A DNA stretch of 64,000 bases, from contig NTJS01000001.1 of assembly GCA_002457155.1 (NCBI GenBank), positions 69,354-133,353 of the forward strand. The letters run 5' to 3'. Of this stretch, positions 1 through 64,000 are shown one piece after another (the first letter of the stretch is position 1; the number at the start of each line of letters is the position of its first letter). Position numbers and translations under genes: made by a program. The notes below the pieces were generated by a model, which was given only the letters and a program-made list of their open reading frames with translations, searched no databases and was not told the DNA's origin. The stretch is from Marine Group II euryarchaeote MED-G35 (GTDB lineage: Archaea > Thermoplasmatota > Poseidoniia > Poseidoniales > Thalassarchaeaceae).

Positions 1-1
1 C

Positions 2-271
2 GTCGGTGGATTCGAGGGGTACTCCAATGGATTGGATTTCATGATGGACTCTACTAGAGTGGCAAGCGGGGACTTGTCGGTCGGTTATGATGTCGGACAA
101 TGGGGCCACTTCGTCCATACTATCGGAGGGCTGAATGCAGACACTATGACGGGTGACTTCAACGGGGCCTACTGGAACTTAGACCACAATGGAGCGACGT
201 CCACGGTTGGCATCGGCGACTTGGTAATGTCCGAGGGCGACGTAATTTCATGGGGTATTGACACATGGTGA
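2..271 (+). CDS. DUF4430 / transcobalamin-like C-terminal domain protein (5'-partial), putative cobalamin-binding partner of ECF S component
   Basis: Frame open from base 2; motifs WGHFVHTIGG, AYWNLDHNG..STVGIGDL..GDVISW typical of DUF4430; directly upstream of ECF S gene. Confidence 0.6.
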   Translation, partial: VGGFEGYSNGLDFMMDSTRVASGDLSVGYDVGQWGHFVHTIGGLNADTMTGDFNGAYWNLDHNGATSTVGIGDLVMSEGDVISWGIDTW

Positions 272-322
272 AATTCGCAAGTATGAAGTGATGCGGGGTA
301 GGCAGAGGAACGGGGTGAATGA

Positions 323-976
323 TTGTACGACTTCCATAATGTTGCTTTATCTCCAACCCAGTCACTTTTCCTAAATATCGCAATCCTATCGATCATCGTA
401 CTTTCGCTGATTAGGAGCGAGCGCTCTTTGAGGGATCAGAGTCAGTGGGGGATGCTCGCGCTCCTCGCAGTCTTCGGGGTCTCGGGCAGGATTCTCCTAG
501 ACCCAATCCCAAATGTTCAGCCAGTGACGGTTCTCGTCTTATTGACGGGCGCTTACTATGGAGCACCCCGTGCTATCGCACTCGCTGCCACAGTCGCACT
601 AGCATCGAACGTCCTGCTCCTCGGTCACGGACCCTGGACCCTTTTCCAGGCGATTGGGTGGGGTGCTATCGGCCTCGCTGGCGCGTTGTTTGCGAATCGC
701 ATCCTCATGGAGGGGAGAGTCAGAATCGGTCTTCTGGCTGTAATTGCAGCCGTATCCGGTCTGGCATTCAACTGGTTCGTCTCACTGAGCATCCTGTTCG
801 AAACCGGCTCCTCGATGCTGGTCCCCTACTTGTTGAACGGCCTGGTCTTTGACTTGTACCACGTAGCCGGGAACGTACTGTTCGTTGCATGGATGGCATC
901 TCCCTTGGGTGAAATGATGTCCAGACACCGGCCTTCTCGGGCATTGGAATCGGTTAGAGATGGTGCCCCCAACTGA
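323..976 (+). CDS. ECF transporter S component (CbrT-like, cobalamin)
   Basis: Hydrophobic; GRILLDPIPNVQPVT..., ALASNVLLLGHGPWTLFQAIGWG, NGLVFDLYHVAGN match CbrT-type S components. Confidence 0.8.
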   Translation: MYDFHNVALSPTQSLFLNIAILSIIVLSLIRSERSLRDQSQWGMLALLAVFGVSGRILLDPIPNVQPVTVLVLLTGAYYGAPRAIALAATVALASNVLLLGHGPWTLFQAIGWGAIGLAGALFANRILMEGRVRIGLLAVIAAVSGLAFNWFVSLSILFETGSSMLVPYLLNGLVFDLYHVAGNVLFVAWMASPLGEMMSRHRPSRALESVRDGAPN

Positions 977-1331
977 CGAACTCACCATGGTCCTCGTCAC
1001 TAGGCAGGACTTGCAACTATCGAAGGGAAAACTGGCTGCACAATGCGCTCACGCCTCGGCGGAGTGCGTCCTCTCGGCAAAAAGAAGCAACCCTAGGTCA
1101 CTAGATCGATACCTCAGGAGGGGGGCGAGAAAAATCGTCTGCAAGGTCCCCGACCTAGTTTCCCTCAAGGAGGCTCACTCCAGAGCCAAGAAGGCGGGTC
1201 TGGTGTGCCACTTGGTCACCGATGCCGGGCATACTGAGATACCACCTGGGACCGAGACGGTTGTGGGAATCGGTCCTGGACCCAGGGACCAGATCGACAA
1301 GATAACCGGACAGCTTTCCTTGGTCAACTAG
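960..1331 (+). CDS. pth2: Peptidyl-tRNA hydrolase Pth2
   Basis: RQDLQLSKGKLAAQCAHA, KIVCK, VTDAGHTEIPPGTETVVGIGPG, IDKITGQLSL. Confidence 0.95.
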   Translation: MVPPTDELTMVLVTRQDLQLSKGKLAAQCAHASAECVLSAKRSNPRSLDRYLRRGARKIVCKVPDLVSLKEAHSRAKKAGLVCHLVTDAGHTEIPPGTETVVGIGPGPRDQIDKITGQLSLVN

Positions 1332-1405
1332 TCTAGCCCCATCTTAAATGGGCAATCACGTGTTTTTGTCAGAAGAGTCTTGAGCCAACCCCGCGTGCGG
1401 GGGAT

Positions 1406-1930
1406 ATGGTGACGCATGCCCCTCTATCTGACGATGTCCGTGCCGACCTTCTGTCCAAATGTGATGGATTACGGGCCCTCACAATGTGGCTCGATGACAT
1501 AGAAAGACGACCCGGTCTGGACGAACTCGACTCGAGGCTTTCATCCCTGGATGTCAACATCGCGGCATTGGAGGATTGCATAGGATATTCCGATGACGGA
1601 TATCAGAGGAACGTGATCAAGAGGACCGACCACTACGAGCTAGTTGCCATATGTTGGAAGCCGGGCCAAGATACCCCAATCCACGACCACGTTGGAAGCG
1701 ACTGCGCCTTCCTGATTGCCTCCGGAGTAACCACCGAGACCATTTACGAGACCAATGGGGACGGTCTTGCATACCCAGTCTCTGACAGGAGATACCTGCC
1801 AGGAGATGTCTGTGCCACAGCCGAGCCAGACATCCACCGAGTATCTAACGAGGAGAACTCCAACCTGATCAACTTGCACGTATACACGCCGCCTCTAAGC
1901 GGATTCCAGATTTATGCCCCAGTTGAGTGA
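1406..1930 (+). CDS. Cysteine dioxygenase (cupin, 3-His Fe)
   Basis: YQRN, CWKPGQDTPIHDH, IHRVSN, NLHVYTPP. Confidence 0.88.
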   Translation: MVTHAPLSDDVRADLLSKCDGLRALTMWLDDIERRPGLDELDSRLSSLDVNIAALEDCIGYSDDGYQRNVIKRTDHYELVAICWKPGQDTPIHDHVGSDCAFLIASGVTTETIYETNGDGLAYPVSDRRYLPGDVCATAEPDIHRVSNEENSNLINLHVYTPPLSGFQIYAPVE

Positions 1931-3445
1931 TCAGCGACCTCTTTCGTGCATCAGTTGCGTTGCCTGTTGCGACCACATCATCTTGGTGACCCTACCCGGT
2001 GTGAACTCCATGGCGTCATTGACTACCTCTGATGTGAGTGGATCCATTTTTGCCAGTTGGTCGTAGGTGTGAATTCCTAGAACATTCAACTTCTTCTGGG
2101 CGAATTCGTCAAGCCCTTGGATTCTGGTTAGATCGTCCGACCTCTGATCCTCCGCTTCCCCAATCTGTGCCCAGTTTACCTGAACGGCCTTTAGGCCGAC
2201 TCTTTCCAAGATCAGTTCCTCTCTGTCCATTATGTTGGCCTTCAGGTTCAACTCGGCATGAGCAGCCTCCCTCTCGGCCTTCATCGCTGCCGTCTCAACT
2301 CCTACGAGAGCCTCCTCCTTGCCCTTCATCTCGCTCTGCATCTTGGCAACCTCTGCCTGTACCTCCTCCGCCTTCTTAGCTGTCTCTGATTTGAACTTCC
2401 TGCTGTCCTCAATCTCTTTCTGGACCTTCAACTTCTGGGCATCGGCCTTCTTGGCCTCCTCCTCGACTCTTGCGATCTCCTTCTGCTTGGCATTCACTTC
2501 CTTCGCCAGAGTCTTGGCAGCAGCCATCTCAGTCTTCATCTGATCCTTCACGTCCTTCAGGGCGCCCTTTGCCTCATCGGCCTCGGCTTTCGAGGCCTCC
2601 AGAGCTTCCGCCTTCTTCGCCATCGTGCTCTCCATCTTCGATTCGGCCAACTCTCGCTTAGCCCGAAACTCCTCCAGTTGTTGTTCTGCCTTCGACTTCG
2701 CTTTTCCAGATGCCTTGATTTGCTTCTCAGCAACCTTTCGCTCCATCTTTGCCTTCATGAGCTCCGCCTCCGCCTTCGCCGCAGCCTTGCCTTCCTTGGC
2801 GACCTCTGATCCTAACTTCTTTGCTTCAGACATCGCATCCTTCGCTTCTTTCCCGAACTCCTTGGCAGCGGTAGTCTCTGTCTTCACCTTCGCCTTGAGT
2901 TCTTGCTCCTTCGCCTTGAGCTCTTCAGGAGAGAGCTTCGACGAAGTCTTCAGTTCTTCGAGCGCCTTCTTCGCAGCGTCTGCCTGCTTCTGCGCAGCCT
3001 TCCTCCCAGCCTCGGCCTTCTTTGCTTCGACCTCGGCCTTTGCGACGGCCTTCGCTTCCTTCGCAGCAGCCTTGGCATCACCCATCTGTGCCTTCTTCGC
3101 CTTCTTCAACTCGGCCTGAGCAGCAAGGGCCTCGGCCTTCGCAGAAGCTTCCGCAGCCTTTGCTTCCTGCGGATCCGCGGAGGCCTTCTCCTTCTTCTCC
3201 TTCTTCGCCTTCTTCACTGGCTCCGGTTCTGGCTCCGGTTCTGGCTCCGGTGCTGCAGACTTCTTGGTTACCTTCCCATACTTCTTCTGTAGGCCCTTTA
3301 TCATAGTTCCATAGTTGCCCTCGAACTTTTTCAATAGCTTCGGGATATTCGCAATTTGCTTCGAACGCTCAGGCTCTTCCAAGAACTGTTTGTATGTTGC
3401 TTGGGCTAGTTTTGCAGCCTGTTCTGCAGTCGGTCCTGTCGCCAC
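1931..3445 (-). CDS. Ala/Lys/Glu-rich coiled-coil protein with C-terminal helix-hairpin-helix (COG3743-like) domain
   Basis: Long AKE-rich helical region, PEPEPE linker, C-terminal DDLTRIQGL..LNVLGIHTYDQLA..W.QQA. Confidence 0.7.
   Translation of the reverse strand: MATGPTAEQAAKLAQATYKQFLEEPERSKQIANIPKLLKKFEGNYGTMIKGLQKKYGKVTKKSAAPEPEPEPEPEPVKKAKKEKKEKASADPQEAKAAEASAKAEALAAQAELKKAKKAQMGDAKAAAKEAKAVAKAEVEAKKAEAGRKAAQKQADAAKKALEELKTSSKLSPEELKAKEQELKAKVKTETTAAKEFGKEAKDAMSEAKKLGSEVAKEGKAAAKAEAELMKAKMERKVAEKQIKASGKAKSKAEQQLEEFRAKRELAESKMESTMAKKAEALEASKAEADEAKGALKDVKDQMKTEMAAAKTLAKEVNAKQKEIARVEEEAKKADAQKLKVQKEIEDSRKFKSETAKKAEEVQAEVAKMQSEMKGKEEALVGVETAAMKAEREAAHAELNLKANIMDREELILERVGLKAVQVNWAQIGEAEDQRSDDLTRIQGLDEFAQKKLNVLGIHTYDQLAKMDPLTSEVVNDAMEFTPGRVTKMMWSQQATQLMHERGR
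3217..3251. repeat. 12-bp tandem repeat (CTGGCTCCGGTT x ~2.9) encoding the Pro-Glu linker
   Basis: Seen directly in sequence; encodes PEPEPEPEPEP on minus strand. Confidence 0.85.
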
Positions 3446-3486
3446 GGCTCATGGAGGAAATCCATCACTTAAGGATTTGACCGGAT

Positions 3487-4746
3487 TCAACTCCCAACTT
3501 CGATCCTGTATTCATCTAGAACTTCACTGAAAAGTTGTATGTCCGACTCGAATGTTTCTGGGAGCAGGGGGCCAAAAGAAAAGCGGAAGAAGCGAGAATA
3601 TGGCGTGACATAGCCCGGCTCCTTCGAATGAGGTCGAGCCATGTCGCAATCAGATGCACAGAGTATTGCTGCGCCGTGCTTGAACAACCTCCTGTTCAAC
3701 TCAGCGCTCTCCATCCCTTCGGGTAACTCTAGCCAGTGGTAGAAACCACCACCTCCCGTGTACACTCCCAGGCCCATGTCTTCGAATGCCTTCCCATATC
3801 TCTCTCGTTGCCAATTGTAATGCTCTTCGACAGCCTTCCTGGCTTTCTTTACCCTCCCTGGTTCCAGAAGCTTGACTGCATAGAGCTGCGAAGGATGACT
3901 GACTCCTCCCATGCCGAAGCTGGAGTAGTTTGCTAGGGTCTCGATGTTCTTCTTGCTGGCGACTATCCAACCAACACGAATGCCGGGAGACTGGAGGCCC
4001 TTTGTGCATGCCCCTGCAATGAACACATTGCTCCCGTCCAAATCCTGCACGAATCGGATGCCACTCACCGAGGGGGAATGGAACATCTCGTATGCCTCAT
4101 CAAGAAGAATCCCATTCTTCGGCTGCTCCGCCAACCCGATCAGGTGCTCTAGCTCATCCCCCCATCGAGTCTGGCCGGATGGGTTCTGCGGGTTGGAAAT
4201 TATCGGCATTAGTCGAGTCTTTGCGTTCAGGCCAGTGCGATCGAAGTACTCTTCATTGCTCGGGTGGAAGTTGTTCTCCTTGGTGAATGGGACGATCTGG
4301 AAGTCTGTCTTCGTCTGCTCCATGATGTCGAGATACGCCGGCCACTCTATGTTACCGATCCTCGCCTTCACGCCCTCCTTCAGGAACGCCAATACGGTGT
4401 AAATCCCAGGCCTCCCTCCTGCAAACACCATCACGTTCTCTGGGGTGATTTCGGAACCGTACTGCGTGTTGTAGTAACCCGCAATCGCATCGCGCAACTC
4501 CGGGTGACCCCCCGCCTTGGGATAGAAGCGGTCCTGCCAAGTGACATCTATGCTATCGGGGAGCGAAGGGCCACCGAAACCCTCCAGTGGGGTCGTGAGA
4601 GGGAATCCCTGGGACCAAGGGTGCGTGCCCTCGGTGCCCATGAAGCTCCCGAACGAGTCCCTGAATGCATACAGCGTCTCGTAGATTCCCATGGGTGGGC
4701 AGTTGTCAGATAGGAAGGATTCCACATCCACCCCATGCTCTGCCAT
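3487..4746 (-). CDS. PLP-dependent aminotransferase class I/II
   Basis: SNPQNPSG, LLDEAYE, CTKGLQSPGIRVGW (PLP Lys), FRFSFG; ATG at 4746 preferred over TTG 4770. Confidence 0.9.
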   Translation of the reverse strand: MAEHGVDVESFLSDNCPPMGIYETLYAFRDSFGSFMGTEGTHPWSQGFPLTTPLEGFGGPSLPDSIDVTWQDRFYPKAGGHPELRDAIAGYYNTQYGSEITPENVMVFAGGRPGIYTVLAFLKEGVKARIGNIEWPAYLDIMEQTKTDFQIVPFTKENNFHPSNEEYFDRTGLNAKTRLMPIISNPQNPSGQTRWGDELEHLIGLAEQPKNGILLDEAYEMFHSPSVSGIRFVQDLDGSNVFIAGACTKGLQSPGIRVGWIVASKKNIETLANYSSFGMGGVSHPSQLYAVKLLEPGRVKKARKAVEEHYNWQRERYGKAFEDMGLGVYTGGGGFYHWLELPEGMESAELNRRLFKHGAAILCASDCDMARPHSKEPGYVTPYSRFFRFSFGPLLPETFESDIQLFSEVLDEYRIEVGS

Positions 4747-4809
4747 GCCTCTACGTGAGGCATCTCGCAAATTAGTTTGACCATATGGCTCCGAAATCTA
4801 GCACTTCCG

Positions 4810-4825
4810 AAAAAACCGTTAATAC
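4810..4825 (+). promoter_or_regulatory. Putative BRE/TATA promoter of the RCC1-repeat gene
   Basis: AAAAAACCGTTAATAC; TTAATA lies ~25 nt upstream of ATG 4847, consistent with a leaderless or short-leader archaeal transcript. Confidence 0.35.
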
Positions 4826-4846
4826 AGGTATTATGCTTCGGTAACT

Positions 4847-7800
4847 ATGAGCACCCAGTATGTACCCAAAAGAACCCTTGCGCTAGTCCTATCCCTACTG
4901 TTCCTAGGAATGTCCATGTCCATGGGATTTCAATCCGAATATAGAGAGGAAATAGACGACAATATTGTCTCCGCGAATACCCACTCTGGCCTCAACTTCC
5001 CAGGCTCAACCGTAGGGTCGATACATTCCCTGACTGCAATTGGAGCAGCGTTTAACTACACCTGTGTGGTTATGGACAATAATCAGATGAAATGCTGGGG
5101 TAGAGACTCAGGCTCGGGATACTTGGGGAACGGGGGTTCGAATCAGAACGAACACACTCCAGTCAGCGTCAACCAACCTGACTCAACCTCGTGCTGCCTC
5201 ACTGACATCATTGAGACAAGTCCTGGCGGTCATCATACAGCTGCCCTAACGTTAAACGGTACGACGTTTGTCTGGGGCGAGGACAGCAATGGTCAGATCG
5301 GCCATAACCACATTAGTTGCGGCGGAGCATGCTACAATCCACATGGTCCTTCTGTCATGGCCGGGAGTAGGACTTTCATCACTGTGGTTACCGGTCTTCA
5401 TCACACTTGTGCTATAACGGAACCAGATATGTCCGTATGGTGCTGGGGGGACAACTCGAATGGTCAGCTAGGAACCGGGGACAACGATAGAAGAGTCGCC
5501 CCGACTCAAATCGAACTCCCTACGGGTCGGCATGCGGTATCGGTAAGTGCCGATTTCGACTCTACCTGCGTCATCCTCGACAATGGCAGCGGGATGTGCT
5601 GGGGGCAGAACTTCAACGGTCATCTCGGTGACGGGACATATAACAACAGGAACGTCCCTACGCCTATGTCTGTGATTCCAACTAACCGCTCTTTGGCCGC
5701 ACTCGATCTTGGCGCATACCACACATGCGGGATACTCGACGACGGGTCGGTGCATTGCTGGGGATCGAATGATCGCGGGCAGGTCGGTGATGGCAGCACA
5801 AACAACTCTACCTACCCAAGGGCCGTACAATTACCCCAGGGAAGAACAGCAATATCGATAGATGTCGGAAATGCACACAGCTGCGCTATTCTCGATGATA
5901 GTAGTGCAATGTGCTGGGGGTGGAACGATTACGGCCAGCTCGGTGACGGCACCACAAACAACAGTTCGACTGCCGTAACCGTCGTGATGCCATCTGGACT
6001 AGGATTGGCCGAAATATCGGCGGGTGCCCGTCATACCTGCGCGGTCGCGACCAATGCGTCGGTATACTGCTGGGGGGCCCATGTAGAGGGAACACTCGGA
6101 CTGGGCGAAGGCGTCGACAGCGACGTGCCAGCATATGTCGATCTTGGTGCCGGTAGACACGCTTTGATGAGCGAGAGAGACAATGACGACGATGGGATAG
6201 TCAACATCCTCGATCCGTTCCCCGAGGGCTGCATCACCCCCGGGACCTACGATGCAAACGGGATTTGCCTCGATGCCGATCCAGGACACTACGCTGCCGG
6301 AGTTCATCCCTACGAGCAATTCCCATGCAGCCCTGGGACATACCAGCCAAACTCCGGTCAGACAGATTGCATTGATGCCAGTGCAGGTAACTTCGTCGAG
6401 AATGCAGGCTCTTCTTCTCAAACCAATTGCGAAGCCGGTAGCTTCCAACCAGATTCAGGCCAGGTCTCTTGCTCACTCGCTGATCCGGGCAACTATGTTT
6501 CGGACGAAGGATCAACTCGTCAGGATCAATGCTCTGAAGGATCATACCAACCGTCATCAGGAGCAACCGGTTGCAATAATGCAGATCCAGGACACTTCGT
6601 GATAGGCTTCGCCTCTGAAGAGCAGACTCCCTGCCCCCCGGGCACATACCAGATGCTGTCCGGAGCAAACTCTTGCTTCCAGGCAGGCCCCGGATTCTTC
6701 GTCCCCGATGGGGGCTCGGTCGCCCAACAGCAATGCTCCACTGGAACATATTCCTCCGAGTTAGGCCAGGCAAATTGCACCGATGCCTCACCCGGCTTCT
6801 TCGTAAACGGGTTGCAGCAGACCTCGCAGTCACCTTGCCAACCCGGTGAATTCCAGAGCTCCCCCGGTCAGGACTCCTGCTTGGAGACTGATCCAGGACA
6901 CTACACGGATGAGGAGGGCTCGGCCGATCAGAACCCCTGCGAAGCCGGGAGCTACCAGCCGGATTCGGGCCAGACCTCCTGCATCCTTGCCGATCCAGGA
7001 TACTACTCGATTGCTGGGGCAACATCCCAGGTCCAATGCGAGAACGGGACTTACTCCTCGGAGTCGGGCCAGTCCTCCTGCACCCATGCCGAACCAGGGT
7101 TCTACGTCGACTTAGACGGTGCAACTGGTGCTACGCCCTGCCCACCAGGGGAGTACCAGTCCGAAGCAGGCTCCTCGGGTTGCGAGACACCACCACCTGG
7201 CCAAGTGGCTAGCCCAGACGGCTCGTCCATCTCGGTCTGCCCTGTCGGGAAGTACCAGCCAGGCGGGCAGACGAACTGCATCGAAGCCTCCCCGGGCAAC
7301 TACGTGAATCAGTCCGGAGCGTCTTCGCAGACCCCATGCGAAGCAGGCACATTCCAATCGGAACCCGGCCAGTCATCATGCGATATGGCCACTCCTGGAA
7401 ACTTCGCAGACTCGATGGGTGCTGTCAGCCAGACACCATGCCCCAAGGGACAGTACCAGTCATTCGGAGGACAGGACTCCTGCTTCTCGGCCATGCCTGG
7501 AAACTACGTACCAGAGGAAGGGGCCGTGTCTCAGACTACCTGCAAGGCCGGGAACTACCAGGCCGATGAGGGAGCAGACACATGCACCCCCGCCGACCCA
7601 GGTAACTTCGTCTCGTCTTCGGCTGCGGTTTCGCAAAGCCCATGCCAACCAGGTACCTACCAATCGACGGAGGGCAAGATTGCCTGCCTCCCAGCGGATC
7701 CGGGCAACTTCGTCTCAGAGGCCGGCGCAACCGAACAATCCCCGTGCCCGTCAGGGACCGAGCAGGAACTCGGTGGGCAGATTGAGTGCGTCGACATCGA

Positions 7801-7948
7801 GAGGCCGATATGGATGACAATCCTGATGTTTGCCGTCCCTGCGGTGGTTCTCGGAACCATGGCCATACTCTATATCTCAAACAAGAAGAAATCGAGCGAT
7901 AGTGGCCGTGGAAAGTCCTACATGTACTCCGAGGACATCAGGAAGTAG
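4847..7948 (+). CDS. Cell-surface protein: signal peptide, RCC1 beta-propeller, Ca-binding DNDDDG motif, ~15 Cys-rich GCC2/GCC3 (ephrin-receptor-like) repeats, C-terminal TM anchor
   Basis: Repeated CWGxNxxGQLGDG / HTCAIL; CxxGxYQxxxGQxxCxxAxPG repeats; WMTILMFAVPAVVLGTMAILYI followed by KKK. Confidence 0.85.
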   Translation: MSTQYVPKRTLALVLSLLFLGMSMSMGFQSEYREEIDDNIVSANTHSGLNFPGSTVGSIHSLTAIGAAFNYTCVVMDNNQMKCWGRDSGSGYLGNGGSNQNEHTPVSVNQPDSTSCCLTDIIETSPGGHHTAALTLNGTTFVWGEDSNGQIGHNHISCGGACYNPHGPSVMAGSRTFITVVTGLHHTCAITEPDMSVWCWGDNSNGQLGTGDNDRRVAPTQIELPTGRHAVSVSADFDSTCVILDNGSGMCWGQNFNGHLGDGTYNNRNVPTPMSVIPTNRSLAALDLGAYHTCGILDDGSVHCWGSNDRGQVGDGSTNNSTYPRAVQLPQGRTAISIDVGNAHSCAILDDSSAMCWGWNDYGQLGDGTTNNSSTAVTVVMPSGLGLAEISAGARHTCAVATNASVYCWGAHVEGTLGLGEGVDSDVPAYVDLGAGRHALMSERDNDDDGIVNILDPFPEGCITPGTYDANGICLDADPGHYAAGVHPYEQFPCSPGTYQPNSGQTDCIDASAGNFVENAGSSSQTNCEAGSFQPDSGQVSCSLADPGNYVSDEGSTRQDQCSEGSYQPSSGATGCNNADPGHFVIGFASEEQTPCPPGTYQMLSGANSCFQAGPGFFVPDGGSVAQQQCSTGTYSSELGQANCTDASPGFFVNGLQQTSQSPCQPGEFQSSPGQDSCLETDPGHYTDEEGSADQNPCEAGSYQPDSGQTSCILADPGYYSIAGATSQVQCENGTYSSESGQSSCTHAEPGFYVDLDGATGATPCPPGEYQSEAGSSGCETPPPGQVASPDGSSISVCPVGKYQPGGQTNCIEASPGNYVNQSGASSQTPCEAGTFQSEPGQSSCDMATPGNFADSMGAVSQTPCPKGQYQSFGGQDSCFSAMPGNYVPEEGAVSQTTCKAGNYQADEGADTCTPADPGNFVSSSAAVSQSPCQPGTYQSTEGKIACLPADPGNFVSEAGATEQSPCPSGTEQELGGQIECVDIERPIWMTILMFAVPAVVLGTMAILYISNKKKSSDSGRGKSYMYSEDIRK
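6320..7795 (+). repeat. Intragenic ~102-bp (34-aa) Cys-rich tandem repeat array
   Basis: About 15 units of CxxGx(Y/F)(Q/S)...CxxAxPGx(F/Y)V...Q in translation; boundaries approximate. Confidence 0.75.
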
Positions 7949-7999
7949 CCCAATAATGAAGACACACCAGTTATGTGAAACGCCCCTTCAGCGAGTCCC

Positions 8000-9046
8000 A
8001 TGAGGGATTACCCCGGAGACCGAGTCGACCTGCGGAGCGATACGGTAACTCAACCAACTCCAGGGATGAGGGAAGCGATGGCAAGCGCCATCGTGGGTGA
8101 TGACGTCTTGGGGGACGACCCAACTGTAATTGAACTGCAGAACAGGGTCGCTGGTTTGCTGGGCAAGCAATCAGCCCTTTTCGTCCCCTCTGGGACTATG
8201 TCCAACGCCGTGGCGATCAAAGCGCAGACTAGGCATGGTGACGAGATCGTCGCACATCGGAAGAGCCACATCTACCTGTACGAGGCAGGCGGGTACGCCG
8301 CTCTAGCTGGTTGCTCCATCTCCCTAGTGGACGGGCAATGGGGGCAGATGTCCCCCGAGGGCGTTCAGAAAGCCATAAGGAAGTCTGCAGGAAGCGATTC
8401 GCACTATCCCGATTGCACATTGGTGTGCGTCGAAAATACCGCCAACGTCGGCGGGGGCTCAATTTACGAGCAGCAAACCCTGGATGCGATTTGCGAGGTC
8501 GCCCACAAGAACGACTGCCGTGCCCACTTGGACGGGGCTCGGATGTTCAACGCCGTAATCGGCACCGGCACCGACCCAGCCAGGATGGCCAGAGACTTCG
8601 ACACTGTTTCCGTATGCCTATCCAAGGGCCTCGGCGCACCGGTCGGGTCGGTCCTAGTTGGAGATCGGGATACCATTGCCGAGTCCCATAGGTGGAGGAA
8701 GATGTTCGGTGGCGGCATGAGGCAATCAGGGATGCTCGCTGCCGCAGGCCTTTACGCGTTGGACAACAACATTGAGCGCCTGTCCGAGGACCACCAAAGA
8801 GCCAGGAGACTCGCCGAGGCGATCGGCAACATGAGTCGACTCTCTGTCGATATCGGGGCGGTGCAGTCCAACATGGTGTATGTCGACTGTGCCGAAGTAG
8901 GCGCGTTGGAGATGAGGAAAAGACTCTCCCAGAAGGGCGTAGACGTTCTAGATGAATCGGACTCCATAGTCAGGGCCGTCACCCACTTGCACATCACTGA
9001 CGAGGACATCGACAGGGCGATAGAGGCATTCGAAGCCTCACAATGA
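8000..9046 (+). CDS. ltaE: Low-specificity L-threonine aldolase
   Basis: [59 protein letters not shown]. Confidence 0.95.
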
Positions 9047-9085
9047 CCCGTAAGCGTTCAATAACCCGGCCATCTCGAGTCAGAC

Positions 9086-10099
9086 ATGAGGCGTCTAGTG
9101 GCAGTGTTCCTGACTGCGATCATCCTCTTGCCGATTCAGGCCTCAGCGACTAGTGACAGTCTCTGGGATGAAGCCAGGGTATTCGACGAGATAGGGACAT
9201 ACGGCGGCACGATAGGCGGCATTTCCATTGACATGAACAACACCAGGGACGAATTAACCCTCAACCAGTCAAGCGTGGCTAATCTGCCAAGAATCGTCGA
9301 AGTATACACAGCCACTTGGTGCTTGAATTGCGTCAAGACAGAACAGGCCTTGGATGAGGCACTCGAAAACCTAGGTTTGGTCCAATCTTGGGATGTCACA
9401 AGGATACACTATCACAGATACCTCTACGAGACCCTTGACCCATTCGGCAGCAACTCCACTGATTCTCGTTGGGTCGATGCATACGGAAGCGGTTCACTTC
9501 TGTCCACCGACAGGTCTTACGAGTCATCAGACGGGAGAACGGTACAAATCACCGGAACCGAAAGGTCGGCACCATCCAAGGTGTTCGATGGCCAGAGGAT
9601 GTACACCGGAACTAGTACCAAATCTAACAGTTTGCAAACTGACTATCAGACTGCACTGCACATGTTCCCCAGTCACCCTTTCTCTCATCACGACAGTAGT
9701 CTGCAGTTAGCTGTACTTCAGGACAATGAGACTCCCGAACTTTCCTCCTTCCAATGGAACATCAGCCTCTTTTCAGGTATGGAAAACTGGGAAACTACCA
9801 GTTGGCTGATGTTCGTCGAAAACAGTGCATACTTCCCTGAGGGAAGCAATGGGAAGGGCAACTACGGCCATGTCCTTCACGAGGCGATCAACATAGGCTC
9901 CCAGAATGCATCTTCGATACTCCTCGATCCCCCCGAACCTTGGGATGGGGACGACATGTCCGTGATCCTGTTGGTGGATTGGACAATCCGCAGTCCCACC
10001 GATGCAAACTCTATTCCAGCTCCAGCATTATCCACGCTGCTATGCATGCTTGCCGCTTTGGTACCCAGGCGCGAAAGGGATTCCGAGCCATTGCAATGA
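9086..10099 (+). CDS. Exported thioredoxin-fold (Omp28-like) CxxC protein with C-terminal membrane anchor
   Basis: Signal peptide; VEVYTATWCLNC; APSKVFDG; C-terminal hydrophobic segment + RRER. Confidence 0.65.
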   Translation: MRRLVAVFLTAIILLPIQASATSDSLWDEARVFDEIGTYGGTIGGISIDMNNTRDELTLNQSSVANLPRIVEVYTATWCLNCVKTEQALDEALENLGLVQSWDVTRIHYHRYLYETLDPFGSNSTDSRWVDAYGSGSLLSTDRSYESSDGRTVQITGTERSAPSKVFDGQRMYTGTSTKSNSLQTDYQTALHMFPSHPFSHHDSSLQLAVLQDNETPELSSFQWNISLFSGMENWETTSWLMFVENSAYFPEGSNGKGNYGHVLHEAINIGSQNASSILLDPPEPWDGDDMSVILLVDWTIRSPTDANSIPAPALSTLLCMLAALVPRRERDSEPLQ

Positions 10100-10156
10100 G
10101 CGCCAACAGTTGGGTTGAATAACCACCCCCGAGCATGGTCAATGCTCGGAGGTGAC

Positions 10157-13100
10157 ATGTTGGCGACAAGGGAACATTGTGTTACCAGCGAGAGGGTCCC
10201 AAGAGGGCCAATGCCAGAATGGCTCAGGGAGCAGATCAGGCGCCAGTCTCTGGGAGTCCAAAGCACAGACACGAATCTCAGCGGGAGAATACTGGTAGTC
10301 TATCCCACAGAGAAATCCAGGATGCAACTACTCTCCTCAATAGGACTCCGAGGAGCAGTGGACCGTACTCTGCACCACACGATCGAGTCCCTCATCTCAT
10401 CATTGGTCGCGGACCTCAGGATGCCTCGAGTCCTCTCCAATGACGGCCCTTTGTTGTCCGTTATTCACAGCGAGTGCAGGAAGGAAGCAGCAAGACTCGG
10501 ATTCCCACTCATCAACCCACTACCGGACATGAGGTGGGGGAAGGGAAAGACCGAGGCCCTAGCCGAACTCCACTACCAGCTTTCCAGGGAGATGGCGGTC
10601 AGTAGGTGGCAAGGACCCGGGATGGTGACTTTCAGAAGGGTCATCGAACGCCTGGAGGAGAAACTCAGATTCACCCACCCGGATATGGCAGTTGGTCGAA
10701 TCATCGAATCATTGGAGAGCGGCACCACTCCCTTCACGGTCTCTGACATAGATGGCATAATCATGCTTGATCACTCACCGACCCTATGTCGAACCCATAC
10801 CGAGATGCTCCTATCCCTGTCAAAGCACAGCCCAATCCACCAACTCGCCCATCCTGGTAATTTCCGACTCGGGCATCACGGCAACCTCCTCGTCGATGAG
10901 CACCCTGTCAAGGATCCGCATGACCTCCCAAACTGGGTTCCCAGTGGCAGGACTACTGCAAAGGCAGTTCCATCGGCAGTCACAAGGATCCTTCTCAAGA
11001 GGGAGGCCCACTCTTTCGACGTCACGACACAACTGGTCTCAGAGAGGCTCACCAGGGGGGACTCGGAGATCATCATCATCGATCCAGCCATCGAGAAAAA
11101 CAGACACAGGTGGGTCCAGTACCTCGGGGCAATCGGAATTTGCCTAGAGAGGAGGAGAGAGCCACCCTCGTCCCACCCTATTGGACACTGGATATTGCGA
11201 CTCGCAAGCCTTGCTCATGGCCCTGATGCATTCTCGCTAGAGAATCTGAGGGCCCTTTCCCTGCAGAGTTCCATCACCCCGTTTGAGATTACTTCCGAGC
11301 ACCCAACAGATTCCGAGATTTCCCCTTCCGCCGACTCCGAGCTACTCACAAAACTAGCGAGGAATGAACACGTCCTTGGAGGCCCAGGAGCTCTACTCAA
11401 GTGGATCGAGACTCTCTCGCGACCACCTTCCGACGAGAGGGACGGGCCATCAAAGGAAGCGGCACAATGGTGGCTTCTCTGCTTGGCCAATTCCCTATTC
11501 CCCATCCTCCGGGGCCCGGATAGGGAACTGGTACGGGACCTCGGGCAGCCGGTTGGGTGCTACACGGGCTCCGTACTCCCCCTGCCGGACATCGCCTTGG
11601 ACGGAGACCAATGGCTGAATAACACCCTGTCCCTAATCGACCTCGATTCTGAGATGCAGCTCTACCGGGGGCAGGGACTCTCCCCAGCGGCAGCAGTCCA
11701 CGCACTGGTTAGCGACCGGGAGGTCCTGAGGGAGATGCAGCGAAGATCAGGACAGAGAGGCCCAACCCTTGGGTCCGATTGGGTGGACGAACTAGCCTCA
11801 CTAGCCGAGCAATCGTCTGCAGTCCCAGGTGGCCCGAACTTCTTCGGGAACGTCTCAGTGCTAAGTCCGAGCGAGGCTCTTGGATGCACCTCAGATCTGA
11901 TTGTCATGGCGAACCTTTCCAGCTCCTCATGGGACCTAAGGGTCCCCAAGACGCCGTTCCTAGGTGAGGAGGAACGCCATTCCTTAGGCATCCTCAGGCC
12001 CGATGCCCCGATCAGGGATGCCAGGCACAGCCTGCAGCACATCCTGCAATCCTCGCCAGAAGTGATAATCCTCGATCCGAGCATGGATGAAACGGCCCCA
12101 CCATCCGCACCAATCAGGGAATGGGCCAGCGACTCCGATGTCGAGGGAATCGAGGAGGGGGATTACCAGTTCTCCATTGCATTCGTCTCCCCGAGGGACG
12201 CCAGGCAGGACGACGGCTTGCGAATCAGGGAGTCACGAGACCCATCCAAGCCACCAATCAACCCTAGCGCGATCTCGATTCCAATCGACCCACACGTCCA
12301 GAGGGACCGCGAAAGAAGACAGCCCTCAATCGCCGAGGAGGATGGGTATCTGCCGGAAGATGCTGGAGAGCACATATTCTCTCTCGAGGGACTAAAATTC
12401 CACGGAAGGAACCCTCCCGGGGTCGAAAACCCCCGAACAAACAGGAGGTGGCCAATCGTGGGGGGCCTATCAGGAGGGAAACCATCCCTCTCGATAGACC
12501 CGAGACCGCTAAACCCCTCCCCAACCGGATCATCAGTGACCGACTCCAGACACGGACACTCAGAGGGGATGTCACTGGATGTCCCCATCTGGTCGCCAAC
12601 CAGACTCCAGACTTGGCTGAGGTGCCCTAGGAGTGGGTGGCTCTCGAGGGAACTGGATGCAGGCAGGGAAGAATTGCAAGGTGAGGACATCGACAACAGG
12701 ACCTATGGGGAATTGCTTCACAATGTCCATCACGACATCATCGCAAATATCCTGGATTTCCCAACTAGCAAGGAACGAACCTTCGACGGAGAATCTGGGC
12801 ATTCGAGCATCGGGAAATCAGGCTTGAATCCGAACGAGATGATGAAGATCGCACTGGAGTCTCTAGATTCGAGGGCCCCTTGGCTGGAGAGATCAGATGC
12901 AGTCTCCACACAGCGCCTGAGGTCGTTGACCGGAATGTCCAGGCAGGAGTGGAGCAGCTGGCTCGCCGACCCTTCCCCGACACCCCCTGCCGGCAGGGTG
13001 GGCAGCATCGTCTCAGCAGAACTGCAGATTGCCGACTCGGCCCCCATATCCATAGAGTGGATGATTGGGAAAGAAGGCTCAAACTACGTAGGCATCTCGC

Positions 13101-13726
13101 TCCCAAAGGAACTCTCCGGGTACGGCGATACCGAGCCCATCAAGGTCCGGGGGTGGATAGATCGAGTAGACCTACTGCCCCTCGACCCGGCTGCCGGGAA
13201 GTGGGTCGACAATGACGGGGACGACAGCGTCGCACCAATCAGAGTCCATGGTACGGGGTGGAGGCCAAAGAGAATAATCGCCATCAGGGACATCAAGACC
13301 TCGGAGTCACCCATCCATAGGAATCGGCACTACAAGGGCCTACTCGAAGAACTGCAATTGGCGGTCTATGCCCGTGCATGGGAGGAAGCACACCCGGGTG
13401 ACCTGGTCCTTGCAGCGGGCATATCCGTGTTCGGACACAACTCGGACCACCTCCTGGAGGTATCAACTCAATACTCGGAGTCGCACAAGGGACTCAACAT
13501 TGGGACAAGGTCATCAATCACAAGCACAACATACAGATTCGCCGACGAGGACGAGAAAACCCAAAGCGATCACTTCAGATCATGGATGGCACAGAGACTC
13601 TCAGTAGCCCTGAAGGTAGCCTCCAACGCAAACTCGGGAAAGGTCCACCCAACGCCATCACCAGGGGTCTGTGGCTACTGCCCTGTTAGAGAAACATGCA
13701 ACGTCAGGATGGAGGGATCATTCTGA
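10157..13726 (+). CDS. AddB/AdnA-like protein: degenerate helicase-like N-terminus, C-terminal PD-(D/E)XK nuclease with 4-Cys Fe-S staple
   Basis: WSPTRLQTWLRCP, GELLHNV, RGWIDRVD, RDIKT, LQLAVY, CGYCPVRETC; ATG 10157 follows GGAGGTGA. Confidence 0.8.
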   Translation: MLATREHCVTSERVPRGPMPEWLREQIRRQSLGVQSTDTNLSGRILVVYPTEKSRMQLLSSIGLRGAVDRTLHHTIESLISSLVADLRMPRVLSNDGPLLSVIHSECRKEAARLGFPLINPLPDMRWGKGKTEALAELHYQLSREMAVSRWQGPGMVTFRRVIERLEEKLRFTHPDMAVGRIIESLESGTTPFTVSDIDGIIMLDHSPTLCRTHTEMLLSLSKHSPIHQLAHPGNFRLGHHGNLLVDEHPVKDPHDLPNWVPSGRTTAKAVPSAVTRILLKREAHSFDVTTQLVSERLTRGDSEIIIIDPAIEKNRHRWVQYLGAIGICLERRREPPSSHPIGHWILRLASLAHGPDAFSLENLRALSLQSSITPFEITSEHPTDSEISPSADSELLTKLARNEHVLGGPGALLKWIETLSRPPSDERDGPSKEAAQWWLLCLANSLFPILRGPDRELVRDLGQPVGCYTGSVLPLPDIALDGDQWLNNTLSLIDLDSEMQLYRGQGLSPAAAVHALVSDREVLREMQRRSGQRGPTLGSDWVDELASLAEQSSAVPGGPNFFGNVSVLSPSEALGCTSDLIVMANLSSSSWDLRVPKTPFLGEEERHSLGILRPDAPIRDARHSLQHILQSSPEVIILDPSMDETAPPSAPIREWASDSDVEGIEEGDYQFSIAFVSPRDARQDDGLRIRESRDPSKPPINPSAISIPIDPHVQRDRERRQPSIAEEDGYLPEDAGEHIFSLEGLKFHGRNPPGVENPRTNRRWPIVGGLSGGKPSLSIDPRPLNPSPTGSSVTDSRHGHSEGMSLDVPIWSPTRLQTWLRCPRSGWLSRELDAGREELQGEDIDNRTYGELLHNVHHDIIANILDFPTSKERTFDGESGHSSIGKSGLNPNEMMKIALESLDSRAPWLERSDAVSTQRLRSLTGMSRQEWSSWLADPSPTPPAGRVGSIVSAELQIADSAPISIEWMIGKEGSNYVGISLPKELSGYGDTEPIKVRGWIDRVDLLPLDPAAGKWVDNDGDDSVAPIRVHGTGWRPKRIIAIRDIKTSESPIHRNRHYKGLLEELQLAVYARAWEEAHPGDLVLAAGISVFGHNSDHLLEVSTQYSESHKGLNIGTRSSITSTTYRFADEDEKTQSDHFRSWMAQRLSVALKVASNANSGKVHPTPSPGVCGYCPVRETCNVRMEGSF

Positions 13727-16700
13727 TCCGGCTAAACACGGCCCAGCGCCTGGCCCTAAACCTCGATTCGCACATCGTCATCGACGCAGGTGCCGGCACC
13801 GGCAAGACGAGCACAATCGTCGATCGAGTCATAGAGCACTACCTCGCTACTGATCAACGGGCAACCAGGCTCCTTCCCAAGCCAGCCAGGCCTTCCAGCA
13901 CAGGAGGGGGGATGGTCACAGCACCCGCATCGGAGAGAATCAACCTCGAAGAATGGGGCGGCCTGCTCCCAGGCGAAGTCGTCCTCCTCACCTTCACAAA
14001 CAGGGCCGCGGACGAGATGAAAGATCGCCTCCGCAGCGCAATCTCTAGGGTCAGGCCCGGCCCGTTGGGAGATGACGGAAATCACAGGTTCGATCCGAGG
14101 GTCAAGAGCCAAGGATTCGTCGAGCAGTTACTCACCCTCCTGGAAGACGCGCCAATCGGAACGATAGACTCCTTCCTATCCCAATTGGTTTCTCCATACC
14201 GCGGAAAGCTCGGAGACGCACTGAGCCGGGAGAACGTGTCGGATGCATCAAGGGCGATATTGATCGAGACCGCACTCAGGACAATCTGGAGACTCGCTAG
14301 CGAGAGGAATCGAATCGGAGAGGCGGTGGACGCCGGAATACCATCCCATATCGCTTCTGAGGTGCTCTCAGCTAGGGACCGGGTCGCTCGGCACTACGCA
14401 GGCAGGACATCAGCGGCCAGAGTACTCAGAACACTAGTTGGAAAAGCCGTCTTCGTCGAGGAGTCCTCTCGCAAGGTCATGGACGAAACCGGCTCCTTCG
14501 ACCAGAACAAGCTCCTATCGACGATCATGTCCTCTGTCGAAAAAGAGGAGATATCCGACCAGTCTCAGAGGCTCCACTCGATAGTGTCAGACATCTGCGA
14601 GACAATCAAGGGAACACTCCAGAACCCCTCAGCTGCAGGTTGGTCCTCCGAGACTCGGATGGCATCCCTTGACGAACTAGACCGGAACGGGCCACCTGCG
14701 GGCGAATGGGCCCAGCTGTGCTGGATGGGGCACGTTCTGACTTGCATCGTCAGCCCATCTACACTAATGGGGAAGGAGATGAAATTCTTCCCTAGAATGA
14801 AGCTCCCATCCGACTCCTGGCCAGCGGGAGTGAGGAGCTATTCGGAGATAAAGGACAAGAATCTGAAATCGACCTACACGTCCACGATAAAGTCGAAGAT
14901 TTCGGAGCTGCAGCGAATCTGGTCAGATGATCTGGGAGGCATGATGCTCCACTTCGTGAGAACAGCAATCATCCTCGACGAGTCCAAGCCCCCCGAGGTG
15001 ACCCCTGACTGGGAACCACCATCCCATGCCCTCCCGACCGAAATTCCCGAGCGACTGGGCAATCCGAAGAAGAACCATCACTTCTCATTGGACGCCGAGA
15101 TACAGAACCTACGGGACCTGCATCTCCTCCACCTGGGATTCCAGGGGGTGATGAAGAATCTGAAGCAGCGCGACGAGGTCCATGACTTCGACGACATTCA
15201 GAGACTTGCAGGGGACCTGCTGCTGGCAAATTGCCCAGAGGTCTGCAGGACGTTCTACCATCCCTCGGTCCAGAGGGAACTAGACTCAATCAGCCCAGAC
15301 AGCCCATGGAGGGATGATCACATCTCCAGGGCACTGGATGCACTATCCAAACTTGAGATAGATCCAGAATCGGCCGGAGCATGGTCATCCAAATTGGGAG
15401 CCATCCGAACAGATCTTGAGAGCCGGAGGCAACTCCTCGAAGAAATCAGAAGGAGGTACCGGGCCTTCATCATCGACGAGGCGCAGGACAACTCCCCACT
15501 CCAATGGAGGCTGCTATCCAGGCTCTGGGGGCCGAGGGAGGCCAGAGAAGGCGACCCTCCCAAGCCAGACACTCCTTGGGAGCCCACCGTGTGTTACGTT
15601 GGAGACGTAAAGCAGAGCATCTATGCCTTCAGACAGGCAGAGGTTACCGGATTCCTGGATTTCGCCAAGTCACTAAGGTCAATCAACTTGCATGAGTTCT
15701 CCAGCGTACCGGAGCTTACCAGGAAACCGACCCTCAGGAAAGAGTCCCATAGCAGGGACCCGAGGAACGACCACAAATCGAACATTGCGACCGCATCTGA
15801 GTACATGCACAGGGGAGGCAGGGACCTATCCGCTTGGATCCCATTCGACTCTACCGACTGGGACCTACCAGCCCCGTCAGGGGGGGAGGTCAGGGCACGC
15901 AAGGAGGGCATGATCCCACTGCAGGTGAACTACCGCTCCGAAGGAGGTCTCCTGGACGTGATGAACGAATGGTGGGACGACATCTTCTCGGACAGGCACA
16001 GGCTAGTCTCCAGAGGGGAATTCTATGCCTCGTCTCAGACTCTACACTCATTCCCGGAGAAGAGGCAGAACCCAGGCTCGATAGAGTGGATATGCCCGCC
16101 CGACCCAGATGGATCCACCGATCCCGCCACAGATCTTCGGATCCATCTAGATCCCTTCGGGCCGGGGTCGCTGGATCGGTTGGAGAGGCAAGCCATGCTC
16201 ATCGCACTTAGAGTGAGGAGCCTCATCGAAGGGAGCCCGGTAAGGGTAAGATCCGCCGACAACTCGTGGATTTCAGTCCAACCAGAAGACGCAGTAAGGC
16301 CCGAAGAAATCACAATACTCCTGCCAAACAGAGTCAATCTAAGGGACGTCATCATCAGGCATCTGCATGATCTCGGAGTCCCGACACAGGTCGACCGAGA
16401 AGGCGGATTGCTGGAACGCCCAGCGGCCGCTGCATTGGAGGGGCTAGTCCAACTAGTGGCTAGGCCGGGATCCAGGCACAACGCAGCATGGGTGGCCCGT
16501 TCGCCACTATTCGGGTTGTCCGATTCCCAACTGCACGACTTCCTATCCAATTCGGAGAAGGGGGAGGACTTGCTCTCCAGGCTGCTATCGAACTGCTCCA
16601 ATGACAGACAGCGGTCATTGGTATCGAGATGGTGCGAACTCAGATCTTCTAGCCTGGTAGAGCTCCTTGAGGATACCATTGACCGCTCAGACCTGCTCGT

Positions 16701-18633
16701 CGCATACCCGGATAAAGTCTCAAGGCAGGACGCGGAACAGTTCGTCGACCTGATCAGGACGCTGACCACAGAGGTCGGTGGCGACCCGATAGTCCTCTCC
16801 GACAGGCTTCGCGACCTCAGGGAGAGCAGCTCACATGCCATCGAGGCATCCACCAACCCCCCAACGAATGCAGTCAAAGTAATGACGATCCACAGCTCAA
16901 AGGGACTCGAGTCCAAGGTCGTCATCCTGGCCGACCTGTTCTCTCCCAGGCAGACCAACATGAGGAACGAACAGAACAGCAGACTCATCGTCAGCCCGGA
17001 GATGTTCGCAGGACATCCCAACCCATGGCCCGCAGAAGGAAAAACTCCTAGATCAGCGATTTGGGAGCACGTCTCCCTCCTCCATAGGGCCAGGAAGAAT
17101 GCCGAAGCAAGGAGGCTCCTCTACGTCGCCGCAACCAGGGCAGAAGAGAAGATAATCATCGCAGGCTCCCCGAGGGGGACCCAGTGGCTGGAAGACGAGG
17201 GCATCGTGCTCCCGTGGACCTATGACAAAACCGCTCCCCAACTGGGGCAAATGTGGCTCGAATCATTGCGAATGGGGTCATGGAGGAGAGGGGAACCACA
17301 GTCGCCCTGGCTAGACTCATCGGAAGCCGGCTCGGAACCGATTCTGGCAAACGGGGGGAGCAGGACCGTCGACCCGGGGAGTCTGCTTGAGGACGCATTC
17401 CTCGGTGGAACTGGCAAGACGGGCATTACCATGCTCCACCATCCCGACTGCTTCCCGGAGGCAAACGAAGACGGCAATGCCATCATGACCCCAATCCAGA
17501 GAGTCGAGTCAATCGACCAAGCCTCCCGTGGAAACCAAACAACAGATCCACCAACACCCCCCTGCCCACGAGCCGAATCCTCGACCAGAGTCCGTGTGAA
17601 ACCAAGCAAACTCCCCGGATACTTCGAATGCCCCAGATGCCATTGGCTCGAGGTAAGGGCAGGCGTAGAACCAGATTCGATGTTTGCCAGAAGTAGAGCG
17701 GCTGGAACGACGAAGCCCGTACTCTCCGTGGACCCCGCGACATTCGGGAACGTTTTCCACAGGATCATCGAGATCGGCATCGGGAACCCGGGTCCCGGGG
17801 AAAACGGCCCCAGCACCTCGCTACCGTCATCCTGGACCACCAAGACAGAGGACAGGATCACCGACGAAGACACCCACAGGACCGTTTTCTCCGAGCTCCT
17901 ACCAGCCGATGCCGATGCCGATAAGGTATCAGAGGCCACCTCGATAATGGCCCAGAGAGTCTCGGACGGGAGGCTGGGCGAGATGATACGCGGAACCGAG
18001 TTTGACGGAATGCGCGTGGAGGGCCTCAGGACGGAGATGCCATTCCACCTCTCCATGCCCGTTTCCTTCGAAGCCGTCAGGAGGGGCAAGTGGTCACCAG
18101 ACGGAGTAGAGGACCTCGTGACAATCGACTCCACCACCATAGACATGAGCGGGGTGATTGACCTCGTCCTCTGCACGAGCAACGTGAACGGAAAGCCGAC
18201 AATCCGAGCCATCGACCTAAAGACAACCGACGCCCACTGCCTCCTGGACGAGTCTCAAAGCGGGTTATTGGAGGCTCTGGGGGATGAAACAACAGGGCCC
18301 GCCTGTGAGGGGGAGGAGGAGCTCCTACGCAAGCACAGGTTGCAAATGGCACTGTACCACCAAGCCCTGGAGGAATCCGAATCCGATAGGTCAAGCGAGG
18401 GCCTCCCAAGCAGGCAGGTCCTGCCCCCAGCCATCCTGGTCGGAGTCACTGGAAGACTGGTCGAATACCCACAAGCGCTACTCGAAGAGGCGAAGGCTGA
18501 CTTGATTGAGACCCTATCAAGAACCGCAAGAATGTCCCTCGCGTCGGATTTCCCCATCTCCGAGATCGAGAAATTCCAGAGAGCGCCCAACCAGGGGTGC
18601 AAGATCTGCTCATCGTCCGATATTACCCAGTAG
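13696..18633 (+). CDS. AddA-like UvrD/SF1 helicase with C-terminal RecB-family nuclease
   Basis: AGAGTGKT, LTFTNRAADEM, TIDSF, IDEAQD, VGDVKQSIYAFR, NYRS, TIHSSKGLE, RLLYVAATRA; nuclease GVIDLV..IDLKT..QMALY; true start may be CTG 13723 after GGAGG. Confidence 0.88.
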   Translation: MQRQDGGIILIRLNTAQRLALNLDSHIVIDAGAGTGKTSTIVDRVIEHYLATDQRATRLLPKPARPSSTGGGMVTAPASERINLEEWGGLLPGEVVLLTFTNRAADEMKDRLRSAISRVRPGPLGDDGNHRFDPRVKSQGFVEQLLTLLEDAPIGTIDSFLSQLVSPYRGKLGDALSRENVSDASRAILIETALRTIWRLASERNRIGEAVDAGIPSHIASEVLSARDRVARHYAGRTSAARVLRTLVGKAVFVEESSRKVMDETGSFDQNKLLSTIMSSVEKEEISDQSQRLHSIVSDICETIKGTLQNPSAAGWSSETRMASLDELDRNGPPAGEWAQLCWMGHVLTCIVSPSTLMGKEMKFFPRMKLPSDSWPAGVRSYSEIKDKNLKSTYTSTIKSKISELQRIWSDDLGGMMLHFVRTAIILDESKPPEVTPDWEPPSHALPTEIPERLGNPKKNHHFSLDAEIQNLRDLHLLHLGFQGVMKNLKQRDEVHDFDDIQRLAGDLLLANCPEVCRTFYHPSVQRELDSISPDSPWRDDHISRALDALSKLEIDPESAGAWSSKLGAIRTDLESRRQLLEEIRRRYRAFIIDEAQDNSPLQWRLLSRLWGPREAREGDPPKPDTPWEPTVCYVGDVKQSIYAFRQAEVTGFLDFAKSLRSINLHEFSSVPELTRKPTLRKESHSRDPRNDHKSNIATASEYMHRGGRDLSAWIPFDSTDWDLPAPSGGEVRARKEGMIPLQVNYRSEGGLLDVMNEWWDDIFSDRHRLVSRGEFYASSQTLHSFPEKRQNPGSIEWICPPDPDGSTDPATDLRIHLDPFGPGSLDRLERQAMLIALRVRSLIEGSPVRVRSADNSWISVQPEDAVRPEEITILLPNRVNLRDVIIRHLHDLGVPTQVDREGGLLERPAAAALEGLVQLVARPGSRHNAAWVARSPLFGLSDSQLHDFLSNSEKGEDLLSRLLSNCSNDRQRSLVSRWCELRSSSLVELLEDTIDRSDLLVAYPDKVSRQDAEQFVDLIRTLTTEVGGDPIVLSDRLRDLRESSSHAIEASTNPPTNAVKVMTIHSSKGLESKVVILADLFSPRQTNMRNEQNSRLIVSPEMFAGHPNPWPAEGKTPRSAIWEHVSLLHRARKNAEARRLLYVAATRAEEKIIIAGSPRGTQWLEDEGIVLPWTYDKTAPQLGQMWLESLRMGSWRRGEPQSPWLDSSEAGSEPILANGGSRTVDPGSLLEDAFLGGTGKTGITMLHHPDCFPEANEDGNAIMTPIQRVESIDQASRGNQTTDPPTPPCPRAESSTRVRVKPSKLPGYFECPRCHWLEVRAGVEPDSMFARSRAAGTTKPVLSVDPATFGNVFHRIIEIGIGNPGPGENGPSTSLPSSWTTKTEDRITDEDTHRTVFSELLPADADADKVSEATSIMAQRVSDGRLGEMIRGTEFDGMRVEGLRTEMPFHLSMPVSFEAVRRGKWSPDGVEDLVTIDSTTIDMSGVIDLVLCTSNVNGKPTIRAIDLKTTDAHCLLDESQSGLLEALGDETTGPACEGEEELLRKHRLQMALYHQALEESESDRSSEGLPSRQVLPPAILVGVTGRLVEYPQALLEEAKADLIETLSRTARMSLASDFPISEIEKFQRAPNQGCKICSSSDITQ

Positions 18634-18667
18634 AAGAGTCCATGAGTGAACGCCCCGGGTAGGGGTC

Positions 18668-20086
18668 ATGGCGCTGGACCTGGGAAATTTGATGGATAGA
18701 AGTGATGAGATTTGGGAGCAATCGATTCTCCCAAGCCTATCTGATTTTATCGAGATAAAGGCCCTCTCCCCACTGTTCGAGCCTGATTGGGCCAACCTAG
18801 GCGAGTTGGACGCAACCATCGAGCTATTCTGCAAATGGCTCGACGAGCAGGGCATCTCCGGGATGTCATACGAGACGCATAGGATCGACGACCTCTCACC
18901 CGTGCTCCTGGTGACGATAGAGGGAACCGGACCCGGCGAGGTAATCTTCTACTCCCACCTCGATAAGCAGCCATCGAAACCAGAGTTGTGGTCAGAGGGA
19001 CTCCACCCCCTAAGAGCCGTCAGGAGTGATCCATGGCTCTATGGCCGAGGCTCCGTTGACGATGGTTATGGGGGGTACCTATGTGCCACCTCGATCCGGC
19101 TCCTGCAAGAGGCTGGGGTTCCACACCCACATTGCACGTTTATCATCGAGACCTGCGAGGAATCCGGTTCATTCGACCTCCCGCCATACCTGGAGGAACT
19201 GACGGACCAGTTGGGGAATCCGGACATGGTTGTCGTCCTGGACAGCGGAGGCCCGGATTACGACCATGTGTGGATGACTGAGGCCCTAAGGGGCCTGGTT
19301 TCGGGAACGCTTTCGGTGAAGGTGTCCCACGAGGGCATACATTCTGGAAACTCAGGGGGGTCGATCCCCTCTTCGTTCAGGATTCAGCGGATTCTCCTGG
19401 ACAGAGTTGAAGACTCCGCCACTGGTCGAGTTCTGATACCCGAGATGCATGTCGAAATCCCCCAAGAGGTGAGGGACAAGGCCGTTGCTCTCCGAGAGAT
19501 AGTGGGAAACAGCATCTGGGAGCAGTTCCCCACAGTCGATTCGCTCAGGCAGGCGTCAGAGACAACCGAGGACATGATAGTGGCAATGAACTGGGAGCCA
19601 ACGCTCTCGATAATCGGTGCTGATGGGATGCCATCGGTACAGGTCGCGGGAAACGTTCTCCGAACAAACACCGATCTAAAACTAAGCTTCAGGATACCAC
19701 CGGGAGTCGACTCAGAGGTTGCAATAGCCTGCGCGAAGAAGACCCTGGAGGAAGACCCACCATATGGTGCCGAGGTCACCTTCACCCCCGACTCGTGCGC
19801 AGATGGATTCCACGCCCCCCCTCTCGAGGGAACCGTCTCGGATGCAATCCATGACTCCTCAATTGAGCTAACCGGACTCCCCCCATTGGCAACTTGGACC
19901 GGGGGGACCATTCCATTCATGGCGATGATGCAGGGGAAATACCCGGAAGCCATGTTCCTCTGCACCGGCTCTTCCGGTCCTGGGAACAACGCGCACGGTC
20001 CTGATGAGAAATTACACATCCCCTCTTCGAAGAGGCTGACTGTAGCCCTTTCAGCAACAATCTCAGCTATTTGCGGAAACCCATGA
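18668..20086 (+). CDS. M20/M25/M40 family metallopeptidase/hydrolase
   Basis: HLDKQP, LYGRGSVDDG, CEESGS, NAHGPDE. Confidence 0.92.
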   Translation: MALDLGNLMDRSDEIWEQSILPSLSDFIEIKALSPLFEPDWANLGELDATIELFCKWLDEQGISGMSYETHRIDDLSPVLLVTIEGTGPGEVIFYSHLDKQPSKPELWSEGLHPLRAVRSDPWLYGRGSVDDGYGGYLCATSIRLLQEAGVPHPHCTFIIETCEESGSFDLPPYLEELTDQLGNPDMVVVLDSGGPDYDHVWMTEALRGLVSGTLSVKVSHEGIHSGNSGGSIPSSFRIQRILLDRVEDSATGRVLIPEMHVEIPQEVRDKAVALREIVGNSIWEQFPTVDSLRQASETTEDMIVAMNWEPTLSIIGADGMPSVQVAGNVLRTNTDLKLSFRIPPGVDSEVAIACAKKTLEEDPPYGAEVTFTPDSCADGFHAPPLEGTVSDAIHDSSIELTGLPPLATWTGGTIPFMAMMQGKYPEAMFLCTGSSGPGNNAHGPDEKLHIPSSKRLTVALSATISAICGNP

Positions 20087-20152
20087 TTAGCCGTTATTCC
20101 CCCATCTAAGTGCCGCCGGGGTTATATCGGGGTCACCTGCGCACCATGGAGG

Positions 20153-20791
20153 ATGATGGGCCAAGACGACTCAGGCGGAACTGACCCCCAGCCGACTATC
20201 CAAGAGCTAGAGCAGCAGGCTGCCAAGGACAAGGAGGCTCTGGACAAGCTCTTGGTCGCATATCAGGCACAAGAGGCCGATATCAGAGAGATGAAGGCCC
20301 AGGTGGAGACCCTTAACCGAGAACTGATTGACAAGGAGACCGAGAAGGAAGGCATCAACAACCTCCTCTCAAACCTACGTAGGAAGAAGGACGAGATGGA
20401 AGTCGAGCTAGCCAAGGCAAACACGAAGATTCCATACTTGGAGAGCAAACTCGACAAGACCGAGGAGTTGCTAGATAGAGAGAAGGCGAGACTAGGACAG
20501 GTACTCACTGTAGCCGAGGAGATAGACGAGTCAAACCAAGCTGCACAATCAGAGCTAGCCGCGAGGGACGATTGGTATGTCCAGCACATGCAACTATTCG
20601 AGGAACTCAATGAGGCAATCCAGACTCGTCACGACATGATCGACAGGGCCATAGCCACAGCCAAGGACATCCATTCCAAGCAGGAATCCTTCCAGGCACA
20701 AAAGCAGGCAGTGATTGAGGAGATCAAGGACATGGCATCAGAGGACGAAGGCCCAGGTGACTCCGATGAACCGGAGTCTGAGAACGAGTAA
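20153..20791 (+). CDS. Coiled-coil hypothetical protein
   Basis: Heptad-like E/K/Q/L-rich 212-aa ORF filling the gap; GGAGG before start. Confidence 0.7.
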   Translation: MMGQDDSGGTDPQPTIQELEQQAAKDKEALDKLLVAYQAQEADIREMKAQVETLNRELIDKETEKEGINNLLSNLRRKKDEMEVELAKANTKIPYLESKLDKTEELLDREKARLGQVLTVAEEIDESNQAAQSELAARDDWYVQHMQLFEELNEAIQTRHDMIDRAIATAKDIHSKQESFQAQKQAVIEEIKDMASEDEGPGDSDEPESENE

Positions 20792-20794
20792 CCC

Positions 20795-21499
20795 CTACTC
20801 GCCTACCTTCTTGATGAATCTGGCTGGAATCCCCCCCCAAGCTTCACCATCGGGGATATTGGTCCATTTTGGGACTACGGCTCTAGATGCTACGACTGCC
20901 CCTTCACCGATAGTGCATCCGGGTTGGACCGTGCTTCCCCCTCCAATCACCGCGTTGTTCCCTACACGCACAGGAGCGAGAACAATCTCCCCCCTTTCGA
21001 CCAAATGCCCATTTATTGTCGCATTTCCTCCAACTACTACGCCATCTCCAAGGGTCACCATATGGGCGTCATTAAGCGAATCTGTGAGAATCTGCACGCC
21101 CTTCCCAATCTTTGCGCCCATTAGTTTGTAGTATATGTTGACCTGTAGTGACGGTACTATATTCTTGATAAACATCTGTGCAACCTTATGGAAAACTAGT
21201 GACCATGCCCAAGCTATGGTAACCCAACTATTGAGGGGGTACCGCCCCTCTTTCAGAGGGGGTCGTAATAGTCCACCGAGGATGCCGCATATCAGCAGCA
21301 ATGTCAACCCCCACAACAAGTATCCAATTCCCAAACCCACACAAACGCCGAAAGCTTCGATCCAGAAATCCTGGGCCTTGCTCCATTCTGAGATTTCCAT
21401 GAACAGTAGGTAAGAGGGTACTGCGGCAATTCCCCAGACAACGGCAGAGAAAATTGCCACTGGTATCGTTAGTAAGTGTTGGACCAAAGAAAAATTCAT
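20795..21499 (-). CDS. Membrane-anchored hexapeptide-repeat (LbH) acyltransferase-like protein
   Basis: Two N-terminal TMs; MGAKIGKGV, VRVGNNAVIG, IGEGAVVA, WGGIPARFIK. Confidence 0.8.
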   Translation of the reverse strand: MNFSLVQHLLTIPVAIFSAVVWGIAAVPSYLLFMEISEWSKAQDFWIEAFGVCVGLGIGYLLWGLTLLLICGILGGLLRPPLKEGRYPLNSWVTIAWAWSLVFHKVAQMFIKNIVPSLQVNIYYKLMGAKIGKGVQILTDSLNDAHMVTLGDGVVVGGNATINGHLVERGEIVLAPVRVGNNAVIGGGSTVQPGCTIGEGAVVASRAVVPKWTNIPDGEAWGGIPARFIKKVGE

Positions 21500-23313
21500 T
21501 CTTCATCACCTGACTCGGTTATCAGTCCAGCTTCAATGTCCTCTTGTCTAGCAACCCTGATACCTTCCTCAACGTCGATGAAGATGAATAGTGACCACCC
21601 GATTAGTATTACGACAACTACGCTGGCCACTGCCGCCCTGCTCCCCATCGTCGCTGCACTGATTGCATAGATGATGGGTCCGAAAACCGCAGCAGCCTTT
21701 CCTATGAATCCGAAGAAACCGAAGAATTCAGTGGATCTCGAGGAAGGAGTGAGCATCGTGAAGAGGCTTCTGGCTTGGGCACCCGCTGTCCCCATGACAA
21801 CTCCGACTGCCATACCCAGTATTATCCATTGCAGATTGACGCCAATATTCAGAGGTCCCCATACATTGTCCCTCAGCAGGTTTGGCCACCAGTCGGCAAT
21901 CTCTCCCTCAATGATTGTCGGGTGCTCGCCTCCAACCGATCTATTCCCATCCAAGTCCCCCCCACTAAATGAGAATGAGAATCTGTGTTCGCTCACCTCG
22001 CCCATCTTGCTGACTAATCCACTAGCCGGTTCGGGAGCAAGGTACTCTCTAACGACATCATCATCGGACCACCTATTGCTATCTGTAGATGACACAATCA
22101 TGTAATCGAAGAATGCGTCTCTGAATGACTGGTCTCCATCACCGGTCTTGCTCACCCATCCTTTGACGCTATTCTCCTTATCGTAAAGTACGGATAGTTT
22201 GTATTCGCCTCTTTCCTCGTCGAAGTCGTACTGGAAGTCATACCGCTCGTGGTCGTCTCCTAGTTCCAGAGGGGCGAACCCAACAGCAAGTATTGCAACC
22301 ACTGAGTACACCCCCAGAGACCACCCGAGAACCCTCTTCGTTCCGAACCTGTTTGCCAGCTTGCCTCCAACCACAGTCATTGGCACTGCTGTGATATTCA
22401 CCATCAGCAATAGGACGAAGTTCATCGTCGGATTCAGCCTTAGGACAGAATCTCCGAAAGCCGAGGCCATCCCGCCTATGGTGTTGATGCCATCGAAGAA
22501 AAGCAGGTATGATCCAAGGTAGATGGCGAGAACCTTGAATTTCCTGATTTCCCCGAAGGTCTTCTTTACTTCCCCAATACCATCTCGAATAGCTTCCGTG
22601 GCAGAACTGTATTCCTTCGGGTTTGGGATCTGAGGTTCTGGGGTATTCCTAAACAACTGCATCCCAAAACCCAACCACCACATCGCACTAGTGACGAATA
22701 TGAAACTCAACACCCAAGGGCTCCATGGAGTACTCAAACCGAAGAAACCAGTGAGTCCTACCAGGAGGTGGATAACCAGGATTAGCGACCCTCCAGCAAA
22801 GCCGTAGGCATACCCCCAACTGGAAACGTGGTCCATGGAATCCCTATCTGCTAGGCTTGGCATGAATGCATAGTAAATCACATTCCCACCAGCGAATCCG
22901 ATGTTGCCTATTACCAGGCAGAATGCTAGGAACCTGTATCCAGACCCGACCTCTAGGTGCGGCGCTACTCCCATCATCGCGGTGAATAATACCCCGACTA
23001 TTGTGTACACCCAGAGTATCTTCTTCTTGATGGGCATCCGATCGGCTATTGCGCCAAGAACGGGACTGACTATCGCCACGAACAGGCTAGCTGAACCTAG
23101 GACAATTGCGTAGAAGGTATCCCCAGTGATTTTCAGACTCCCTAGTTCTGTTCCACCTCCTGTTGACAACTCGAACATGCTGGATAGTAACTGTGGAACC
23201 AGTACTGTGAGAACCGTGAGGGCAAATGCCTGGTTTGCCCAGTCGTACCAGTACCAGCCCGTCAAGGCCTTGTTTTCCTCACCACCCATTCCTTCTATTG
23301 TTCCGAGACCCAT
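21496..23313 (-). CDS. MFS transporter (UMF1/ATG22-like) with large inserted loop
   Basis: WYWYDWANQAF, SPVLGAIAD, SSWGYAYGFAGG, FFDGINT, ARSLF..EFFGFFGFIGKAAAVFGP. Confidence 0.88.
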   Translation of the reverse strand: MGLGTIEGMGGEENKALTGWYWYDWANQAFALTVLTVLVPQLLSSMFELSTGGGTELGSLKITGDTFYAIVLGSASLFVAIVSPVLGAIADRMPIKKKILWVYTIVGVLFTAMMGVAPHLEVGSGYRFLAFCLVIGNIGFAGGNVIYYAFMPSLADRDSMDHVSSWGYAYGFAGGSLILVIHLLVGLTGFFGLSTPWSPWVLSFIFVTSAMWWLGFGMQLFRNTPEPQIPNPKEYSSATEAIRDGIGEVKKTFGEIRKFKVLAIYLGSYLLFFDGINTIGGMASAFGDSVLRLNPTMNFVLLLMVNITAVPMTVVGGKLANRFGTKRVLGWSLGVYSVVAILAVGFAPLELGDDHERYDFQYDFDEERGEYKLSVLYDKENSVKGWVSKTGDGDQSFRDAFFDYMIVSSTDSNRWSDDDVVREYLAPEPASGLVSKMGEVSEHRFSFSFSGGDLDGNRSVGGEHPTIIEGEIADWWPNLLRDNVWGPLNIGVNLQWIILGMAVGVVMGTAGAQARSLFTMLTPSSRSTEFFGFFGFIGKAAAVFGPIIYAISAATMGSRAAVASVVVVILIGWSLFIFIDVEEGIRVARQEDIEAGLITESGDEE

Positions 23314-23426
23314 TCTACTCCGACCTCGCAGGTGTGGTAATGGTTTAGTGTATCCTACAACACCTAGTGTCTTATTCGTAAACGGGGGACACGTCAATAT
23401 CAAGAGCAAAGCGCCAAGCGCGTATC

Positions 23427-24560
23427 ATGGGCAAGTCATGTGGCATCATGGGGGACGGTTCCAAGGCAGTGAAGATCCACCATTTGGTCAAGGCACCTGA
23501 GAACACCCCAGAGTCAGTCTCATTCAGAGAATCCTGGGACGCCGGTAGACCGGTAACGGTATACAAGACTCCAGAAAATCTCCCAGATGGCACTCCATGC
23601 ACTGCGGCAACTGTGATTCTTAGATCCAAGGGTTGTGCTTGGTGGTGGAAGTCAGGATGCACATTCTGCGGTTACTTCAATGATGTTCGGGACGATGTTT
23701 CCGCTGATGACATGTTCTCACAATGGGAGTATGCAAAGAAAAAAACCAACCAGTTTGAAGGGTGCCAGATGGTTAAGGTGTACACATCAGGTACATTCTT
23801 CGAGGATCAGGAGAACCCACCAGAATGGCAGGAGGCTGTCCTGAAGGAGACAGCTGAGATGGGCCTCCATCTGGTTGTAGAGGCACAAGCGCAGATGTGC
23901 ACCCCTGAGAAGATCGAATGGGTTGCTGCCCGACATCCGGGATGCACCGTGGCAATTGGCCTAGAGGCTTACGACGACAGCGTACTACGATTCCACGTCA
24001 ACAAGGGATTCACAACCAAACAGTGGCACAGGGCGGTCGAAATGCTGAGGGATAATGACTTGCGAGTGAAAACATACCTCTTATTCAAGCCACCATTCAT
24101 GTCAGAGGGGGACGCGCTCATCCACACCACTTCTTGGCTGATTGACGTTGCAGCATACTCCGACGAAGTGTCTGTGAACCCCATGAACATACAAAAGAAC
24201 ACGATTGTTGACAGACTTTTCAGGAATAAGGAATACAGAACACCATGGCTTTGGTCGTTGGTGGAGATGATCAAGCGGGCTCATAAGGGCATAGAAGACG
24301 CCAATTGCAGAATAATCGTACATCCAACCGCGGGAGGCAAGATTCGCGGCGCTCACAATTGCGGCTCTTGTGACTCAGAGGTAGTGGCAGCGATAGAGAG
24401 GTATTCCGTCTCGGGAGACACCGATGAGTTCAGTCACTTGGAATGCTCATGCGAGGCACACTGGAGAGCAGAGTTGGACAACGATCTCAACCTACCAATC
24501 ACACTAGGATTTGGAACGTTCCGACGTGGAAATCCGACGGACCTAGTTCGTGCTCCTTGA
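23427..24560 (+). CDS. Archaeosine biosynthesis radical SAM protein RaSEA (TIGR01210-like)
   Basis: GCAWWWKSGCTFCGY, VKVYTSGTF, AIGLE, KTYLLFKPPFMSE, PWLWS, RGAHNCGSCD, CSC. Confidence 0.85.
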   Translation: MGKSCGIMGDGSKAVKIHHLVKAPENTPESVSFRESWDAGRPVTVYKTPENLPDGTPCTAATVILRSKGCAWWWKSGCTFCGYFNDVRDDVSADDMFSQWEYAKKKTNQFEGCQMVKVYTSGTFFEDQENPPEWQEAVLKETAEMGLHLVVEAQAQMCTPEKIEWVAARHPGCTVAIGLEAYDDSVLRFHVNKGFTTKQWHRAVEMLRDNDLRVKTYLLFKPPFMSEGDALIHTTSWLIDVAAYSDEVSVNPMNIQKNTIVDRLFRNKEYRTPWLWSLVEMIKRAHKGIEDANCRIIVHPTAGGKIRGAHNCGSCDSEVVAAIERYSVSGDTDEFSHLECSCEAHWRAELDNDLNLPITLGFGTFRRGNPTDLVRAP

Positions 24561-24645
24561 ACCAAATGACAAACTGTATCCGCCCAATGCTTAAGGGCAA
24601 ATCTCCGGTGGTAGAGTCGGAATTGTGCAATTCCGGGGTGATTGA

Positions 24646-24924
24646 TTGTCCGATGGCAGGTCCACTTTGATTGGAGAGTTCCTTCAAGGAGAGGGAGAAC
24701 CCCCATCTTCATGGGTAATGTTGGTAATGGGTTTTGTTTCCACCATGGTGTTCCTGATCCTTTATGGAATACTGTTCCCAAGCAGCGATCTTCCGGTGAT
24801 TTCCTCAGTTCTTCCAGTTTTTGATGGCGTCTTTGACTCCGGCATTTGGTTCTTCATCCTAGGAGCAATGATCGGCGTCTTCGCAATTTTGGGTACAATG
24901 CTAACCGAGGCAACCAGCGAGTGA
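24646..24924 (+). CDS. Small two-TM membrane protein
   Basis: 92 aa, two hydrophobic segments; stop overlaps GAGGTGA RBS of next gene. Confidence 0.7.
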   Translation: MSDGRSTLIGEFLQGEGEPPSSWVMLVMGFVSTMVFLILYGILFPSSDLPVISSVLPVFDGVFDSGIWFFILGAMIGVFAILGTMLTEATSE

Positions 24925-24933
24925 GGTGAAAAG

Positions 24934-26595
24934 ATGGGACTAATTACATCCATGGCCGCTTTCTGGTTAGCCATACTCGTTGTTTTCGTTCTGGTCAATA
25001 GGGGGATATGGGTTTTCACCGATGTTTCAAAGAGCATGAGCATGTTCATGCTTGAGAAAGCCCTTGGCCCTCCAATAGACTTCGTAGAAGGGAAGAGAGG
25101 ATCTGCAGCCACTTCATGGATAATCCAAGGAGCCCTTTGGCTAATCCCTGCATCGGTTATTACTTTCTGTGGACTTTGGCTTTCACATGACCCAGAAGCA
25201 CTTCACAGCCTTTCGTCATGGGGCCTAAACCCTGCTTCAACTTCCCTAATCACCTCCGGCTTCCTCGTTGCCGTTTACGGGTCCGTTGGGATGCTCCTCA
25301 TCGGCTCTTCCATGCACATCGTCCCTGAACTGGGAGGGACAACTCTTGCAACCGAGAAGAACGCTACTCTGATGTCTTTCGTCTGGACACTTGCAGTATT
25401 TGTGATGTTCATAGCAGCAAACAAGCCGGAGATTTTGGGTATCAAGGTCATGCCACTAGCCACTCTACTTTCCAACCTAGCACTCATTGCCGTCATCGTC
25501 AATATGCTCCTAACTGCGGCTTCTCGAACAAAAAAGATGCCACTGCCGGCATGGATGATGATTATTGGAATGATTTCCGCGCCTGTCTCGGTTGTCGTCC
25601 TAGCAATCACAGGTCCTCTGGATTCTGGCTCAGGACAGTGGCTAGCAACTAGGATGGGAGGCACGTCCTTCTTCTTGATGATGTCCGGTGCGATTCTATA
25701 CGGTGCTTCAAGGGGCAGCGGAAATCCACTCTGGTCCAGGTCTCTTGCAGCAGTTACCATGGTAGGGGCAATCCTCACAATTAATCCAGCAGGGCTAATT
25801 GAAGGTGAAATCGCATCTGACTTCCTCGGAATCAGTGCCGCTTCATTCGAACCTTCTAGGAACGATATCATAGCAGGCTCATTCCTCCTTGCACTTTCTC
25901 TAATCCCAATAATCGCTCTTTCAGCCAATGTATTGGCGACAATGAGAGGTGATGACGTGTTCATCGAGAATCCTGACTCTCCGGGAATGCCAGAGATCAA
26001 TCTGGCGGCCTTCATGGCTGTTCCCATCGCCATCGGAGGTCTTTTCGTTCTCACGGATCATCTTACTGGAACCAATGAGCTCACAGGAATTCATACATCA
26101 CTAGTCTTGATGGGTGTCTGGGTGGTTTTCGTCCCTGCATCCCTTGGGGCAGCACTATCCATCTTCCCCGAGGCCTCTGGACGGAACGTCCTTTCGGTAA
26201 ATAGATCCAGATGGGCCTTCTGGTTGATGGCTGGTGGGGCTTTCTCCGGCTTGGTCTTCACGATGATGGCCGACTTCTCCGACATGGCTCTTCTCGAAGC
26301 TGCTATCGAGGAGGAGAACTCTACGGCCAGTCGTATCAGGGTTTTGGGATCGATCCTCTTCTATGGAACGGTTCTCGGCTCGATATATCATTCACTAAAC
26401 ATAATCAGCGGCTCATTTAGGGGGGCTCTAGCCGACGAAGGACCCACCCCATCTTCAACTTCAATATCCAGCCCCTACAAGCTAACCAAGGAGACCACTG
26501 TCAGGAAGATATTAGCGCAGAGAGAAGGAAAGCTAGACACAGTAGTCGTTCCGGAATCCAGTACCGATGTTCCAGGAAACCCCACTGAGTTGTGA
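24934..26595 (+). CDS. Haem-copper oxidase subunit I (cbb3 CcoN)-like polytopic membrane protein lacking most metal ligands
   Basis: Colinear by eye with CcoN helices (HIVPELGGTTL; QWLATRMGG..LYG..GNPLWSRSL; ANVLATMRG; SIFPEASGRNVLS..WAFWL; RIRVLGSILF). Confidence 0.6.
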   Translation: MGLITSMAAFWLAILVVFVLVNRGIWVFTDVSKSMSMFMLEKALGPPIDFVEGKRGSAATSWIIQGALWLIPASVITFCGLWLSHDPEALHSLSSWGLNPASTSLITSGFLVAVYGSVGMLLIGSSMHIVPELGGTTLATEKNATLMSFVWTLAVFVMFIAANKPEILGIKVMPLATLLSNLALIAVIVNMLLTAASRTKKMPLPAWMMIIGMISAPVSVVVLAITGPLDSGSGQWLATRMGGTSFFLMMSGAILYGASRGSGNPLWSRSLAAVTMVGAILTINPAGLIEGEIASDFLGISAASFEPSRNDIIAGSFLLALSLIPIIALSANVLATMRGDDVFIENPDSPGMPEINLAAFMAVPIAIGGLFVLTDHLTGTNELTGIHTSLVLMGVWVVFVPASLGAALSIFPEASGRNVLSVNRSRWAFWLMAGGAFSGLVFTMMADFSDMALLEAAIEEENSTASRIRVLGSILFYGTVLGSIYHSLNIISGSFRGALADEGPTPSSTSISSPYKLTKETTVRKILAQREGKLDTVVVPESSTDVPGNPTEL

Positions 26596-26645
26596 TTCGA
26601 CCACATAGTCAATGTGTTGACAGGTCCTGCCACATCCGGGATAGC

Positions 26646-27929
26646 ATGAGGATAGGTCTTGTTGGGAAGCCGAACGTAGGAAAGTCAACCGCATTCTCCG
26701 CCCTAACTCAAATGCCTGTTGACATAGCAAACTATCCATTTACAACCATTGACCCCAATGTTGGGGTCACCTGGATTCCATTGCCAGAGAGGTGTGCTTG
26801 TTTCGACCTAAGGGAACGACGGGAATCTTCTGGCAGGCTCCAGCCTACATCTCCCGAGGATGATAGGAGAGGGAGTATCTGCAACCCCAATTCAGGCTCA
26901 TGTTCTGGGTTCAAGCGCATGGTTCCGGTAACTCTCGTTGATGTCGCTGGATTGGTCCCCGGTGCCCACGAGGGCAGGGGGAGGGGCAACCAGTTCCTAT
27001 CTGACCTCTCAAGATGTGATGCACTAATCCAAGTCGTGGATGTATCCGGTTCCACCGATCTGGAGGGCAACCCAGTCGGCTCAGGAGGATCCCAACCAAT
27101 TGAAGAGCATCAATTCCTAATCGGGGAGCTAGACTCATGGATTCTGGGAATAGTGGAGAACGGTTGGGACCGGGTCTCCAGAAAGGCTCAAGCAGAAGGA
27201 GTAACAGCGATTCGCGAACACATACTCGAGAGGCTGACAGGAATCGGTGCCAAGGAACAACACGTCTCAGTAGGATTTTCTTCAGTAGAGAGGGAACTGC
27301 AATCATCTTCAGATCCTGCTTCGTGGGGGCGTGAAGAACTCAGAACAATGTCTTCTGCAATCAGGAAGTCGATGTTCCCAATCTCAGTAGCAGCCAACAA
27401 GGCCGACAATAAGCGGTTATGCGGGTCCGAGTTAGAGGCCGCAGTAGAGTCAAATGGGGGCAAAGTCGTATTCACCAGTGCCGAGGCCGAACTCGCTCTA
27501 CGCCGCGCCTCATCTTCTGGGATGATTTCCTACCGGTTGGGGGATTCGGAATTTGAACTGACTGCAGCCGGTGAAGAGAATCTCTCCGAGAAACAGAGAG
27601 CAGCCCTATCCTCAATCTCCAGCACCCTATCTTCGTGGGATGGCGGAGGATTGGTCGGCCTGCTATCGGAGGTAGTGTTCAGTCAACTATCCAGAATCGT
27701 CGCATATCCGGTTCAGGACGAGACTCACTGGGTCGATGGTGATGGCAAGCTTCTCCCAGATGCAATTCTGATTCAAAGGGGAACCACTGCAAAGGGACTC
27801 GCATTCGAGGTCCACTCCGACCTCGGAGAGGGATTCGTTAGAGCGATCGACGCCAGATCTGGAAGAGTGATTGGAGCAGAACATGAACTAGTTGACGGGG
27901 ACATAGTCAGCATCCAGGCAAAGACCTAG
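26646..27929 (+). CDS. ychF: YchF/Obg-like ATPase (archaeal type) with TGS domain
   Basis: GKPNVGKS, ANYPFTTIDPN, DVAGLVPGAHEGRGRGNQFL, NKAD, LPDA..GTTAKGLAFEVHSDL. Confidence 0.92.
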   Translation: MRIGLVGKPNVGKSTAFSALTQMPVDIANYPFTTIDPNVGVTWIPLPERCACFDLRERRESSGRLQPTSPEDDRRGSICNPNSGSCSGFKRMVPVTLVDVAGLVPGAHEGRGRGNQFLSDLSRCDALIQVVDVSGSTDLEGNPVGSGGSQPIEEHQFLIGELDSWILGIVENGWDRVSRKAQAEGVTAIREHILERLTGIGAKEQHVSVGFSSVERELQSSSDPASWGREELRTMSSAIRKSMFPISVAANKADNKRLCGSELEAAVESNGGKVVFTSAEAELALRRASSSGMISYRLGDSEFELTAAGEENLSEKQRAALSSISSTLSSWDGGGLVGLLSEVVFSQLSRIVAYPVQDETHWVDGDGKLLPDAILIQRGTTAKGLAFEVHSDLGEGFVRAIDARSGRVIGAEHELVDGDIVSIQAKT

Positions 27930-28612
27930 CTACTTGCAGCCTCAATACTCAACTCAAAGAAAACAGCGGTCCAACTGATATCGAAGTCCTCATCGTTGTC
28001 AATGAAGCCACCTGCAACTGGGGCCGCTTCTATCGAAGCTGTGATCGTAGCAATCCATGATCCCATGCCTCTCCCTTCAGCGTCCCACAACTGCCTAATC
28101 TCATTCTCATTCAAATCCTCTTCAGTGTAGTCTTCTCCAGTGTAATTCGTAGTAATGTCCCAACGGATGGAAAAGCCACCATTACCCCCGCCCGAGCAAC
28201 TTCCATCCGCACTCTGGTCTTCTATATGGCCAGAGGCGTATCCTTCGACATCAATGAGATCGCTGACCCCTTCCACGGTGTCTGTGAAACCCGGACCCGG
28301 GTCATCATTATCGAAACAAGAAACTTCCAACTCTACATACCCGATGCTTAATGTCGACTCAGTCACAAGGTCGAAGAAAGAATCGTGACTATCCCCATCA
28401 CCAAGGGTTACTGATTCGCTCAGTGACGTCGTACTCTCTTCGAAGCTAACCATCAGTGAACCAGAAAGACCCGAGGAACCCCCTCCTGAGATGTCATCGT
28501 CTATCAGGGATGGAAGGGCTTCGAAGTAGACAGGGAATGCAACCAGGAAAACCAAGGTTCCTGCTAACGTCTTTACCTTCTGAGGGGTGTCTACAAGGTC
28601 TTGGAAGTCCAT
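27926..28612 (-). CDS. Hypothetical membrane-anchored acidic protein
   Basis: N-terminal TM then acidic beta-rich domain; stop overlaps ychF end. Confidence 0.65.
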   Translation of the reverse strand: MDFQDLVDTPQKVKTLAGTLVFLVAFPVYFEALPSLIDDDISGGGSSGLSGSLMVSFEESTTSLSESVTLGDGDSHDSFFDLVTESTLSIGYVELEVSCFDNDDPGPGFTDTVEGVSDLIDVEGYASGHIEDQSADGSCSGGGNGGFSIRWDITTNYTGEDYTEEDLNENEIRQLWDAEGRGMGSWIATITASIEAAPVAGGFIDNDEDFDISWTAVFFELSIEAASS

Positions 28613-28682
28613 GGCCGTTTCACCCTTCGCTCCCAGAGCACCATATCAAATGCTCTCCCTATCTGTACTCTAGAATCTGCAA

Positions 28683-29183
28683 TCAGTTATCCTGTGAACC
28701 TTCCCAACTACCTATGTCTAACCCTTCCTTAGAGAACAACTTCCGCGAATTTCTGAATTCAGGAAGAAGATAACCAATCACCGATCTCTCCATGAAGGTC
28801 CACTTCCAAGGGCATCTCGGAAGCATCCTAGACCACTCGAGCAAGAATTCTCTCCACTTATCGTTATCAAACAATTCTGGTACCTTGAAGGAAACAAACG
28901 ACATTCTCCCAGAAGAACCCGGCACATAACTCCAGGTCCGAATCGCTAGACCTTCTGCTTCTCCGGACAAAACCTTCAATCCGAGTACCCTAGCTCTTTT
29001 TGCGATTGGTACAATTATTGCCCATCTCTGGACCAATGTTGTCTCCTCAAAGCGCTTCATCTCCCATCCTCGACTTTCGCCGATAATCCGCATGGACCTG
29101 ATTGCCTCAGTGGGCACAATGCTTACTGGAATCTCAAGCATCCGCTCCATTCGTCTCAAACCACCCTCGAGGCCCTCGCCCAT
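28683..29183 (-). CDS. Hypothetical protein
   Basis: 166-aa ORF filling the gap, codirectional with ribosomal cluster. Confidence 0.6.
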   Translation of the reverse strand: MGEGLEGGLRRMERMLEIPVSIVPTEAIRSMRIIGESRGWEMKRFEETTLVQRWAIIVPIAKRARVLGLKVLSGEAEGLAIRTWSYVPGSSGRMSFVSFKVPELFDNDKWREFLLEWSRMLPRCPWKWTFMERSVIGYLLPEFRNSRKLFSKEGLDIGSWEGSQDN

Positions 29184-29216
29184 AGCGGCTTCGCGTCATT
29201 CGTTCCAATCTTTGCT

Positions 29217-29531
29217 TCAGCCGAATAGGGAGCCAAGACCTTCGAAGCCGCCCGCCTCTTCTTCGGGCTCCTCAGCAGCCTCTTCCTGAGCTGGAGCAGC
29301 CTCTGAGGCAGCTCCACCGGAAGAAGCAGAAGGAGCAGCCGAAGCTACTGGGGCGGCGACCGCGGTCGCCATGGCCTCATCGATGTCGACGGAGCCTAGT
29401 GAGGCTACTAGGGCCTTTACTCGGGCCCCATCAGCCTCGACTCCAGCAGCCTTCAGCACTGAGCTGATGGCCTTGTCATCGATGTCCTTTTCTGCAGAAT
29501 GCAACAACATTGCAGCATATACATATTCCAT
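29217..29531 (-). CDS. rpl12p: 50S ribosomal protein P1 (L12p)
   Basis: [21 protein letters not shown], Ala-rich hinge, GLGSLFG end. Confidence 0.97.
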
Positions 29532-29548
29532 TTCATTCACCTTTTTTT

Positions 29549-30562
29549 TCATCCGAAGAGATCGCCGAGTCCACCGAACCCTGCATCCTCTTCCTCCTCT
29601 TCCTCCTCGGATTCAGCCTCGCCGGCATCTCCCGATTCTGTCGCCTCGGAGGGGGCGACTTCAGCACTCTGAGATGCTGCTCCTAGAGCAGCTTGCAACT
29701 CTTCATCAAGAGCTGAGGAATCTAATTGTCCAGCTAGGGACAGAGCACGCGCGCGTGCTTGTGATAGTATGGCTGCTGCAGTCGATTCGTTGACGATCCC
29801 AGCCTCCAAGGCAACCGAAAGAGCCTCCGAAGAAGCCTTTGAGATTAGAGTTGGAGTGGTAGTGGAGGAGAACCACCTTACGTTGCAAGCCAGATTGAAA
29901 GCACCTGAAGTTGCACTCACTATGTCGTTCCTCAAACCGTCCGTATCAAGATCAAGATCAGACGACTGGAAAAGATGCCCCTCTTCGATTGCCCCAATCA
30001 GGATTAGGCCAATCTCAATCGGATTGATTCCTAGTTTTGCTAGCATGATCCCCAGATCCGCAGAAATCTCGTCTCCTTCAGAGAAGGTGGTATCCTTCTG
30101 GATAGCGACTTTCCCCTTGTCAATTTTAGCAGGAATTCCTACCGCGTTGAACTCCCCTACGATTGGTCCAGGCCCGAATTCTGTTGGTCCGGCAGGAATT
30201 GTAACTTCGTTCGGGAATTTTTCACCCGCTTTGGCTGCTCGACCTTGACGCGTCTTCTCCAATTCTCCGAAGATCTCGAACGCATTCATGGAGTCACTGT
30301 GAACAATACAAGGTTGATGTGCCCCTTCCAGAAGTGCTTCTATCTCGTCCTCCGGTCTACCAGCCTCGGACCAAGCAATCCTCACCAATGTTTTCTTGGC
30401 CATTCTGATGCTCATTCTCTTCCTCAAGGTGTTCCTCATGTCGATCATGTTGCTGGCAGGAACGCCAGAGACATCGACGACAGCTACTACCCCTTCGCTG
30501 CTGAAAATCTCCGTCAACTCTGACACGCGATCCTTCTTCCATCCTGCTACCTTTGGAATCAC
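29549..30562 (-). CDS. rplP0: 50S ribosomal protein uL10 (P0)
   Basis: [41 protein letters not shown] end. Confidence 0.97.
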
Positions 30563-31203
30563 AAGATCACCTCGACTCTAATGGAGGGTCCCATGGATGT
30601 CTTGACAAAGCAAGATCGAATGTTCCCGGACCCCCTCTCAAGCTTCCCGATGACCCTGTCCCAAATGGCTACAGCGTTGGCGGTCAAGTCGTCGATACCT
30701 TGCTCTCTCGAGCCCAATGCTGTGTGGAATGTCACCCTGTCTCTAGAACGGACAATTGCTGTATCCTTGAGTCCCGACGCGAGAGCGGAAGGATCCAGAG
30801 TCGGAGGAACTGGTCGAGGCATCTTCCCTCTTGGCCCCAATACACCACCCAGGAATCTACCTACCGTCCCCATATGTGGGATCTCTGAGAGAAAGAAATC
30901 GTAATTCTTGGCCATCTTCCTAGCTTTTTGGCGATCTCCCCCCAAATCCTCAATCGTAGATGGATCAATTACTTCGAGACCACCTGCCTTAGCCTTGGCA
31001 GCCATCTCACCTCCAGCGAACATGGCTATCTTGACTGGTTTCCCCCTCCCAGAGGGAAGCCTGACCTCTTCCTGAATTCTATTTGTAGGAATCTTCAGGT
31101 CAACATCCTTGATCGTGAAAGAAATCTCGATGGATTCGACGAAGCCCCTCTCCGGAGCCTCCTCTATTGCCTGTTGAATCGCAGTTTGCAGTTTTTCTCT
31201 CAT
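30559..31203 (-). CDS. rpl1: 50S ribosomal protein uL1
   Basis: RGFVESIE, LPSGRGK, LGPRGKMPRPVPP, VKTSMGPS; ATG 31203 with GAGGTG RBS. Confidence 0.97.
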   Translation of the reverse strand: MREKLQTAIQQAIEEAPERGFVESIEISFTIKDVDLKIPTNRIQEEVRLPSGRGKPVKIAMFAGGEMAAKAKAGGLEVIDPSTIEDLGGDRQKARKMAKNYDFFLSEIPHMGTVGRFLGGVLGPRGKMPRPVPPTLDPSALASGLKDTAIVRSRDRVTFHTALGSREQGIDDLTANAVAIWDRVIGKLERGSGNIRSCFVKTSMGPSIRVEVIL

Positions 31204-31215
31204 TTTTCCCACCTC

Positions 31216-31246
31216 TGCGGTTCGCGAGGCTCATGCCTCTCCCGCA
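31216..31246 (-). promoter_or_regulatory. Putative uL1-binding autoregulatory mRNA hairpin
   Basis: Minus strand UGCGG-GA-GAGGC-AUGA-GCCUC-GCGAA-CCGCA: two stems with asymmetric internal loop, abutting the rpl1 RBS. Confidence 0.7.
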
Positions 31247-31259
31247 ATTCGTGGCGAAT

Positions 31260-31538
31260 CTAGCTGAAATGCTCGCTAAACTCCCCCTCGCTCATTGCGT
31301 TCAGAGCCACCTTAGGCTCCATTCCTTCCACTCTAACTCGCATTGAAACGCATGTCCCCATCACTTCTCTGCAGCGTGCGTAAATTGACTTCCCAGTCAG
31401 ACGGTCCTTCTGACCTTCCGCTATCTCCTTGACCTGATCCATCGTCAGGTTCTCCACAGAGGCTTCCCATGAACCGTTACACTTCTTCTTCCCCAGTGAT
31501 TGGATGACTTTGTGGGGGGTTTCATTCCGTGCTGACAT
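31260..31538 (-). CDS. rpl11: 50S ribosomal protein uL11, C-terminal rRNA-binding domain only
   Basis: NLTMDQVKEIA..REVMGTCVSMRVRVEG..P..EGEF matches archaeal uL11 CTD; syntenic between spt5 and rpl1; only 92 aa. Confidence 0.88.
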   Translation of the reverse strand: MSARNETPHKVIQSLGKKKCNGSWEASVENLTMDQVKEIAEGQKDRLTGKSIYARCREVMGTCVSMRVRVEGMEPKVALNAMSEGEFSEHFS

Positions 31539-31600
31539 GAAAATGACCTCTTATCGCGGAACTCGCCGACCTGCTCTCCCTATTTGATAATGATGTAAAC

Positions 31601-31612
31601 CGAAAAAAGACA
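31601..31612 (-). terminator. Oligo-T tract downstream of spt5 (putative archaeal terminator)
   Basis: Minus strand TCTTTTTTCG ~10 nt after spt5 stop. Confidence 0.4.
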
Positions 31613-31621
31613 CTTCTCGGG

Positions 31622-32488
31622 TCACTCCACCCTCTGAGTGACTCTCACTTGGTCGGCTCTAACAGTGAGTGCAACCGGTACGGCGGCTTCGAACAACTCC
31701 ACCGTCACCTCTTCCTTTGTCTCGGCAACTCTGGTTACCCGGGCTGCTTGTCCTCTGAATGCGCCTCCTGAGATCTCGACTATGCAGCCCTCCTCGATTC
31801 CAGAGGTGGCTGCTTTCGGCTCTAGGTATGGCAGCACGTCTTCTAGAGGCGCCTCCCCGTCTAACACCTTGCTGCAGTTCTTTAGGGGGGTCACTCCTAC
31901 CCCAACACGCCCGATCAACTTCTGGACATGATGCATCGCAGTAGCCTCGATGAAGATGAAGCCCTTCATGTAATGTGGGCTGAGTACCCCGAAGATCTTG
32001 TCTCGAATGTCCTTCAGAGAACCGGTTCCAGACAATCTTGCCCTAATTTCACTTGCTACGTTTTGTTCTTGGCCAATCGAAGTCTTGAGTATGTACAGGT
32101 AAGAAGCAACATCCCCATACATCTCCTTTAGTTGAGGTGTGGCGTAGTCTTTGTCCTGAATCTTACCAGGGTCGACCCATTCGCTGTTCTTGTACAACGC
32201 ACTTGGGCTGATTTCCGCCTCCTCGATAACGAAAAGTATCGGAGTCACGTCATTAAGACGATTCCCATAGGCAAGTCCCCTGGCCATCCCAGAGCGAACC
32301 AGACTCATCTTCTCAGAACTAATTCCCGTACACTCCGATACTCTTGATACGACAGAATCGTGATCACCAGGGTCGCCGACTCCATAGATTCCATCCCATG
32401 CCCCCGGGAAGTCAGCAACCTCATCTGATCGCTGCATCAGTAGAACTTTCTCTCCGCTTCTGATATACACCGTATAAGCTTCTGACAT
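31622..32488 (-). CDS. spt5: Transcription elongation factor Spt5 (NusG) with N-terminal degenerate Nudix-like domain
   Basis: NGN: YILKTSIGQE..KGFIFIEA; KOW: GCIVEISGGAFRGQAARVTRV..EEVTVELFEAAVP; N-terminal VLLMQRS..FPGAWDGIYG..ECTGI. Confidence 0.93.
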   Translation of the reverse strand: MSEAYTVYIRSGEKVLLMQRSDEVADFPGAWDGIYGVGDPGDHDSVVSRVSECTGISSEKMSLVRSGMARGLAYGNRLNDVTPILFVIEEAEISPSALYKNSEWVDPGKIQDKDYATPQLKEMYGDVASYLYILKTSIGQEQNVASEIRARLSGTGSLKDIRDKIFGVLSPHYMKGFIFIEATAMHHVQKLIGRVGVGVTPLKNCSKVLDGEAPLEDVLPYLEPKAATSGIEEGCIVEISGGAFRGQAARVTRVAETKEEVTVELFEAAVPVALTVRADQVRVTQRVE

Positions 32489-32498
32489 CATTACCACC

Positions 32499-32762
32499 TC
32501 AGCCTATCAGCCATTTGAAGAATGGGGGGAAAACATTGACCATTAGAGCTAGGATGACGAAGCCAATCGCTCCTAACACAAACATCCCAATCCCACAAAC
32601 TATCACGGTCTGTCTGAACTCTTGCTTCGAGGGCTTCTTTGCCATCTTGAGGATTCTGGCGTATGAACCAGTCTGAAGGCCCTTTACACGACCTTCAATC
32701 TCGTCCTGCCAGGACTGAGCAAGCTCTTCAATAGGACCTACCTTGGAATTCTCAACCGCCAC
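32499..32762 (-). CDS. secE: Protein translocase subunit SecE (Sec61 gamma)
   Basis: YARILKMAKKPSKQEF..GIGMFVLGAIGFVI; GTG 32762 after AGGTGG. Confidence 0.93.
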   Translation of the reverse strand: MAVENSKVGPIEELAQSWQDEIEGRVKGLQTGSYARILKMAKKPSKQEFRQTVIVCGIGMFVLGAIGFVILALMVNVFPPFFKWLIG

Positions 32763-32853
32763 GTTACCACCTAGAAGCATCACGGCGACCTACAGATTCC
32801 ATTTAAGGACAACGGGAAGACAAAGTAATTGCATTCTTCATTTTGTGAAGAAT

Positions 32854-33972
32854 CTAACTCACGAATTCCACTGTCCTGTTTCTAAGATTCCTCATCTGGG
32901 TGTGAAGGGCTGCTCCATGAATCTGCTCGCTCTTCACTCCGGTCAGAACCAGAAGAACCCTGATGTCACTTCCCATCGAATCATCTGTCGTCACTCCCCA
33001 AATCATCCTGGCATACGGGTTGATGCTATCTCGGATTATCTTTGCACATTGCTCTGCCTCTCCCAGAGTCAGACCGGTTCCGCCGACTACGTTTACCAAC
33101 GCACCCCTTGCATCAGAGATGTCGATATCAAGCAGGGGCGATTGCAAAGCCTCCATGGTTGCCTTCTCCGCACCTTCTTCCACAGTAGCTTCACCCAGGC
33201 CAATCATCGCCACTCCACCACCGTTCTCCATTACCGATCGTAGATCCTGGAAGTCAAGGTTGACTACTCCTTCCTTGGCGATCATCTCCGAGACGCCCGA
33301 AATGCTCCGCATTAGCAATTCGTCCGCAACTCTGAATGCTGCATCTAGGGGTAGGTCCCTCACTCCTTCAACTTCTAGCAATCTTTCGTTTGGAAGGACG
33401 ATAACTGTGTCACACACTTCCCTTAGTCTTTCTAGTCCCCATTCGGCATTCTGTCTGCGTACGGCTCCTTCGGAAACGAAAGGATAGCTAACAACTGCAA
33501 TCGTCAGTGCCTCAGCCGCCTTTGCGAGCCTAGCGACGACGTGCGCACTCCCTGTCCCAGTGCCACCTCCAAGACCCGCAGTGATGAATGCCAGATCGCA
33601 TTCCTCAACCTCTGTTTTCAGCACCCTTTCCGACTCGTATGCTGCCTGCTCTCCCTTCTCTGGGTCGCCCCCCGCCCCCCTGCCTCGGGCGGAGCGACCA
33701 ATCAGGACCTTGTTCTCCACATTCACTCTCAACAGATGTTGAGCATCTGTGTTTACTGCCATCCCCTTGACATATTCATCATCGAACAATCCCTCGTGCT
33801 CCAATCGGGCGACTGTGTTGGATCCACATCCTCCACAACCGAAGACTCTAATCTTCGGCTGAAGAGACTTCAGTAGATTTTCTAGATCCGGCACCTCTTC
33901 AATTTCAGGAATCTTCGGAGACTGTGTCTCATCATCCTGAAGTTCTAGAACTCTATCGATCAGGTGCTTCAC
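32854..33972 (-). CDS. ftsZ: Cell division protein FtsZ
   Basis: GCGGCGSN, NTDAQHL, GAGGDPEKG, AGLGGGTGTG, NLDFQD, SPLLDIDI. Confidence 0.97.
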   Translation of the reverse strand: MKHLIDRVLELQDDETQSPKIPEIEEVPDLENLLKSLQPKIRVFGCGGCGSNTVARLEHEGLFDDEYVKGMAVNTDAQHLLRVNVENKVLIGRSARGRGAGGDPEKGEQAAYESERVLKTEVEECDLAFITAGLGGGTGTGSAHVVARLAKAAEALTIAVVSYPFVSEGAVRRQNAEWGLERLREVCDTVIVLPNERLLEVEGVRDLPLDAAFRVADELLMRSISGVSEMIAKEGVVNLDFQDLRSVMENGGGVAMIGLGEATVEEGAEKATMEALQSPLLDIDISDARGALVNVVGGTGLTLGEAEQCAKIIRDSINPYARMIWGVTTDDSMGSDIRVLLVLTGVKSEQIHGAALHTQMRNLRNRTVEFVS

Positions 33973-34060
33973 ATTCCTCAGGCGAGTTGAATAGAGGATA
34001 ACCATTGCCCCAATCTAGACTAGAAAGAAGTAGGTTTTCACCATCAATCTAAGTTTCCAC

Positions 34061-34738
34061 TTATGCGATCAAACCATTCCTTGTTTTGACGAATCTAACT
34101 AGGAATGTGTACACTCCTCCCCATGCAGAAATAGCCAATGCGAACGTCATCCCATTCAACTCACTGTTCCCCAATAATGCCCAATCTGCTAACCAGTGAA
34201 AACTTTCGATAGAAATTCCCGAAACATCCCCGTGCGCCTGCCATGCTGTCACAATTAGAGCAACCAAAGTCAACACCATCCTATCTGCTCTAGAGAATCC
34301 ACCGTAAATCCTGCCCAGTCCGACAGATTGAGCTTGCGTACCCATGTACGAACCGAAGAGAGTTAGCAGACCAGCGATATATCCTGAACTCGGATTGTTC
34401 ACGAAGTCCGCATTCATCCCAATAGCCACCAGGATGCCAACATCTACAATCCTGTCAATAGTGTGGTCAAGAAAGTCCCCATATGGCCCATCGGTTCCTT
34501 GATGTCTAGCAAGAGCCCCGTCCAAACCATCCAGAACTCCTGCAATTAGGACAATTATTACTCCTCCAATGATGCAGAACGCACCCTCCGTGTTTCTCTC
34601 TGCTGTCATAAGCAAGTAGAACGCCAGCAGAGATAGAGCGAGACTTGCCCAAGTAAGGGTGCTGGGATCCACGCCTTCCATTCTTTGAACTAAGGGGGTG
34701 ATTGCCTTAGTCCACCTTTCCCTCATTTTCTCGAACAT
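34061..34738 (-). CDS. CDP-alcohol phosphatidyltransferase
   Basis: LDGLDGALARHQG....GDFLDHTIDRIVD signature. Confidence 0.92.
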   Translation of the reverse strand: MFEKMRERWTKAITPLVQRMEGVDPSTLTWASLALSLLAFYLLMTAERNTEGAFCIIGGVIIVLIAGVLDGLDGALARHQGTDGPYGDFLDHTIDRIVDVGILVAIGMNADFVNNPSSGYIAGLLTLFGSYMGTQAQSVGLGRIYGGFSRADRMVLTLVALIVTAWQAHGDVSGISIESFHWLADWALLGNSELNGMTFALAISAWGGVYTFLVRFVKTRNGLIA

Positions 34739-34739
34739 C

Positions 34740-35282
34740 TCAGACTTCTCCCTTGCCCACCCAGTCAATTGGATTGCGGGGACTTCTTGGCTTGAAGTCA
34801 TCTGATGCCCATTTGAGAATCGCTGCAACTATTGCCTCCGACCTATCGAAAGATGTATCAAATTCGATTGTCGGCTTTCCGCCAATATTCTCCGTCCAGG
34901 GTCCTCCAAGGATCTCCCAATCTACATTTTCATCGATCTTTTGACTCGAGTACGACCTCTCTGAGAGCCTTTCTCGTAACTCTCCCGGACGGCATCTCAG
35001 AATGACCACGCAGTCTACTCCTAGCAGGTGAGAGAGATGACCATCGATGACAGTTGGCCTACTTGGGCCTTCTTCCCATGCAGAATCCAGTTTTCTTTGC
35101 AGCCTCTTTACGTCAACTGGCCTCGCTCCGTCATGTGGGTCGACCTCGTCAATGCATCCAAATTCCTCGGCTAGCCCCTCCACTGTTTCAATACAATACC
35201 CCAATTCTTCAAGCAAGGAGGAAACGGTCGACTTTCCAGTACCTGGGGAACCAGTCATTGCTAATCTGAATGCCCCTCCCAT
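34740..35282 (-). CDS. Adenylate kinase, AK6/Fap7-like
   Basis: TGSPGTGKST, IDGHLSH, VILRC..LRERL..R.Y...KIDEN. Confidence 0.9.
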   Translation of the reverse strand: MGGAFRLAMTGSPGTGKSTVSSLLEELGYCIETVEGLAEEFGCIDEVDPHDGARPVDVKRLQRKLDSAWEEGPSRPTVIDGHLSHLLGVDCVVILRCRPGELRERLSERSYSSQKIDENVDWEILGGPWTENIGGKPTIEFDTSFDRSEAIVAAILKWASDDFKPRSPRNPIDWVGKGEV

Positions 35283-35364
35283 GTCATCTCGTGATGCAAA
35301 GACGACAAGAACGCTCCGTGCCGAGGCGTAACATTGACCTAGAAAACTGGTGTCACGACCGATT

Positions 35365-36489
35365 ATGACGGAGTCGGTAAACTGGATTAGAGCCATGGAT
35401 CCCCGAGACACAAAACTGAACATCTTGCTTATTGCAATACCAGTAACGGCCTACTACAATTATGTAGAACACAATTATTCCTTGGCTTTCTTCTCGTCAT
35501 TGGTGGCCATAATGCCTCTTGCCTTCCTAATGGGTAGAGCCACCGAGGAAATCGCTCTAAGAACTTCAGATTCACTTGGGGGACTTCTGAATGCTACATT
35601 TGGTAATGCCGCCGAACTCATCATCGCCGTTCTACTCATCCTGCAAGCCTCAAAGGTAGTTGATGTAGAGGCACAGTCATTCTATGTTCACTTAGTTCAA
35701 GCAAGCCTAATTGGAAGTATCCTGGGAAATCTATTGTTGGTCATGGGTCTAGCATTTGTTTGGGGTGGTATCCATCATTCAGAGCAGAGATATTCGGAGA
35801 ACCAAGTTAGCTCGAATGGCTCGCTCCTCCTCCTCTCGATGATCGTCCTAGTAATACCCACAGTTTTCCACTCAACTGTCGGAGGGGACGTGGGAGACTC
35901 AAGAGTTCAGGACTTGAGTCATATCGCTGCTGTAATCCTACTGATGATGTACGGCCTGTTTCTATTCTTCCAGTTCCGCACTCATGTGCACCTTTTTGCC
36001 ACCGATGGCTCTCATCACGAGGATCCAGAAATGACTCAGAGAGATGCAGTCATCCTCCTTGTAGTGGCCACGATTCTAGTGTCTTGGATGGCCGAGATTC
36101 TAGTGCACTCAGTGGAGGCAGCAGCCGAAGATCTCGGACTACCACATCTTTTCATCGGCGTAATCCTCCTTCCTCTCTTCGGAAATGCTGCTGAGCACTT
36201 CACTGCAGTCTCAGTAGCTGCCAAGGACAAGATGGACCTTTCCTTCGCAATTTCCATGGGCTCATCCACCCAGATTGCAGTTTTCGTAGCCCCACTAATG
36301 GTTGTATTCGCATGGCTGTTAGACGTCCCATTGACCTTCGAATTTGGAATGCTTGAGACCGTCTCTGCCTTCCTAGCAGTGTTGATCGTCAATTCGATTG
36401 CTGCAGATGGAAAGTCAAACTGGTTGGAGGGGGCCATGCTATTGTCATCGTACGCCGTACTCGGAGCCGCTTTCCTATTCCATCCTTGA
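35365..36489 (+). CDS. cax: Ca2+/H+ exchanger
   Basis: GGLLNATFGNAAEL, GSILGNLLLV, GNAAEH, GSSTQIA, DGKSNWLEG. Confidence 0.93.
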   Translation: MTESVNWIRAMDPRDTKLNILLIAIPVTAYYNYVEHNYSLAFFSSLVAIMPLAFLMGRATEEIALRTSDSLGGLLNATFGNAAELIIAVLLILQASKVVDVEAQSFYVHLVQASLIGSILGNLLLVMGLAFVWGGIHHSEQRYSENQVSSNGSLLLLSMIVLVIPTVFHSTVGGDVGDSRVQDLSHIAAVILLMMYGLFLFFQFRTHVHLFATDGSHHEDPEMTQRDAVILLVVATILVSWMAEILVHSVEAAAEDLGLPHLFIGVILLPLFGNAAEHFTAVSVAAKDKMDLSFAISMGSSTQIAVFVAPLMVVFAWLLDVPLTFEFGMLETVSAFLAVLIVNSIAADGKSNWLEGAMLLSSYAVLGAAFLFHP

Positions 36490-36490
36490 A

Positions 36491-37744
36491 CTACAACCCC
36501 CTGTAGTACTCCTCAACAGATGATTCCAGAGCCAGACAAGCATCTGCTTCATTCAAAGTCAAAGTTACCCCATCCCTGCGAATTGTTTCCCCGTTGACGA
36601 ACACGTCCAGAACCCTTGCTCCAGAGTAGATCAGATTTGGTAACAACCTCCTACCCCCTCTTCCCCATGGCCTCATTCTGATATCCGAAAGATCCCAAGT
36701 AACCCAGTCCTCGGACCCCTTGGTTGCTAGGGACCACGTCTCCTCAGGTCCGAGAATCCTAGCGTCCCAATGATCATGCCTCTGTACCAGACTAGCCGCC
36801 TTGGCCTCCGCCCTCATGTCCAACGAGTTATTGCTAGCAGCACCATCAGTGCCTAGTCTGACATCAACTCCCGCTTCCACCATTGCGGGATATGACATGG
36901 TACCACCGCATGCTAGCTTCTGATTGCTTGTTGGACAGTGTACTGCATGAGAGGCATGGCCAGCAAGTATTCGCATTTCCTTCTTGGTCACCCAACCACA
37001 ATGGGCGCAAACCGTCCCCTCGGTGAAATAGTCAATCGAGTCCAAGTACTCTATCGGGTACATTCCGTGTTTTGCATGGCAGTCAGCAACCTCACCCCTA
37101 GTTTCGGAGGTGTGGATGCTAAGTGTGCAACCACTTTTCTGAGATAACTCGGATGCTTTCAGCAAAGTCTCCTCTGAGCAGGTGTACACTGAATGAGTTC
37201 CTATCCCATATTCTATTTTACCAGGCTCCGGAGAACCTTCCGACAGCAAACTTTCAATCTTCTTCAGAGCCTGTCCGGCCCCTTCCGGATATGATGGGGT
37301 TGGGAAATCTGTAATGGGGCCGCAGACCTTCGCACGAATCCCACTCTCAGCAACTACCCCTGCCACAACCTCAGGATGAAAATACATGTCACACGCAAAT
37401 GTTGTCCCAGTAGCAATCATCTCCGCAATGGCCGCTCTGGTGCCATTTTCCACAAACTCCTCCGACAGCCCCTTCTCAACCGGGAATATGGACGTCTCAA
37501 GCCATTCCATCAAAGGCAACCCTTCCCCCATTGACTTGTTCAGCACCATTGCCATATGCGTATGCCAGTTCTGAAGAGACCTAGTCACAAGGCGCTTCGA
37601 CCCGTCAATGATCTCCACTACATCCTCATCACCTCTGCTGGGTGAGAAAGACCCATCTTGATTCAGCAGGAAGTCTCCCTTGTGGGTCCCACCACTGTCA
37701 TCTAGCAGCCAAGTATCTGTGATTCTCCTAGTTCCGGAGTCCAT
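36491..37744 (-). CDS. Amidohydrolase (MTA/SAH deaminase-like)
   Basis: NWHTH, DMYF, HSVYTC, IHTSE, AHC, HCPTSNQKL, LGTDGAASNN. Confidence 0.88.
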   Translation of the reverse strand: MDSGTRRITDTWLLDDSGGTHKGDFLLNQDGSFSPSRGDEDVVEIIDGSKRLVTRSLQNWHTHMAMVLNKSMGEGLPLMEWLETSIFPVEKGLSEEFVENGTRAAIAEMIATGTTFACDMYFHPEVVAGVVAESGIRAKVCGPITDFPTPSYPEGAGQALKKIESLLSEGSPEPGKIEYGIGTHSVYTCSEETLLKASELSQKSGCTLSIHTSETRGEVADCHAKHGMYPIEYLDSIDYFTEGTVCAHCGWVTKKEMRILAGHASHAVHCPTSNQKLACGGTMSYPAMVEAGVDVRLGTDGAASNNSLDMRAEAKAASLVQRHDHWDARILGPEETWSLATKGSEDWVTWDLSDIRMRPWGRGGRRLLPNLIYSGARVLDVFVNGETIRRDGVTLTLNEADACLALESSVEEYYRGL

Positions 37745-37764
37745 GCTAACTACCCTATTCCAAA

Positions 37765-38364
37765 CTACTCGCATACCGCATTAAGTATGCTAATGGCTTC
37801 TCCATCAGAGTTCTTCATCCACGCTTTAATGACGTCTCCGGGCTTCATTGGGCCAACACCTTTTGGCGTTCCAGTCCAGACAAAGTCCCCTGCCTCTAGA
37901 TCGTACCAGCGATTGAGATGAGACAGTAGAGTTTCTACCGAGTGCACCATTAGATCAGTTGATGCCAATTGCTTAGTTTCCCCATTTACTGAGAGGCCGA
38001 TTTCCACCTCTCCATCATCCCAATCAGTCCATGTCCCTAGAACTCCGGAACCTCTGAAACCCTTGCCCTCTAACCATGGCCAGCCTTCTATCTTAGCCAT
38101 AGTTTGACGAGTTCTGTTTGTTGTATCAATCCCTACGCACATCTGGATTGGAGTAAGATCATCCCCTAGCCTGAATACCATCTCCACCTCATGATCAATA
38201 TGCTCATCCGGCTCAAGGAGCGTCACCACATTGCCCCCATCATCCGTGGCCTCTACCATGGCAGACGGGGGCATTAGGAAGAAGCGAGGGTAGTCTGTTA
38301 CATCTCCAAGAATCTCTTTTGCGTGTCCGGAATAGTTTCTGAAGACCGCCCAGCCGACTCCCAT
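37765..38364 (-). CDS. Fumarylacetoacetate hydrolase family protein
   Basis: RNYSGHAKE, DHEVEM, GIDTT.R..Q, GDFVWTGTPKGVG. Confidence 0.92.
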   Translation of the reverse strand: MGVGWAVFRNYSGHAKEILGDVTDYPRFFLMPPSAMVEATDDGGNVVTLLEPDEHIDHEVEMVFRLGDDLTPIQMCVGIDTTNRTRQTMAKIEGWPWLEGKGFRGSGVLGTWTDWDDGEVEIGLSVNGETKQLASTDLMVHSVETLLSHLNRWYDLEAGDFVWTGTPKGVGPMKPGDVIKAWMKNSDGEAISILNAVCE

Positions 38365-38452
38365 ACCACCCCCAGCAAGACACCAATGATTAGAACACCG
38401 GTTAGTTCACTTTCTCATCAGGTTGAAGGACAATGCCTTCTGGAGTACTATT

Positions 38453-39406
38453 GTGCCCGAAGACCCCTATCGAACGTTGGACGTCTCAAAGGATGCTTCA
38501 GATGCAGAGATAAAGCGGGCATATCGTAAGCTAGCTAGGCAATACCATCCAGATAGGAACCCAGGAGATGCTGCAGCAGAAGAGCGATTCAAGGCAATTC
38601 AATCCGCATATGAGTCGATTGGAACTGCTGAAGGTAGGAGTCAGCACGACCAGCAGAGACGAATGGAAGAGATGTTCCAAGGAGGGAGGAATCGATCCCC
38701 GTTTGGAGGAGTGGATCTGGGAGATATTTTCTCACAATTTATGGGTGGCAGAGGTAGTCAGAGTCCTGGATCCGACTCTGGTTTTGGAGGCACTAGGAGA
38801 GGACCCAGCCCGAGACAGCAGGTTTCCAAAGGCACCGATATTCAAGCCGGTCTCGACATATCCCTTGATCAAGCAATTAGCGGTACAGAAGTCAAATTTA
38901 GCCACCGAAGAATGCGGAGGTGTTCGGATTGCAATGGTTCCAGCTTTGGCTCATCCAGGGGATGTTCTATTTGCAGAGGAACCGGAGTCATCACGAAGGG
39001 GAGCACCATTACCGTACGAGTGCCCAAAGGAGCTGAGCACGGTCACTTGCTCCGTCTCAAGGGAATGGGGCACGAGCACCCAGAGGGAGATTCAGGAGAC
39101 CTACTTATCACAGTTCGACTCGATGCCGAGGAGGGCCGCCGATGGGAGGACGGCCGACTAATACAAGAAGTCCGACTCCCTTACACAATGCTAGCCCTTG
39201 GGGGCAAAGTGAGAATTAAGACGCCATCTGGAAAGAGACTGCAGATAGAGGTCCCAAGTGGAACTAGAATTGGCGATAGAAGACGTCTGCAAGGCCAAGG
39301 ACACGACGGCGGGGCATTGGACGTGGAGTTCACTTTGGCCGAACCCGAGAAACTTACCAAGTCACAGGTAGAAGCACTGAAATCTCTCAAAGACAGTGGC
39401 TTGTAG
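38453..39406 (+). CDS. DnaJ-class co-chaperone (J domain, one Zn finger, C-terminal domain)
   Basis: DPYRTLDV..IKRAYRKLARQYHPD; CSDC..CSICRGTG; GDLLITV. Confidence 0.92.
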   Translation: MPEDPYRTLDVSKDASDAEIKRAYRKLARQYHPDRNPGDAAAEERFKAIQSAYESIGTAEGRSQHDQQRRMEEMFQGGRNRSPFGGVDLGDIFSQFMGGRGSQSPGSDSGFGGTRRGPSPRQQVSKGTDIQAGLDISLDQAISGTEVKFSHRRMRRCSDCNGSSFGSSRGCSICRGTGVITKGSTITVRVPKGAEHGHLLRLKGMGHEHPEGDSGDLLITVRLDAEEGRRWEDGRLIQEVRLPYTMLALGGKVRIKTPSGKRLQIEVPSGTRIGDRRRLQGQGHDGGALDVEFTLAEPEKLTKSQVEALKSLKDSGL

Positions 39407-39448
39407 CGGACACAATCAGTCAAATATTGAATTGCCTGCGATTGGACC

Positions 39449-42400
39449 GTGAGAGACTTCGAGAGTCTAGCCGACTACTTGATACCACGTCGGAAAAAGG
39501 TCCACTTCGCCTTAATAGTGGTCTCAATATTCATGATTCCCGGGATAATCGCTTCTTCCGAACCTATTGATATTGAGTCCTATGACATGGAGTCCCCAGA
39601 GCTAGAGGCCAATCAAGTTCTGAGGGAAGAATTCACCGCAGCAGGAAACATCTGGGGCTTCGGAATATTTGTTAGAAACCCGGAATACTTCGGTGAGTCC
39701 GAATCAGACGTCACGATGATTGCCGATTTTCCTGGAGTCAAGGAGGGAATCTCTGAACCGAAGGGGGGGATTCTGAATCTAACCGTCCTCAGAGAGATCG
39801 ATCATGATGCAAGTACGTTGAGAGAGAGTGAGATTTCAGAATTCTATCTCCCTCTGGCATCTGAGATTTCTGGGGATTCAGCATTTGGGATTCTAGACTT
39901 GGCAACTGAATTCCGGACCTTTATGGCCAATGAGTCCTCTTTGACCGCACCTAGGATTAATCCATACAAGCTTGCAGCTACTCTTGACATAAATGCATCA
40001 ACTGACCCGGCTCCAACCAATTGGGACAACTGTGGGGATTTGGATTGTCTCTCATTCGATGACCCGAACGTGACACAAGATCACATAGACTTAGCAGCCC
40101 ATAGAATGGCAAACAACAGCAATGGCGCCTTTCTCAGGTTCCTGTCTAACGACCGCGCTTTCCTGCCGGATGAAATGGGAGTCGTAGTTGGGCCAGTCGA
40201 CCATGAATTCTCTGAAAGTGGCTCATTGGTTTCTGAAAAATGGCAAAGAGGCAGATGGTCAGCATCAGCGGCTTGGATAATAATCAACTTCGATAGAGAC
40301 GAAATGCAGCAGAATGGCTGGACCTTCACTTGGAAGAATGCCAGCTCGGAGTTCGGCTACGAGTGGAACGGACTCGATTTGGAGACAAAGCCGATCCGGA
40401 ACTCGGTCGAGGTTTGCAGGCAGAGGGAGGAGCTCGGACAACCTCTGTGTTCCGTCGAGTGGCTTTATCTCTCTCTAGAGGAGGATCTCAGGGAGAGTGA
40501 CGAAACGATCGTATCTCTAATGTTCGCTGAGTCAATAAACGTCGAAATTAACCGAGAACTAATCTCTAGCGCAATTCTGATTTTATTGATGGTATTTTCC
40601 ATATTGATACTTCTCTGGGCCAGTCTGAGGAGAGTCTCAGACGTAGGCATAGTCGCCACCAGCCTAGCCCTATCGCTAGTCTGGATGTATGGATTGATCG
40701 GTTGGGCAATCATCATCGGGAAGTGGTCCGGGAATGAGATTATTTTCCGGTCACAATTCTCAAACCTACTGCCAATACTGATACTGGCTCTGGAAATTGA
40801 TGACAGCCTACATAGTCTTCACAGATACAAGGAGGAACGTAGATCAGGGGCAAATTCAGAACAGGCGGTACGCAAGGCAATTAGCAAAGTCGGACTAGCC
40901 ATCATGCTCACATCCGTCACTACAATCGTCGCCTTCATGGCTAACATGACATCGAGTATCGCAGCACTCAGATCGTTCGGAATAGAGGCGGGAATTGGCG
41001 TATTCTGCGCCTTCTTCCTAACAGGCCTATGGGTGCCTCTAGCCAGACTCGACATCGACCTCTGGCTGGAATCTAGAGGCAGGTTGGATGAAGAGCGCAA
41101 GGATATAATCCACATGATCCCCAGCTCTTGGTTATCCTTTGTATCCACACAGGCTGCAAGGTTCGCCCCAGCGATTGTCATTGTTTCACTACTCATCACA
41201 GCACTCGCGACTCCCATCATGCTGTCTCTGGAGGGTGACTTCCAGGTTGAAGACTTCATTGAAGCAGATTCGGACCTAGCAGTCGGAGTCGGCCTCATCA
41301 ATGAGCGCTTCAGTGACGAAGGCGAACCCGCCTACATCTTGATTGAGGGCAATATCTCAAACCCTCTCGTCCTCGAAGCGATTGATGAACTCCGTAGGAA
41401 TATGAATTCCCACGGACCCGATGACCCAGATCAGATTTCCAGAATGCCCAATGGAGAGGTTGAACTAATCGGGGTCGATTTGATGCTCTGGTACACCAGA
41501 GGTGCAATGGCATGGAACCAGACACCATTCGAAGAAGCCGGATGGGATTTCAATTCCAACGACGGAGGCATTGGATGCAAGACTATTCTAGTTCCAAATA
41601 GAGAGATGGAACTCATTTCCGTCCCTTCTATTGACGACAGCAAGTGCCTATCCTTCCTGTATGGATTCATGTTGACTAGAGGTGTCCCAGCCAGTGGTGG
41701 TTATCCCGCTCTCTCGACCAGCATCGTAGGAGAGTTCATCCAGGTGGAAGGTGAGATTGATTTCCAAAGACCTTGGTTGACAATTTCGGGCGATGAACCC
41801 AGATTTCCCAGAACCTCACTACGCTTCGGAATTTCAAGCCCTGAGCAGTTTGCCCTTGTCGAACCTGCCCTGAAACAGTTGGAAGAGGATCTATTACCGA
41901 TCCAGAACCTCTCTGTGACTCCAAATAGAGAAAGAGGAGATTTGCAATCAGCATTTGAAGATCCAGAACACCCAATTACGTGGGCACTGCCAACGGGTGA
42001 ACCCGTTATCAGATTCGTCGCTGCCGACTCCATGCAGGATGACCTCCAGGATACGCTTCTGCTAGGCTTAGTATTCTGTATCATGGCACTTTGGTGGGGC
42101 TTCCGGGAGGTTCCACCTGTGTCGACAAGATTGAGGGAAGTGAGTAGGAAACCACTGCAAATTGTACCAAGAATAATGCTTAATGTGGCACTGATGTCAG
42201 TGATCTCATATTTCCTAGCAGGTGCCAATTATGCGATCCTTTTCGCCATACTAGCCGTGTTCTTCTCAATTCTGTGGGGAACTAGGCCCCTCATTCTAGC
42301 AACGATTACCACTGCTCCAATATTCCTGATGATTGTTTGGTTGTATGCAATCGTGGGAATTGCGGGATACGGCCTCAACATGGTTACGGTTTCAATTGCA

Positions 42401-42727
42401 GCAATTTCTCTAGGTGTTGGAATTGACTACGTAATACACATCATTGAACGTTTCAGAGAGGAGAAGGAGAAGGGGGTCAGCACAATGAAATCGATTGAGG
42501 CGGTAGGTGGGGCTTCGGGCATCGCACTCTTTGGTTCGGCTGTTTCCGACATTACTGGATTTGCGATTATTAACCAGTCAGAAATGGGTTTCTTCTCCAC
42601 ATTTGGACTATTTTGCGCGATAATGATCGGGCTCTCACTTGTTGCAAGTTTGGTCCTCGCTCCAGCAGCGCTGGGTCTAGCATACAGAGATGAGATTTCG
42701 ACAATGGCAGAAGAGGCAACCGTCTGA
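39449..42727 (+). CDS. MMPL/RND family transporter
   Basis: Two TM blocks: ILALEIDDSLHSLHRYKEE..LTSVTT; SLGVGIDYVIHIIERFREE; two large extracytoplasmic domains. Confidence 0.9.
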   Translation: MRDFESLADYLIPRRKKVHFALIVVSIFMIPGIIASSEPIDIESYDMESPELEANQVLREEFTAAGNIWGFGIFVRNPEYFGESESDVTMIADFPGVKEGISEPKGGILNLTVLREIDHDASTLRESEISEFYLPLASEISGDSAFGILDLATEFRTFMANESSLTAPRINPYKLAATLDINASTDPAPTNWDNCGDLDCLSFDDPNVTQDHIDLAAHRMANNSNGAFLRFLSNDRAFLPDEMGVVVGPVDHEFSESGSLVSEKWQRGRWSASAAWIIINFDRDEMQQNGWTFTWKNASSEFGYEWNGLDLETKPIRNSVEVCRQREELGQPLCSVEWLYLSLEEDLRESDETIVSLMFAESINVEINRELISSAILILLMVFSILILLWASLRRVSDVGIVATSLALSLVWMYGLIGWAIIIGKWSGNEIIFRSQFSNLLPILILALEIDDSLHSLHRYKEERRSGANSEQAVRKAISKVGLAIMLTSVTTIVAFMANMTSSIAALRSFGIEAGIGVFCAFFLTGLWVPLARLDIDLWLESRGRLDEERKDIIHMIPSSWLSFVSTQAARFAPAIVIVSLLITALATPIMLSLEGDFQVEDFIEADSDLAVGVGLINERFSDEGEPAYILIEGNISNPLVLEAIDELRRNMNSHGPDDPDQISRMPNGEVELIGVDLMLWYTRGAMAWNQTPFEEAGWDFNSNDGGIGCKTILVPNREMELISVPSIDDSKCLSFLYGFMLTRGVPASGGYPALSTSIVGEFIQVEGEIDFQRPWLTISGDEPRFPRTSLRFGISSPEQFALVEPALKQLEEDLLPIQNLSVTPNRERGDLQSAFEDPEHPITWALPTGEPVIRFVAADSMQDDLQDTLLLGLVFCIMALWWGFREVPPVSTRLREVSRKPLQIVPRIMLNVALMSVISYFLAGANYAILFAILAVFFSILWGTRPLILATITTAPIFLMIVWLYAIVGIAGYGLNMVTVSIAAISLGVGIDYVIHIIERFREEKEKGVSTMKSIEAVGGASGIALFGSAVSDITGFAIINQSEMGFFSTFGLFCAIMIGLSLVASLVLAPAALGLAYRDEISTMAEEATV

Positions 42728-42731
42728 GAGA

Positions 42732-44132
42732 TTAGATCTTCAGATCTCTCCAGGCTCCCAGAGTATCGCTCAAGGCCGATTCTAGTTCCGGATGGAGGAA
42801 TTCATAACCCTCTTCTATCAATCTGTTAGGCATTACCTTCTGACTCTCCAAGGTGAGCGTTACTCCCATTTCTCCGAATAGAATTCTGACAATGAAACCC
42901 GGAAGCGGAGCGAAGGCAGGGCGCTTCAAGACCTTGCCCAACGTCTTTGCGAAACCCTTCTGTCTAGAAGGATTGGGCGCAGTAAGATTGTACACCCCAT
43001 GAGAATCGCTACTCATCAGAAGGTGGTGTATTGCATATATTTCATCATCCAGGGATATCCAAGACATCCACTGATTGCCACCTGCCATTGGTCCGCCCGC
43101 ACCCATTTTGAATGGAAACAGCATTTTCCCCAGAGCACCTCCTGTCCCAGATAGAACGATCCCACTTCGAATGAATACCGTCCTTATCCCCGAGTCCCTC
43201 GCTCGTGTTGCAGCAGCCTCCCATTCCTTGCAAATGCTGGGAAGGAAACCCTCTCCCGGATCACTTTCTTCATCCAATTCCTCGTCTCCTCGATCTCCAT
43301 ACCAACCAATAGCACTAGCTAGAATGAAAACCTCCGGTTTTTGCTCCAATTTGCTAATTGCTGAACTCAGGAGAGTCGTGCTGTCTACACGAGAGTCTCG
43401 AACAATCTTCTTTCGCTTCTTGCTCCATCTCTTGTCGCCAATCCCCTCGCCTCCGAGATGTATTATCGCATCAAAACCCTCCAGAACTCCTTCATCCATG
43501 GCTCCTGATGAAGGATCCCATTGCAGTTCCTTAGCATCATCTCTCACCGGCCTCCTAACCAACCTCCAGACCTCATGGTCTCCGGTATCTAGGAATGCTA
43601 CCAGTTGAGTGCCAATCATCCCCGAAGAACCCGCAACAAGTATCCGTTTCCTCCCGACTTCGGAGAACTTAGCATGCTGCGCCATGTCCCTCTGTAATCT
43701 CAACTCCCTAGCAGTGAACATCTGGGCCAGCCTCCTCCTGACAAGTCTACCTCCAAGAATTCTGTCAGCTAGATTTCCCAATGGCCCAAATGGAACCTGG
43801 TACGTCACTTCGTCAACAACTTTCGTCACCCCATCTTCCTCGATTAGATGGTGATCGTGACTCCACGACCAGAATGGCCCCCTCACCATCTTATCGGAAA
43901 AGAAATGCGGGGGTTCGTAGCCAGTATGCTCTGCCACCCATGTCATTTTGATTGGACCCATGGGGAATCTGAATACCCTCTGAGAACCAACCTCCAGAGA
44001 TTCATCAGCCCGAACCTCCTCAGCCACTTCCCAAGGTGGCATTAGTCTGCGAAACGAACCCTCATGCTCAAACCAAGCGAAGGTTGACTCAGCATCGGCT
44101 TCTACGACAGTCTCGTGTTTGTAGTTGTACAT
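42732..44132 (-). CDS. SRPBCC + TIGR01777 NAD-dependent epimerase fusion
   Basis: RLMPPW..WVAEH..GPF..W.HDH; VAGSSGMIG, SAIGWYG, GNQWMSWISLDD. Confidence 0.9.
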   Translation of the reverse strand: MYNYKHETVVEADAESTFAWFEHEGSFRRLMPPWEVAEEVRADESLEVGSQRVFRFPMGPIKMTWVAEHTGYEPPHFFSDKMVRGPFWSWSHDHHLIEEDGVTKVVDEVTYQVPFGPLGNLADRILGGRLVRRRLAQMFTARELRLQRDMAQHAKFSEVGRKRILVAGSSGMIGTQLVAFLDTGDHEVWRLVRRPVRDDAKELQWDPSSGAMDEGVLEGFDAIIHLGGEGIGDKRWSKKRKKIVRDSRVDSTTLLSSAISKLEQKPEVFILASAIGWYGDRGDEELDEESDPGEGFLPSICKEWEAAATRARDSGIRTVFIRSGIVLSGTGGALGKMLFPFKMGAGGPMAGGNQWMSWISLDDEIYAIHHLLMSSDSHGVYNLTAPNPSRQKGFAKTLGKVLKRPAFAPLPGFIVRILFGEMGVTLTLESQKVMPNRLIEEGYEFLHPELESALSDTLGAWRDLKI

Positions 44133-44285
44133 ACTAACTCCCCAGTGTCAGACAAACGTTGCTGGAAACTTACCTATTTCATTTTTCAGATATGGGATTT
44201 TCATCGTACGAAATACTCCTTTGCCATTCCAAATTGAAATACAATCATAGAGAAGACTTTGTTAGGCCTATTGAGAGGTACTGGC

Positions 44286-44609
44286 ATGTCAAGAGAATTG
44301 CTTATCGAATTAGAGAGGAGCGATGAGTATTGCATAATGAGATTTGCAGATGGAAACTCATTCAGAGTCAGTTACCTGAAAATACGTTCTAATTGTCGGT
44401 GCGCAAAATGCAAACCACGCCAGGAAAACGAGCAGAGAAGGTTAGAACTCGAAGAAGAGATATTGCGTTTGAGAATCGAAAAGCCAAAGGCCACCCCAGT
44501 AGGCCAATATGGGGTACAATTGGAATGGCCCTCTGGATGCTCTAGCGGAATCCATTCTTTCTCACATCTCAGAGAGGTTTGCGAATTACACGGCACCCCT
44601 GCTGATTAG
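44286..44609 (+). CDS. DUF971 / GBBH-like N-terminal domain protein
   Basis: IRSNCRCAKC, PVGQYGVQLEW..G.SSGIHSF..L. Confidence 0.85.
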   Translation: MSRELLIELERSDEYCIMRFADGNSFRVSYLKIRSNCRCAKCKPRQENEQRRLELEEEILRLRIEKPKATPVGQYGVQLEWPSGCSSGIHSFSHLREVCELHGTPAD

Positions 44610-44697
44610 CCCCCCATACGAAGGAATCAAATCCTCACTTCCACACCGACCCTTGTCGAAGCAGAGGGTCCTCCCCGGCGTTTCGGTGGCGATTTAC

Positions 44698-46128
44698 ATG
44701 CGAGATGGAGAACCGGAAGGTGATGGAGGCAAACTGGAAGATGTGGATGAGTGGCAACTCTATGCCTCAGCAGGATACGCCTCATCCGAACTAGAATCCG
44801 AAGAGATAGAGTCAGAAGAAGGCTCCTCGGAGGAGATATGGTTTGATGGCGATGACTTGGAATTCGAGGGCAGCACAGTGAATTGGGACTCTCCGCCTTG
44901 CCCCGCTCCTTTGGGTATAGCCCATGTGATCAAGATTGGAGTTTGTGACCATTGTTTAGCTCGAGTTTCAGGATTCCACTCCAAAGGATCTGGACCTGAT
45001 TCCGGCTCATCAATCAGGGAAGAGGCCTTCTTGAGGGATTCAGAATTGGAGTCAAAAATTTTCCAGGACTATTGCCCTCTATGTGAGAATCTATTCGACG
45101 ATATAGAAAATATCGTGGACAGAGTGTTCGAAACCCTTTCCAACACAGAGTTCTCGACGATGCAATTTGGAATTCATCTGCCAAAGGATCTCGTACAAGA
45201 GGAGGATCGAATCAGAAGCAAGTATGGAGCACCCGGGTCGTATCATCTCAAGGGGGCTATTGTAGAATCGATTCACGAGAGAATCAGGAGCCTCGATAAG
45301 AAAGTAGATTTCGTCAAGGAGAAACCAGATGTAATGGTTCTAGTTGACGGTTTGACGCTAAGGGTCGACGTAGATGTGAGGCCAATTTTCCTCTATGGGA
45401 GGTATAGGAAAATCTCACGTGGAATACCGCAAACACGTTGGCCTTGCCGGGCTTGTAGGGGGAGAGCTCAGGGTTGCGAATCCTGTGATGAGACAGGTCT
45501 TCAGTACACTGACTCGGTACAAGATTTGATTGGCGAGCCGATTAGGGATGCCCTTGACGCAGAGGACACATCATTCCATGGGATGGGAAGGGAAGACATC
45601 GATGTCAGGTGCCTTGGTTCAGGTCGTCCATTCGTCTTGGAAGTCAAGAAGCCGTCAAAGAGGACACTACCAGTCGAAGACTTGGTCGAGTTGGTAAAAG
45701 GACATGCTCGGGAGAAGGTTGAGGTCGACAGCTTTACCTGGTGCACAAGGAAGAAAGTCAACGAGGTAAAACAGTCTAGGTCAGAGAAGACCTACACGAT
45801 TAGATTCAGAGCAGAGGGCTCACTTGACAATGAAACCGCGGAAAAATCGATCCTATCGCTAGATGGTCAAGTAATCGATCAAGAAACACCACAGAGGGTA
45901 TCTCATAGGAGGGCTGCAAAGATAAGAAGAAGAAAAATCACTTCCATCGACAAAGTAAGCTTCGAAGGGGATGATGAGATAGAAATCACCCTGAGATGTG
46001 AAGCTGGAACCTACATCAAGGAACTGGTGCACTCTGACGAGGGCAGAACCACTCCATCCGTTCAAAGCGTTCTAGGAACGGATTGCGAAGTCATTTGGCT
46101 AGATGTGCTCGAGATTCACTCCGAATGA
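44698..46128 (+). CDS. pus10: tRNA pseudouridine(54/55) synthase Pus10
   Basis: CDHCLAR, CPLC, GRYRK..RGIPQTRWPC, GREDIDVR, GTYIKELVHSDEGRTTPS. Confidence 0.95.
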   Translation: MRDGEPEGDGGKLEDVDEWQLYASAGYASSELESEEIESEEGSSEEIWFDGDDLEFEGSTVNWDSPPCPAPLGIAHVIKIGVCDHCLARVSGFHSKGSGPDSGSSIREEAFLRDSELESKIFQDYCPLCENLFDDIENIVDRVFETLSNTEFSTMQFGIHLPKDLVQEEDRIRSKYGAPGSYHLKGAIVESIHERIRSLDKKVDFVKEKPDVMVLVDGLTLRVDVDVRPIFLYGRYRKISRGIPQTRWPCRACRGRAQGCESCDETGLQYTDSVQDLIGEPIRDALDAEDTSFHGMGREDIDVRCLGSGRPFVLEVKKPSKRTLPVEDLVELVKGHAREKVEVDSFTWCTRKKVNEVKQSRSEKTYTIRFRAEGSLDNETAEKSILSLDGQVIDQETPQRVSHRRAAKIRRRKITSIDKVSFEGDDEIEITLRCEAGTYIKELVHSDEGRTTPSVQSVLGTDCEVIWLDVLEIHSE

Positions 46129-46203
46129 GTGGGAAAATGACATCCGAGTCCTTAAGAACGCCCCACAGGTCGCCCGAATTCGCGATAATGGAGCAGTGAG
46201 AGC

Positions 46204-46497
46204 ATGGTCACTAGGACAAAGGGAACTAGACAGGGTACTAGAAGCATCCTCAGGAAGGACAAGAGGGAGCGTAGGAGACTGTTTATCAGCAGGTCGATGC
46301 ACACATATCAGGAAGGCGATAAGGTTGCGATTGTACTCGATGGTGCTCAGCAGAAGGGTATGCCTCACAGACGTTTCCAAGGAAGGACCGGCGTAATCTC
46401 AGGCTCTCAGGGAAGAGCGTTTGTGATTAGGGTCGCCGATGGCAATATGATGAAGACCGTGGTGGCCCGACCTGAACATCTCAGACCGATTGAGTAG
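46204..46497 (+). CDS. rpl21e: 50S ribosomal protein eL21
   Basis: KGMPHRRFQGRTG, RPEHL. Confidence 0.97.
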   Translation: MVTRTKGTRQGTRSILRKDKRERRRLFISRSMHTYQEGDKVAIVLDGAQQKGMPHRRFQGRTGVISGSQGRAFVIRVADGNMMKTVVARPEHLRPIE

Positions 46498-46869
46498 GTG
46501 AAAATAATGACTGAGAAAGAATTCGTTGACTTTGCTAGTGTTAGAGACAGGCTTCTGGAGGCAATCGAGAGGAGAGGAGAAATTTCCTACGAGCAGACGA
46601 TGGCACTACAACATGCGGAATGGAAGGCCAGCGCCAGTGGACACCCATCTGGGGACATCAAGACCGATCCAGCCGTCTACTCTACACTATTTGCCGCCTT
46701 GATGGAAAACGAGAAATTGAAGCAGTACCCCGAAGTTTCGTCAAAGATAGCCGAGCTCTCACCTCTCACAGTTTCTAATTTAAGAGTGATCATCGCTAGC
46801 AAGAGAATCGCAATGGACACCTCGGAAATAGAAGAAGTCATCACCGTGATCCGACAACATGTCCTATAG
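46498..46869 (+). CDS. rpoF: RNA polymerase subunit Rpo4 (RpoF)
   Basis: EISYEQTMALQHA, KIAELSP...LRVI; conserved position between rpl21e and DUF655. Confidence 0.85.
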   Translation: MKIMTEKEFVDFASVRDRLLEAIERRGEISYEQTMALQHAEWKASASGHPSGDIKTDPAVYSTLFAALMENEKLKQYPEVSSKIAELSPLTVSNLRVIIASKRIAMDTSEIEEVITVIRQHVL

Positions 46870-46931
46870 TGTTCAAAGCACTTCCAAACAACTCATTCAT
46901 GAGGGAGAACCATTCTGGAGAGTTGGAGATT

Positions 46932-47504
46932 ATGCAGCCCGAGGATTCCAAAGACCCCGACGAGGAGGGCAAAGACCCTTTCCACGGAGAGGCTAGGCTG
47001 AGGATTCTTGACATACAAGAAAGAAGACCAGTCGGCCATGAGATTCAATGCATTAGCGAACCATCTTTGTACCTGCTAAGAGCAAGAGTAAGCAACATAG
47101 ATGGAATATCAGTGGGGGAGACAATCGAAATTTCCTTGGAAAGCATCGGATCCCTCTCGGAAGTGCGACTCAAGGATCTCACCGGTACCTCGCAGCAAGA
47201 GCTAATCACTGGTCTTTCAAATTCAATTCAAGCAGACCCAGAAAGGCATATCTCATTTTACAACAGTGCAGGACCAATGTCCCTGAAATTCCACTCGTAC
47301 CAGTTATTATCCGGCATTGGAAACTCAAAGGCCATTCAGATGGTCCAAAAGAGGGGTATTGCGGGTTGGCAAACATTCGAAGATGTCGACGAGGCTTGTG
47401 GCATTGAGTCGATCAGACTCCTAGCAGAAAGGTACGTCAAGGAGATGGAGGATGTTGCACAGACTCCCCGCTTACTTGATTTGCTAGTCCGTACAGAGAA
47501 GTGA
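46932..47504 (+). CDS. DUF655 family nucleic-acid-binding protein
   Basis: FYNSAGPMSLKFHSYQLLSGIG; conserved synteny. Confidence 0.85.
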   Translation: MQPEDSKDPDEEGKDPFHGEARLRILDIQERRPVGHEIQCISEPSLYLLRARVSNIDGISVGETIEISLESIGSLSEVRLKDLTGTSQQELITGLSNSIQADPERHISFYNSAGPMSLKFHSYQLLSGIGNSKAIQMVQKRGIAGWQTFEDVDEACGIESIRLLAERYVKEMEDVAQTPRLLDLLVRTEK

Positions 47505-47505
47505 C

Positions 47506-48417
47506 ATGGAGCCGTTGGGGGGCCTCGATACTCGCCTTCTAGTCGACCTTCTCAGAGATCGGATAAGTCCCAGCAAATCGCTAGGTCAGCATTACTTGGT
47601 CGATGATGAGGTAATTGAGAGGACCATTCGTCTTACTGAAGAATTCGACTCCTCTCTTTCGGATGATTCCCACGTACTGGAGGTTGGTCCAGGGCCGGGG
47701 TCACTAACCCTAGCACTACTTCGAAGCGACTCAAACGTCACAGCAATAGAGATCGATAAGAGGTCTGTGGAACACCTGACGCGGGTATTCCTGGAAAGCA
47801 AAGAATCCCTGACTATTGAGCAAGCAGATGCAGTTTCAGAAAGATGGCCAAAAGGAATTACCCACGTTATCTCAAACCTTCCCTATCAAATCTCGAGTCC
47901 AATAGTTGACAGGATCACGAAATACCACTCCACGGAACCAATTCAACTCTCCATTCTCCTTGTCCAGGAGGAGTTCGCCCAGAGGATGGCGATGTTCTCC
48001 GCCCCATATGATATCGGCCCATTGGGGTTGAATCTATGGCTAGACTTCGATGTCTCCATGGATATGAAGGTCTCTCCAAGCTCATTCAGCCCATCCCCAC
48101 GCGTGCAATCCAGGCTCGTGGTGCTGAAGCCAGCAAGCAGACCGGAGGCAGATGGGATGAACAAGCAATTGTTCAGGATCATCACCAGGCACTGCTTCTC
48201 GAATCGAAGGAGGAAGATGAGGACCCTACTTTCCAAACCACCATCCAGAATCTCCAGAGTATCTGGATGGCACCGGGACAGATGGACGAAATCAGCATCA
48301 AAACTTCTCTCTTCCAACCACCCTGAGTTGGAAGATGGTTGGGCGGATCTAAGACCAGAGAATTTAGAGCCAATAGACTGGATCACGATTGTCGCGGCAA
48401 TCTCCTCAGATGGGTAA
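47506..48417 (+). CDS. rsmA: 16S rRNA adenine dimethyltransferase KsgA/Dim1
   Basis: KSLGQHYL, LEVGPGPGSLT, IEID, SNLPYQISS, FSPSPRVQS. Confidence 0.95.
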   Translation: MEPLGGLDTRLLVDLLRDRISPSKSLGQHYLVDDEVIERTIRLTEEFDSSLSDDSHVLEVGPGPGSLTLALLRSDSNVTAIEIDKRSVEHLTRVFLESKESLTIEQADAVSERWPKGITHVISNLPYQISSPIVDRITKYHSTEPIQLSILLVQEEFAQRMAMFSAPYDIGPLGLNLWLDFDVSMDMKVSPSSFSPSPRVQSRLVVLKPASRPEADGMNKQLFRIITRHCFSNRRRKMRTLLSKPPSRISRVSGWHRDRWTKSASKLLSSNHPELEDGWADLRPENLEPIDWITIVAAISSDG

Positions 48418-48510
48418 TTCTGGACAATTTGACATCGACTTGATAGAGGCCCCCCCCTTCCGAGGGTCAGCCTAGGTGGAGATGTTACCTGAGCCAATGG
48501 GAGGGATTTA

Positions 48511-49599
48511 GTGGCAAAGAAGGACACCTATCTCGCTCTGTTGAGGAGGGGAATCGATGAGACCACTGCTCAAATCCTCGCTGACGGAGGAATCAAGATT
48601 GGCGATCTCAAGAAGTTAGACTCTGAAACTCTAATCAACAACTACGGCATCAAGAAAGAGGTAGCGAAGTCGGTTCTCGATGCAGTAAAGGCGGGCCCAA
48701 GATCCTCAGGAAGACAGCGATTCCTCGCCGATATCCTCTCTGATGACAAGAAGAAGGTAGACAAGATCGAGGAGACTCGCTTCAAGCGCGAGCAGAAAGA
48801 CATCTATGCGGAATTGCAGGAGAAGAAGGAACAACTCCGTCTCGCAAGGGTCGAGGACTTCAGAAACAAGAAACTCGTGATGAACAGGCTAGGCAAGACG
48901 ATTGAGTTGATCGTCAAGTTGGAGAACAACCTTGACGACGAATCCAAGGACGAGCAGAGATCGAAGATCAGGGATCAACTCGAGACCCGAGGACTAGAGG
49001 CGGCAAGGGATCACGAGATGCTCGAACTCGCCGGGACCCCACAGGATATCGTAGACTTCCGGAGGAAGATCGCACCGGTTCTCTGCCTCCATGCCTGTCC
49101 CCACTGCGGAGAGGAGATGGACCCAAGAGGGAGCAACATCATGGAAAGCCCCTCGGATTTCTCCTTCGTCTGCTGGGACTGCGAGGAGGAGTTCCACGCT
49201 GCCATGGCCCAATCGGTCGAAGGCAGACTCAGCAACGGATCCAGGATAACAATCGATCCGAAGATGAAGCCACGCCTGCCAGTCATCAAGCCCCCGAAGA
49301 AGGACAAGTCCGCCTCAATCACGGATCTGATGATGAGGGACCTGGAGTCAGCAGGTGCCTCGGCAGAGGAACTGGAGGCGGCATTGGAAGCGAGCACGCT
49401 CTCAGGGGTCCTGATGAGCATCGACGAGTGGATAGACCAGACGATCGCCGCCAAGGGATACATCCAGGCACAGGAGGACAGGGAGGAGTTCATCATCGCC
49501 ACCGGAGCAGGAGCCACGAAGTTCAACAAGTGGATGAAGAAGGCCGGACTGAGGTTCAACAAGCAGACTGGTAGATGGACTCGGTGGGAGGACCGGTGA
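48511..49599 (+). CDS. Hypothetical protein: N-terminal HhH-like domain, coiled coil, Zn ribbon, C-terminal basic domain
   Basis: RRGIDETTAQILADGG; CPHC..CWDC; GGAGG RBS before GTG. Confidence 0.75.
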   Translation: MAKKDTYLALLRRGIDETTAQILADGGIKIGDLKKLDSETLINNYGIKKEVAKSVLDAVKAGPRSSGRQRFLADILSDDKKKVDKIEETRFKREQKDIYAELQEKKEQLRLARVEDFRNKKLVMNRLGKTIELIVKLENNLDDESKDEQRSKIRDQLETRGLEAARDHEMLELAGTPQDIVDFRRKIAPVLCLHACPHCGEEMDPRGSNIMESPSDFSFVCWDCEEEFHAAMAQSVEGRLSNGSRITIDPKMKPRLPVIKPPKKDKSASITDLMMRDLESAGASAEELEAALEASTLSGVLMSIDEWIDQTIAAKGYIQAQEDREEFIIATGAGATKFNKWMKKAGLRFNKQTGRWTRWEDR

Positions 49600-49606
49600 A
49601 TTCGGG

Positions 49607-49732
49607 ATGTCCAGCTTCCTGGTCTCCCTCACTGTGTCTGTAATCGGAATCTCGGTAATGTCATGGTGGCTCTACTCCCGGATCTCCCAGAAGCTCGCTG
49701 AGGTCGGGGAGAGGAACAACTGGGAAGAATGA
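49607..49732 (+). CDS. Putative 41-aa single-TM small protein
   Basis: MSSFLVSLTVSVIGISVMSWWLYSRISQKLAEVGERNNWEE; fills gap, below ORF-track cutoff. Confidence 0.5.
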   Translation: MSSFLVSLTVSVIGISVMSWWLYSRISQKLAEVGERNNWEE

Positions 49733-49752
49733 TCTTCCAGTGTAAACAGAGA

Positions 49753-50055
49753 CTACTCATTGATTGCTGCTGTCCATCTATCCGATTGTGGGACCCCAAC
49801 AATCTCGATATGGCACGCGAGAACTCCCCGCTGCTTCCTCAAGACCCCCCTGAGGTCAATCAGATCATCGAGACAACAAGGACAATGCGGATTGCTGGGC
49901 CTTATCCAGAGCTCCACGATTCCAGCATCATCTATCTCAACTCCCTTCAATATCGATGGATCGGTAATCGGCTTCCCATGGGGGTCGTCCCGCTTCCTCA
50001 GTGTCCTTGCTACGGTCCTATGCACTGCTCCGGAGGTTTCACTCATGTCTACCAC
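49753..50055 (-). CDS. DUF59 / FeS-assembly (SufT/PaaD-like) protein
   Basis: LRKRDDPHGKPITD, RPSNPHCPCC. Confidence 0.65.
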   Translation of the reverse strand: MVDMSETSGAVHRTVARTLRKRDDPHGKPITDPSILKGVEIDDAGIVELWIRPSNPHCPCCLDDLIDLRGVLRKQRGVLACHIEIVGVPQSDRWTAAINE

Positions 50056-51302
50056 TGAATCAAACTAGGGAGCCTATCGCCCGATGTGAGGCATTCCATG
50101 CCCTCATTCGTCCTTGACCAAGTGTCCTCGATACCAATCGCCCCCTCTTCGTGGATCACCTTCGGCTCTATTGCCATGGTCCCTCCCAATTCGAGGGGAC
50201 GATCGAACCCCTCTGCAACAACCGGGGTCTCATCAAGCTCCAATCCAACCGAATGGCCTAGGAAACTCGCCTGTTCGGGGCTAATCCCCATCAGGTTCTC
50301 GCCATGACCCATCTCCTCAGCAGCCTCCCTGCCCACGATCCACGCACTCGAGCAGTCTTCCCCCCTGCCCAGGCTTCTCCTGACTATCGCCCCAATCTCG
50401 ATCATGCCATCCAACCTGTTCCGCCATTCCTCCCCTAGATGGCCAGAATGGAACATCCTGGTACAATCGGAAACATAGCCCCTGTGAACGTGAACAATGT
50501 CAACCAACACCGGCTCGCCCTCCTTGACCTTGGAGAAACCGGCACCGAGGGGGGAAATCGGACTGCCACCAACCCCACCGACGGCCGAATCGAAGAACGA
50601 GGGGACCCTGCCGGATCTCCCCGCGGCGATTACTACCCTGTCGCAGTCCATAGGCCACTTCCTCATCCTGATCCTCCCTCCGAAGCCAGAGGCCCTGCTG
50701 ACATCTTCTGCAACGCCGGCCATCTCCAACTCGGTTTTCCCCGTACCACCGGAATCGCGAATGGACTCGAACATGGAGTGGTTGATCTCACCACTCTCCC
50801 GGATCATCGATAATTCCCATTCCGATTTCACCTCCCTCAGTTTGAATAGGGTATTCGTGCAATCCCGAGAAGGCCCTTCCAGGCCTTCCATCTTCCCGTT
50901 AATGAAACTCCAACGGCTCTGAGGAACCTTTGACCCCGTCATCGCTGGCCTCTGAACGCATCCGGACTTCGCCAACATGCCAGACAATTCGCCCATCCGG
51001 GGGTGCTCCTCTGTCAGGTGGGGGCAGTCCCCTGCTCCCCCTTCGTACGAGGCCCTTGCAACCGACCTGCGGACTAGGTGCCTCGTTTGTATGCCAGTAC
51101 CCTCAGCCCCAATCAGGATGGCGGAGTTCTGACGACCTCCTGTGAGCCAGTACAACTCAACCGGGTCCTCGATGTAGGCAGACTCGATCCCTTCCCCTGC
51201 TAGGGCAACTGACAGCCTTCCCTGCCTGTCCTCTAACTCCGAGACAGGCACTCTCCAGTCTTCCCCATCAGGCCCGACTAGAGTCGATGTATCCCATTCC
51301 AC
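50049..51302 (-). CDS. Xaa-Pro peptidase (M24 family)
   Basis: LREVKSEWE, VDI....GYVSDCTR, GHSVGLELDE, AIEPK, GIEDT. Confidence 0.92.
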   Translation of the reverse strand: MEWDTSTLVGPDGEDWRVPVSELEDRQGRLSVALAGEGIESAYIEDPVELYWLTGGRQNSAILIGAEGTGIQTRHLVRRSVARASYEGGAGDCPHLTEEHPRMGELSGMLAKSGCVQRPAMTGSKVPQSRWSFINGKMEGLEGPSRDCTNTLFKLREVKSEWELSMIRESGEINHSMFESIRDSGGTGKTELEMAGVAEDVSRASGFGGRIRMRKWPMDCDRVVIAAGRSGRVPSFFDSAVGGVGGSPISPLGAGFSKVKEGEPVLVDIVHVHRGYVSDCTRMFHSGHLGEEWRNRLDGMIEIGAIVRRSLGRGEDCSSAWIVGREAAEEMGHGENLMGISPEQASFLGHSVGLELDETPVVAEGFDRPLELGGTMAIEPKVIHEEGAIGIEDTWSRTNEGMECLTSGDRLPSLIQW

Positions 51303-51400
51303 ATTCTACCTTGGATTGCCATGACAGAAAGGATTTTTGGGTCAAAAGGAACCAGAAAATCATCCACAACGGCCAAAACCACCCCCCTTGTGGAGGAGAC

Positions 51401-52666
51401 GTGGAAGGGGTCCTCACCCTCGAAGACGTTGACCTAGCAGGGAGAACCGTTCTCTACAGAGTTGATGTCAACTCCCCTCTGGAACCCTCCACTGGAAGGC
51501 TGCTTGATGATGGGAGGCTAAGGGGGGTGATCCCTACTCTGGAGGCTCTCGAACCATCAAAGGTGGTGATCCTGGGACATCAGTCGAGACCAGGTAAATC
51601 CGACTTCACAAGCATGTCTAGGCATTGCGAGAGACTTTCTGAGATTCTGGAGAGGCCAATAAAATTCGTATCAGATGTCTGTGGGGACGAGGCAATCGAG
51701 GAGATTAGCAAAATGTCAGACGGGGAGATCATCTTCCTAGACAATGTTAGGAAGAACGAGGAAGAGTACGGTGTAAAGTACAACTCGAACGAGGATACGG
51801 AGGTTACCGACATCGTTGCCAGGCTTTCCTCGGTCTCAGACGCATTCGTCACGGATGCATTTGCAGCGGCTCACCGCAGATCGCCAACTCTAACCGGATT
51901 CACCAACTCTCTCCCATGTATCGCGGGGACTCTGATGGAGAAGGAGATCAGCAGTCTGAGAACGGCATTGAGGGACCCCCCCAGCCCGTACCTCGCGATC
52001 CTCGGAGGAGCAAAATGCGACGACTCAGTCAGGGTGGCGTTGAACCTCATCTCGAAGGGAGAGGTAGACAGAATAGCCTTCGTAGGAGTTACTGGCAATT
52101 TGATGCTCTGGATCGATGGTAATGATATCGGGGAGATAAACAGGGATTTCATCCGCAACTCACTTGGTGACGACTTCGAAATAGCATGGGAGATGGCTGA
52201 GAGGATACTCTCAGAGCACCCAGATAAGGCATTCCTCCCCATTGACGTAGCCGTAGAGTCCGATGGGAGGAGAACCCCACTATCCATTGATGACCTGCCT
52301 ACCGAGGACCCGATATACGATGTCGGGATAGAGACTCTGAGGGCACTCAAGCCACTAGTGGAGAATGCGGGGTGCATTCTATGGAACGGCCCAGCTTCGT
52401 ACTTCGAACTTCCAGAATTTGCTTTCGGCACTATCGAGATTCTCAATATGTGCACCGAGACTAATGCAATGACGATTATTGGAGGGGGCCACACAAGTGC
52501 GTTGGTGAACAGCAGGGGGGCCGCGACTCTGGTCTCTCACAACAGTACAGGCGGTGGTTCAACTATGAGTTTCCTATCCGGCGAACCAATGCCTGTTATC
52601 GCATCTCTGAAAGACTCCTGCAGGAAGCATAGCGATGACTTAGAGGGCCTGGGACTAGCATCTTGA
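51401..52666 (+). CDS. pgk: Phosphoglycerate kinase
   Basis: RVDVNSP, HQSRPG, DAFAAAHR, LGGAK, WNGP, IGGGHT, STGGG; GTG after GGAGG. Confidence 0.96.
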   Translation: MEGVLTLEDVDLAGRTVLYRVDVNSPLEPSTGRLLDDGRLRGVIPTLEALEPSKVVILGHQSRPGKSDFTSMSRHCERLSEILERPIKFVSDVCGDEAIEEISKMSDGEIIFLDNVRKNEEEYGVKYNSNEDTEVTDIVARLSSVSDAFVTDAFAAAHRRSPTLTGFTNSLPCIAGTLMEKEISSLRTALRDPPSPYLAILGGAKCDDSVRVALNLISKGEVDRIAFVGVTGNLMLWIDGNDIGEINRDFIRNSLGDDFEIAWEMAERILSEHPDKAFLPIDVAVESDGRRTPLSIDDLPTEDPIYDVGIETLRALKPLVENAGCILWNGPASYFELPEFAFGTIEILNMCTETNAMTIIGGGHTSALVNSRGAATLVSHNSTGGGSTMSFLSGEPMPVIASLKDSCRKHSDDLEGLGLAS

Positions 52667-52743
52667 TGGAGCCACTGGGGAGATTCGAACTCTCGGCCTT
52701 CTGATTACGAATCAGACGCTCTACCGGGCTAAGCTACAGTGGC
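52667..52743 (-). tRNA. tRNA-Thr(CGT), CCA encoded
   Basis: GCCACTG/CAGTGGC acceptor stem, TCTGA-TTCGTAA-TCAGA anticodon arm, GTTCGAATC T-loop. Confidence 0.96.
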
Positions 52744-52810
52744 AGCGAATCGCCCACCTTGGATTCTGCCATAAGAGAACCGGTGGGGCCAACGACTGCC
52801 ACTTCGCGAA

Positions 52811-54196
52811 TCACTTCAGCTTGCCAATGTTGGCGACATGGCCAATCCTATCTTCTATGTCTGCTAGAATTTCATCCAAGGAGGGCTGATCCTTTGCCTC
52901 GGCCCTCATCACCAGAATCGGCTCCGTGTTACTGGGGCGACAGAGGAACCAACCTCGTTCATACCTGACTCTGATCCCATCAACCTCTGAGAATTCCATG
53001 TCTGAATAGGCCTGCTTCACAGCAGCCATCACCTCTTCTCTCTCTCCGTCTAGTGGGACCTTCCCCTCATCAGTTGAGGGATACTCGGGCATGAAATCGA
53101 ATCTTTCTGAGAAATTGACTCCCCCTTGGTCGGGAGCAGGGCCCATACTCACGATCTTCAGGAGTCTAGCGGCGTTGTATATGGAATCATCAAAGCCATC
53201 CCAGTGGTCATTCATGAAGAAGTGGCCAGACATTTCCCCTGCCATCGACGAACTAGGATTCTCCCTCAACTCCAACTTCATGAAAGTATGACCAGTTCTG
53301 ACCATCTTGGGAATCCCACCGAATCCGAGGATTGCTTCCTCCAGAGCCATGCTACACTTGACGTCGAAGAAGATGGTCCTCTCCTCCTCTGAAGAGTCTT
53401 CATCGGTTTTCTCCAGCACTTCTTTGACAAATATCCCCATCAACCTGTCAGGATGAATGAAACTGCCGTTTTCATCTACCACTCCCAAGCGATCCCCATC
53501 CCCATCCATCCCGATTCCGAACTCTGCACCGTTTTCGACTACTGCCTTTCCAAGGTCGGTCATGTTCTCCTTCCTCGTTGGGTCTGGGGGATGGTTTGGA
53601 AACGAATTATCCCAGTCGCAGTAGATTGGAATCACATCCACCCCTAGTCTCTCTAGGGTCCTAAGTGCCAATGGCCCAGGAACAGCATTCCCACAATCCA
53701 GCACTACTCTGACATTCCTCGAAGGCTTCCCCACACTTTCCACAACCGCCTCGATGTAGGAATCCTCGTAGTCTCCCAAATGCTGGTAGGAGCCATCACC
53801 GGTTCTGAACTCGCCAGCCTCGAAGGTCCTCCTGATATCTTGCAGGACCTCCCCTCCTAGTGGCATTTTTCCCTGACAGATCTTGAAACCGTTGTATTGG
53901 GGTGGGTTGTGACTGGCAGTAATGGCTACTGCGGCATCCACAGGGAGGTCGACCGTCGACCTGTATAGGACACCAGTCGTGGAGATCCCCAGATCAATGA
54001 CATCCGCTCCCGCCGACCTAAGTCCGCTCACAAAGGCCTCGTGATAACTTGGACTGGACTCGCGAATGTCTCTTACTAGGGAGACGCTACTTGCTCCTAG
54101 GTGGGTAGCAATAGCCTTCCCTAGTCGTTCGGAAAATTCAACATCCAACTCATCGCCGGCAATCCCCCTGATGTCATATGCCTTGAAAACGCTCAT
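52811..54196 (-). CDS. Phosphomannomutase/phosphoglucomutase
   Basis: FKAYDIRG, ITASHNP, DGDGDR, GEMSGH, RPSNTEP. Confidence 0.96.
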   Translation of the reverse strand: MSVFKAYDIRGIAGDELDVEFSERLGKAIATHLGASSVSLVRDIRESSPSYHEAFVSGLRSAGADVIDLGISTTGVLYRSTVDLPVDAAVAITASHNPPQYNGFKICQGKMPLGGEVLQDIRRTFEAGEFRTGDGSYQHLGDYEDSYIEAVVESVGKPSRNVRVVLDCGNAVPGPLALRTLERLGVDVIPIYCDWDNSFPNHPPDPTRKENMTDLGKAVVENGAEFGIGMDGDGDRLGVVDENGSFIHPDRLMGIFVKEVLEKTDEDSSEEERTIFFDVKCSMALEEAILGFGGIPKMVRTGHTFMKLELRENPSSSMAGEMSGHFFMNDHWDGFDDSIYNAARLLKIVSMGPAPDQGGVNFSERFDFMPEYPSTDEGKVPLDGEREEVMAAVKQAYSDMEFSEVDGIRVRYERGWFLCRPSNTEPILVMRAEAKDQPSLDEILADIEDRIGHVANIGKLK

Positions 54197-54244
54197 TCAA
54201 CCCCACCTATCTGACACTCGCAATCACATATGTATAGAAATATT

Positions 54245-54607
54245 TCACTTCGCATATTTCTCTGCCCCATGAAAATGCAGAGATACGTAATCCTCGTCAC
54301 CAACTACCCAGCTGTCATGGGGTTCTGGGCCCACGTAGAACAGGTCACCAGCCCTCAACTCGTGGACTTCTCCATCTTTGAAAGCACAGGTCGCTACTCC
54401 GGAGACGACCATGCCCAAATGCTCGACTTCACAGAAGTCGGTACCAGAAATGGGAGACACATCTTCTGACCACTTCCATCCTGGATAGTAAGTCGCTCTC
54501 CCTATCGTCATACTCTCAAAGTGAACAACTTCGAACTTGCCCTTCTCGAATACCCTAACCTCATCCGGAGACTCGAACCTCTTCACAATGATATCATCAA
54601 TTTTCAC
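54245..54607 (-). CDS. Cupin domain protein
   Basis: PGWKWS....C...HLG.VVSG, HDSWVVGDE. Confidence 0.88.
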   Translation of the reverse strand: MKIDDIIVKRFESPDEVRVFEKGKFEVVHFESMTIGRATYYPGWKWSEDVSPISGTDFCEVEHLGMVVSGVATCAFKDGEVHELRAGDLFYVGPEPHDSWVVGDEDYVSLHFHGAEKYAK

Positions 54608-55023
54608 TATACCAGGGCCTCCTCAAGTTCTGCGGTGAAATCGGTACTGTATTCTCCCGAATTCCTGATTGCCTCACAAACAATCTCCACCAGTGCTTCA
54701 CCCGGGAGTTTCGGGACCGCGTAGGCAGCTCTGGCAGGGGGAATTGTTTCAGTAAGCCAATCCGAATAAACCTCGTTAATCTTCGAATAGAAATCAATGT
54801 CTGTCATCAGGATGGTCACCTTAACAAGGTCGGCCTTGGAGCTGTTTGCCGCAGCAAGCAAGTCATCGATTTTAGCAAGAACCCCTGATGTTTGGGATTC
54901 TATGTCATCGCCCCAATCTACTGCAATTTGGCCGGATAGCCAGATGTGGTCTTTGACGGATATTCCAGGTGTATAGGGCCCTAATTTCGGCTCTCCAGTG
55001 TCAATCTCCAGTTTCCGGCTCAT
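54607..55023 (-). CDS. RidA/YjgF family protein
   Basis: GPYTPG, LSGQI, KVTI, NEVY, PPAR, LP..ALVEI. Confidence 0.92.
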   Translation of the reverse strand: MSRKLEIDTGEPKLGPYTPGISVKDHIWLSGQIAVDWGDDIESQTSGVLAKIDDLLAAANSSKADLVKVTILMTDIDFYSKINEVYSDWLTETIPPARAAYAVPKLPGEALVEIVCEAIRNSGEYSTDFTAELEEALV

Positions 55024-55052
55024 ACATCTGCCAAGAGGTTCCGTGTTTAGGT

Positions 55053-55505
55053 TTACTTGCGAAGTTGCTCGATGATTCTGAAGTGAGTTCCAGCCACCTG
55101 CTCCTGAGCAATATCCCCAATGTCTACCCAAGCGGCATCCACAGCATCATCACCGCCATGTGGGACAGATTCTGGATCAACATCAACGAGGTAGAACAAT
55201 CCAATGATGTGTTTCCTTGGGTCTCTGTCAGGTTCCCCATGGATTGCAAGAGCTACTGGGTTGCTTCCAATGACGCCGGTTTCCTCCTCGAGCTCGCGCA
55301 GCACTGCTCGCTCCGGATCTTCTCCGTATTCTACAAAACCCCCCGGGAATGCCCATTTCCCAAGCCAAATCTCTGGTTCACCCCCTCGCCTGATTAACAA
55401 AGCCTCTACTCGCGAGTCAGTCTTTCTTAGAGCCACAGCATCTACTGCAACTGCAGGGTTGTTGTACCCATGGTGGCCACATTCATCGCATCGGTCACTC
55501 TCCAT
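55053..55505 (-). CDS. NUDIX hydrolase (ADP-ribose pyrophosphatase-like)
   Basis: Intact Nudix box PGGFVEYGEDPERAVLRELEEETG; RDPR; GDDA. Confidence 0.93.
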   Translation of the reverse strand: MESDRCDECGHHGYNNPAVAVDAVALRKTDSRVEALLIRRGGEPEIWLGKWAFPGGFVEYGEDPERAVLRELEEETGVIGSNPVALAIHGEPDRDPRKHIIGLFYLVDVDPESVPHGGDDAVDAAWVDIGDIAQEQVAGTHFRIIEQLRK

Positions 55506-56376
55506 ATCGACGCCTCCTCATCTGATAGGTCTCGATCGCATCATAGAGGTCAGACTTAGAGAATGAAGGCCAGTGAACGTCAGTGAAGTATAGCTCAGAA
55601 TATGCAATCTGCCAGAGAAGGAAGTTCGACACTCTCTCTTCCCCACTAGTTCTGATTACCAGATCCGGATCTGGAATCTCAGCATCGTACAGACGATTTG
55701 AAATCTCAGCAGTGTCGATCCTCTCCAGAGCCAGGCTCCCTGAGGCATGATCAGCAGCAATGCCCTTCACTGCATCGACTATCTCCTCCCTACCACCATA
55801 TGCAAGGCATACGGTGAAGGTGAATTTGGAGTATTGACTGGTCCTCTCTTGGGCGTTTTCGATTGCCTGATTGACCCTTTCCGGGAGTTCCTCCGTCCTA
55901 CCTACGACCCTTACCTTGACTTCCTTGGAATGGATCCTCTCGTCTTGGGCTATCTCATCCAGTCCAGCTACGTACAAGTCGAACAACGCCTCCAGTTCGT
56001 CCGAATCCCTGCTGGATAGATTCTCGGTCGAAAGCGCGTAAACCGTGAGATAGGGTATTCCTAGGTCGAGTACCCAATCCATCACGTCCTTCAACTTCTC
56101 TTTCCCATGCCTATGCCCAACATCGGTACCCAGACTCAGACTCCAAGCAAACCTGCGATTTCCGTCCATTATGATGGAGACATGCTGGGGCAGGTCTTCC
56201 CTAGAGACCCTATCTCGCTTCCTCCTCGCACGGACCCTGTCCAATCTCGAGACGAAACTCCAAGCCAACCAGGAGTTCGATACAAAGCGTGCAGGGATGG
56301 AGAAGACCCTGAACTTCAGAAGACGCTTTGCAACATTGTCGACCCTCCGTCCAAAGCGCTTCCCCCCCCTTCCCAT
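55495..56376 (-). CDS. uppS: cis-polyprenyl diphosphate synthase
   Basis: HVSIIMDGNRR, YALSTEN, AYGGREEI, DLVIRTSGEERVSNFLLWQ, RRYG. Confidence 0.96.
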   Translation of the reverse strand: MGRGGKRFGRRVDNVAKRLLKFRVFSIPARFVSNSWLAWSFVSRLDRVRARRKRDRVSREDLPQHVSIIMDGNRRFAWSLSLGTDVGHRHGKEKLKDVMDWVLDLGIPYLTVYALSTENLSSRDSDELEALFDLYVAGLDEIAQDERIHSKEVKVRVVGRTEELPERVNQAIENAQERTSQYSKFTFTVCLAYGGREEIVDAVKGIAADHASGSLALERIDTAEISNRLYDAEIPDPDLVIRTSGEERVSNFLLWQIAYSELYFTDVHWPSFSKSDLYDAIETYQMRRRRYGE

Positions 56377-56424
56377 ATTTGCTCGGGGGAGTACTGACGT
56401 TAAGACAACTAACCAGAAATGGCC

Positions 56425-56988
56425 CTATTCGAAAATTATGTCAGCCGTATCCCCGACCCTGTCTAGAAGTCCCCTCTCTGGATTGACAACAATCACTTCC
56501 CCAGCACGATCCCAGACAGGCAAGTCATGCTTGCTGTTGCCTGCATATGCGAACCCCTTCTCCCCAAACCTCGACACTAGGGCCTCGGCCTTCTTTTCCC
56601 CTCTTAGATTGAATGTCGAGTCGGATGCCATTACATCCGAGAATAGCCCTACGTGGCCAGCTACTTGCTCCGCAATAATCCTATCAGATGCAGTAGCTAG
56701 AATCAATGTCCTGCCCTTTGCCCTCTCACCAGTGAGCCAGTCAAGCAAACCGTCGTGATATTCCAATTCAGCAGGATCGAAAACCAACCTCTCCGCCAAG
56801 TCCCTCTTCCATTGAGCCCTTTTTCCTGTGAACTCCTTTGCCAGCATCCCCACTATGGACCAGGGGCGCCTTAGGATCACCCTCTTGATGCTGACCCAAC
56901 TCATGTCGGTGAGGATTAGGGTTCCATCCATGTCGACCGCAATCGGGATTTCAGGGCTACTCTGCTCCACAGTATTCGCTTGGGCCAC
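56425..56988 (-). CDS. HAD-family hydrolase (like the N-terminal domain of HAD-UbiA fusions)
   Basis: VDMDGTL, LATAS, NLRGEKKA, YAGNSKHDLPVW. Confidence 0.85.
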   Translation of the reverse strand: MAQANTVEQSSPEIPIAVDMDGTLILTDMSWVSIKRVILRRPWSIVGMLAKEFTGKRAQWKRDLAERLVFDPAELEYHDGLLDWLTGERAKGRTLILATASDRIIAEQVAGHVGLFSDVMASDSTFNLRGEKKAEALVSRFGEKGFAYAGNSKHDLPVWDRAGEVIVVNPERGLLDRVGDTADIIFE

Positions 56989-57053
56989 TACGATTCAAGC
57001 CTTCGCAGACCGATTCAATGAAGCCTTGGACCCTTTCCTAGTCCCGAGAGGAG

Positions 57054-58313
57054 ATGTCGGAGGGGGTTGAATCTTGGAGGCCCGGGGCGTTGCCTCAGAC
57101 TGGGCACAGCGAAATCGCCCCATCTGGGTTCGAGATCCTGGAATTTTCAGGAAGAGGTCCGCTATCTGCACTATCATGCTCGATGATCCAGCCCTCAGAG
57201 TTGACCAAACCGTCTGATTGGGCAGAAATCACCTCGGAACTGGATTCCTGGGGGGAGGTGCCAGTCCCCGATTCGATAGTTCAAGTGTCAACTTATGAAA
57301 CTGATCGGGGCCCTGTTGCACATCTCAGATCAGACACGGAATGGGTGGCCGAGTTTCTTCCATGGGGGTCTGATGGTTTACTCAGGAAGAGGGTCAACTC
57401 ATACCCGGAGACTTGTGACTTGCCATGCGGGGGGTATTCTTGGAAAGGCTCCGATATCATCTCGATACGGAAGGAAAAGAGACAGATAACCAACTCCCGA
57501 GAACTTCTTCTGGATTCATTAGAAAATGGAGAGAAGGTAGAGGCGCAAGAGATTCTGAGGGAATGCGGGAGGCAACTGGGGTCCGTGCATAGGCATGTCG
57601 AGGGAATCCGCGTCACCCCAGCAGACCCCAATAGGTGGAATTCCAGAGTTTCGGATTTAGAGGAGGCTCTCAATGCCCACTCCATTTGGAGGGCCCCATA
57701 CTCAAGAGACTCAGAATGTATGCTCAGCATAGGGGACGTTAGGCTAGATGACTTCACCGGAGAGTCCGTTAGAGTCCGTAGACCGCGACTATCTGATGCA
57801 CTCCATCCACCTGACTGTGGATTTCCAGCGATCAGGGACCTCGCTTCATTAATTCACGATCTATCAAGGCTTCACCATGTCTCAGGAACAGAGGTGGACA
57901 TTGTCGGGCTGAGACTCTCACTGATTGAGGGATGGAGAGAAACTGCTCCTAGTAAGTGGGCATCTGATAACGTGTTTTACTCTCATCGAGGCGGTCTAGC
58001 CATCTGGGAGTACGAGCAGTGCCTTCTGGACGTAATTGAGGCCACATCCCATCAATCGGGAGCCCCTCATCCTGCAGTGGGACTAATCGCATACGTACCT
58101 AGTTTCCAGAAGAAGATGTTCAACAACAGGACCATTGGTGCCCTGTCGATAATGGCGGGATTCTTTGGATTCACCTCGATATACTGGACTTTCCCCCCTT
58201 CGTCACAGGAACTCGTCACGCCATCACTGTGTATTGTTGCCAGCGCAGCTCTGATGTGGACATATCGCCGTATGTCACCATTACCAGAGATTCCATTCAA
58301 TCGATTAGACTGA
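57054..58313 (+). CDS. Degenerate maltokinase/APH-like protein with C-terminal TM pair
   Basis: GRQLGSVH, SIGDVRL, PAIRDLASL, WEYEQ; hydrophobic C-terminus. Confidence 0.55.
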   Translation: MSEGVESWRPGALPQTGHSEIAPSGFEILEFSGRGPLSALSCSMIQPSELTKPSDWAEITSELDSWGEVPVPDSIVQVSTYETDRGPVAHLRSDTEWVAEFLPWGSDGLLRKRVNSYPETCDLPCGGYSWKGSDIISIRKEKRQITNSRELLLDSLENGEKVEAQEILRECGRQLGSVHRHVEGIRVTPADPNRWNSRVSDLEEALNAHSIWRAPYSRDSECMLSIGDVRLDDFTGESVRVRRPRLSDALHPPDCGFPAIRDLASLIHDLSRLHHVSGTEVDIVGLRLSLIEGWRETAPSKWASDNVFYSHRGGLAIWEYEQCLLDVIEATSHQSGAPHPAVGLIAYVPSFQKKMFNNRTIGALSIMAGFFGFTSIYWTFPPSSQELVTPSLCIVASAALMWTYRRMSPLPEIPFNRLD

Positions 58314-58896
58314 GTACCCCATCAGAGTAATCGTAGTACCTAGGTACTCCTGTCTTAATCTCGAATGAAACTATGTCATCGGGGGAGATTCCTTCGATAT
58401 GCATTACAATTGACCTCAGAGAGTTACCATGTGCAGAAACTAGGACATTCATGCCTGACTCGAGATCCGGGAGGATTTCTTCTTCGAAATAGGGAATCGT
58501 CCTCTTCGCAGTCATCTCCAGACTCTCTCCTTCAGGGGGGGCCACGTCGAATGACCTCCTCCAAATCCGGACCTGTTCCGCTCCATGCTTTTCAGCAGTC
58601 TCTGCCTTGTTCAATCCTTGAAGAGCCCCGTAATTCCTCTCGTTCAGTCTCCAGTCCGACTTAGTCACCGTGTCTTTCGAGGAGACATTAGCCCGAATGA
58701 CAATTCCCGCAGTCCTCTTTGCCCGAATCAAGTCGCTTGTATGGACGATGTCAATAACTTGGTTCCTGAGCTCTTGACCGGCTTCCTCAGCCTCCGTCAC
58801 GCCCTTGTCAGATAGATCGACATCAGTCCACCCAGTGAACCTGTTCTCAGCGTTCCAAACAGATTGCCCATGGCGGATTAGGATTAGCTTTGCCAA
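58297..58896 (-). CDS. gpmA: 2,3-bisphosphoglycerate-dependent phosphoglycerate mutase
   Basis: RHGQSVWN..NRFTGW, LNERNYGALQG, WRRS, AHGNSLR. Confidence 0.95.
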   Translation of the reverse strand: MAKLILIRHGQSVWNAENRFTGWTDVDLSDKGVTEAEEAGQELRNQVIDIVHTSDLIRAKRTAGIVIRANVSSKDTVTKSDWRLNERNYGALQGLNKAETAEKHGAEQVRIWRRSFDVAPPEGESLEMTAKRTIPYFEEEILPDLESGMNVLVSAHGNSLRSIVMHIEGISPDDIVSFEIKTGVPRYYDYSDGVLSLID

Positions 58897-58905
58897 CACA
58901 AACAC

Positions 58906-60003
58906 CTAGAGTTTGGCTCTACGCCTGGGCTCATGGAAATTCAACTCGCACTCCAGCCCCCTAGCCCTACCAATTAGCAGAATATCCTCTGTGAACTCCC
59001 TTTGGATATTCGAACTCGACTCACAGTAGAAATTGCATGATACAGTAATCTTCGGAGGGAGGCTGTTTGTGATTTTAACCCAGGAATCCCCATGCTTGGT
59101 TGCCCTTGGGTCGGCAAGAACCTGCTCGCACAGGGAATCACAGAACTTCTTCAGAGCGCTCTGGTCGCTATCCTCCTCGAATTCAAACGAGGGCCTAATC
59201 CTCCTGAATCTCCTCATCGTGAAGTTCTCCACGGGTGAGTTAGTGATGTTGGAATTAGGAATTGTGACAATGGTGTCGTTGCCAGTCCTGATCATCGTAG
59301 TCCTGAGTCCAATGGTGATCACCTCGCCCTCAACTCCCTCCACTATAATCCAGTCACCGACATTGAAAGGCTGATCGATGATAATCGAAATCGCTCCGAA
59401 GATGTTTGCCACCGAGTCCTTCGCCGCAAGTGCTAGTGCCAGACCCGTTATTCCGAGACCTGCAATCATTCCGTTGAGGTTCAATCCAACTAGGCCCGCC
59501 AGAACGAAGACGCCAACGACTACTACTGCTAGCCTTCCTATGGCCTCGGCAACACTCGCAAGGGACCTCCTTGCTGCCATGTTGTCTCCCTCGACGACTA
59601 TGAAAGCATCCAAGAAGTCTACCAGCCTATATGCCGCGATTAGCATTAGGATCACGAAACCGGCTCTGCACATCTCCCCGAAGTTCTGCATCAATGCATT
59701 ATTCCAGATGTGCTCCCCTTCTGCTGCAATAATGTTCTCTAGTGCCCAGTCTACAGACTGCCACATAGCTAGCAAACCAATCATCCATCCTAGAGATTTG
59801 GGAGCGAATAGCGTCTTCCCATCAATCCTCTCAGTCTTGGATAGTAAGTCCATTATTCGCGGGAATAGAACTCTTCTGGAGATTAGTCCTGCAGTTACGG
59901 AAACTCCGATTAGCATGGCAAGGAAACCGATTCCAAGTGATGAGAAACCGTAAACCACCTCATCCCCAGTCAATTCTTCAGCGATTTCAGACCCCATACT
60001 CAT
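58906..60003 (-). CDS. Small-conductance mechanosensitive channel MscS
   Basis: GLGITGLALALAAKDSVAN, PFNVGDWI, GLRTT, IPNS. Confidence 0.93.
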   Translation of the reverse strand: MSMGSEIAEELTGDEVVYGFSSLGIGFLAMLIGVSVTAGLISRRVLFPRIMDLLSKTERIDGKTLFAPKSLGWMIGLLAMWQSVDWALENIIAAEGEHIWNNALMQNFGEMCRAGFVILMLIAAYRLVDFLDAFIVVEGDNMAARRSLASVAEAIGRLAVVVVGVFVLAGLVGLNLNGMIAGLGITGLALALAAKDSVANIFGAISIIIDQPFNVGDWIIVEGVEGEVITIGLRTTMIRTGNDTIVTIPNSNITNSPVENFTMRRFRRIRPSFEFEEDSDQSALKKFCDSLCEQVLADPRATKHGDSWVKITNSLPPKITVSCNFYCESSSNIQREFTEDILLIGRARGLECELNFHEPRRRAKL

Positions 60004-60099
60004 GTTTTTTCCGAAGAGGTACCCCTCAAAAAACCATCCCGGTCCTTCGGACCGTTGTCCGAGCGATTCAATACCTAGGGTTTCTCCGCAAAAAATAGC

Positions 60100-62307
60100 A
60101 TGACTAGTCAGGCGCCTTTCAATTCGAGAAGAAAGGGGACTTCCAATCCCGGTGTACCAGTCGCAGCTATGCTCCTCCCATTTCTGCTAAGCATGCTCTC
60201 TCCTGTTGCCCTAGCTCCAATTACAGAAGCACAGGAGCCAGAACCCGCTGGGACATCCCCAGAAGAAATCTGGTCGACCGAGTACGTGAATCAGATTTTC
60301 CCATGGGGGCCGCATGGGGACGCCGATCAACTTCAGTTCCGCGCGTATCACGATTATTTCTCAATGAAACAAAGAATGCAGACATTGGCTGCCTACTATC
60401 CAGATTTCCTCCAGTTCCATGAGGGACTTTTAGGCGGACTTAACGCAAGAGGTGAAATGACCTCATCTACTGATTATGAGGGATGGTTCTACAACCACCC
60501 CAGTCCGTGGATGAAGATTACAGCAAATGTTCAGGGTGGCTCGTACAATGATTTCAACGGGGACGACGGAAATTACGCCGACCGTCCCGACGTAATGCTA
60601 GTGGGAAACCATCATGCAAGGGAATGGATGTCATACGAGGTTCCGATGTTCTTCCTGGAGACTCTGGCGTTCTACTATGGCAAGGCAGGGATAGACAACG
60701 ATGGGGACGGCCTGATCGACGAAGACGGCTGGGACGGAATTGACAACGATGGGGACTGCCTGATGCTCAACACATCATTCCAGGACAGCAACGGAGACGG
60801 AAACCCCTGCGGACCCGGCGACTTGGGGGTCGACGAGGACTTCAGTGAGCAGTTTATCACAGACATGGTCAATACTAGAGAAATCTACCTCATCCCCATG
60901 CTTAACGTAGATGGGAACAGGTATGACAGGGAGGAATACTGTGGGGAAACGGCATGGGAGAACTGCTATCAGAGCGGTTGGAGGAAGAACCTTCGAGACA
61001 ATACTCACACCGGGGTTACCCCAATTCCAGATATCGACGAGGCCGTGGATGAGGGTTGTGATGGGGTCGACCTCAACAGGAACTACCAGTTTGAGTGGGG
61101 CGCACCATTGGGGGCGACTGGTCCTATTTTCCCAGGATTCTGCTATGCCGATGGGCCCAACAATGACGTCTACAACGGACCAGTGAACACCGATGATAAT
61201 GATAATGACGGCCAAATAAATGAGGATCATGTAGATGGCAAGGATGACGATGCAGACGGCAAGGTAGACGAGGACTGGTGGGGTGGCAACACCGAACCGG
61301 AGACCAAGTTCATCCAAGACATGACCGAGATGAACGATGATGACTTGGATCACGCTTCTGACTTCAAGTCGACACTTACGTGGCACTCTTTCTCGGAGTT
61401 GGTACTCTGGCCATGGGGGCACTGCACGAATTGCTACTCCACCGATGACGAGTATCTGGTATATCACGGACAAGTAATGGGACAGATGACAGATTACGCA
61501 CCAATGCAGTCTTCCGACCTCTACCCAACCACAGGAGACTTCTGCGACTGGCACTACGGCGTGCATAATTCGTACTGCTACACAATGGAGATCGGCAATG
61601 CTTTCCACGAGTACCCGGAAGACATTGCTCACATCGCCGTGAGGAACCTCGGAGTCCCCTTCTACATGGTGGAGATGGCCGACGATCCACAGTACAGGGC
61701 CGTGGTGGGGATACAGAACACTACTGCCACACAGTGGCTGCAAGAGCCGATCGATGTGGACGTTCCCTCGAAAGGAGACATTCCGGTGGGGATGTGCTTG
61801 GACCCAATGTTCCCGTTCACTCCAGATGTTGAGAGATCGCATCTAATGTGGCGATTCGTGGAGCCCACGAGACAACAGAACGACTTCGGCCCGACAGACT
61901 GGGTAGAGGTCCCCTGGGAGATGTCAGGGTTTACCGAGACTTCGGAGCAGTGCACGCTGCTGGACGGATCTAACGGGACTCGCTTGGTTGGGCTCGTTCC
62001 CCTTCCGGACACCTCAGTAGGCAAGATCCAGTACAAGGCCATGCTTGGAACCACCAACGGTGCCTTCCCATTCACATACCCAACCGTGGAAGAAGGGGGG
62101 AACTACTACGAATTGTCAATTCCGTACAGGGCAGATTTCGGAGATGCAATCCTCAGCATCCTGATGTTCCTGGTCATTGCCACATTCGTGTGGGGGGGCC
62201 TCGGTTTCACTCTGAGGGAAATGTTCTCCGAGGACGAGAGGATTCTCGGAATGCCTCTAGAAGAAATACCAACCTCAGAAGAAATCAATCCCAGAACGGG
62301 CGAGTGA
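60100..62307 (+). CDS. Membrane-anchored M14 zinc carboxypeptidase with Ca-binding DxDxDG inserts
   Basis: HHAREW, PMLNVDG, WRKN, GVDLNRN, WHSFSE, TMEIG; C-terminal TM. Confidence 0.9.
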   Translation: MTSQAPFNSRRKGTSNPGVPVAAMLLPFLLSMLSPVALAPITEAQEPEPAGTSPEEIWSTEYVNQIFPWGPHGDADQLQFRAYHDYFSMKQRMQTLAAYYPDFLQFHEGLLGGLNARGEMTSSTDYEGWFYNHPSPWMKITANVQGGSYNDFNGDDGNYADRPDVMLVGNHHAREWMSYEVPMFFLETLAFYYGKAGIDNDGDGLIDEDGWDGIDNDGDCLMLNTSFQDSNGDGNPCGPGDLGVDEDFSEQFITDMVNTREIYLIPMLNVDGNRYDREEYCGETAWENCYQSGWRKNLRDNTHTGVTPIPDIDEAVDEGCDGVDLNRNYQFEWGAPLGATGPIFPGFCYADGPNNDVYNGPVNTDDNDNDGQINEDHVDGKDDDADGKVDEDWWGGNTEPETKFIQDMTEMNDDDLDHASDFKSTLTWHSFSELVLWPWGHCTNCYSTDDEYLVYHGQVMGQMTDYAPMQSSDLYPTTGDFCDWHYGVHNSYCYTMEIGNAFHEYPEDIAHIAVRNLGVPFYMVEMADDPQYRAVVGIQNTTATQWLQEPIDVDVPSKGDIPVGMCLDPMFPFTPDVERSHLMWRFVEPTRQQNDFGPTDWVEVPWEMSGFTETSEQCTLLDGSNGTRLVGLVPLPDTSVGKIQYKAMLGTTNGAFPFTYPTVEEGGNYYELSIPYRADFGDAILSILMFLVIATFVWGGLGFTLREMFSEDERILGMPLEEIPTSEEINPRTGE

Positions 62308-62316
62308 GGGGATATC

Positions 62317-63999
62317 TTGGATTCGCAGACAGAAAAGTCAAGCGACCAGTTCAGTGGTAGGCTGGGGTTAATCTTCGCAACCATCGGAGCTGCGATCGGG
62401 ACTGGGAACATCTGGAGATTCCCTCGTATGGTGGGTGCCAACGGAGGGGGGTCGTTCCTCGTTCCATGGTTGATTTTCCTATTCCTCTGGTCCGTCCCCC
62501 TCATTATCGCCGAGTTCGCATTGGGGAAGAGAAGCAGGGTTGGCACCGTTGGGACATTCCGGATTTTCGCTGGCCGAAGGTTCGCATGGATGGGCCTTTG
62601 GACCGCATGGATAAACTGTGCAATAGGATTCTACTACGCCGTGGTCACTGGGTGGTGCTTGAACTACTTCCAGATTGCCATCAGGGGCGGCCTCTCCCAA
62701 GAGGTGGACACGATTGAGGTCTGGAACACATTTCTCCAGTCTCCTGAGCAAGTCATCTTCTTCCAGATGATTACAGTTCTGATCACCTTGGCAGCTATAT
62801 GGGGCGGTGCGAAGGCCATTGAGAAGGCGAACGTCACTCTGATGGTCTCCCTATTCGTCCTGCTTTTCGCAGCCCTCTTCCTATCATTCGTAATGGACGT
62901 CAAGGATGGGACTCTTGACGGTTTCATCTACATGTTCAGCATCCAGCCGGAGTACCTGGTCCAACCGGAGACTTGGATAAACGGCCTCTCACAGTCTGCT
63001 TGGTCCTGCTCTGCGGGAATGGGAATGGCGATAACTTACTCCGTGTACATGAGGAAGGACGAGGATACCACTCTGAACGCAGCTACGATGTGCCTTGCGA
63101 ACAACAGCATCAGCATCATCGCAGGACTCACTGTTATGATGGCAGTGTTCTCGGTTTCGCCCGATCCCTTGGGGTCGGTGAGCGGGGGGAGCTCGGCGAT
63201 CACCTTCCTAGTCCTGCCCGAGGTCTTCGCCCAGGCACCGGGTGGCCCAGTCGTGCAACTGGCCATGGTTGCCATCTTCTTCCTAGCGCTATCCTTCGCC
63301 GCCCTGACATCCATGATTTCCACTGTCGAACTCTGCGTCAGGAACTTCGTCGATCACGGTTTCGACCGCTCAAGGTCAGTTGCCCTAACAGGCCTCGCTA
63401 TTTTCCTATTCGGAATCCCTAGTGCAATACTGTGGATCAAGATCGATCCATCCACTGGAGTAGCCTTCCCCCAGTTCCTCGAGGTCCAGGACCACATCTG
63501 GGGGTACGGTCTTATGTTCAGCGGACTTTTCATGGCATACACCATCTGGAAGTACGGTTGGTCCAGGTACAAGGCATGGCAGATCGAAAATGAGGTGGAT
63601 GGATTCAGCCTCAGGGACTACCTGGACCATGGGGTCTCCGCCTTCCGTGACGACTACATCAACACTGGAGACAACGACTGGTGGATAGGACGCTGGTGGG
63701 ACTACATCATTTACCTAGGATTCCCATTGATGTTCTCTGTGCTGATGCTCTCGTACTTCGCTGACCTACTAGCCAACGTCGATGACCCGTGGAACCCGTC
63801 AAATCCCCATGGGATCTCGATAATCCTGCTCTTCTGGGGGGTGACCGCTTCTCTGTTCGTCGGGTTCAACAAGGTACTGATCTCAAGACCGCTGTTCCGA
63901 AACGTCCCAGAGGGCGCGGACGTCCCAATCGATGCACTACCAGGAGGATCCGACCCACATATCTTCCAAGTGGGAGACGAGCTTCCAGACCACGTCAAA
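62317..63999 (+). CDS. Sodium-dependent transporter, NSS/SNF family (3'-partial)
   Basis: TTG start, GAAIGTGNIWRFP, NGGGSFL, GMGMAITYS, FAALTSMIS; runs off window end, absent from ORF track. Confidence 0.92.
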   Translation, partial: MDSQTEKSSDQFSGRLGLIFATIGAAIGTGNIWRFPRMVGANGGGSFLVPWLIFLFLWSVPLIIAEFALGKRSRVGTVGTFRIFAGRRFAWMGLWTAWINCAIGFYYAVVTGWCLNYFQIAIRGGLSQEVDTIEVWNTFLQSPEQVIFFQMITVLITLAAIWGGAKAIEKANVTLMVSLFVLLFAALFLSFVMDVKDGTLDGFIYMFSIQPEYLVQPETWINGLSQSAWSCSAGMGMAITYSVYMRKDEDTTLNAATMCLANNSISIIAGLTVMMAVFSVSPDPLGSVSGGSSAITFLVLPEVFAQAPGGPVVQLAMVAIFFLALSFAALTSMISTVELCVRNFVDHGFDRSRSVALTGLAIFLFGIPSAILWIKIDPSTGVAFPQFLEVQDHIWGYGLMFSGLFMAYTIWKYGWSRYKAWQIENEVDGFSLRDYLDHGVSAFRDDYINTGDNDWWIGRWWDYIIYLGFPLMFSVLMLSYFADLLANVDDPWNPSNPHGISIILLFWGVTASLFVGFNKVLISRPLFRNVPEGADVPIDALPGGSDPHIFQVGDELPDHVK

Positions 64000-64000
64000 G

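What the first reader, a model, noticed from the sequence alone, without database searches (positions are those of the whole stretch)
31622..32488. Spt5 fused to an N-terminal degenerate Nudix-like domain
Seen: the secE-linked Spt5 is ~290 aa, with ~130 extra N-terminal residues (to ~32100) reading VLLMQRS..FPGAWDGIYGVGDPG....SRVSECTGI. This is Nudix-like, but the REUxEExG glutamates are mostly lost (compare the intact box at 55053-55505). Established: archaeal Spt5 is normally ~150 aa (NGN+KOW), and Nudix proteins bind nucleotides, RNA caps and ADP-ribose, including catalytically dead sensor domains (NrtR). Inference: an RNAP-tethered nucleotide or 5'-end sensor on the universal elongation factor could link metabolite or RNA-cap status to elongation or transcription-translation coupling.
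Basis: partly seen in the sequence, partly recalled or inferred. Interest (0 to 1): 0.8.

Follow-up and report, generated by a model that had tools for sequence, protein, structure and literature searches.

The report
Spt5 with a dead Nudix domain
In this marine archaeon and its whole order, the universal transcription elongation factor Spt5 carries an extra N-terminal domain that has the fold of a Nudix enzyme but has lost the enzyme's catalytic residues, so it probably binds something rather than cutting it.

Summary
Window 31622-32488 (-) is one 288-aa gene between secE and L11. Residues 132-286 are a complete Spt5 (NGN+KOW). Residues 1-128 are an extra domain.

- **Fold:** Pfam does not call the extra domain NUDIX. 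Profile comparison with intact stand-alone Nudix proteins (99.45%, E 4.8e-22) and a confident AlphaFold model (pLDDT 93.7; Z 15.8 to solved Nudix proteins) show it is a Nudix fold.
- **Lost catalysis:** the Nudix box is degenerate. Across 147 fused copies, one metal-binding Glu is Arg in 146 and another is never acidic. A third lies in a deletion.
- **Real fusion:** 118 of 121 genomes of the order (Poseidoniales by source names) hold it full-length in one frame. The other three are assembly gaps. dN/dS is 0.06-0.15. Spt4 is retained.
- **Range:** sister and other Thermoplasmatota genomes show only the plain Spt5 part, but many keep a stand-alone intact orthologue that Poseidoniales lack.

So an enzyme gene was captured by spt5 and turned into a non-catalytic module.

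Separately, ribosomal protein L11, encoded next door, lacks its N-terminal domain across the order.

The parts
31622..32488 (-). Whole gene: 288-aa Spt5 with an N-terminal Nudix-like domain (stop included). Alternative upstream starts are ATG 32491 and GTG 32497.
   Evidence: identical 289-aa protein on record as P0002
32105..32488 (-). N-terminal Nudix-fold domain, residues 1-128 counted from the ATG at 32488. Catalytically degenerate.
   Evidence: hhalign to intact Nudix family 99.45%, E 4.8e-22; AF2 pLDDT 93.7; Foldseek and VIA-align hits are all Nudix, Z up to 15.8
32321..32383 (-). Remnant of the Nudix box, residues 36-56 (G36...R49-V-S-E52-C53-T54-G55-I56), with a 2-residue deletion where the Gx5E glutamate should be.
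   Evidence: alignment A4; residue counts in 147 fused copies against 15 intact relatives
31910..32098 (-). Spt5 NGN domain. It starts 3 residues after the last helix of the Nudix-like domain.
   Evidence: Pfam PF03439 E 4.2e-10; secondary structure
31697..31783 (-). Spt5 KOW motif
   Evidence: Pfam PF00467 at 14.2 bits, below cut-off, but inside the full-length TIGR00405 match of 106.1 bits
32493..32500 (-). Shine-Dalgarno-like GAGGTGGT, overlapping the secE stop codon and 6 nt before the ATG at 32488.
   Evidence: read directly from the sequence
32499..32783 (-). secE, immediately upstream. Its stop lies 11 nt before the Spt5 start.
   Evidence: Pfam SecE E 2.1e-05
31260..31538 (-). Downstream neighbour: ribosomal protein L11 holding only its C-terminal RNA-binding domain (92 aa). 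Context only, not part of the fusion.

Best explanation
SHOWN. This is the organism's Spt5, the only full-length match found in this 67.6%-complete genome. It carries at its N-terminus a Nudix-fold domain that descends from a small stand-alone MutT/Ap4A-hydrolase/RppH-like Nudix enzyme widespread in Thermoplasmatota.
- The fusion arose in or before the common ancestor of the order (Poseidoniales, Marine Group II).
- The stand-alone gene was not found in the members searched; the fused copy is their best match to it.
- The fused copy has lost the metal-binding glutamates, so canonical Nudix hydrolysis is very unlikely.
- The last helix of the Nudix domain runs into the first NGN strand with only about 3 residues between. 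The domain is therefore held close to the NGN domain rather than on a long flexible tether.

INFERRED (my committed reading). The former active site has been rebuilt into a metal-independent binding site, with a nearly invariant Arg on the Nudix helix, an invariant Tyr and the invariant W-D-G...G loop. This site rides on RNA polymerase with Spt4/5. It binds a phosphate-bearing ligand: a nucleotide or dinucleotide such as Ap4A-, NAD- or ADP-ribose-type molecules, a damaged nucleotide, or the 5' end of the nascent RNA. Binding would modulate elongation or what Spt5 recruits.

I put about 0.95 on the shown part and about 0.4 on the binding-module inference. The confidence figure given for this entry is that of the inference.
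For: - **Spt5 identity and context:**. Spt4 is present in the own genome and in 41 of 41 genomes of the order.
- **Nudix homology:** an exhaustive phmmer search with the 134-aa N-part gave 119 hits at E <= 1e-3. Of 10 distant hits scanned, 9 are Pfam NUDIX proteins and 1 is another N-domain+Spt5 protein. hhalign of 25 N-domains against 15 intact stand-alone relatives gave 99.45%, E 4.8e-22, 115 columns.
- **Fold:** AF2 pLDDT 93.7, pTM 0.87. Foldseek gave 372 PDB matches at E <= 0.001, and all those shown are Nudix-fold proteins. VIA-align gave Z 15.8, rmsd 2.1 A, 122-126 of 129 residues.
- **Degenerate box, 147 fused copies against 15 intact relatives:**
  - position 49: Arg in 146/147, Glu in 15/15;
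  - position 53: C/V/A/S/T with no acidic residue in 147, Glu in 15/15;
  - position 98: mostly L/I, Glu in 14/15;
  - the Gx5E Glu falls in a deletion;
  - only E52 is kept (E139, D4, Q4).
- **Constraint:** dN/dS of the N-domain is 0.06-0.15 in close pairs, against 0.01-0.03 for NGN-KOW. 6 of the 17 invariant columns lie at residues 31-55, around the old box.
- **Distribution:** 118 of 121 order genomes hold it full-length in one frame. All listed matches outside the order start at query residue 93 or later.
- **Origin:** with the intact-family profile, 39 of 126 non-order genomes have stand-alone matches at E <= 2e-36, including the one sister-family genome searched. In 25 of 25 order genomes the best match is the Spt5 N-domain itself. 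In the tree, the 25 N-domains form one clade (97/99) nested in that family.
- **Short junction:** helix 120-128, then strand 131-136.
Against: - No ligand, RNA or protein binding was tested, and no coordinates were available to show that the conserved Arg and Tyr residues face one pocket.
- Pfam NUDIX does not match the domain at E <= 10, and the profile search against PDB sequences gives only weak hits (E 0.078-0.78). Family assignment therefore rests on profile-profile comparison and on fold.
- The full-length AF2 model is poor in the NGN part (mean pLDDT 70.1, pTM 0.56), so the orientation of the domain relative to NGN, Spt4 and RNAP is unknown.
- E52 is retained in 139 of 147 copies, so a residual or unusual catalytic activity is not strictly excluded.
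- The N-domain evolves several times faster than NGN-KOW.
- The sister of the fused clade among stand-alone genes is unresolved (polytomy), so 'capture of the sole copy' is inferred from presence and absence.
- An in-frame ATG at residue 123 exists in this genome, so an additional short isoform cannot be excluded here.
Confidence: 0.4

Rival explanations
1. A purely structural or docking module. The Nudix scaffold was kept only as a folded surface, with no small-molecule or RNA-end ligand. It could stabilise NGN, contact Spt4, the RNAP clamp or DNA, dimerise, or recruit another protein.
For: Non-catalytic Nudix folds that act through macromolecular contacts are among the structural matches: the MutY/MUTYH C-terminal domain at Z 14.2-14.4. 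The junction to NGN is very short, and Y124-G125 in the last helix are invariant, which fits a fixed interface. The order-specific invariants R70-G71, D106 and G108 lie outside the old box.
Against: The strongest conservation still sits at the old active site (W31, D32, G33, G36, R49, T54, G55). Lost glutamates were replaced by new nearly invariant residues rather than drifting, which suggests a site that still binds something.
Confidence: 0.3
2. Still an enzyme: a hydrolase using a non-canonical set of catalytic residues, acting on nascent RNA 5' ends or on nucleotides at the polymerase.
For: E52 is retained in 139 of 147 copies and D39 in 128 of 147. The nearest solved relatives include RNA pyrophosphohydrolases and Ap4A hydrolases. 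The entry title of one structural match (4nfw/4nfx, E. coli YmfB) speaks of an 'atypical hydrolysis mechanism'.
Against: Four of the five conserved acidic positions of the intact relatives are gone. One of them is a positively charged Arg in 146 of 147 copies. E52 itself is Q in 4 and D in 4 copies. The GX5EX7REUXEEXGU signature is not met.
Confidence: 0.07
3. Annotation or assembly artefact: two genes wrongly joined, or the real Spt5 starts at the internal Met before the NGN domain and the upstream part is not translated.
For: An in-frame ATG at residue 123 is present in this genome and in 19 of 25 orthologues examined.
Against: The gene is a single frame in 118 of 121 genomes. The three exceptions are contig ends or a run of N. 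Six of 25 orthologues have a non-start Leu codon (TTA or CTC) at that position, and two have no ATG/GTG/TTG within -25 to +11 codons of it. dN/dS of 0.06-0.15 shows the upstream part is selected as protein. A Shine-Dalgarno-like word precedes the first ATGs. Contigs from RNA libraries cover the N-domain, and one spans the secE/spt5 junction with no differences. That last point is weak, because DNA can be present in such libraries.
Confidence: 0.03

Closest known systems
Canonical archaeal Spt5 (Spt4/5 heterodimer; NCBIfam TIGR00405; about 145-155 aa, NGN+KOW)
   Same: Complete NGN+KOW module, secE-spt5-L11-L1-L10-L12 context, Spt4 gene present.
   Different: About 128 extra N-terminal residues forming a Nudix-fold domain. 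None of the listed matches in sister-family or other Thermoplasmatota genomes covers that part.
Stand-alone MutT-related Nudix proteins of archaea (alignment A3; nearest solved structure 3GRN, 'MutT related protein' of Methanosarcina mazei)
   Same: Homologous over 115 columns. Same fold: TM 0.79 and rmsd 2.9 A by Foldseek, Z 15.7 and rmsd 2.1 A by VIA-align. The fused domains nest inside this family in the tree.
   Different: The stand-alone proteins keep the Nudix box glutamates (E in 15/15 at two positions, 14/15 at two more). The fused domain has lost them, has a 2-residue deletion in the box loop, and is covalently joined to Spt5.
Nudix-related transcription regulators NrtR and AraR (non-catalytic Nudix domain that binds ADP-ribose or a sugar, joined to a winged-helix DNA-binding domain; their function is recalled from my own knowledge)
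   Same: A Nudix fold used in transcription control without hydrolysis. They are structural matches at Z 15.8 (3gz8, NrtR) and 14.7 (5bs6, AraR).
   Different: Those are repressors that bind DNA through a winged helix. Here the partner domain is the general elongation factor, and no winged-helix domain is present. No sequence-level family membership was found.
C-terminal domain of MutY/MUTYH (non-catalytic MutT-like Nudix fold that recognises 8-oxoG in DNA; its function is recalled from my own knowledge)
   Same: A dead Nudix fold fused to a nucleic-acid enzyme and used for recognition. Structural matches at Z 14.2-14.4 and Foldseek E 5e-07.
   Different: Different partner (glycosylase against elongation factor) and C-terminal rather than N-terminal position. 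No sign of specific relatedness beyond the fold.
NusG/Spt5 proteins with lineage-specific extra domains (recalled: inserted domain of Thermotoga NusG; acidic N-terminus and extra KOWs of eukaryotic Spt5)
   Same: The universal NGN-KOW core decorated with accessory modules.
   Different: None that I know of carries a Nudix fold. Other Thermoplasmatota seen here have a different, beta-rich N-terminal extension with no Pfam match.

Membership tests
Spt5/NusG elongation factor (archaeal Spt5, TIGR00405) | NGN domain | tested here: met
   PF03439 E 4.2e-10, 39.9 bits against a cut-off of 22.4
Spt5/NusG elongation factor (archaeal Spt5, TIGR00405) | KOW domain after the NGN; full-length match to the equivalog model | tested here: met
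   TIGR00405 at 106.1 bits against a cut-off of 69.95, model positions 1-142 of 145. Pfam KOW alone scores 14.2 bits, below its 22.3 cut-off.
Spt5/NusG elongation factor (archaeal Spt5, TIGR00405) | Conserved gene context secE-spt5-L11-L1-L10-L12, and only one copy found in the genome | tested here: met
   There is one full-length match in the own genome, which is 67.6% complete.
Spt5/NusG elongation factor (archaeal Spt5, TIGR00405) | Partner Spt4 encoded | tested here: met
   PF06093 at 46.7 bits in the own genome; 41 of 41 genomes of the order
Spt5/NusG elongation factor (archaeal Spt5, TIGR00405) | Binds the RNAP clamp coiled-coil and stimulates elongation | not testable with these tools
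   needs biochemistry
Nudix superfamily (fold level) | alpha/beta/alpha Nudix fold | tested here: met
   AF2 pLDDT 93.7; Foldseek probability 1.00 and TM up to 0.79; VIA-align Z 15.8, rmsd 2.1 A, 122-126 of 129 residues
Nudix superfamily (fold level) | Detectable sequence homology to bona fide Nudix proteins | tested here: met
   hhalign 99.45%, E 4.8e-22; phmmer hits that carry PF00293. Pfam PF00293 itself gives no hit at E <= 10.
Nudix hydrolases (enzymes) | Nudix box GX5EX7REUXEEXGU with its metal-binding glutamates (signature recalled from my own knowledge; checked against the intact relatives in A3 and the window's own Nudix at 55053-55505) | tested here: not met
   The Gx5E Glu is deleted. 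The RE Glu is Arg in 146/147. The second Glu of the EE pair is C/V/A/S/T in 147/147. Only one Glu is kept, in 139/147.
Nudix hydrolases (enzymes) | Pyrophosphohydrolase activity | not testable with these tools
   needs an enzyme assay
NrtR/AraR-type Nudix-related transcription regulators | C-terminal winged-helix DNA-binding domain joined to a non-catalytic Nudix domain | tested here: not met
   No such domain is present. The rest of the protein is NGN+KOW.

The most novel reading that the evidence does not exclude
Across a whole order of abundant surface-ocean archaea, RNA polymerase carries a rebuilt, catalytically dead MutT/RppH-like pocket, held on the polymerase by the universal factor Spt5. 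The pocket reads a nucleotide-type signal directly at the elongation complex and tunes elongation, termination or coupling accordingly. The signal could be a dinucleoside polyphosphate or NAD-type RNA cap, the 5'-triphosphate end of the nascent transcript, or an oxidised nucleotide or base, as in the MutY C-terminal domain. This would be a metabolite- or RNA-end-sensing general elongation factor. The same lineage has also lost the N-terminal domain of ribosomal protein L11, encoded next door, which may or may not be connected.
Probability: 0.3. Interest if true: 0.8.

Novelty: new variant of a known kind. Interest (0 to 1): 0.62.

Why it matters
Spt5/NusG is the only transcription factor shared by all cellular life, and in archaea it is normally a minimal NGN-KOW protein. 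An order-wide variant under purifying selection that carries a recycled enzyme fold would be the first case I know of where the general elongation factor has a built-in candidate ligand-binding domain.

It offers a concrete, testable handle on how uncultured Marine Group II archaea might link nucleotide, RNA-end or damage status to transcription. The protein can be made recombinantly and tested with heterologous archaeal RNAP.

It is also a clean example of a sole-copy enzyme gene being captured and neofunctionalised.

Source databases name these proteins only 'Spt5' or 'NusG'. Six literature searches and look-ups found no description of the fusion.

Tried and rejected
- **Pfam and NCBIfam on the N-part alone.** There was no NUDIX hit at E <= 10. 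The only match was a weak one to IPP isomerase type 1 (E 0.012), a Nudix-superfamily enzyme by my recollection. I used it as a lead only.
- **Profile of the N-domains against PDB sequences.** This gave six weak hits (E 0.078-0.78), all to Nudix-type proteins. They are too weak to stand alone.
- **Full-length AlphaFold model from a 27-row alignment.** Mean pLDDT was 70.1 and the NGN region fell below 50. It says nothing about domain orientation.
- **Complex prediction, N-domain (1-128) against NGN-KOW (129-288), both cut from alignment A1.** The verdict was 'no answer', score 0.00. This is no evidence either way.
- **Origin of P0180, a 275-aa protein with a distant degenerate N-domain plus Spt5.** It was not found by pattern scans of genome contigs or metagenome contigs. 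It is a singleton cluster on one 4.7-kb contig, and a region search found no relatives. Its lineage stays unknown. In the tree it is sister to the order's clade at 91/97, which is not a starred branch.
- **RNA evidence.** Only assembled contigs of four RNA libraries could be laid. They cover parts of the N-domain. They cannot show a transcript start or rule out DNA carry-over, and stretches without cover mean nothing.
- **Idea that the Nudix-like domain replaces Spt4.** Rejected, because Spt4 is present in 41 of 41 genomes.
- **Idea that the window's other Nudix genes gave rise to the domain.** Rejected. The gene at 55053-55505 and the Ap4A-hydrolase-like genes of the order fall outside the clade that holds the fused domains.
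- **Idea that the missing L11 N-terminal domain is encoded elsewhere.** It was not found six-frame in 70 genomes of the order.
- **Literature.** The searches were: 'Spt5, Nudix, archaea' (listing only); 'Poseidoniales, Spt5' (one paper, passages read, irrelevant); 'Spt5, Nudix domain' (listing only); 'Marine Group II, ribosomal protein L11, N-terminal domain' (none); 'archaeal Spt5, domain architecture, fusion' (listing only); and PMC11237513 on archaeal fusion families, searched for Spt5, NusG, Nudix and MutT in the main text, 0 occurrences.
Full report
**1. What is there**

On the minus strand an ORF runs from 32497 (GTG), 32491 (ATG) or 32488 (ATG) to the stop at 31622. The sequence before it reads secE-stop TGA, overlapped by GAGGTGGT, then A-ATG-ATG. 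Across the order the conserved start is the second ATG, giving 'MSEAF/MSDAF...'.

Numbering below is from that ATG. Pfam and NCBIfam coordinates are +3.

- Pfam finds Spt5-NGN (E 4.2e-10) and a sub-threshold KOW.
- NCBIfam's Spt5 equivalog TIGR00405 matches model positions 1-142 of 145 at 106.1 bits, against a cut-off of 69.95, over residues 132-286.
- Gene order is ftsZ, secE, this gene, L11, L1, L10, L12.

A complete Spt5 is thus preceded by about 128 extra residues.

**2. Is the extra part a Nudix domain?**

Pfam NUDIX gives nothing at E <= 10, and the only curated hint is IPP isomerase type 1 at E 0.012. Deeper tests agree with each other.

*Sequence.* An exhaustive phmmer search of 1.84 billion representatives with the N-part returned 119 proteins at E <= 1e-3. 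Beyond fragments of the same fusion, the hits are proteins that Pfam calls NUDIX. Of 10 scanned, 9 carry PF00293: stand-alone forms of about 130-140 aa, NUDIX+IF-2B forms and an AcnX-swivel+NUDIX form. One is another N-domain+Spt5 protein.

*Profiles.* A profile of 25 N-domains from the order (A2) aligned to a profile of 15 stand-alone relatives (A3) with hhalign gives probability 99.45%, E 4.8e-22, 115 columns.

*Solved relatives.* The stand-alone family's nearest solved relatives by sequence are 3GRN (a MutT-related protein, E 5.9e-14), Ap4A hydrolases, NudI, MutT and CTP pyrophosphohydrolase.

*Model.* AlphaFold2 on the combined 39-row alignment gives mean pLDDT 93.7 and pTM 0.87.
- Foldseek against the PDB gives 372 matches at E <= 0.001. 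Every match shown is a Nudix-fold protein: NudI, RenU, 3GRN at TM 0.79, BdRppH, RppH, Ap4A hydrolases, the MUTYH C-terminal domain, NrtR and others.
- VIA-align gives Z up to 15.8, rmsd 2.1 A, over 122-126 of 129 residues.

**3. Is it catalytically dead?**

Alignment A4 maps the intact relatives' box onto the fused domain. I then counted residues in 147 fused copies (27 from A1 plus 120) against the 15 intact relatives.

| Position | Fused copies (n = 147) | Intact relatives (n = 15) |
|---|---|---|
| Glu of 'RE' (49) | Arg in 146 | Glu in 15 |
| First Glu of 'EE' (52) | E139, D4, Q4 | E14, Q1 |
| Second Glu of 'EE' (53) | C116, V15, A10, S4, T1 | Glu in 15 |
| Glu of Gx5E | falls in a 2-residue deletion | present |
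| Family-specific 'WE' Glu (98) | mostly L/I | Glu in 14 |
| Neighbour of that Glu (99) | Tyr in 146 | H/N |

The signature GX5EX7REUXEEXGU is therefore not met. The window's own Nudix at 55053-55505 has it intact. The replacements are not random decay, because Arg49 and Tyr99 are themselves nearly invariant. W31, D32, G33, G36, T54 and G55 are invariant in A2.

**4. Is the fusion real and how wide is it?**

- The word-indexed protein search found 620 relatives of 160-510 aa. The 120 listed are 265-296 aa with 91-100% coverage. Sources name them only 'Spt5' or 'NusG', and one source organism is Candidatus Thalassarchaeum betae, which is in Poseidoniales.
- Six-frame search of 121 genomes of the order (3 families, 21 genera) found a match in 121 of 121. 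In 118 the match spans query residues <= 7 to >= 289 in a single open frame.
- Of the other three, two are cut by contig ends (G084, G098) and one (G097) is interrupted by a run of N.
- Four rows are flagged '1 TAG'. For two of them (G004, G061) the fetched ORFs are intact from their ATG. I did not check the other two.

Distribution across the phylum (301 genomes):
- 63 of the 64 order genomes have E <= 2.7e-81. The exception is the truncated G084.
- The best match outside the order is 1.4e-31.
- Every listed row outside the order starts at query residue 93 or later, mostly 125-134. This includes the seven listed rows from the 8 same-class sister-family genomes. A further 232 matches were not listed.

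Pairwise dN/dS of the N-domain is 0.055-0.15 at dS 0.37-1.4, against 0.009-0.032 for the NGN-KOW part. One saturated pair gives 0.385 against 0.120.

A conserved internal start is unlikely. The in-frame Met at residue 123 is ATG in 19 of 25 orthologues and TTA or CTC in 6. Two orthologues have no ATG, GTG or TTG within -25 to +11 codons of it.

Contigs assembled from four marine RNA libraries cover parts of the N-domain. One (X2, record 7) spans 32261-32524, across the secE/spt5 junction, with no differences. This is weak support only.

Spt4 is present in the own genome and in 41 of 41 genomes of the order.

**5. Where did the domain come from?**

I searched 151 phylum genomes with the intact-family profile A3.
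- 39 of 126 genomes outside the order have matches at E <= 2e-36, mostly in frames of about 130-290 aa and a few longer. One of them is the single sister-family genome searched (G146, 1.0e-41).
- In all 25 order genomes the best match (E 7.9e-20 to 4.5e-10) lies at the coordinates of the Spt5 N-domain. Only weaker hits go to other Nudix types.

A maximum-likelihood tree of 69 domains puts the 25 fused domains in one clade (97/99) on a long stem (1.03). That clade sits inside the clade of the stand-alone family (62 rows, 95/84). The order's other Nudix genes fall outside. The position within the family is an unresolved polytomy.

The simplest reading is that the lineage's copy of this small Nudix gene was fused to spt5 once, and then lost catalysis.

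One metagenomic singleton, P0180 (275 aa), has a 26%-identical and likewise degenerate N-domain on an Spt5. It branches beside the clade at 91/97. Its source lineage could not be traced.

In three genomes of one family (f5, so not independent), the stand-alone gene lies directly downstream of a T2SSE-type ATPase with a KH domain, and in two of them next to Trm5. This is a faint hint of an RNA-related ancestral role.

**6. How it most likely works**

*Shown.* This is a non-canonical Spt5 whose N-terminal Nudix fold lacks the catalytic metal ligands. The last Nudix helix (120-128) is followed after about 3 residues by NGN strand 1 (131-136), so the module is held close to the NGN domain.

*Inferred.* The old active-site region remains the most constrained part and has acquired a nearly invariant Arg and Tyr in place of or beside lost glutamates. 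I therefore favour a metal-independent binding site for a phosphate-bearing ligand or a nucleic-acid end, carried on RNAP by Spt4/5 (about 0.4).

*Rivals.*
- A purely structural or docking role (about 0.3).
- Residual non-canonical hydrolysis (about 0.07).
- An artefact or internal start (about 0.03).

Which ligand binds, and where the cleft points on RNAP, are unknown. The full-length model was too poor to tell.

**7. Comparison with what is known**

It works like the non-catalytic Nudix domains of NrtR/AraR regulators and of the MutY/MUTYH C-terminal domain. These are structural matches, and their functions are recalled from my own knowledge. It is not a member of those families, having no winged helix and no glycosylase.

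It is a member of the Spt5 family and of the Nudix fold superfamily. It fails the defining signature of Nudix hydrolases.

I found no publication describing it. Supplementary tables of the archaeal fusion survey (PMC11237513) could not be opened and might list it. Automatic structure-based domain databases may already flag the fold, but I could not check that.

**8. Verdict**

This is a new variant of a known kind, of solid interest to archaeal transcription and Marine Group II biology.

The order-wide loss of the L11 N-terminal domain, seen in passing, deserves its own follow-up.

Noticed in passing
window 31260-31538 (-); also L015:2573-2866, L016:2547-2825, L017:2417-2686: Ribosomal protein L11, the gene just downstream of spt5, is only 90-98 aa and holds only the C-terminal RNA-binding domain (PF00298). 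The roughly 65-aa N-terminal domain present in sister and other Thermoplasmatota is missing (alignment A5). PF03946 (L11 N-terminal domain) is over cut-off in 0 of 70 genomes of the order (69 of them at least 90% complete) and in 9 of 9 sister-family genomes. The own genome has a single L11 C-terminal-domain copy. One literature search found nothing on this. The loss has the same phylogenetic range as the Spt5 N-domain gain. A link between the two is pure speculation.
   Followed up: partly
L019:1135-1995 (+), L020:1168-1980 (+), L022:1488-2363 (-): Other Thermoplasmatota families (f42, f6) also have long Spt5 proteins (271-292 aa), but with a different N-terminal extension of about 125-140 aa that gives no Pfam match. 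N-terminal decoration of Spt5 seems to recur in this phylum. The sister-family Spt5 (L021) is about 179 aa.
   Followed up: partly
protein P0136 (385 aa; cluster of 4): A variant of the Poseidoniaceae-like (f3-type) fusion carries a further extension of about 85 aa in front of the Nudix-like domain. It includes a Cys-x2-Cys...His-x4-His stretch that looks like a C2H2 zinc finger.
   Followed up: no
protein P0180 (275 aa, singleton, one 4.7-kb metagenome contig): This is a very divergent protein: 26% identity in the N-part, and rich in Lys and Ile. It has the same architecture (degenerate Nudix-like domain with the W-D-G motif, then NGN+KOW). It is sister to the order's clade at 91/97. Its lineage was not found in either contig collection.
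   Followed up: partly
alignment A1, between N-domain residue about 110 and the last Nudix helix; also after NGN 'IGR.GG': There are lineage-specific insertions. Some f1 genera have 11-18 extra residues in the loop after the W-x-D-P-G motif (L032, L033, L038, L018), and f3 has about 8 extra there. All f3-type members also have a 9-residue basic insert (R-D-P-x-A-R-R-G-x) in the NGN-KOW linker region.
   Followed up: no
window 31539-31621 (-): The 83-nt spacer between spt5 and L11 holds an oligo-T run right after the spt5 stop, followed by an AT-rich stretch. L11-L1-L10-L12 may therefore be transcribed separately from secE-spt5.
   Followed up: no
L049, L052, L053 (genomes of family f5): The intact stand-alone relative of the N-domain lies directly downstream of, and abutting or overlapping by a few bases, a gene for a T2SSE-type ATPase with a KH domain. 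In L049 and L052 it is next to Trm5, and in L053 next to a prenyltransferase (UPP synthase) gene. These are three loci of one family, so they are not independent.
   Followed up: partly
It is not the source of the Spt5 N-domain.
   Followed up: partly
window 52670-52743 (-): This tRNA is the only Rfam match at gathering threshold in the 64-kb window.
   Followed up: no
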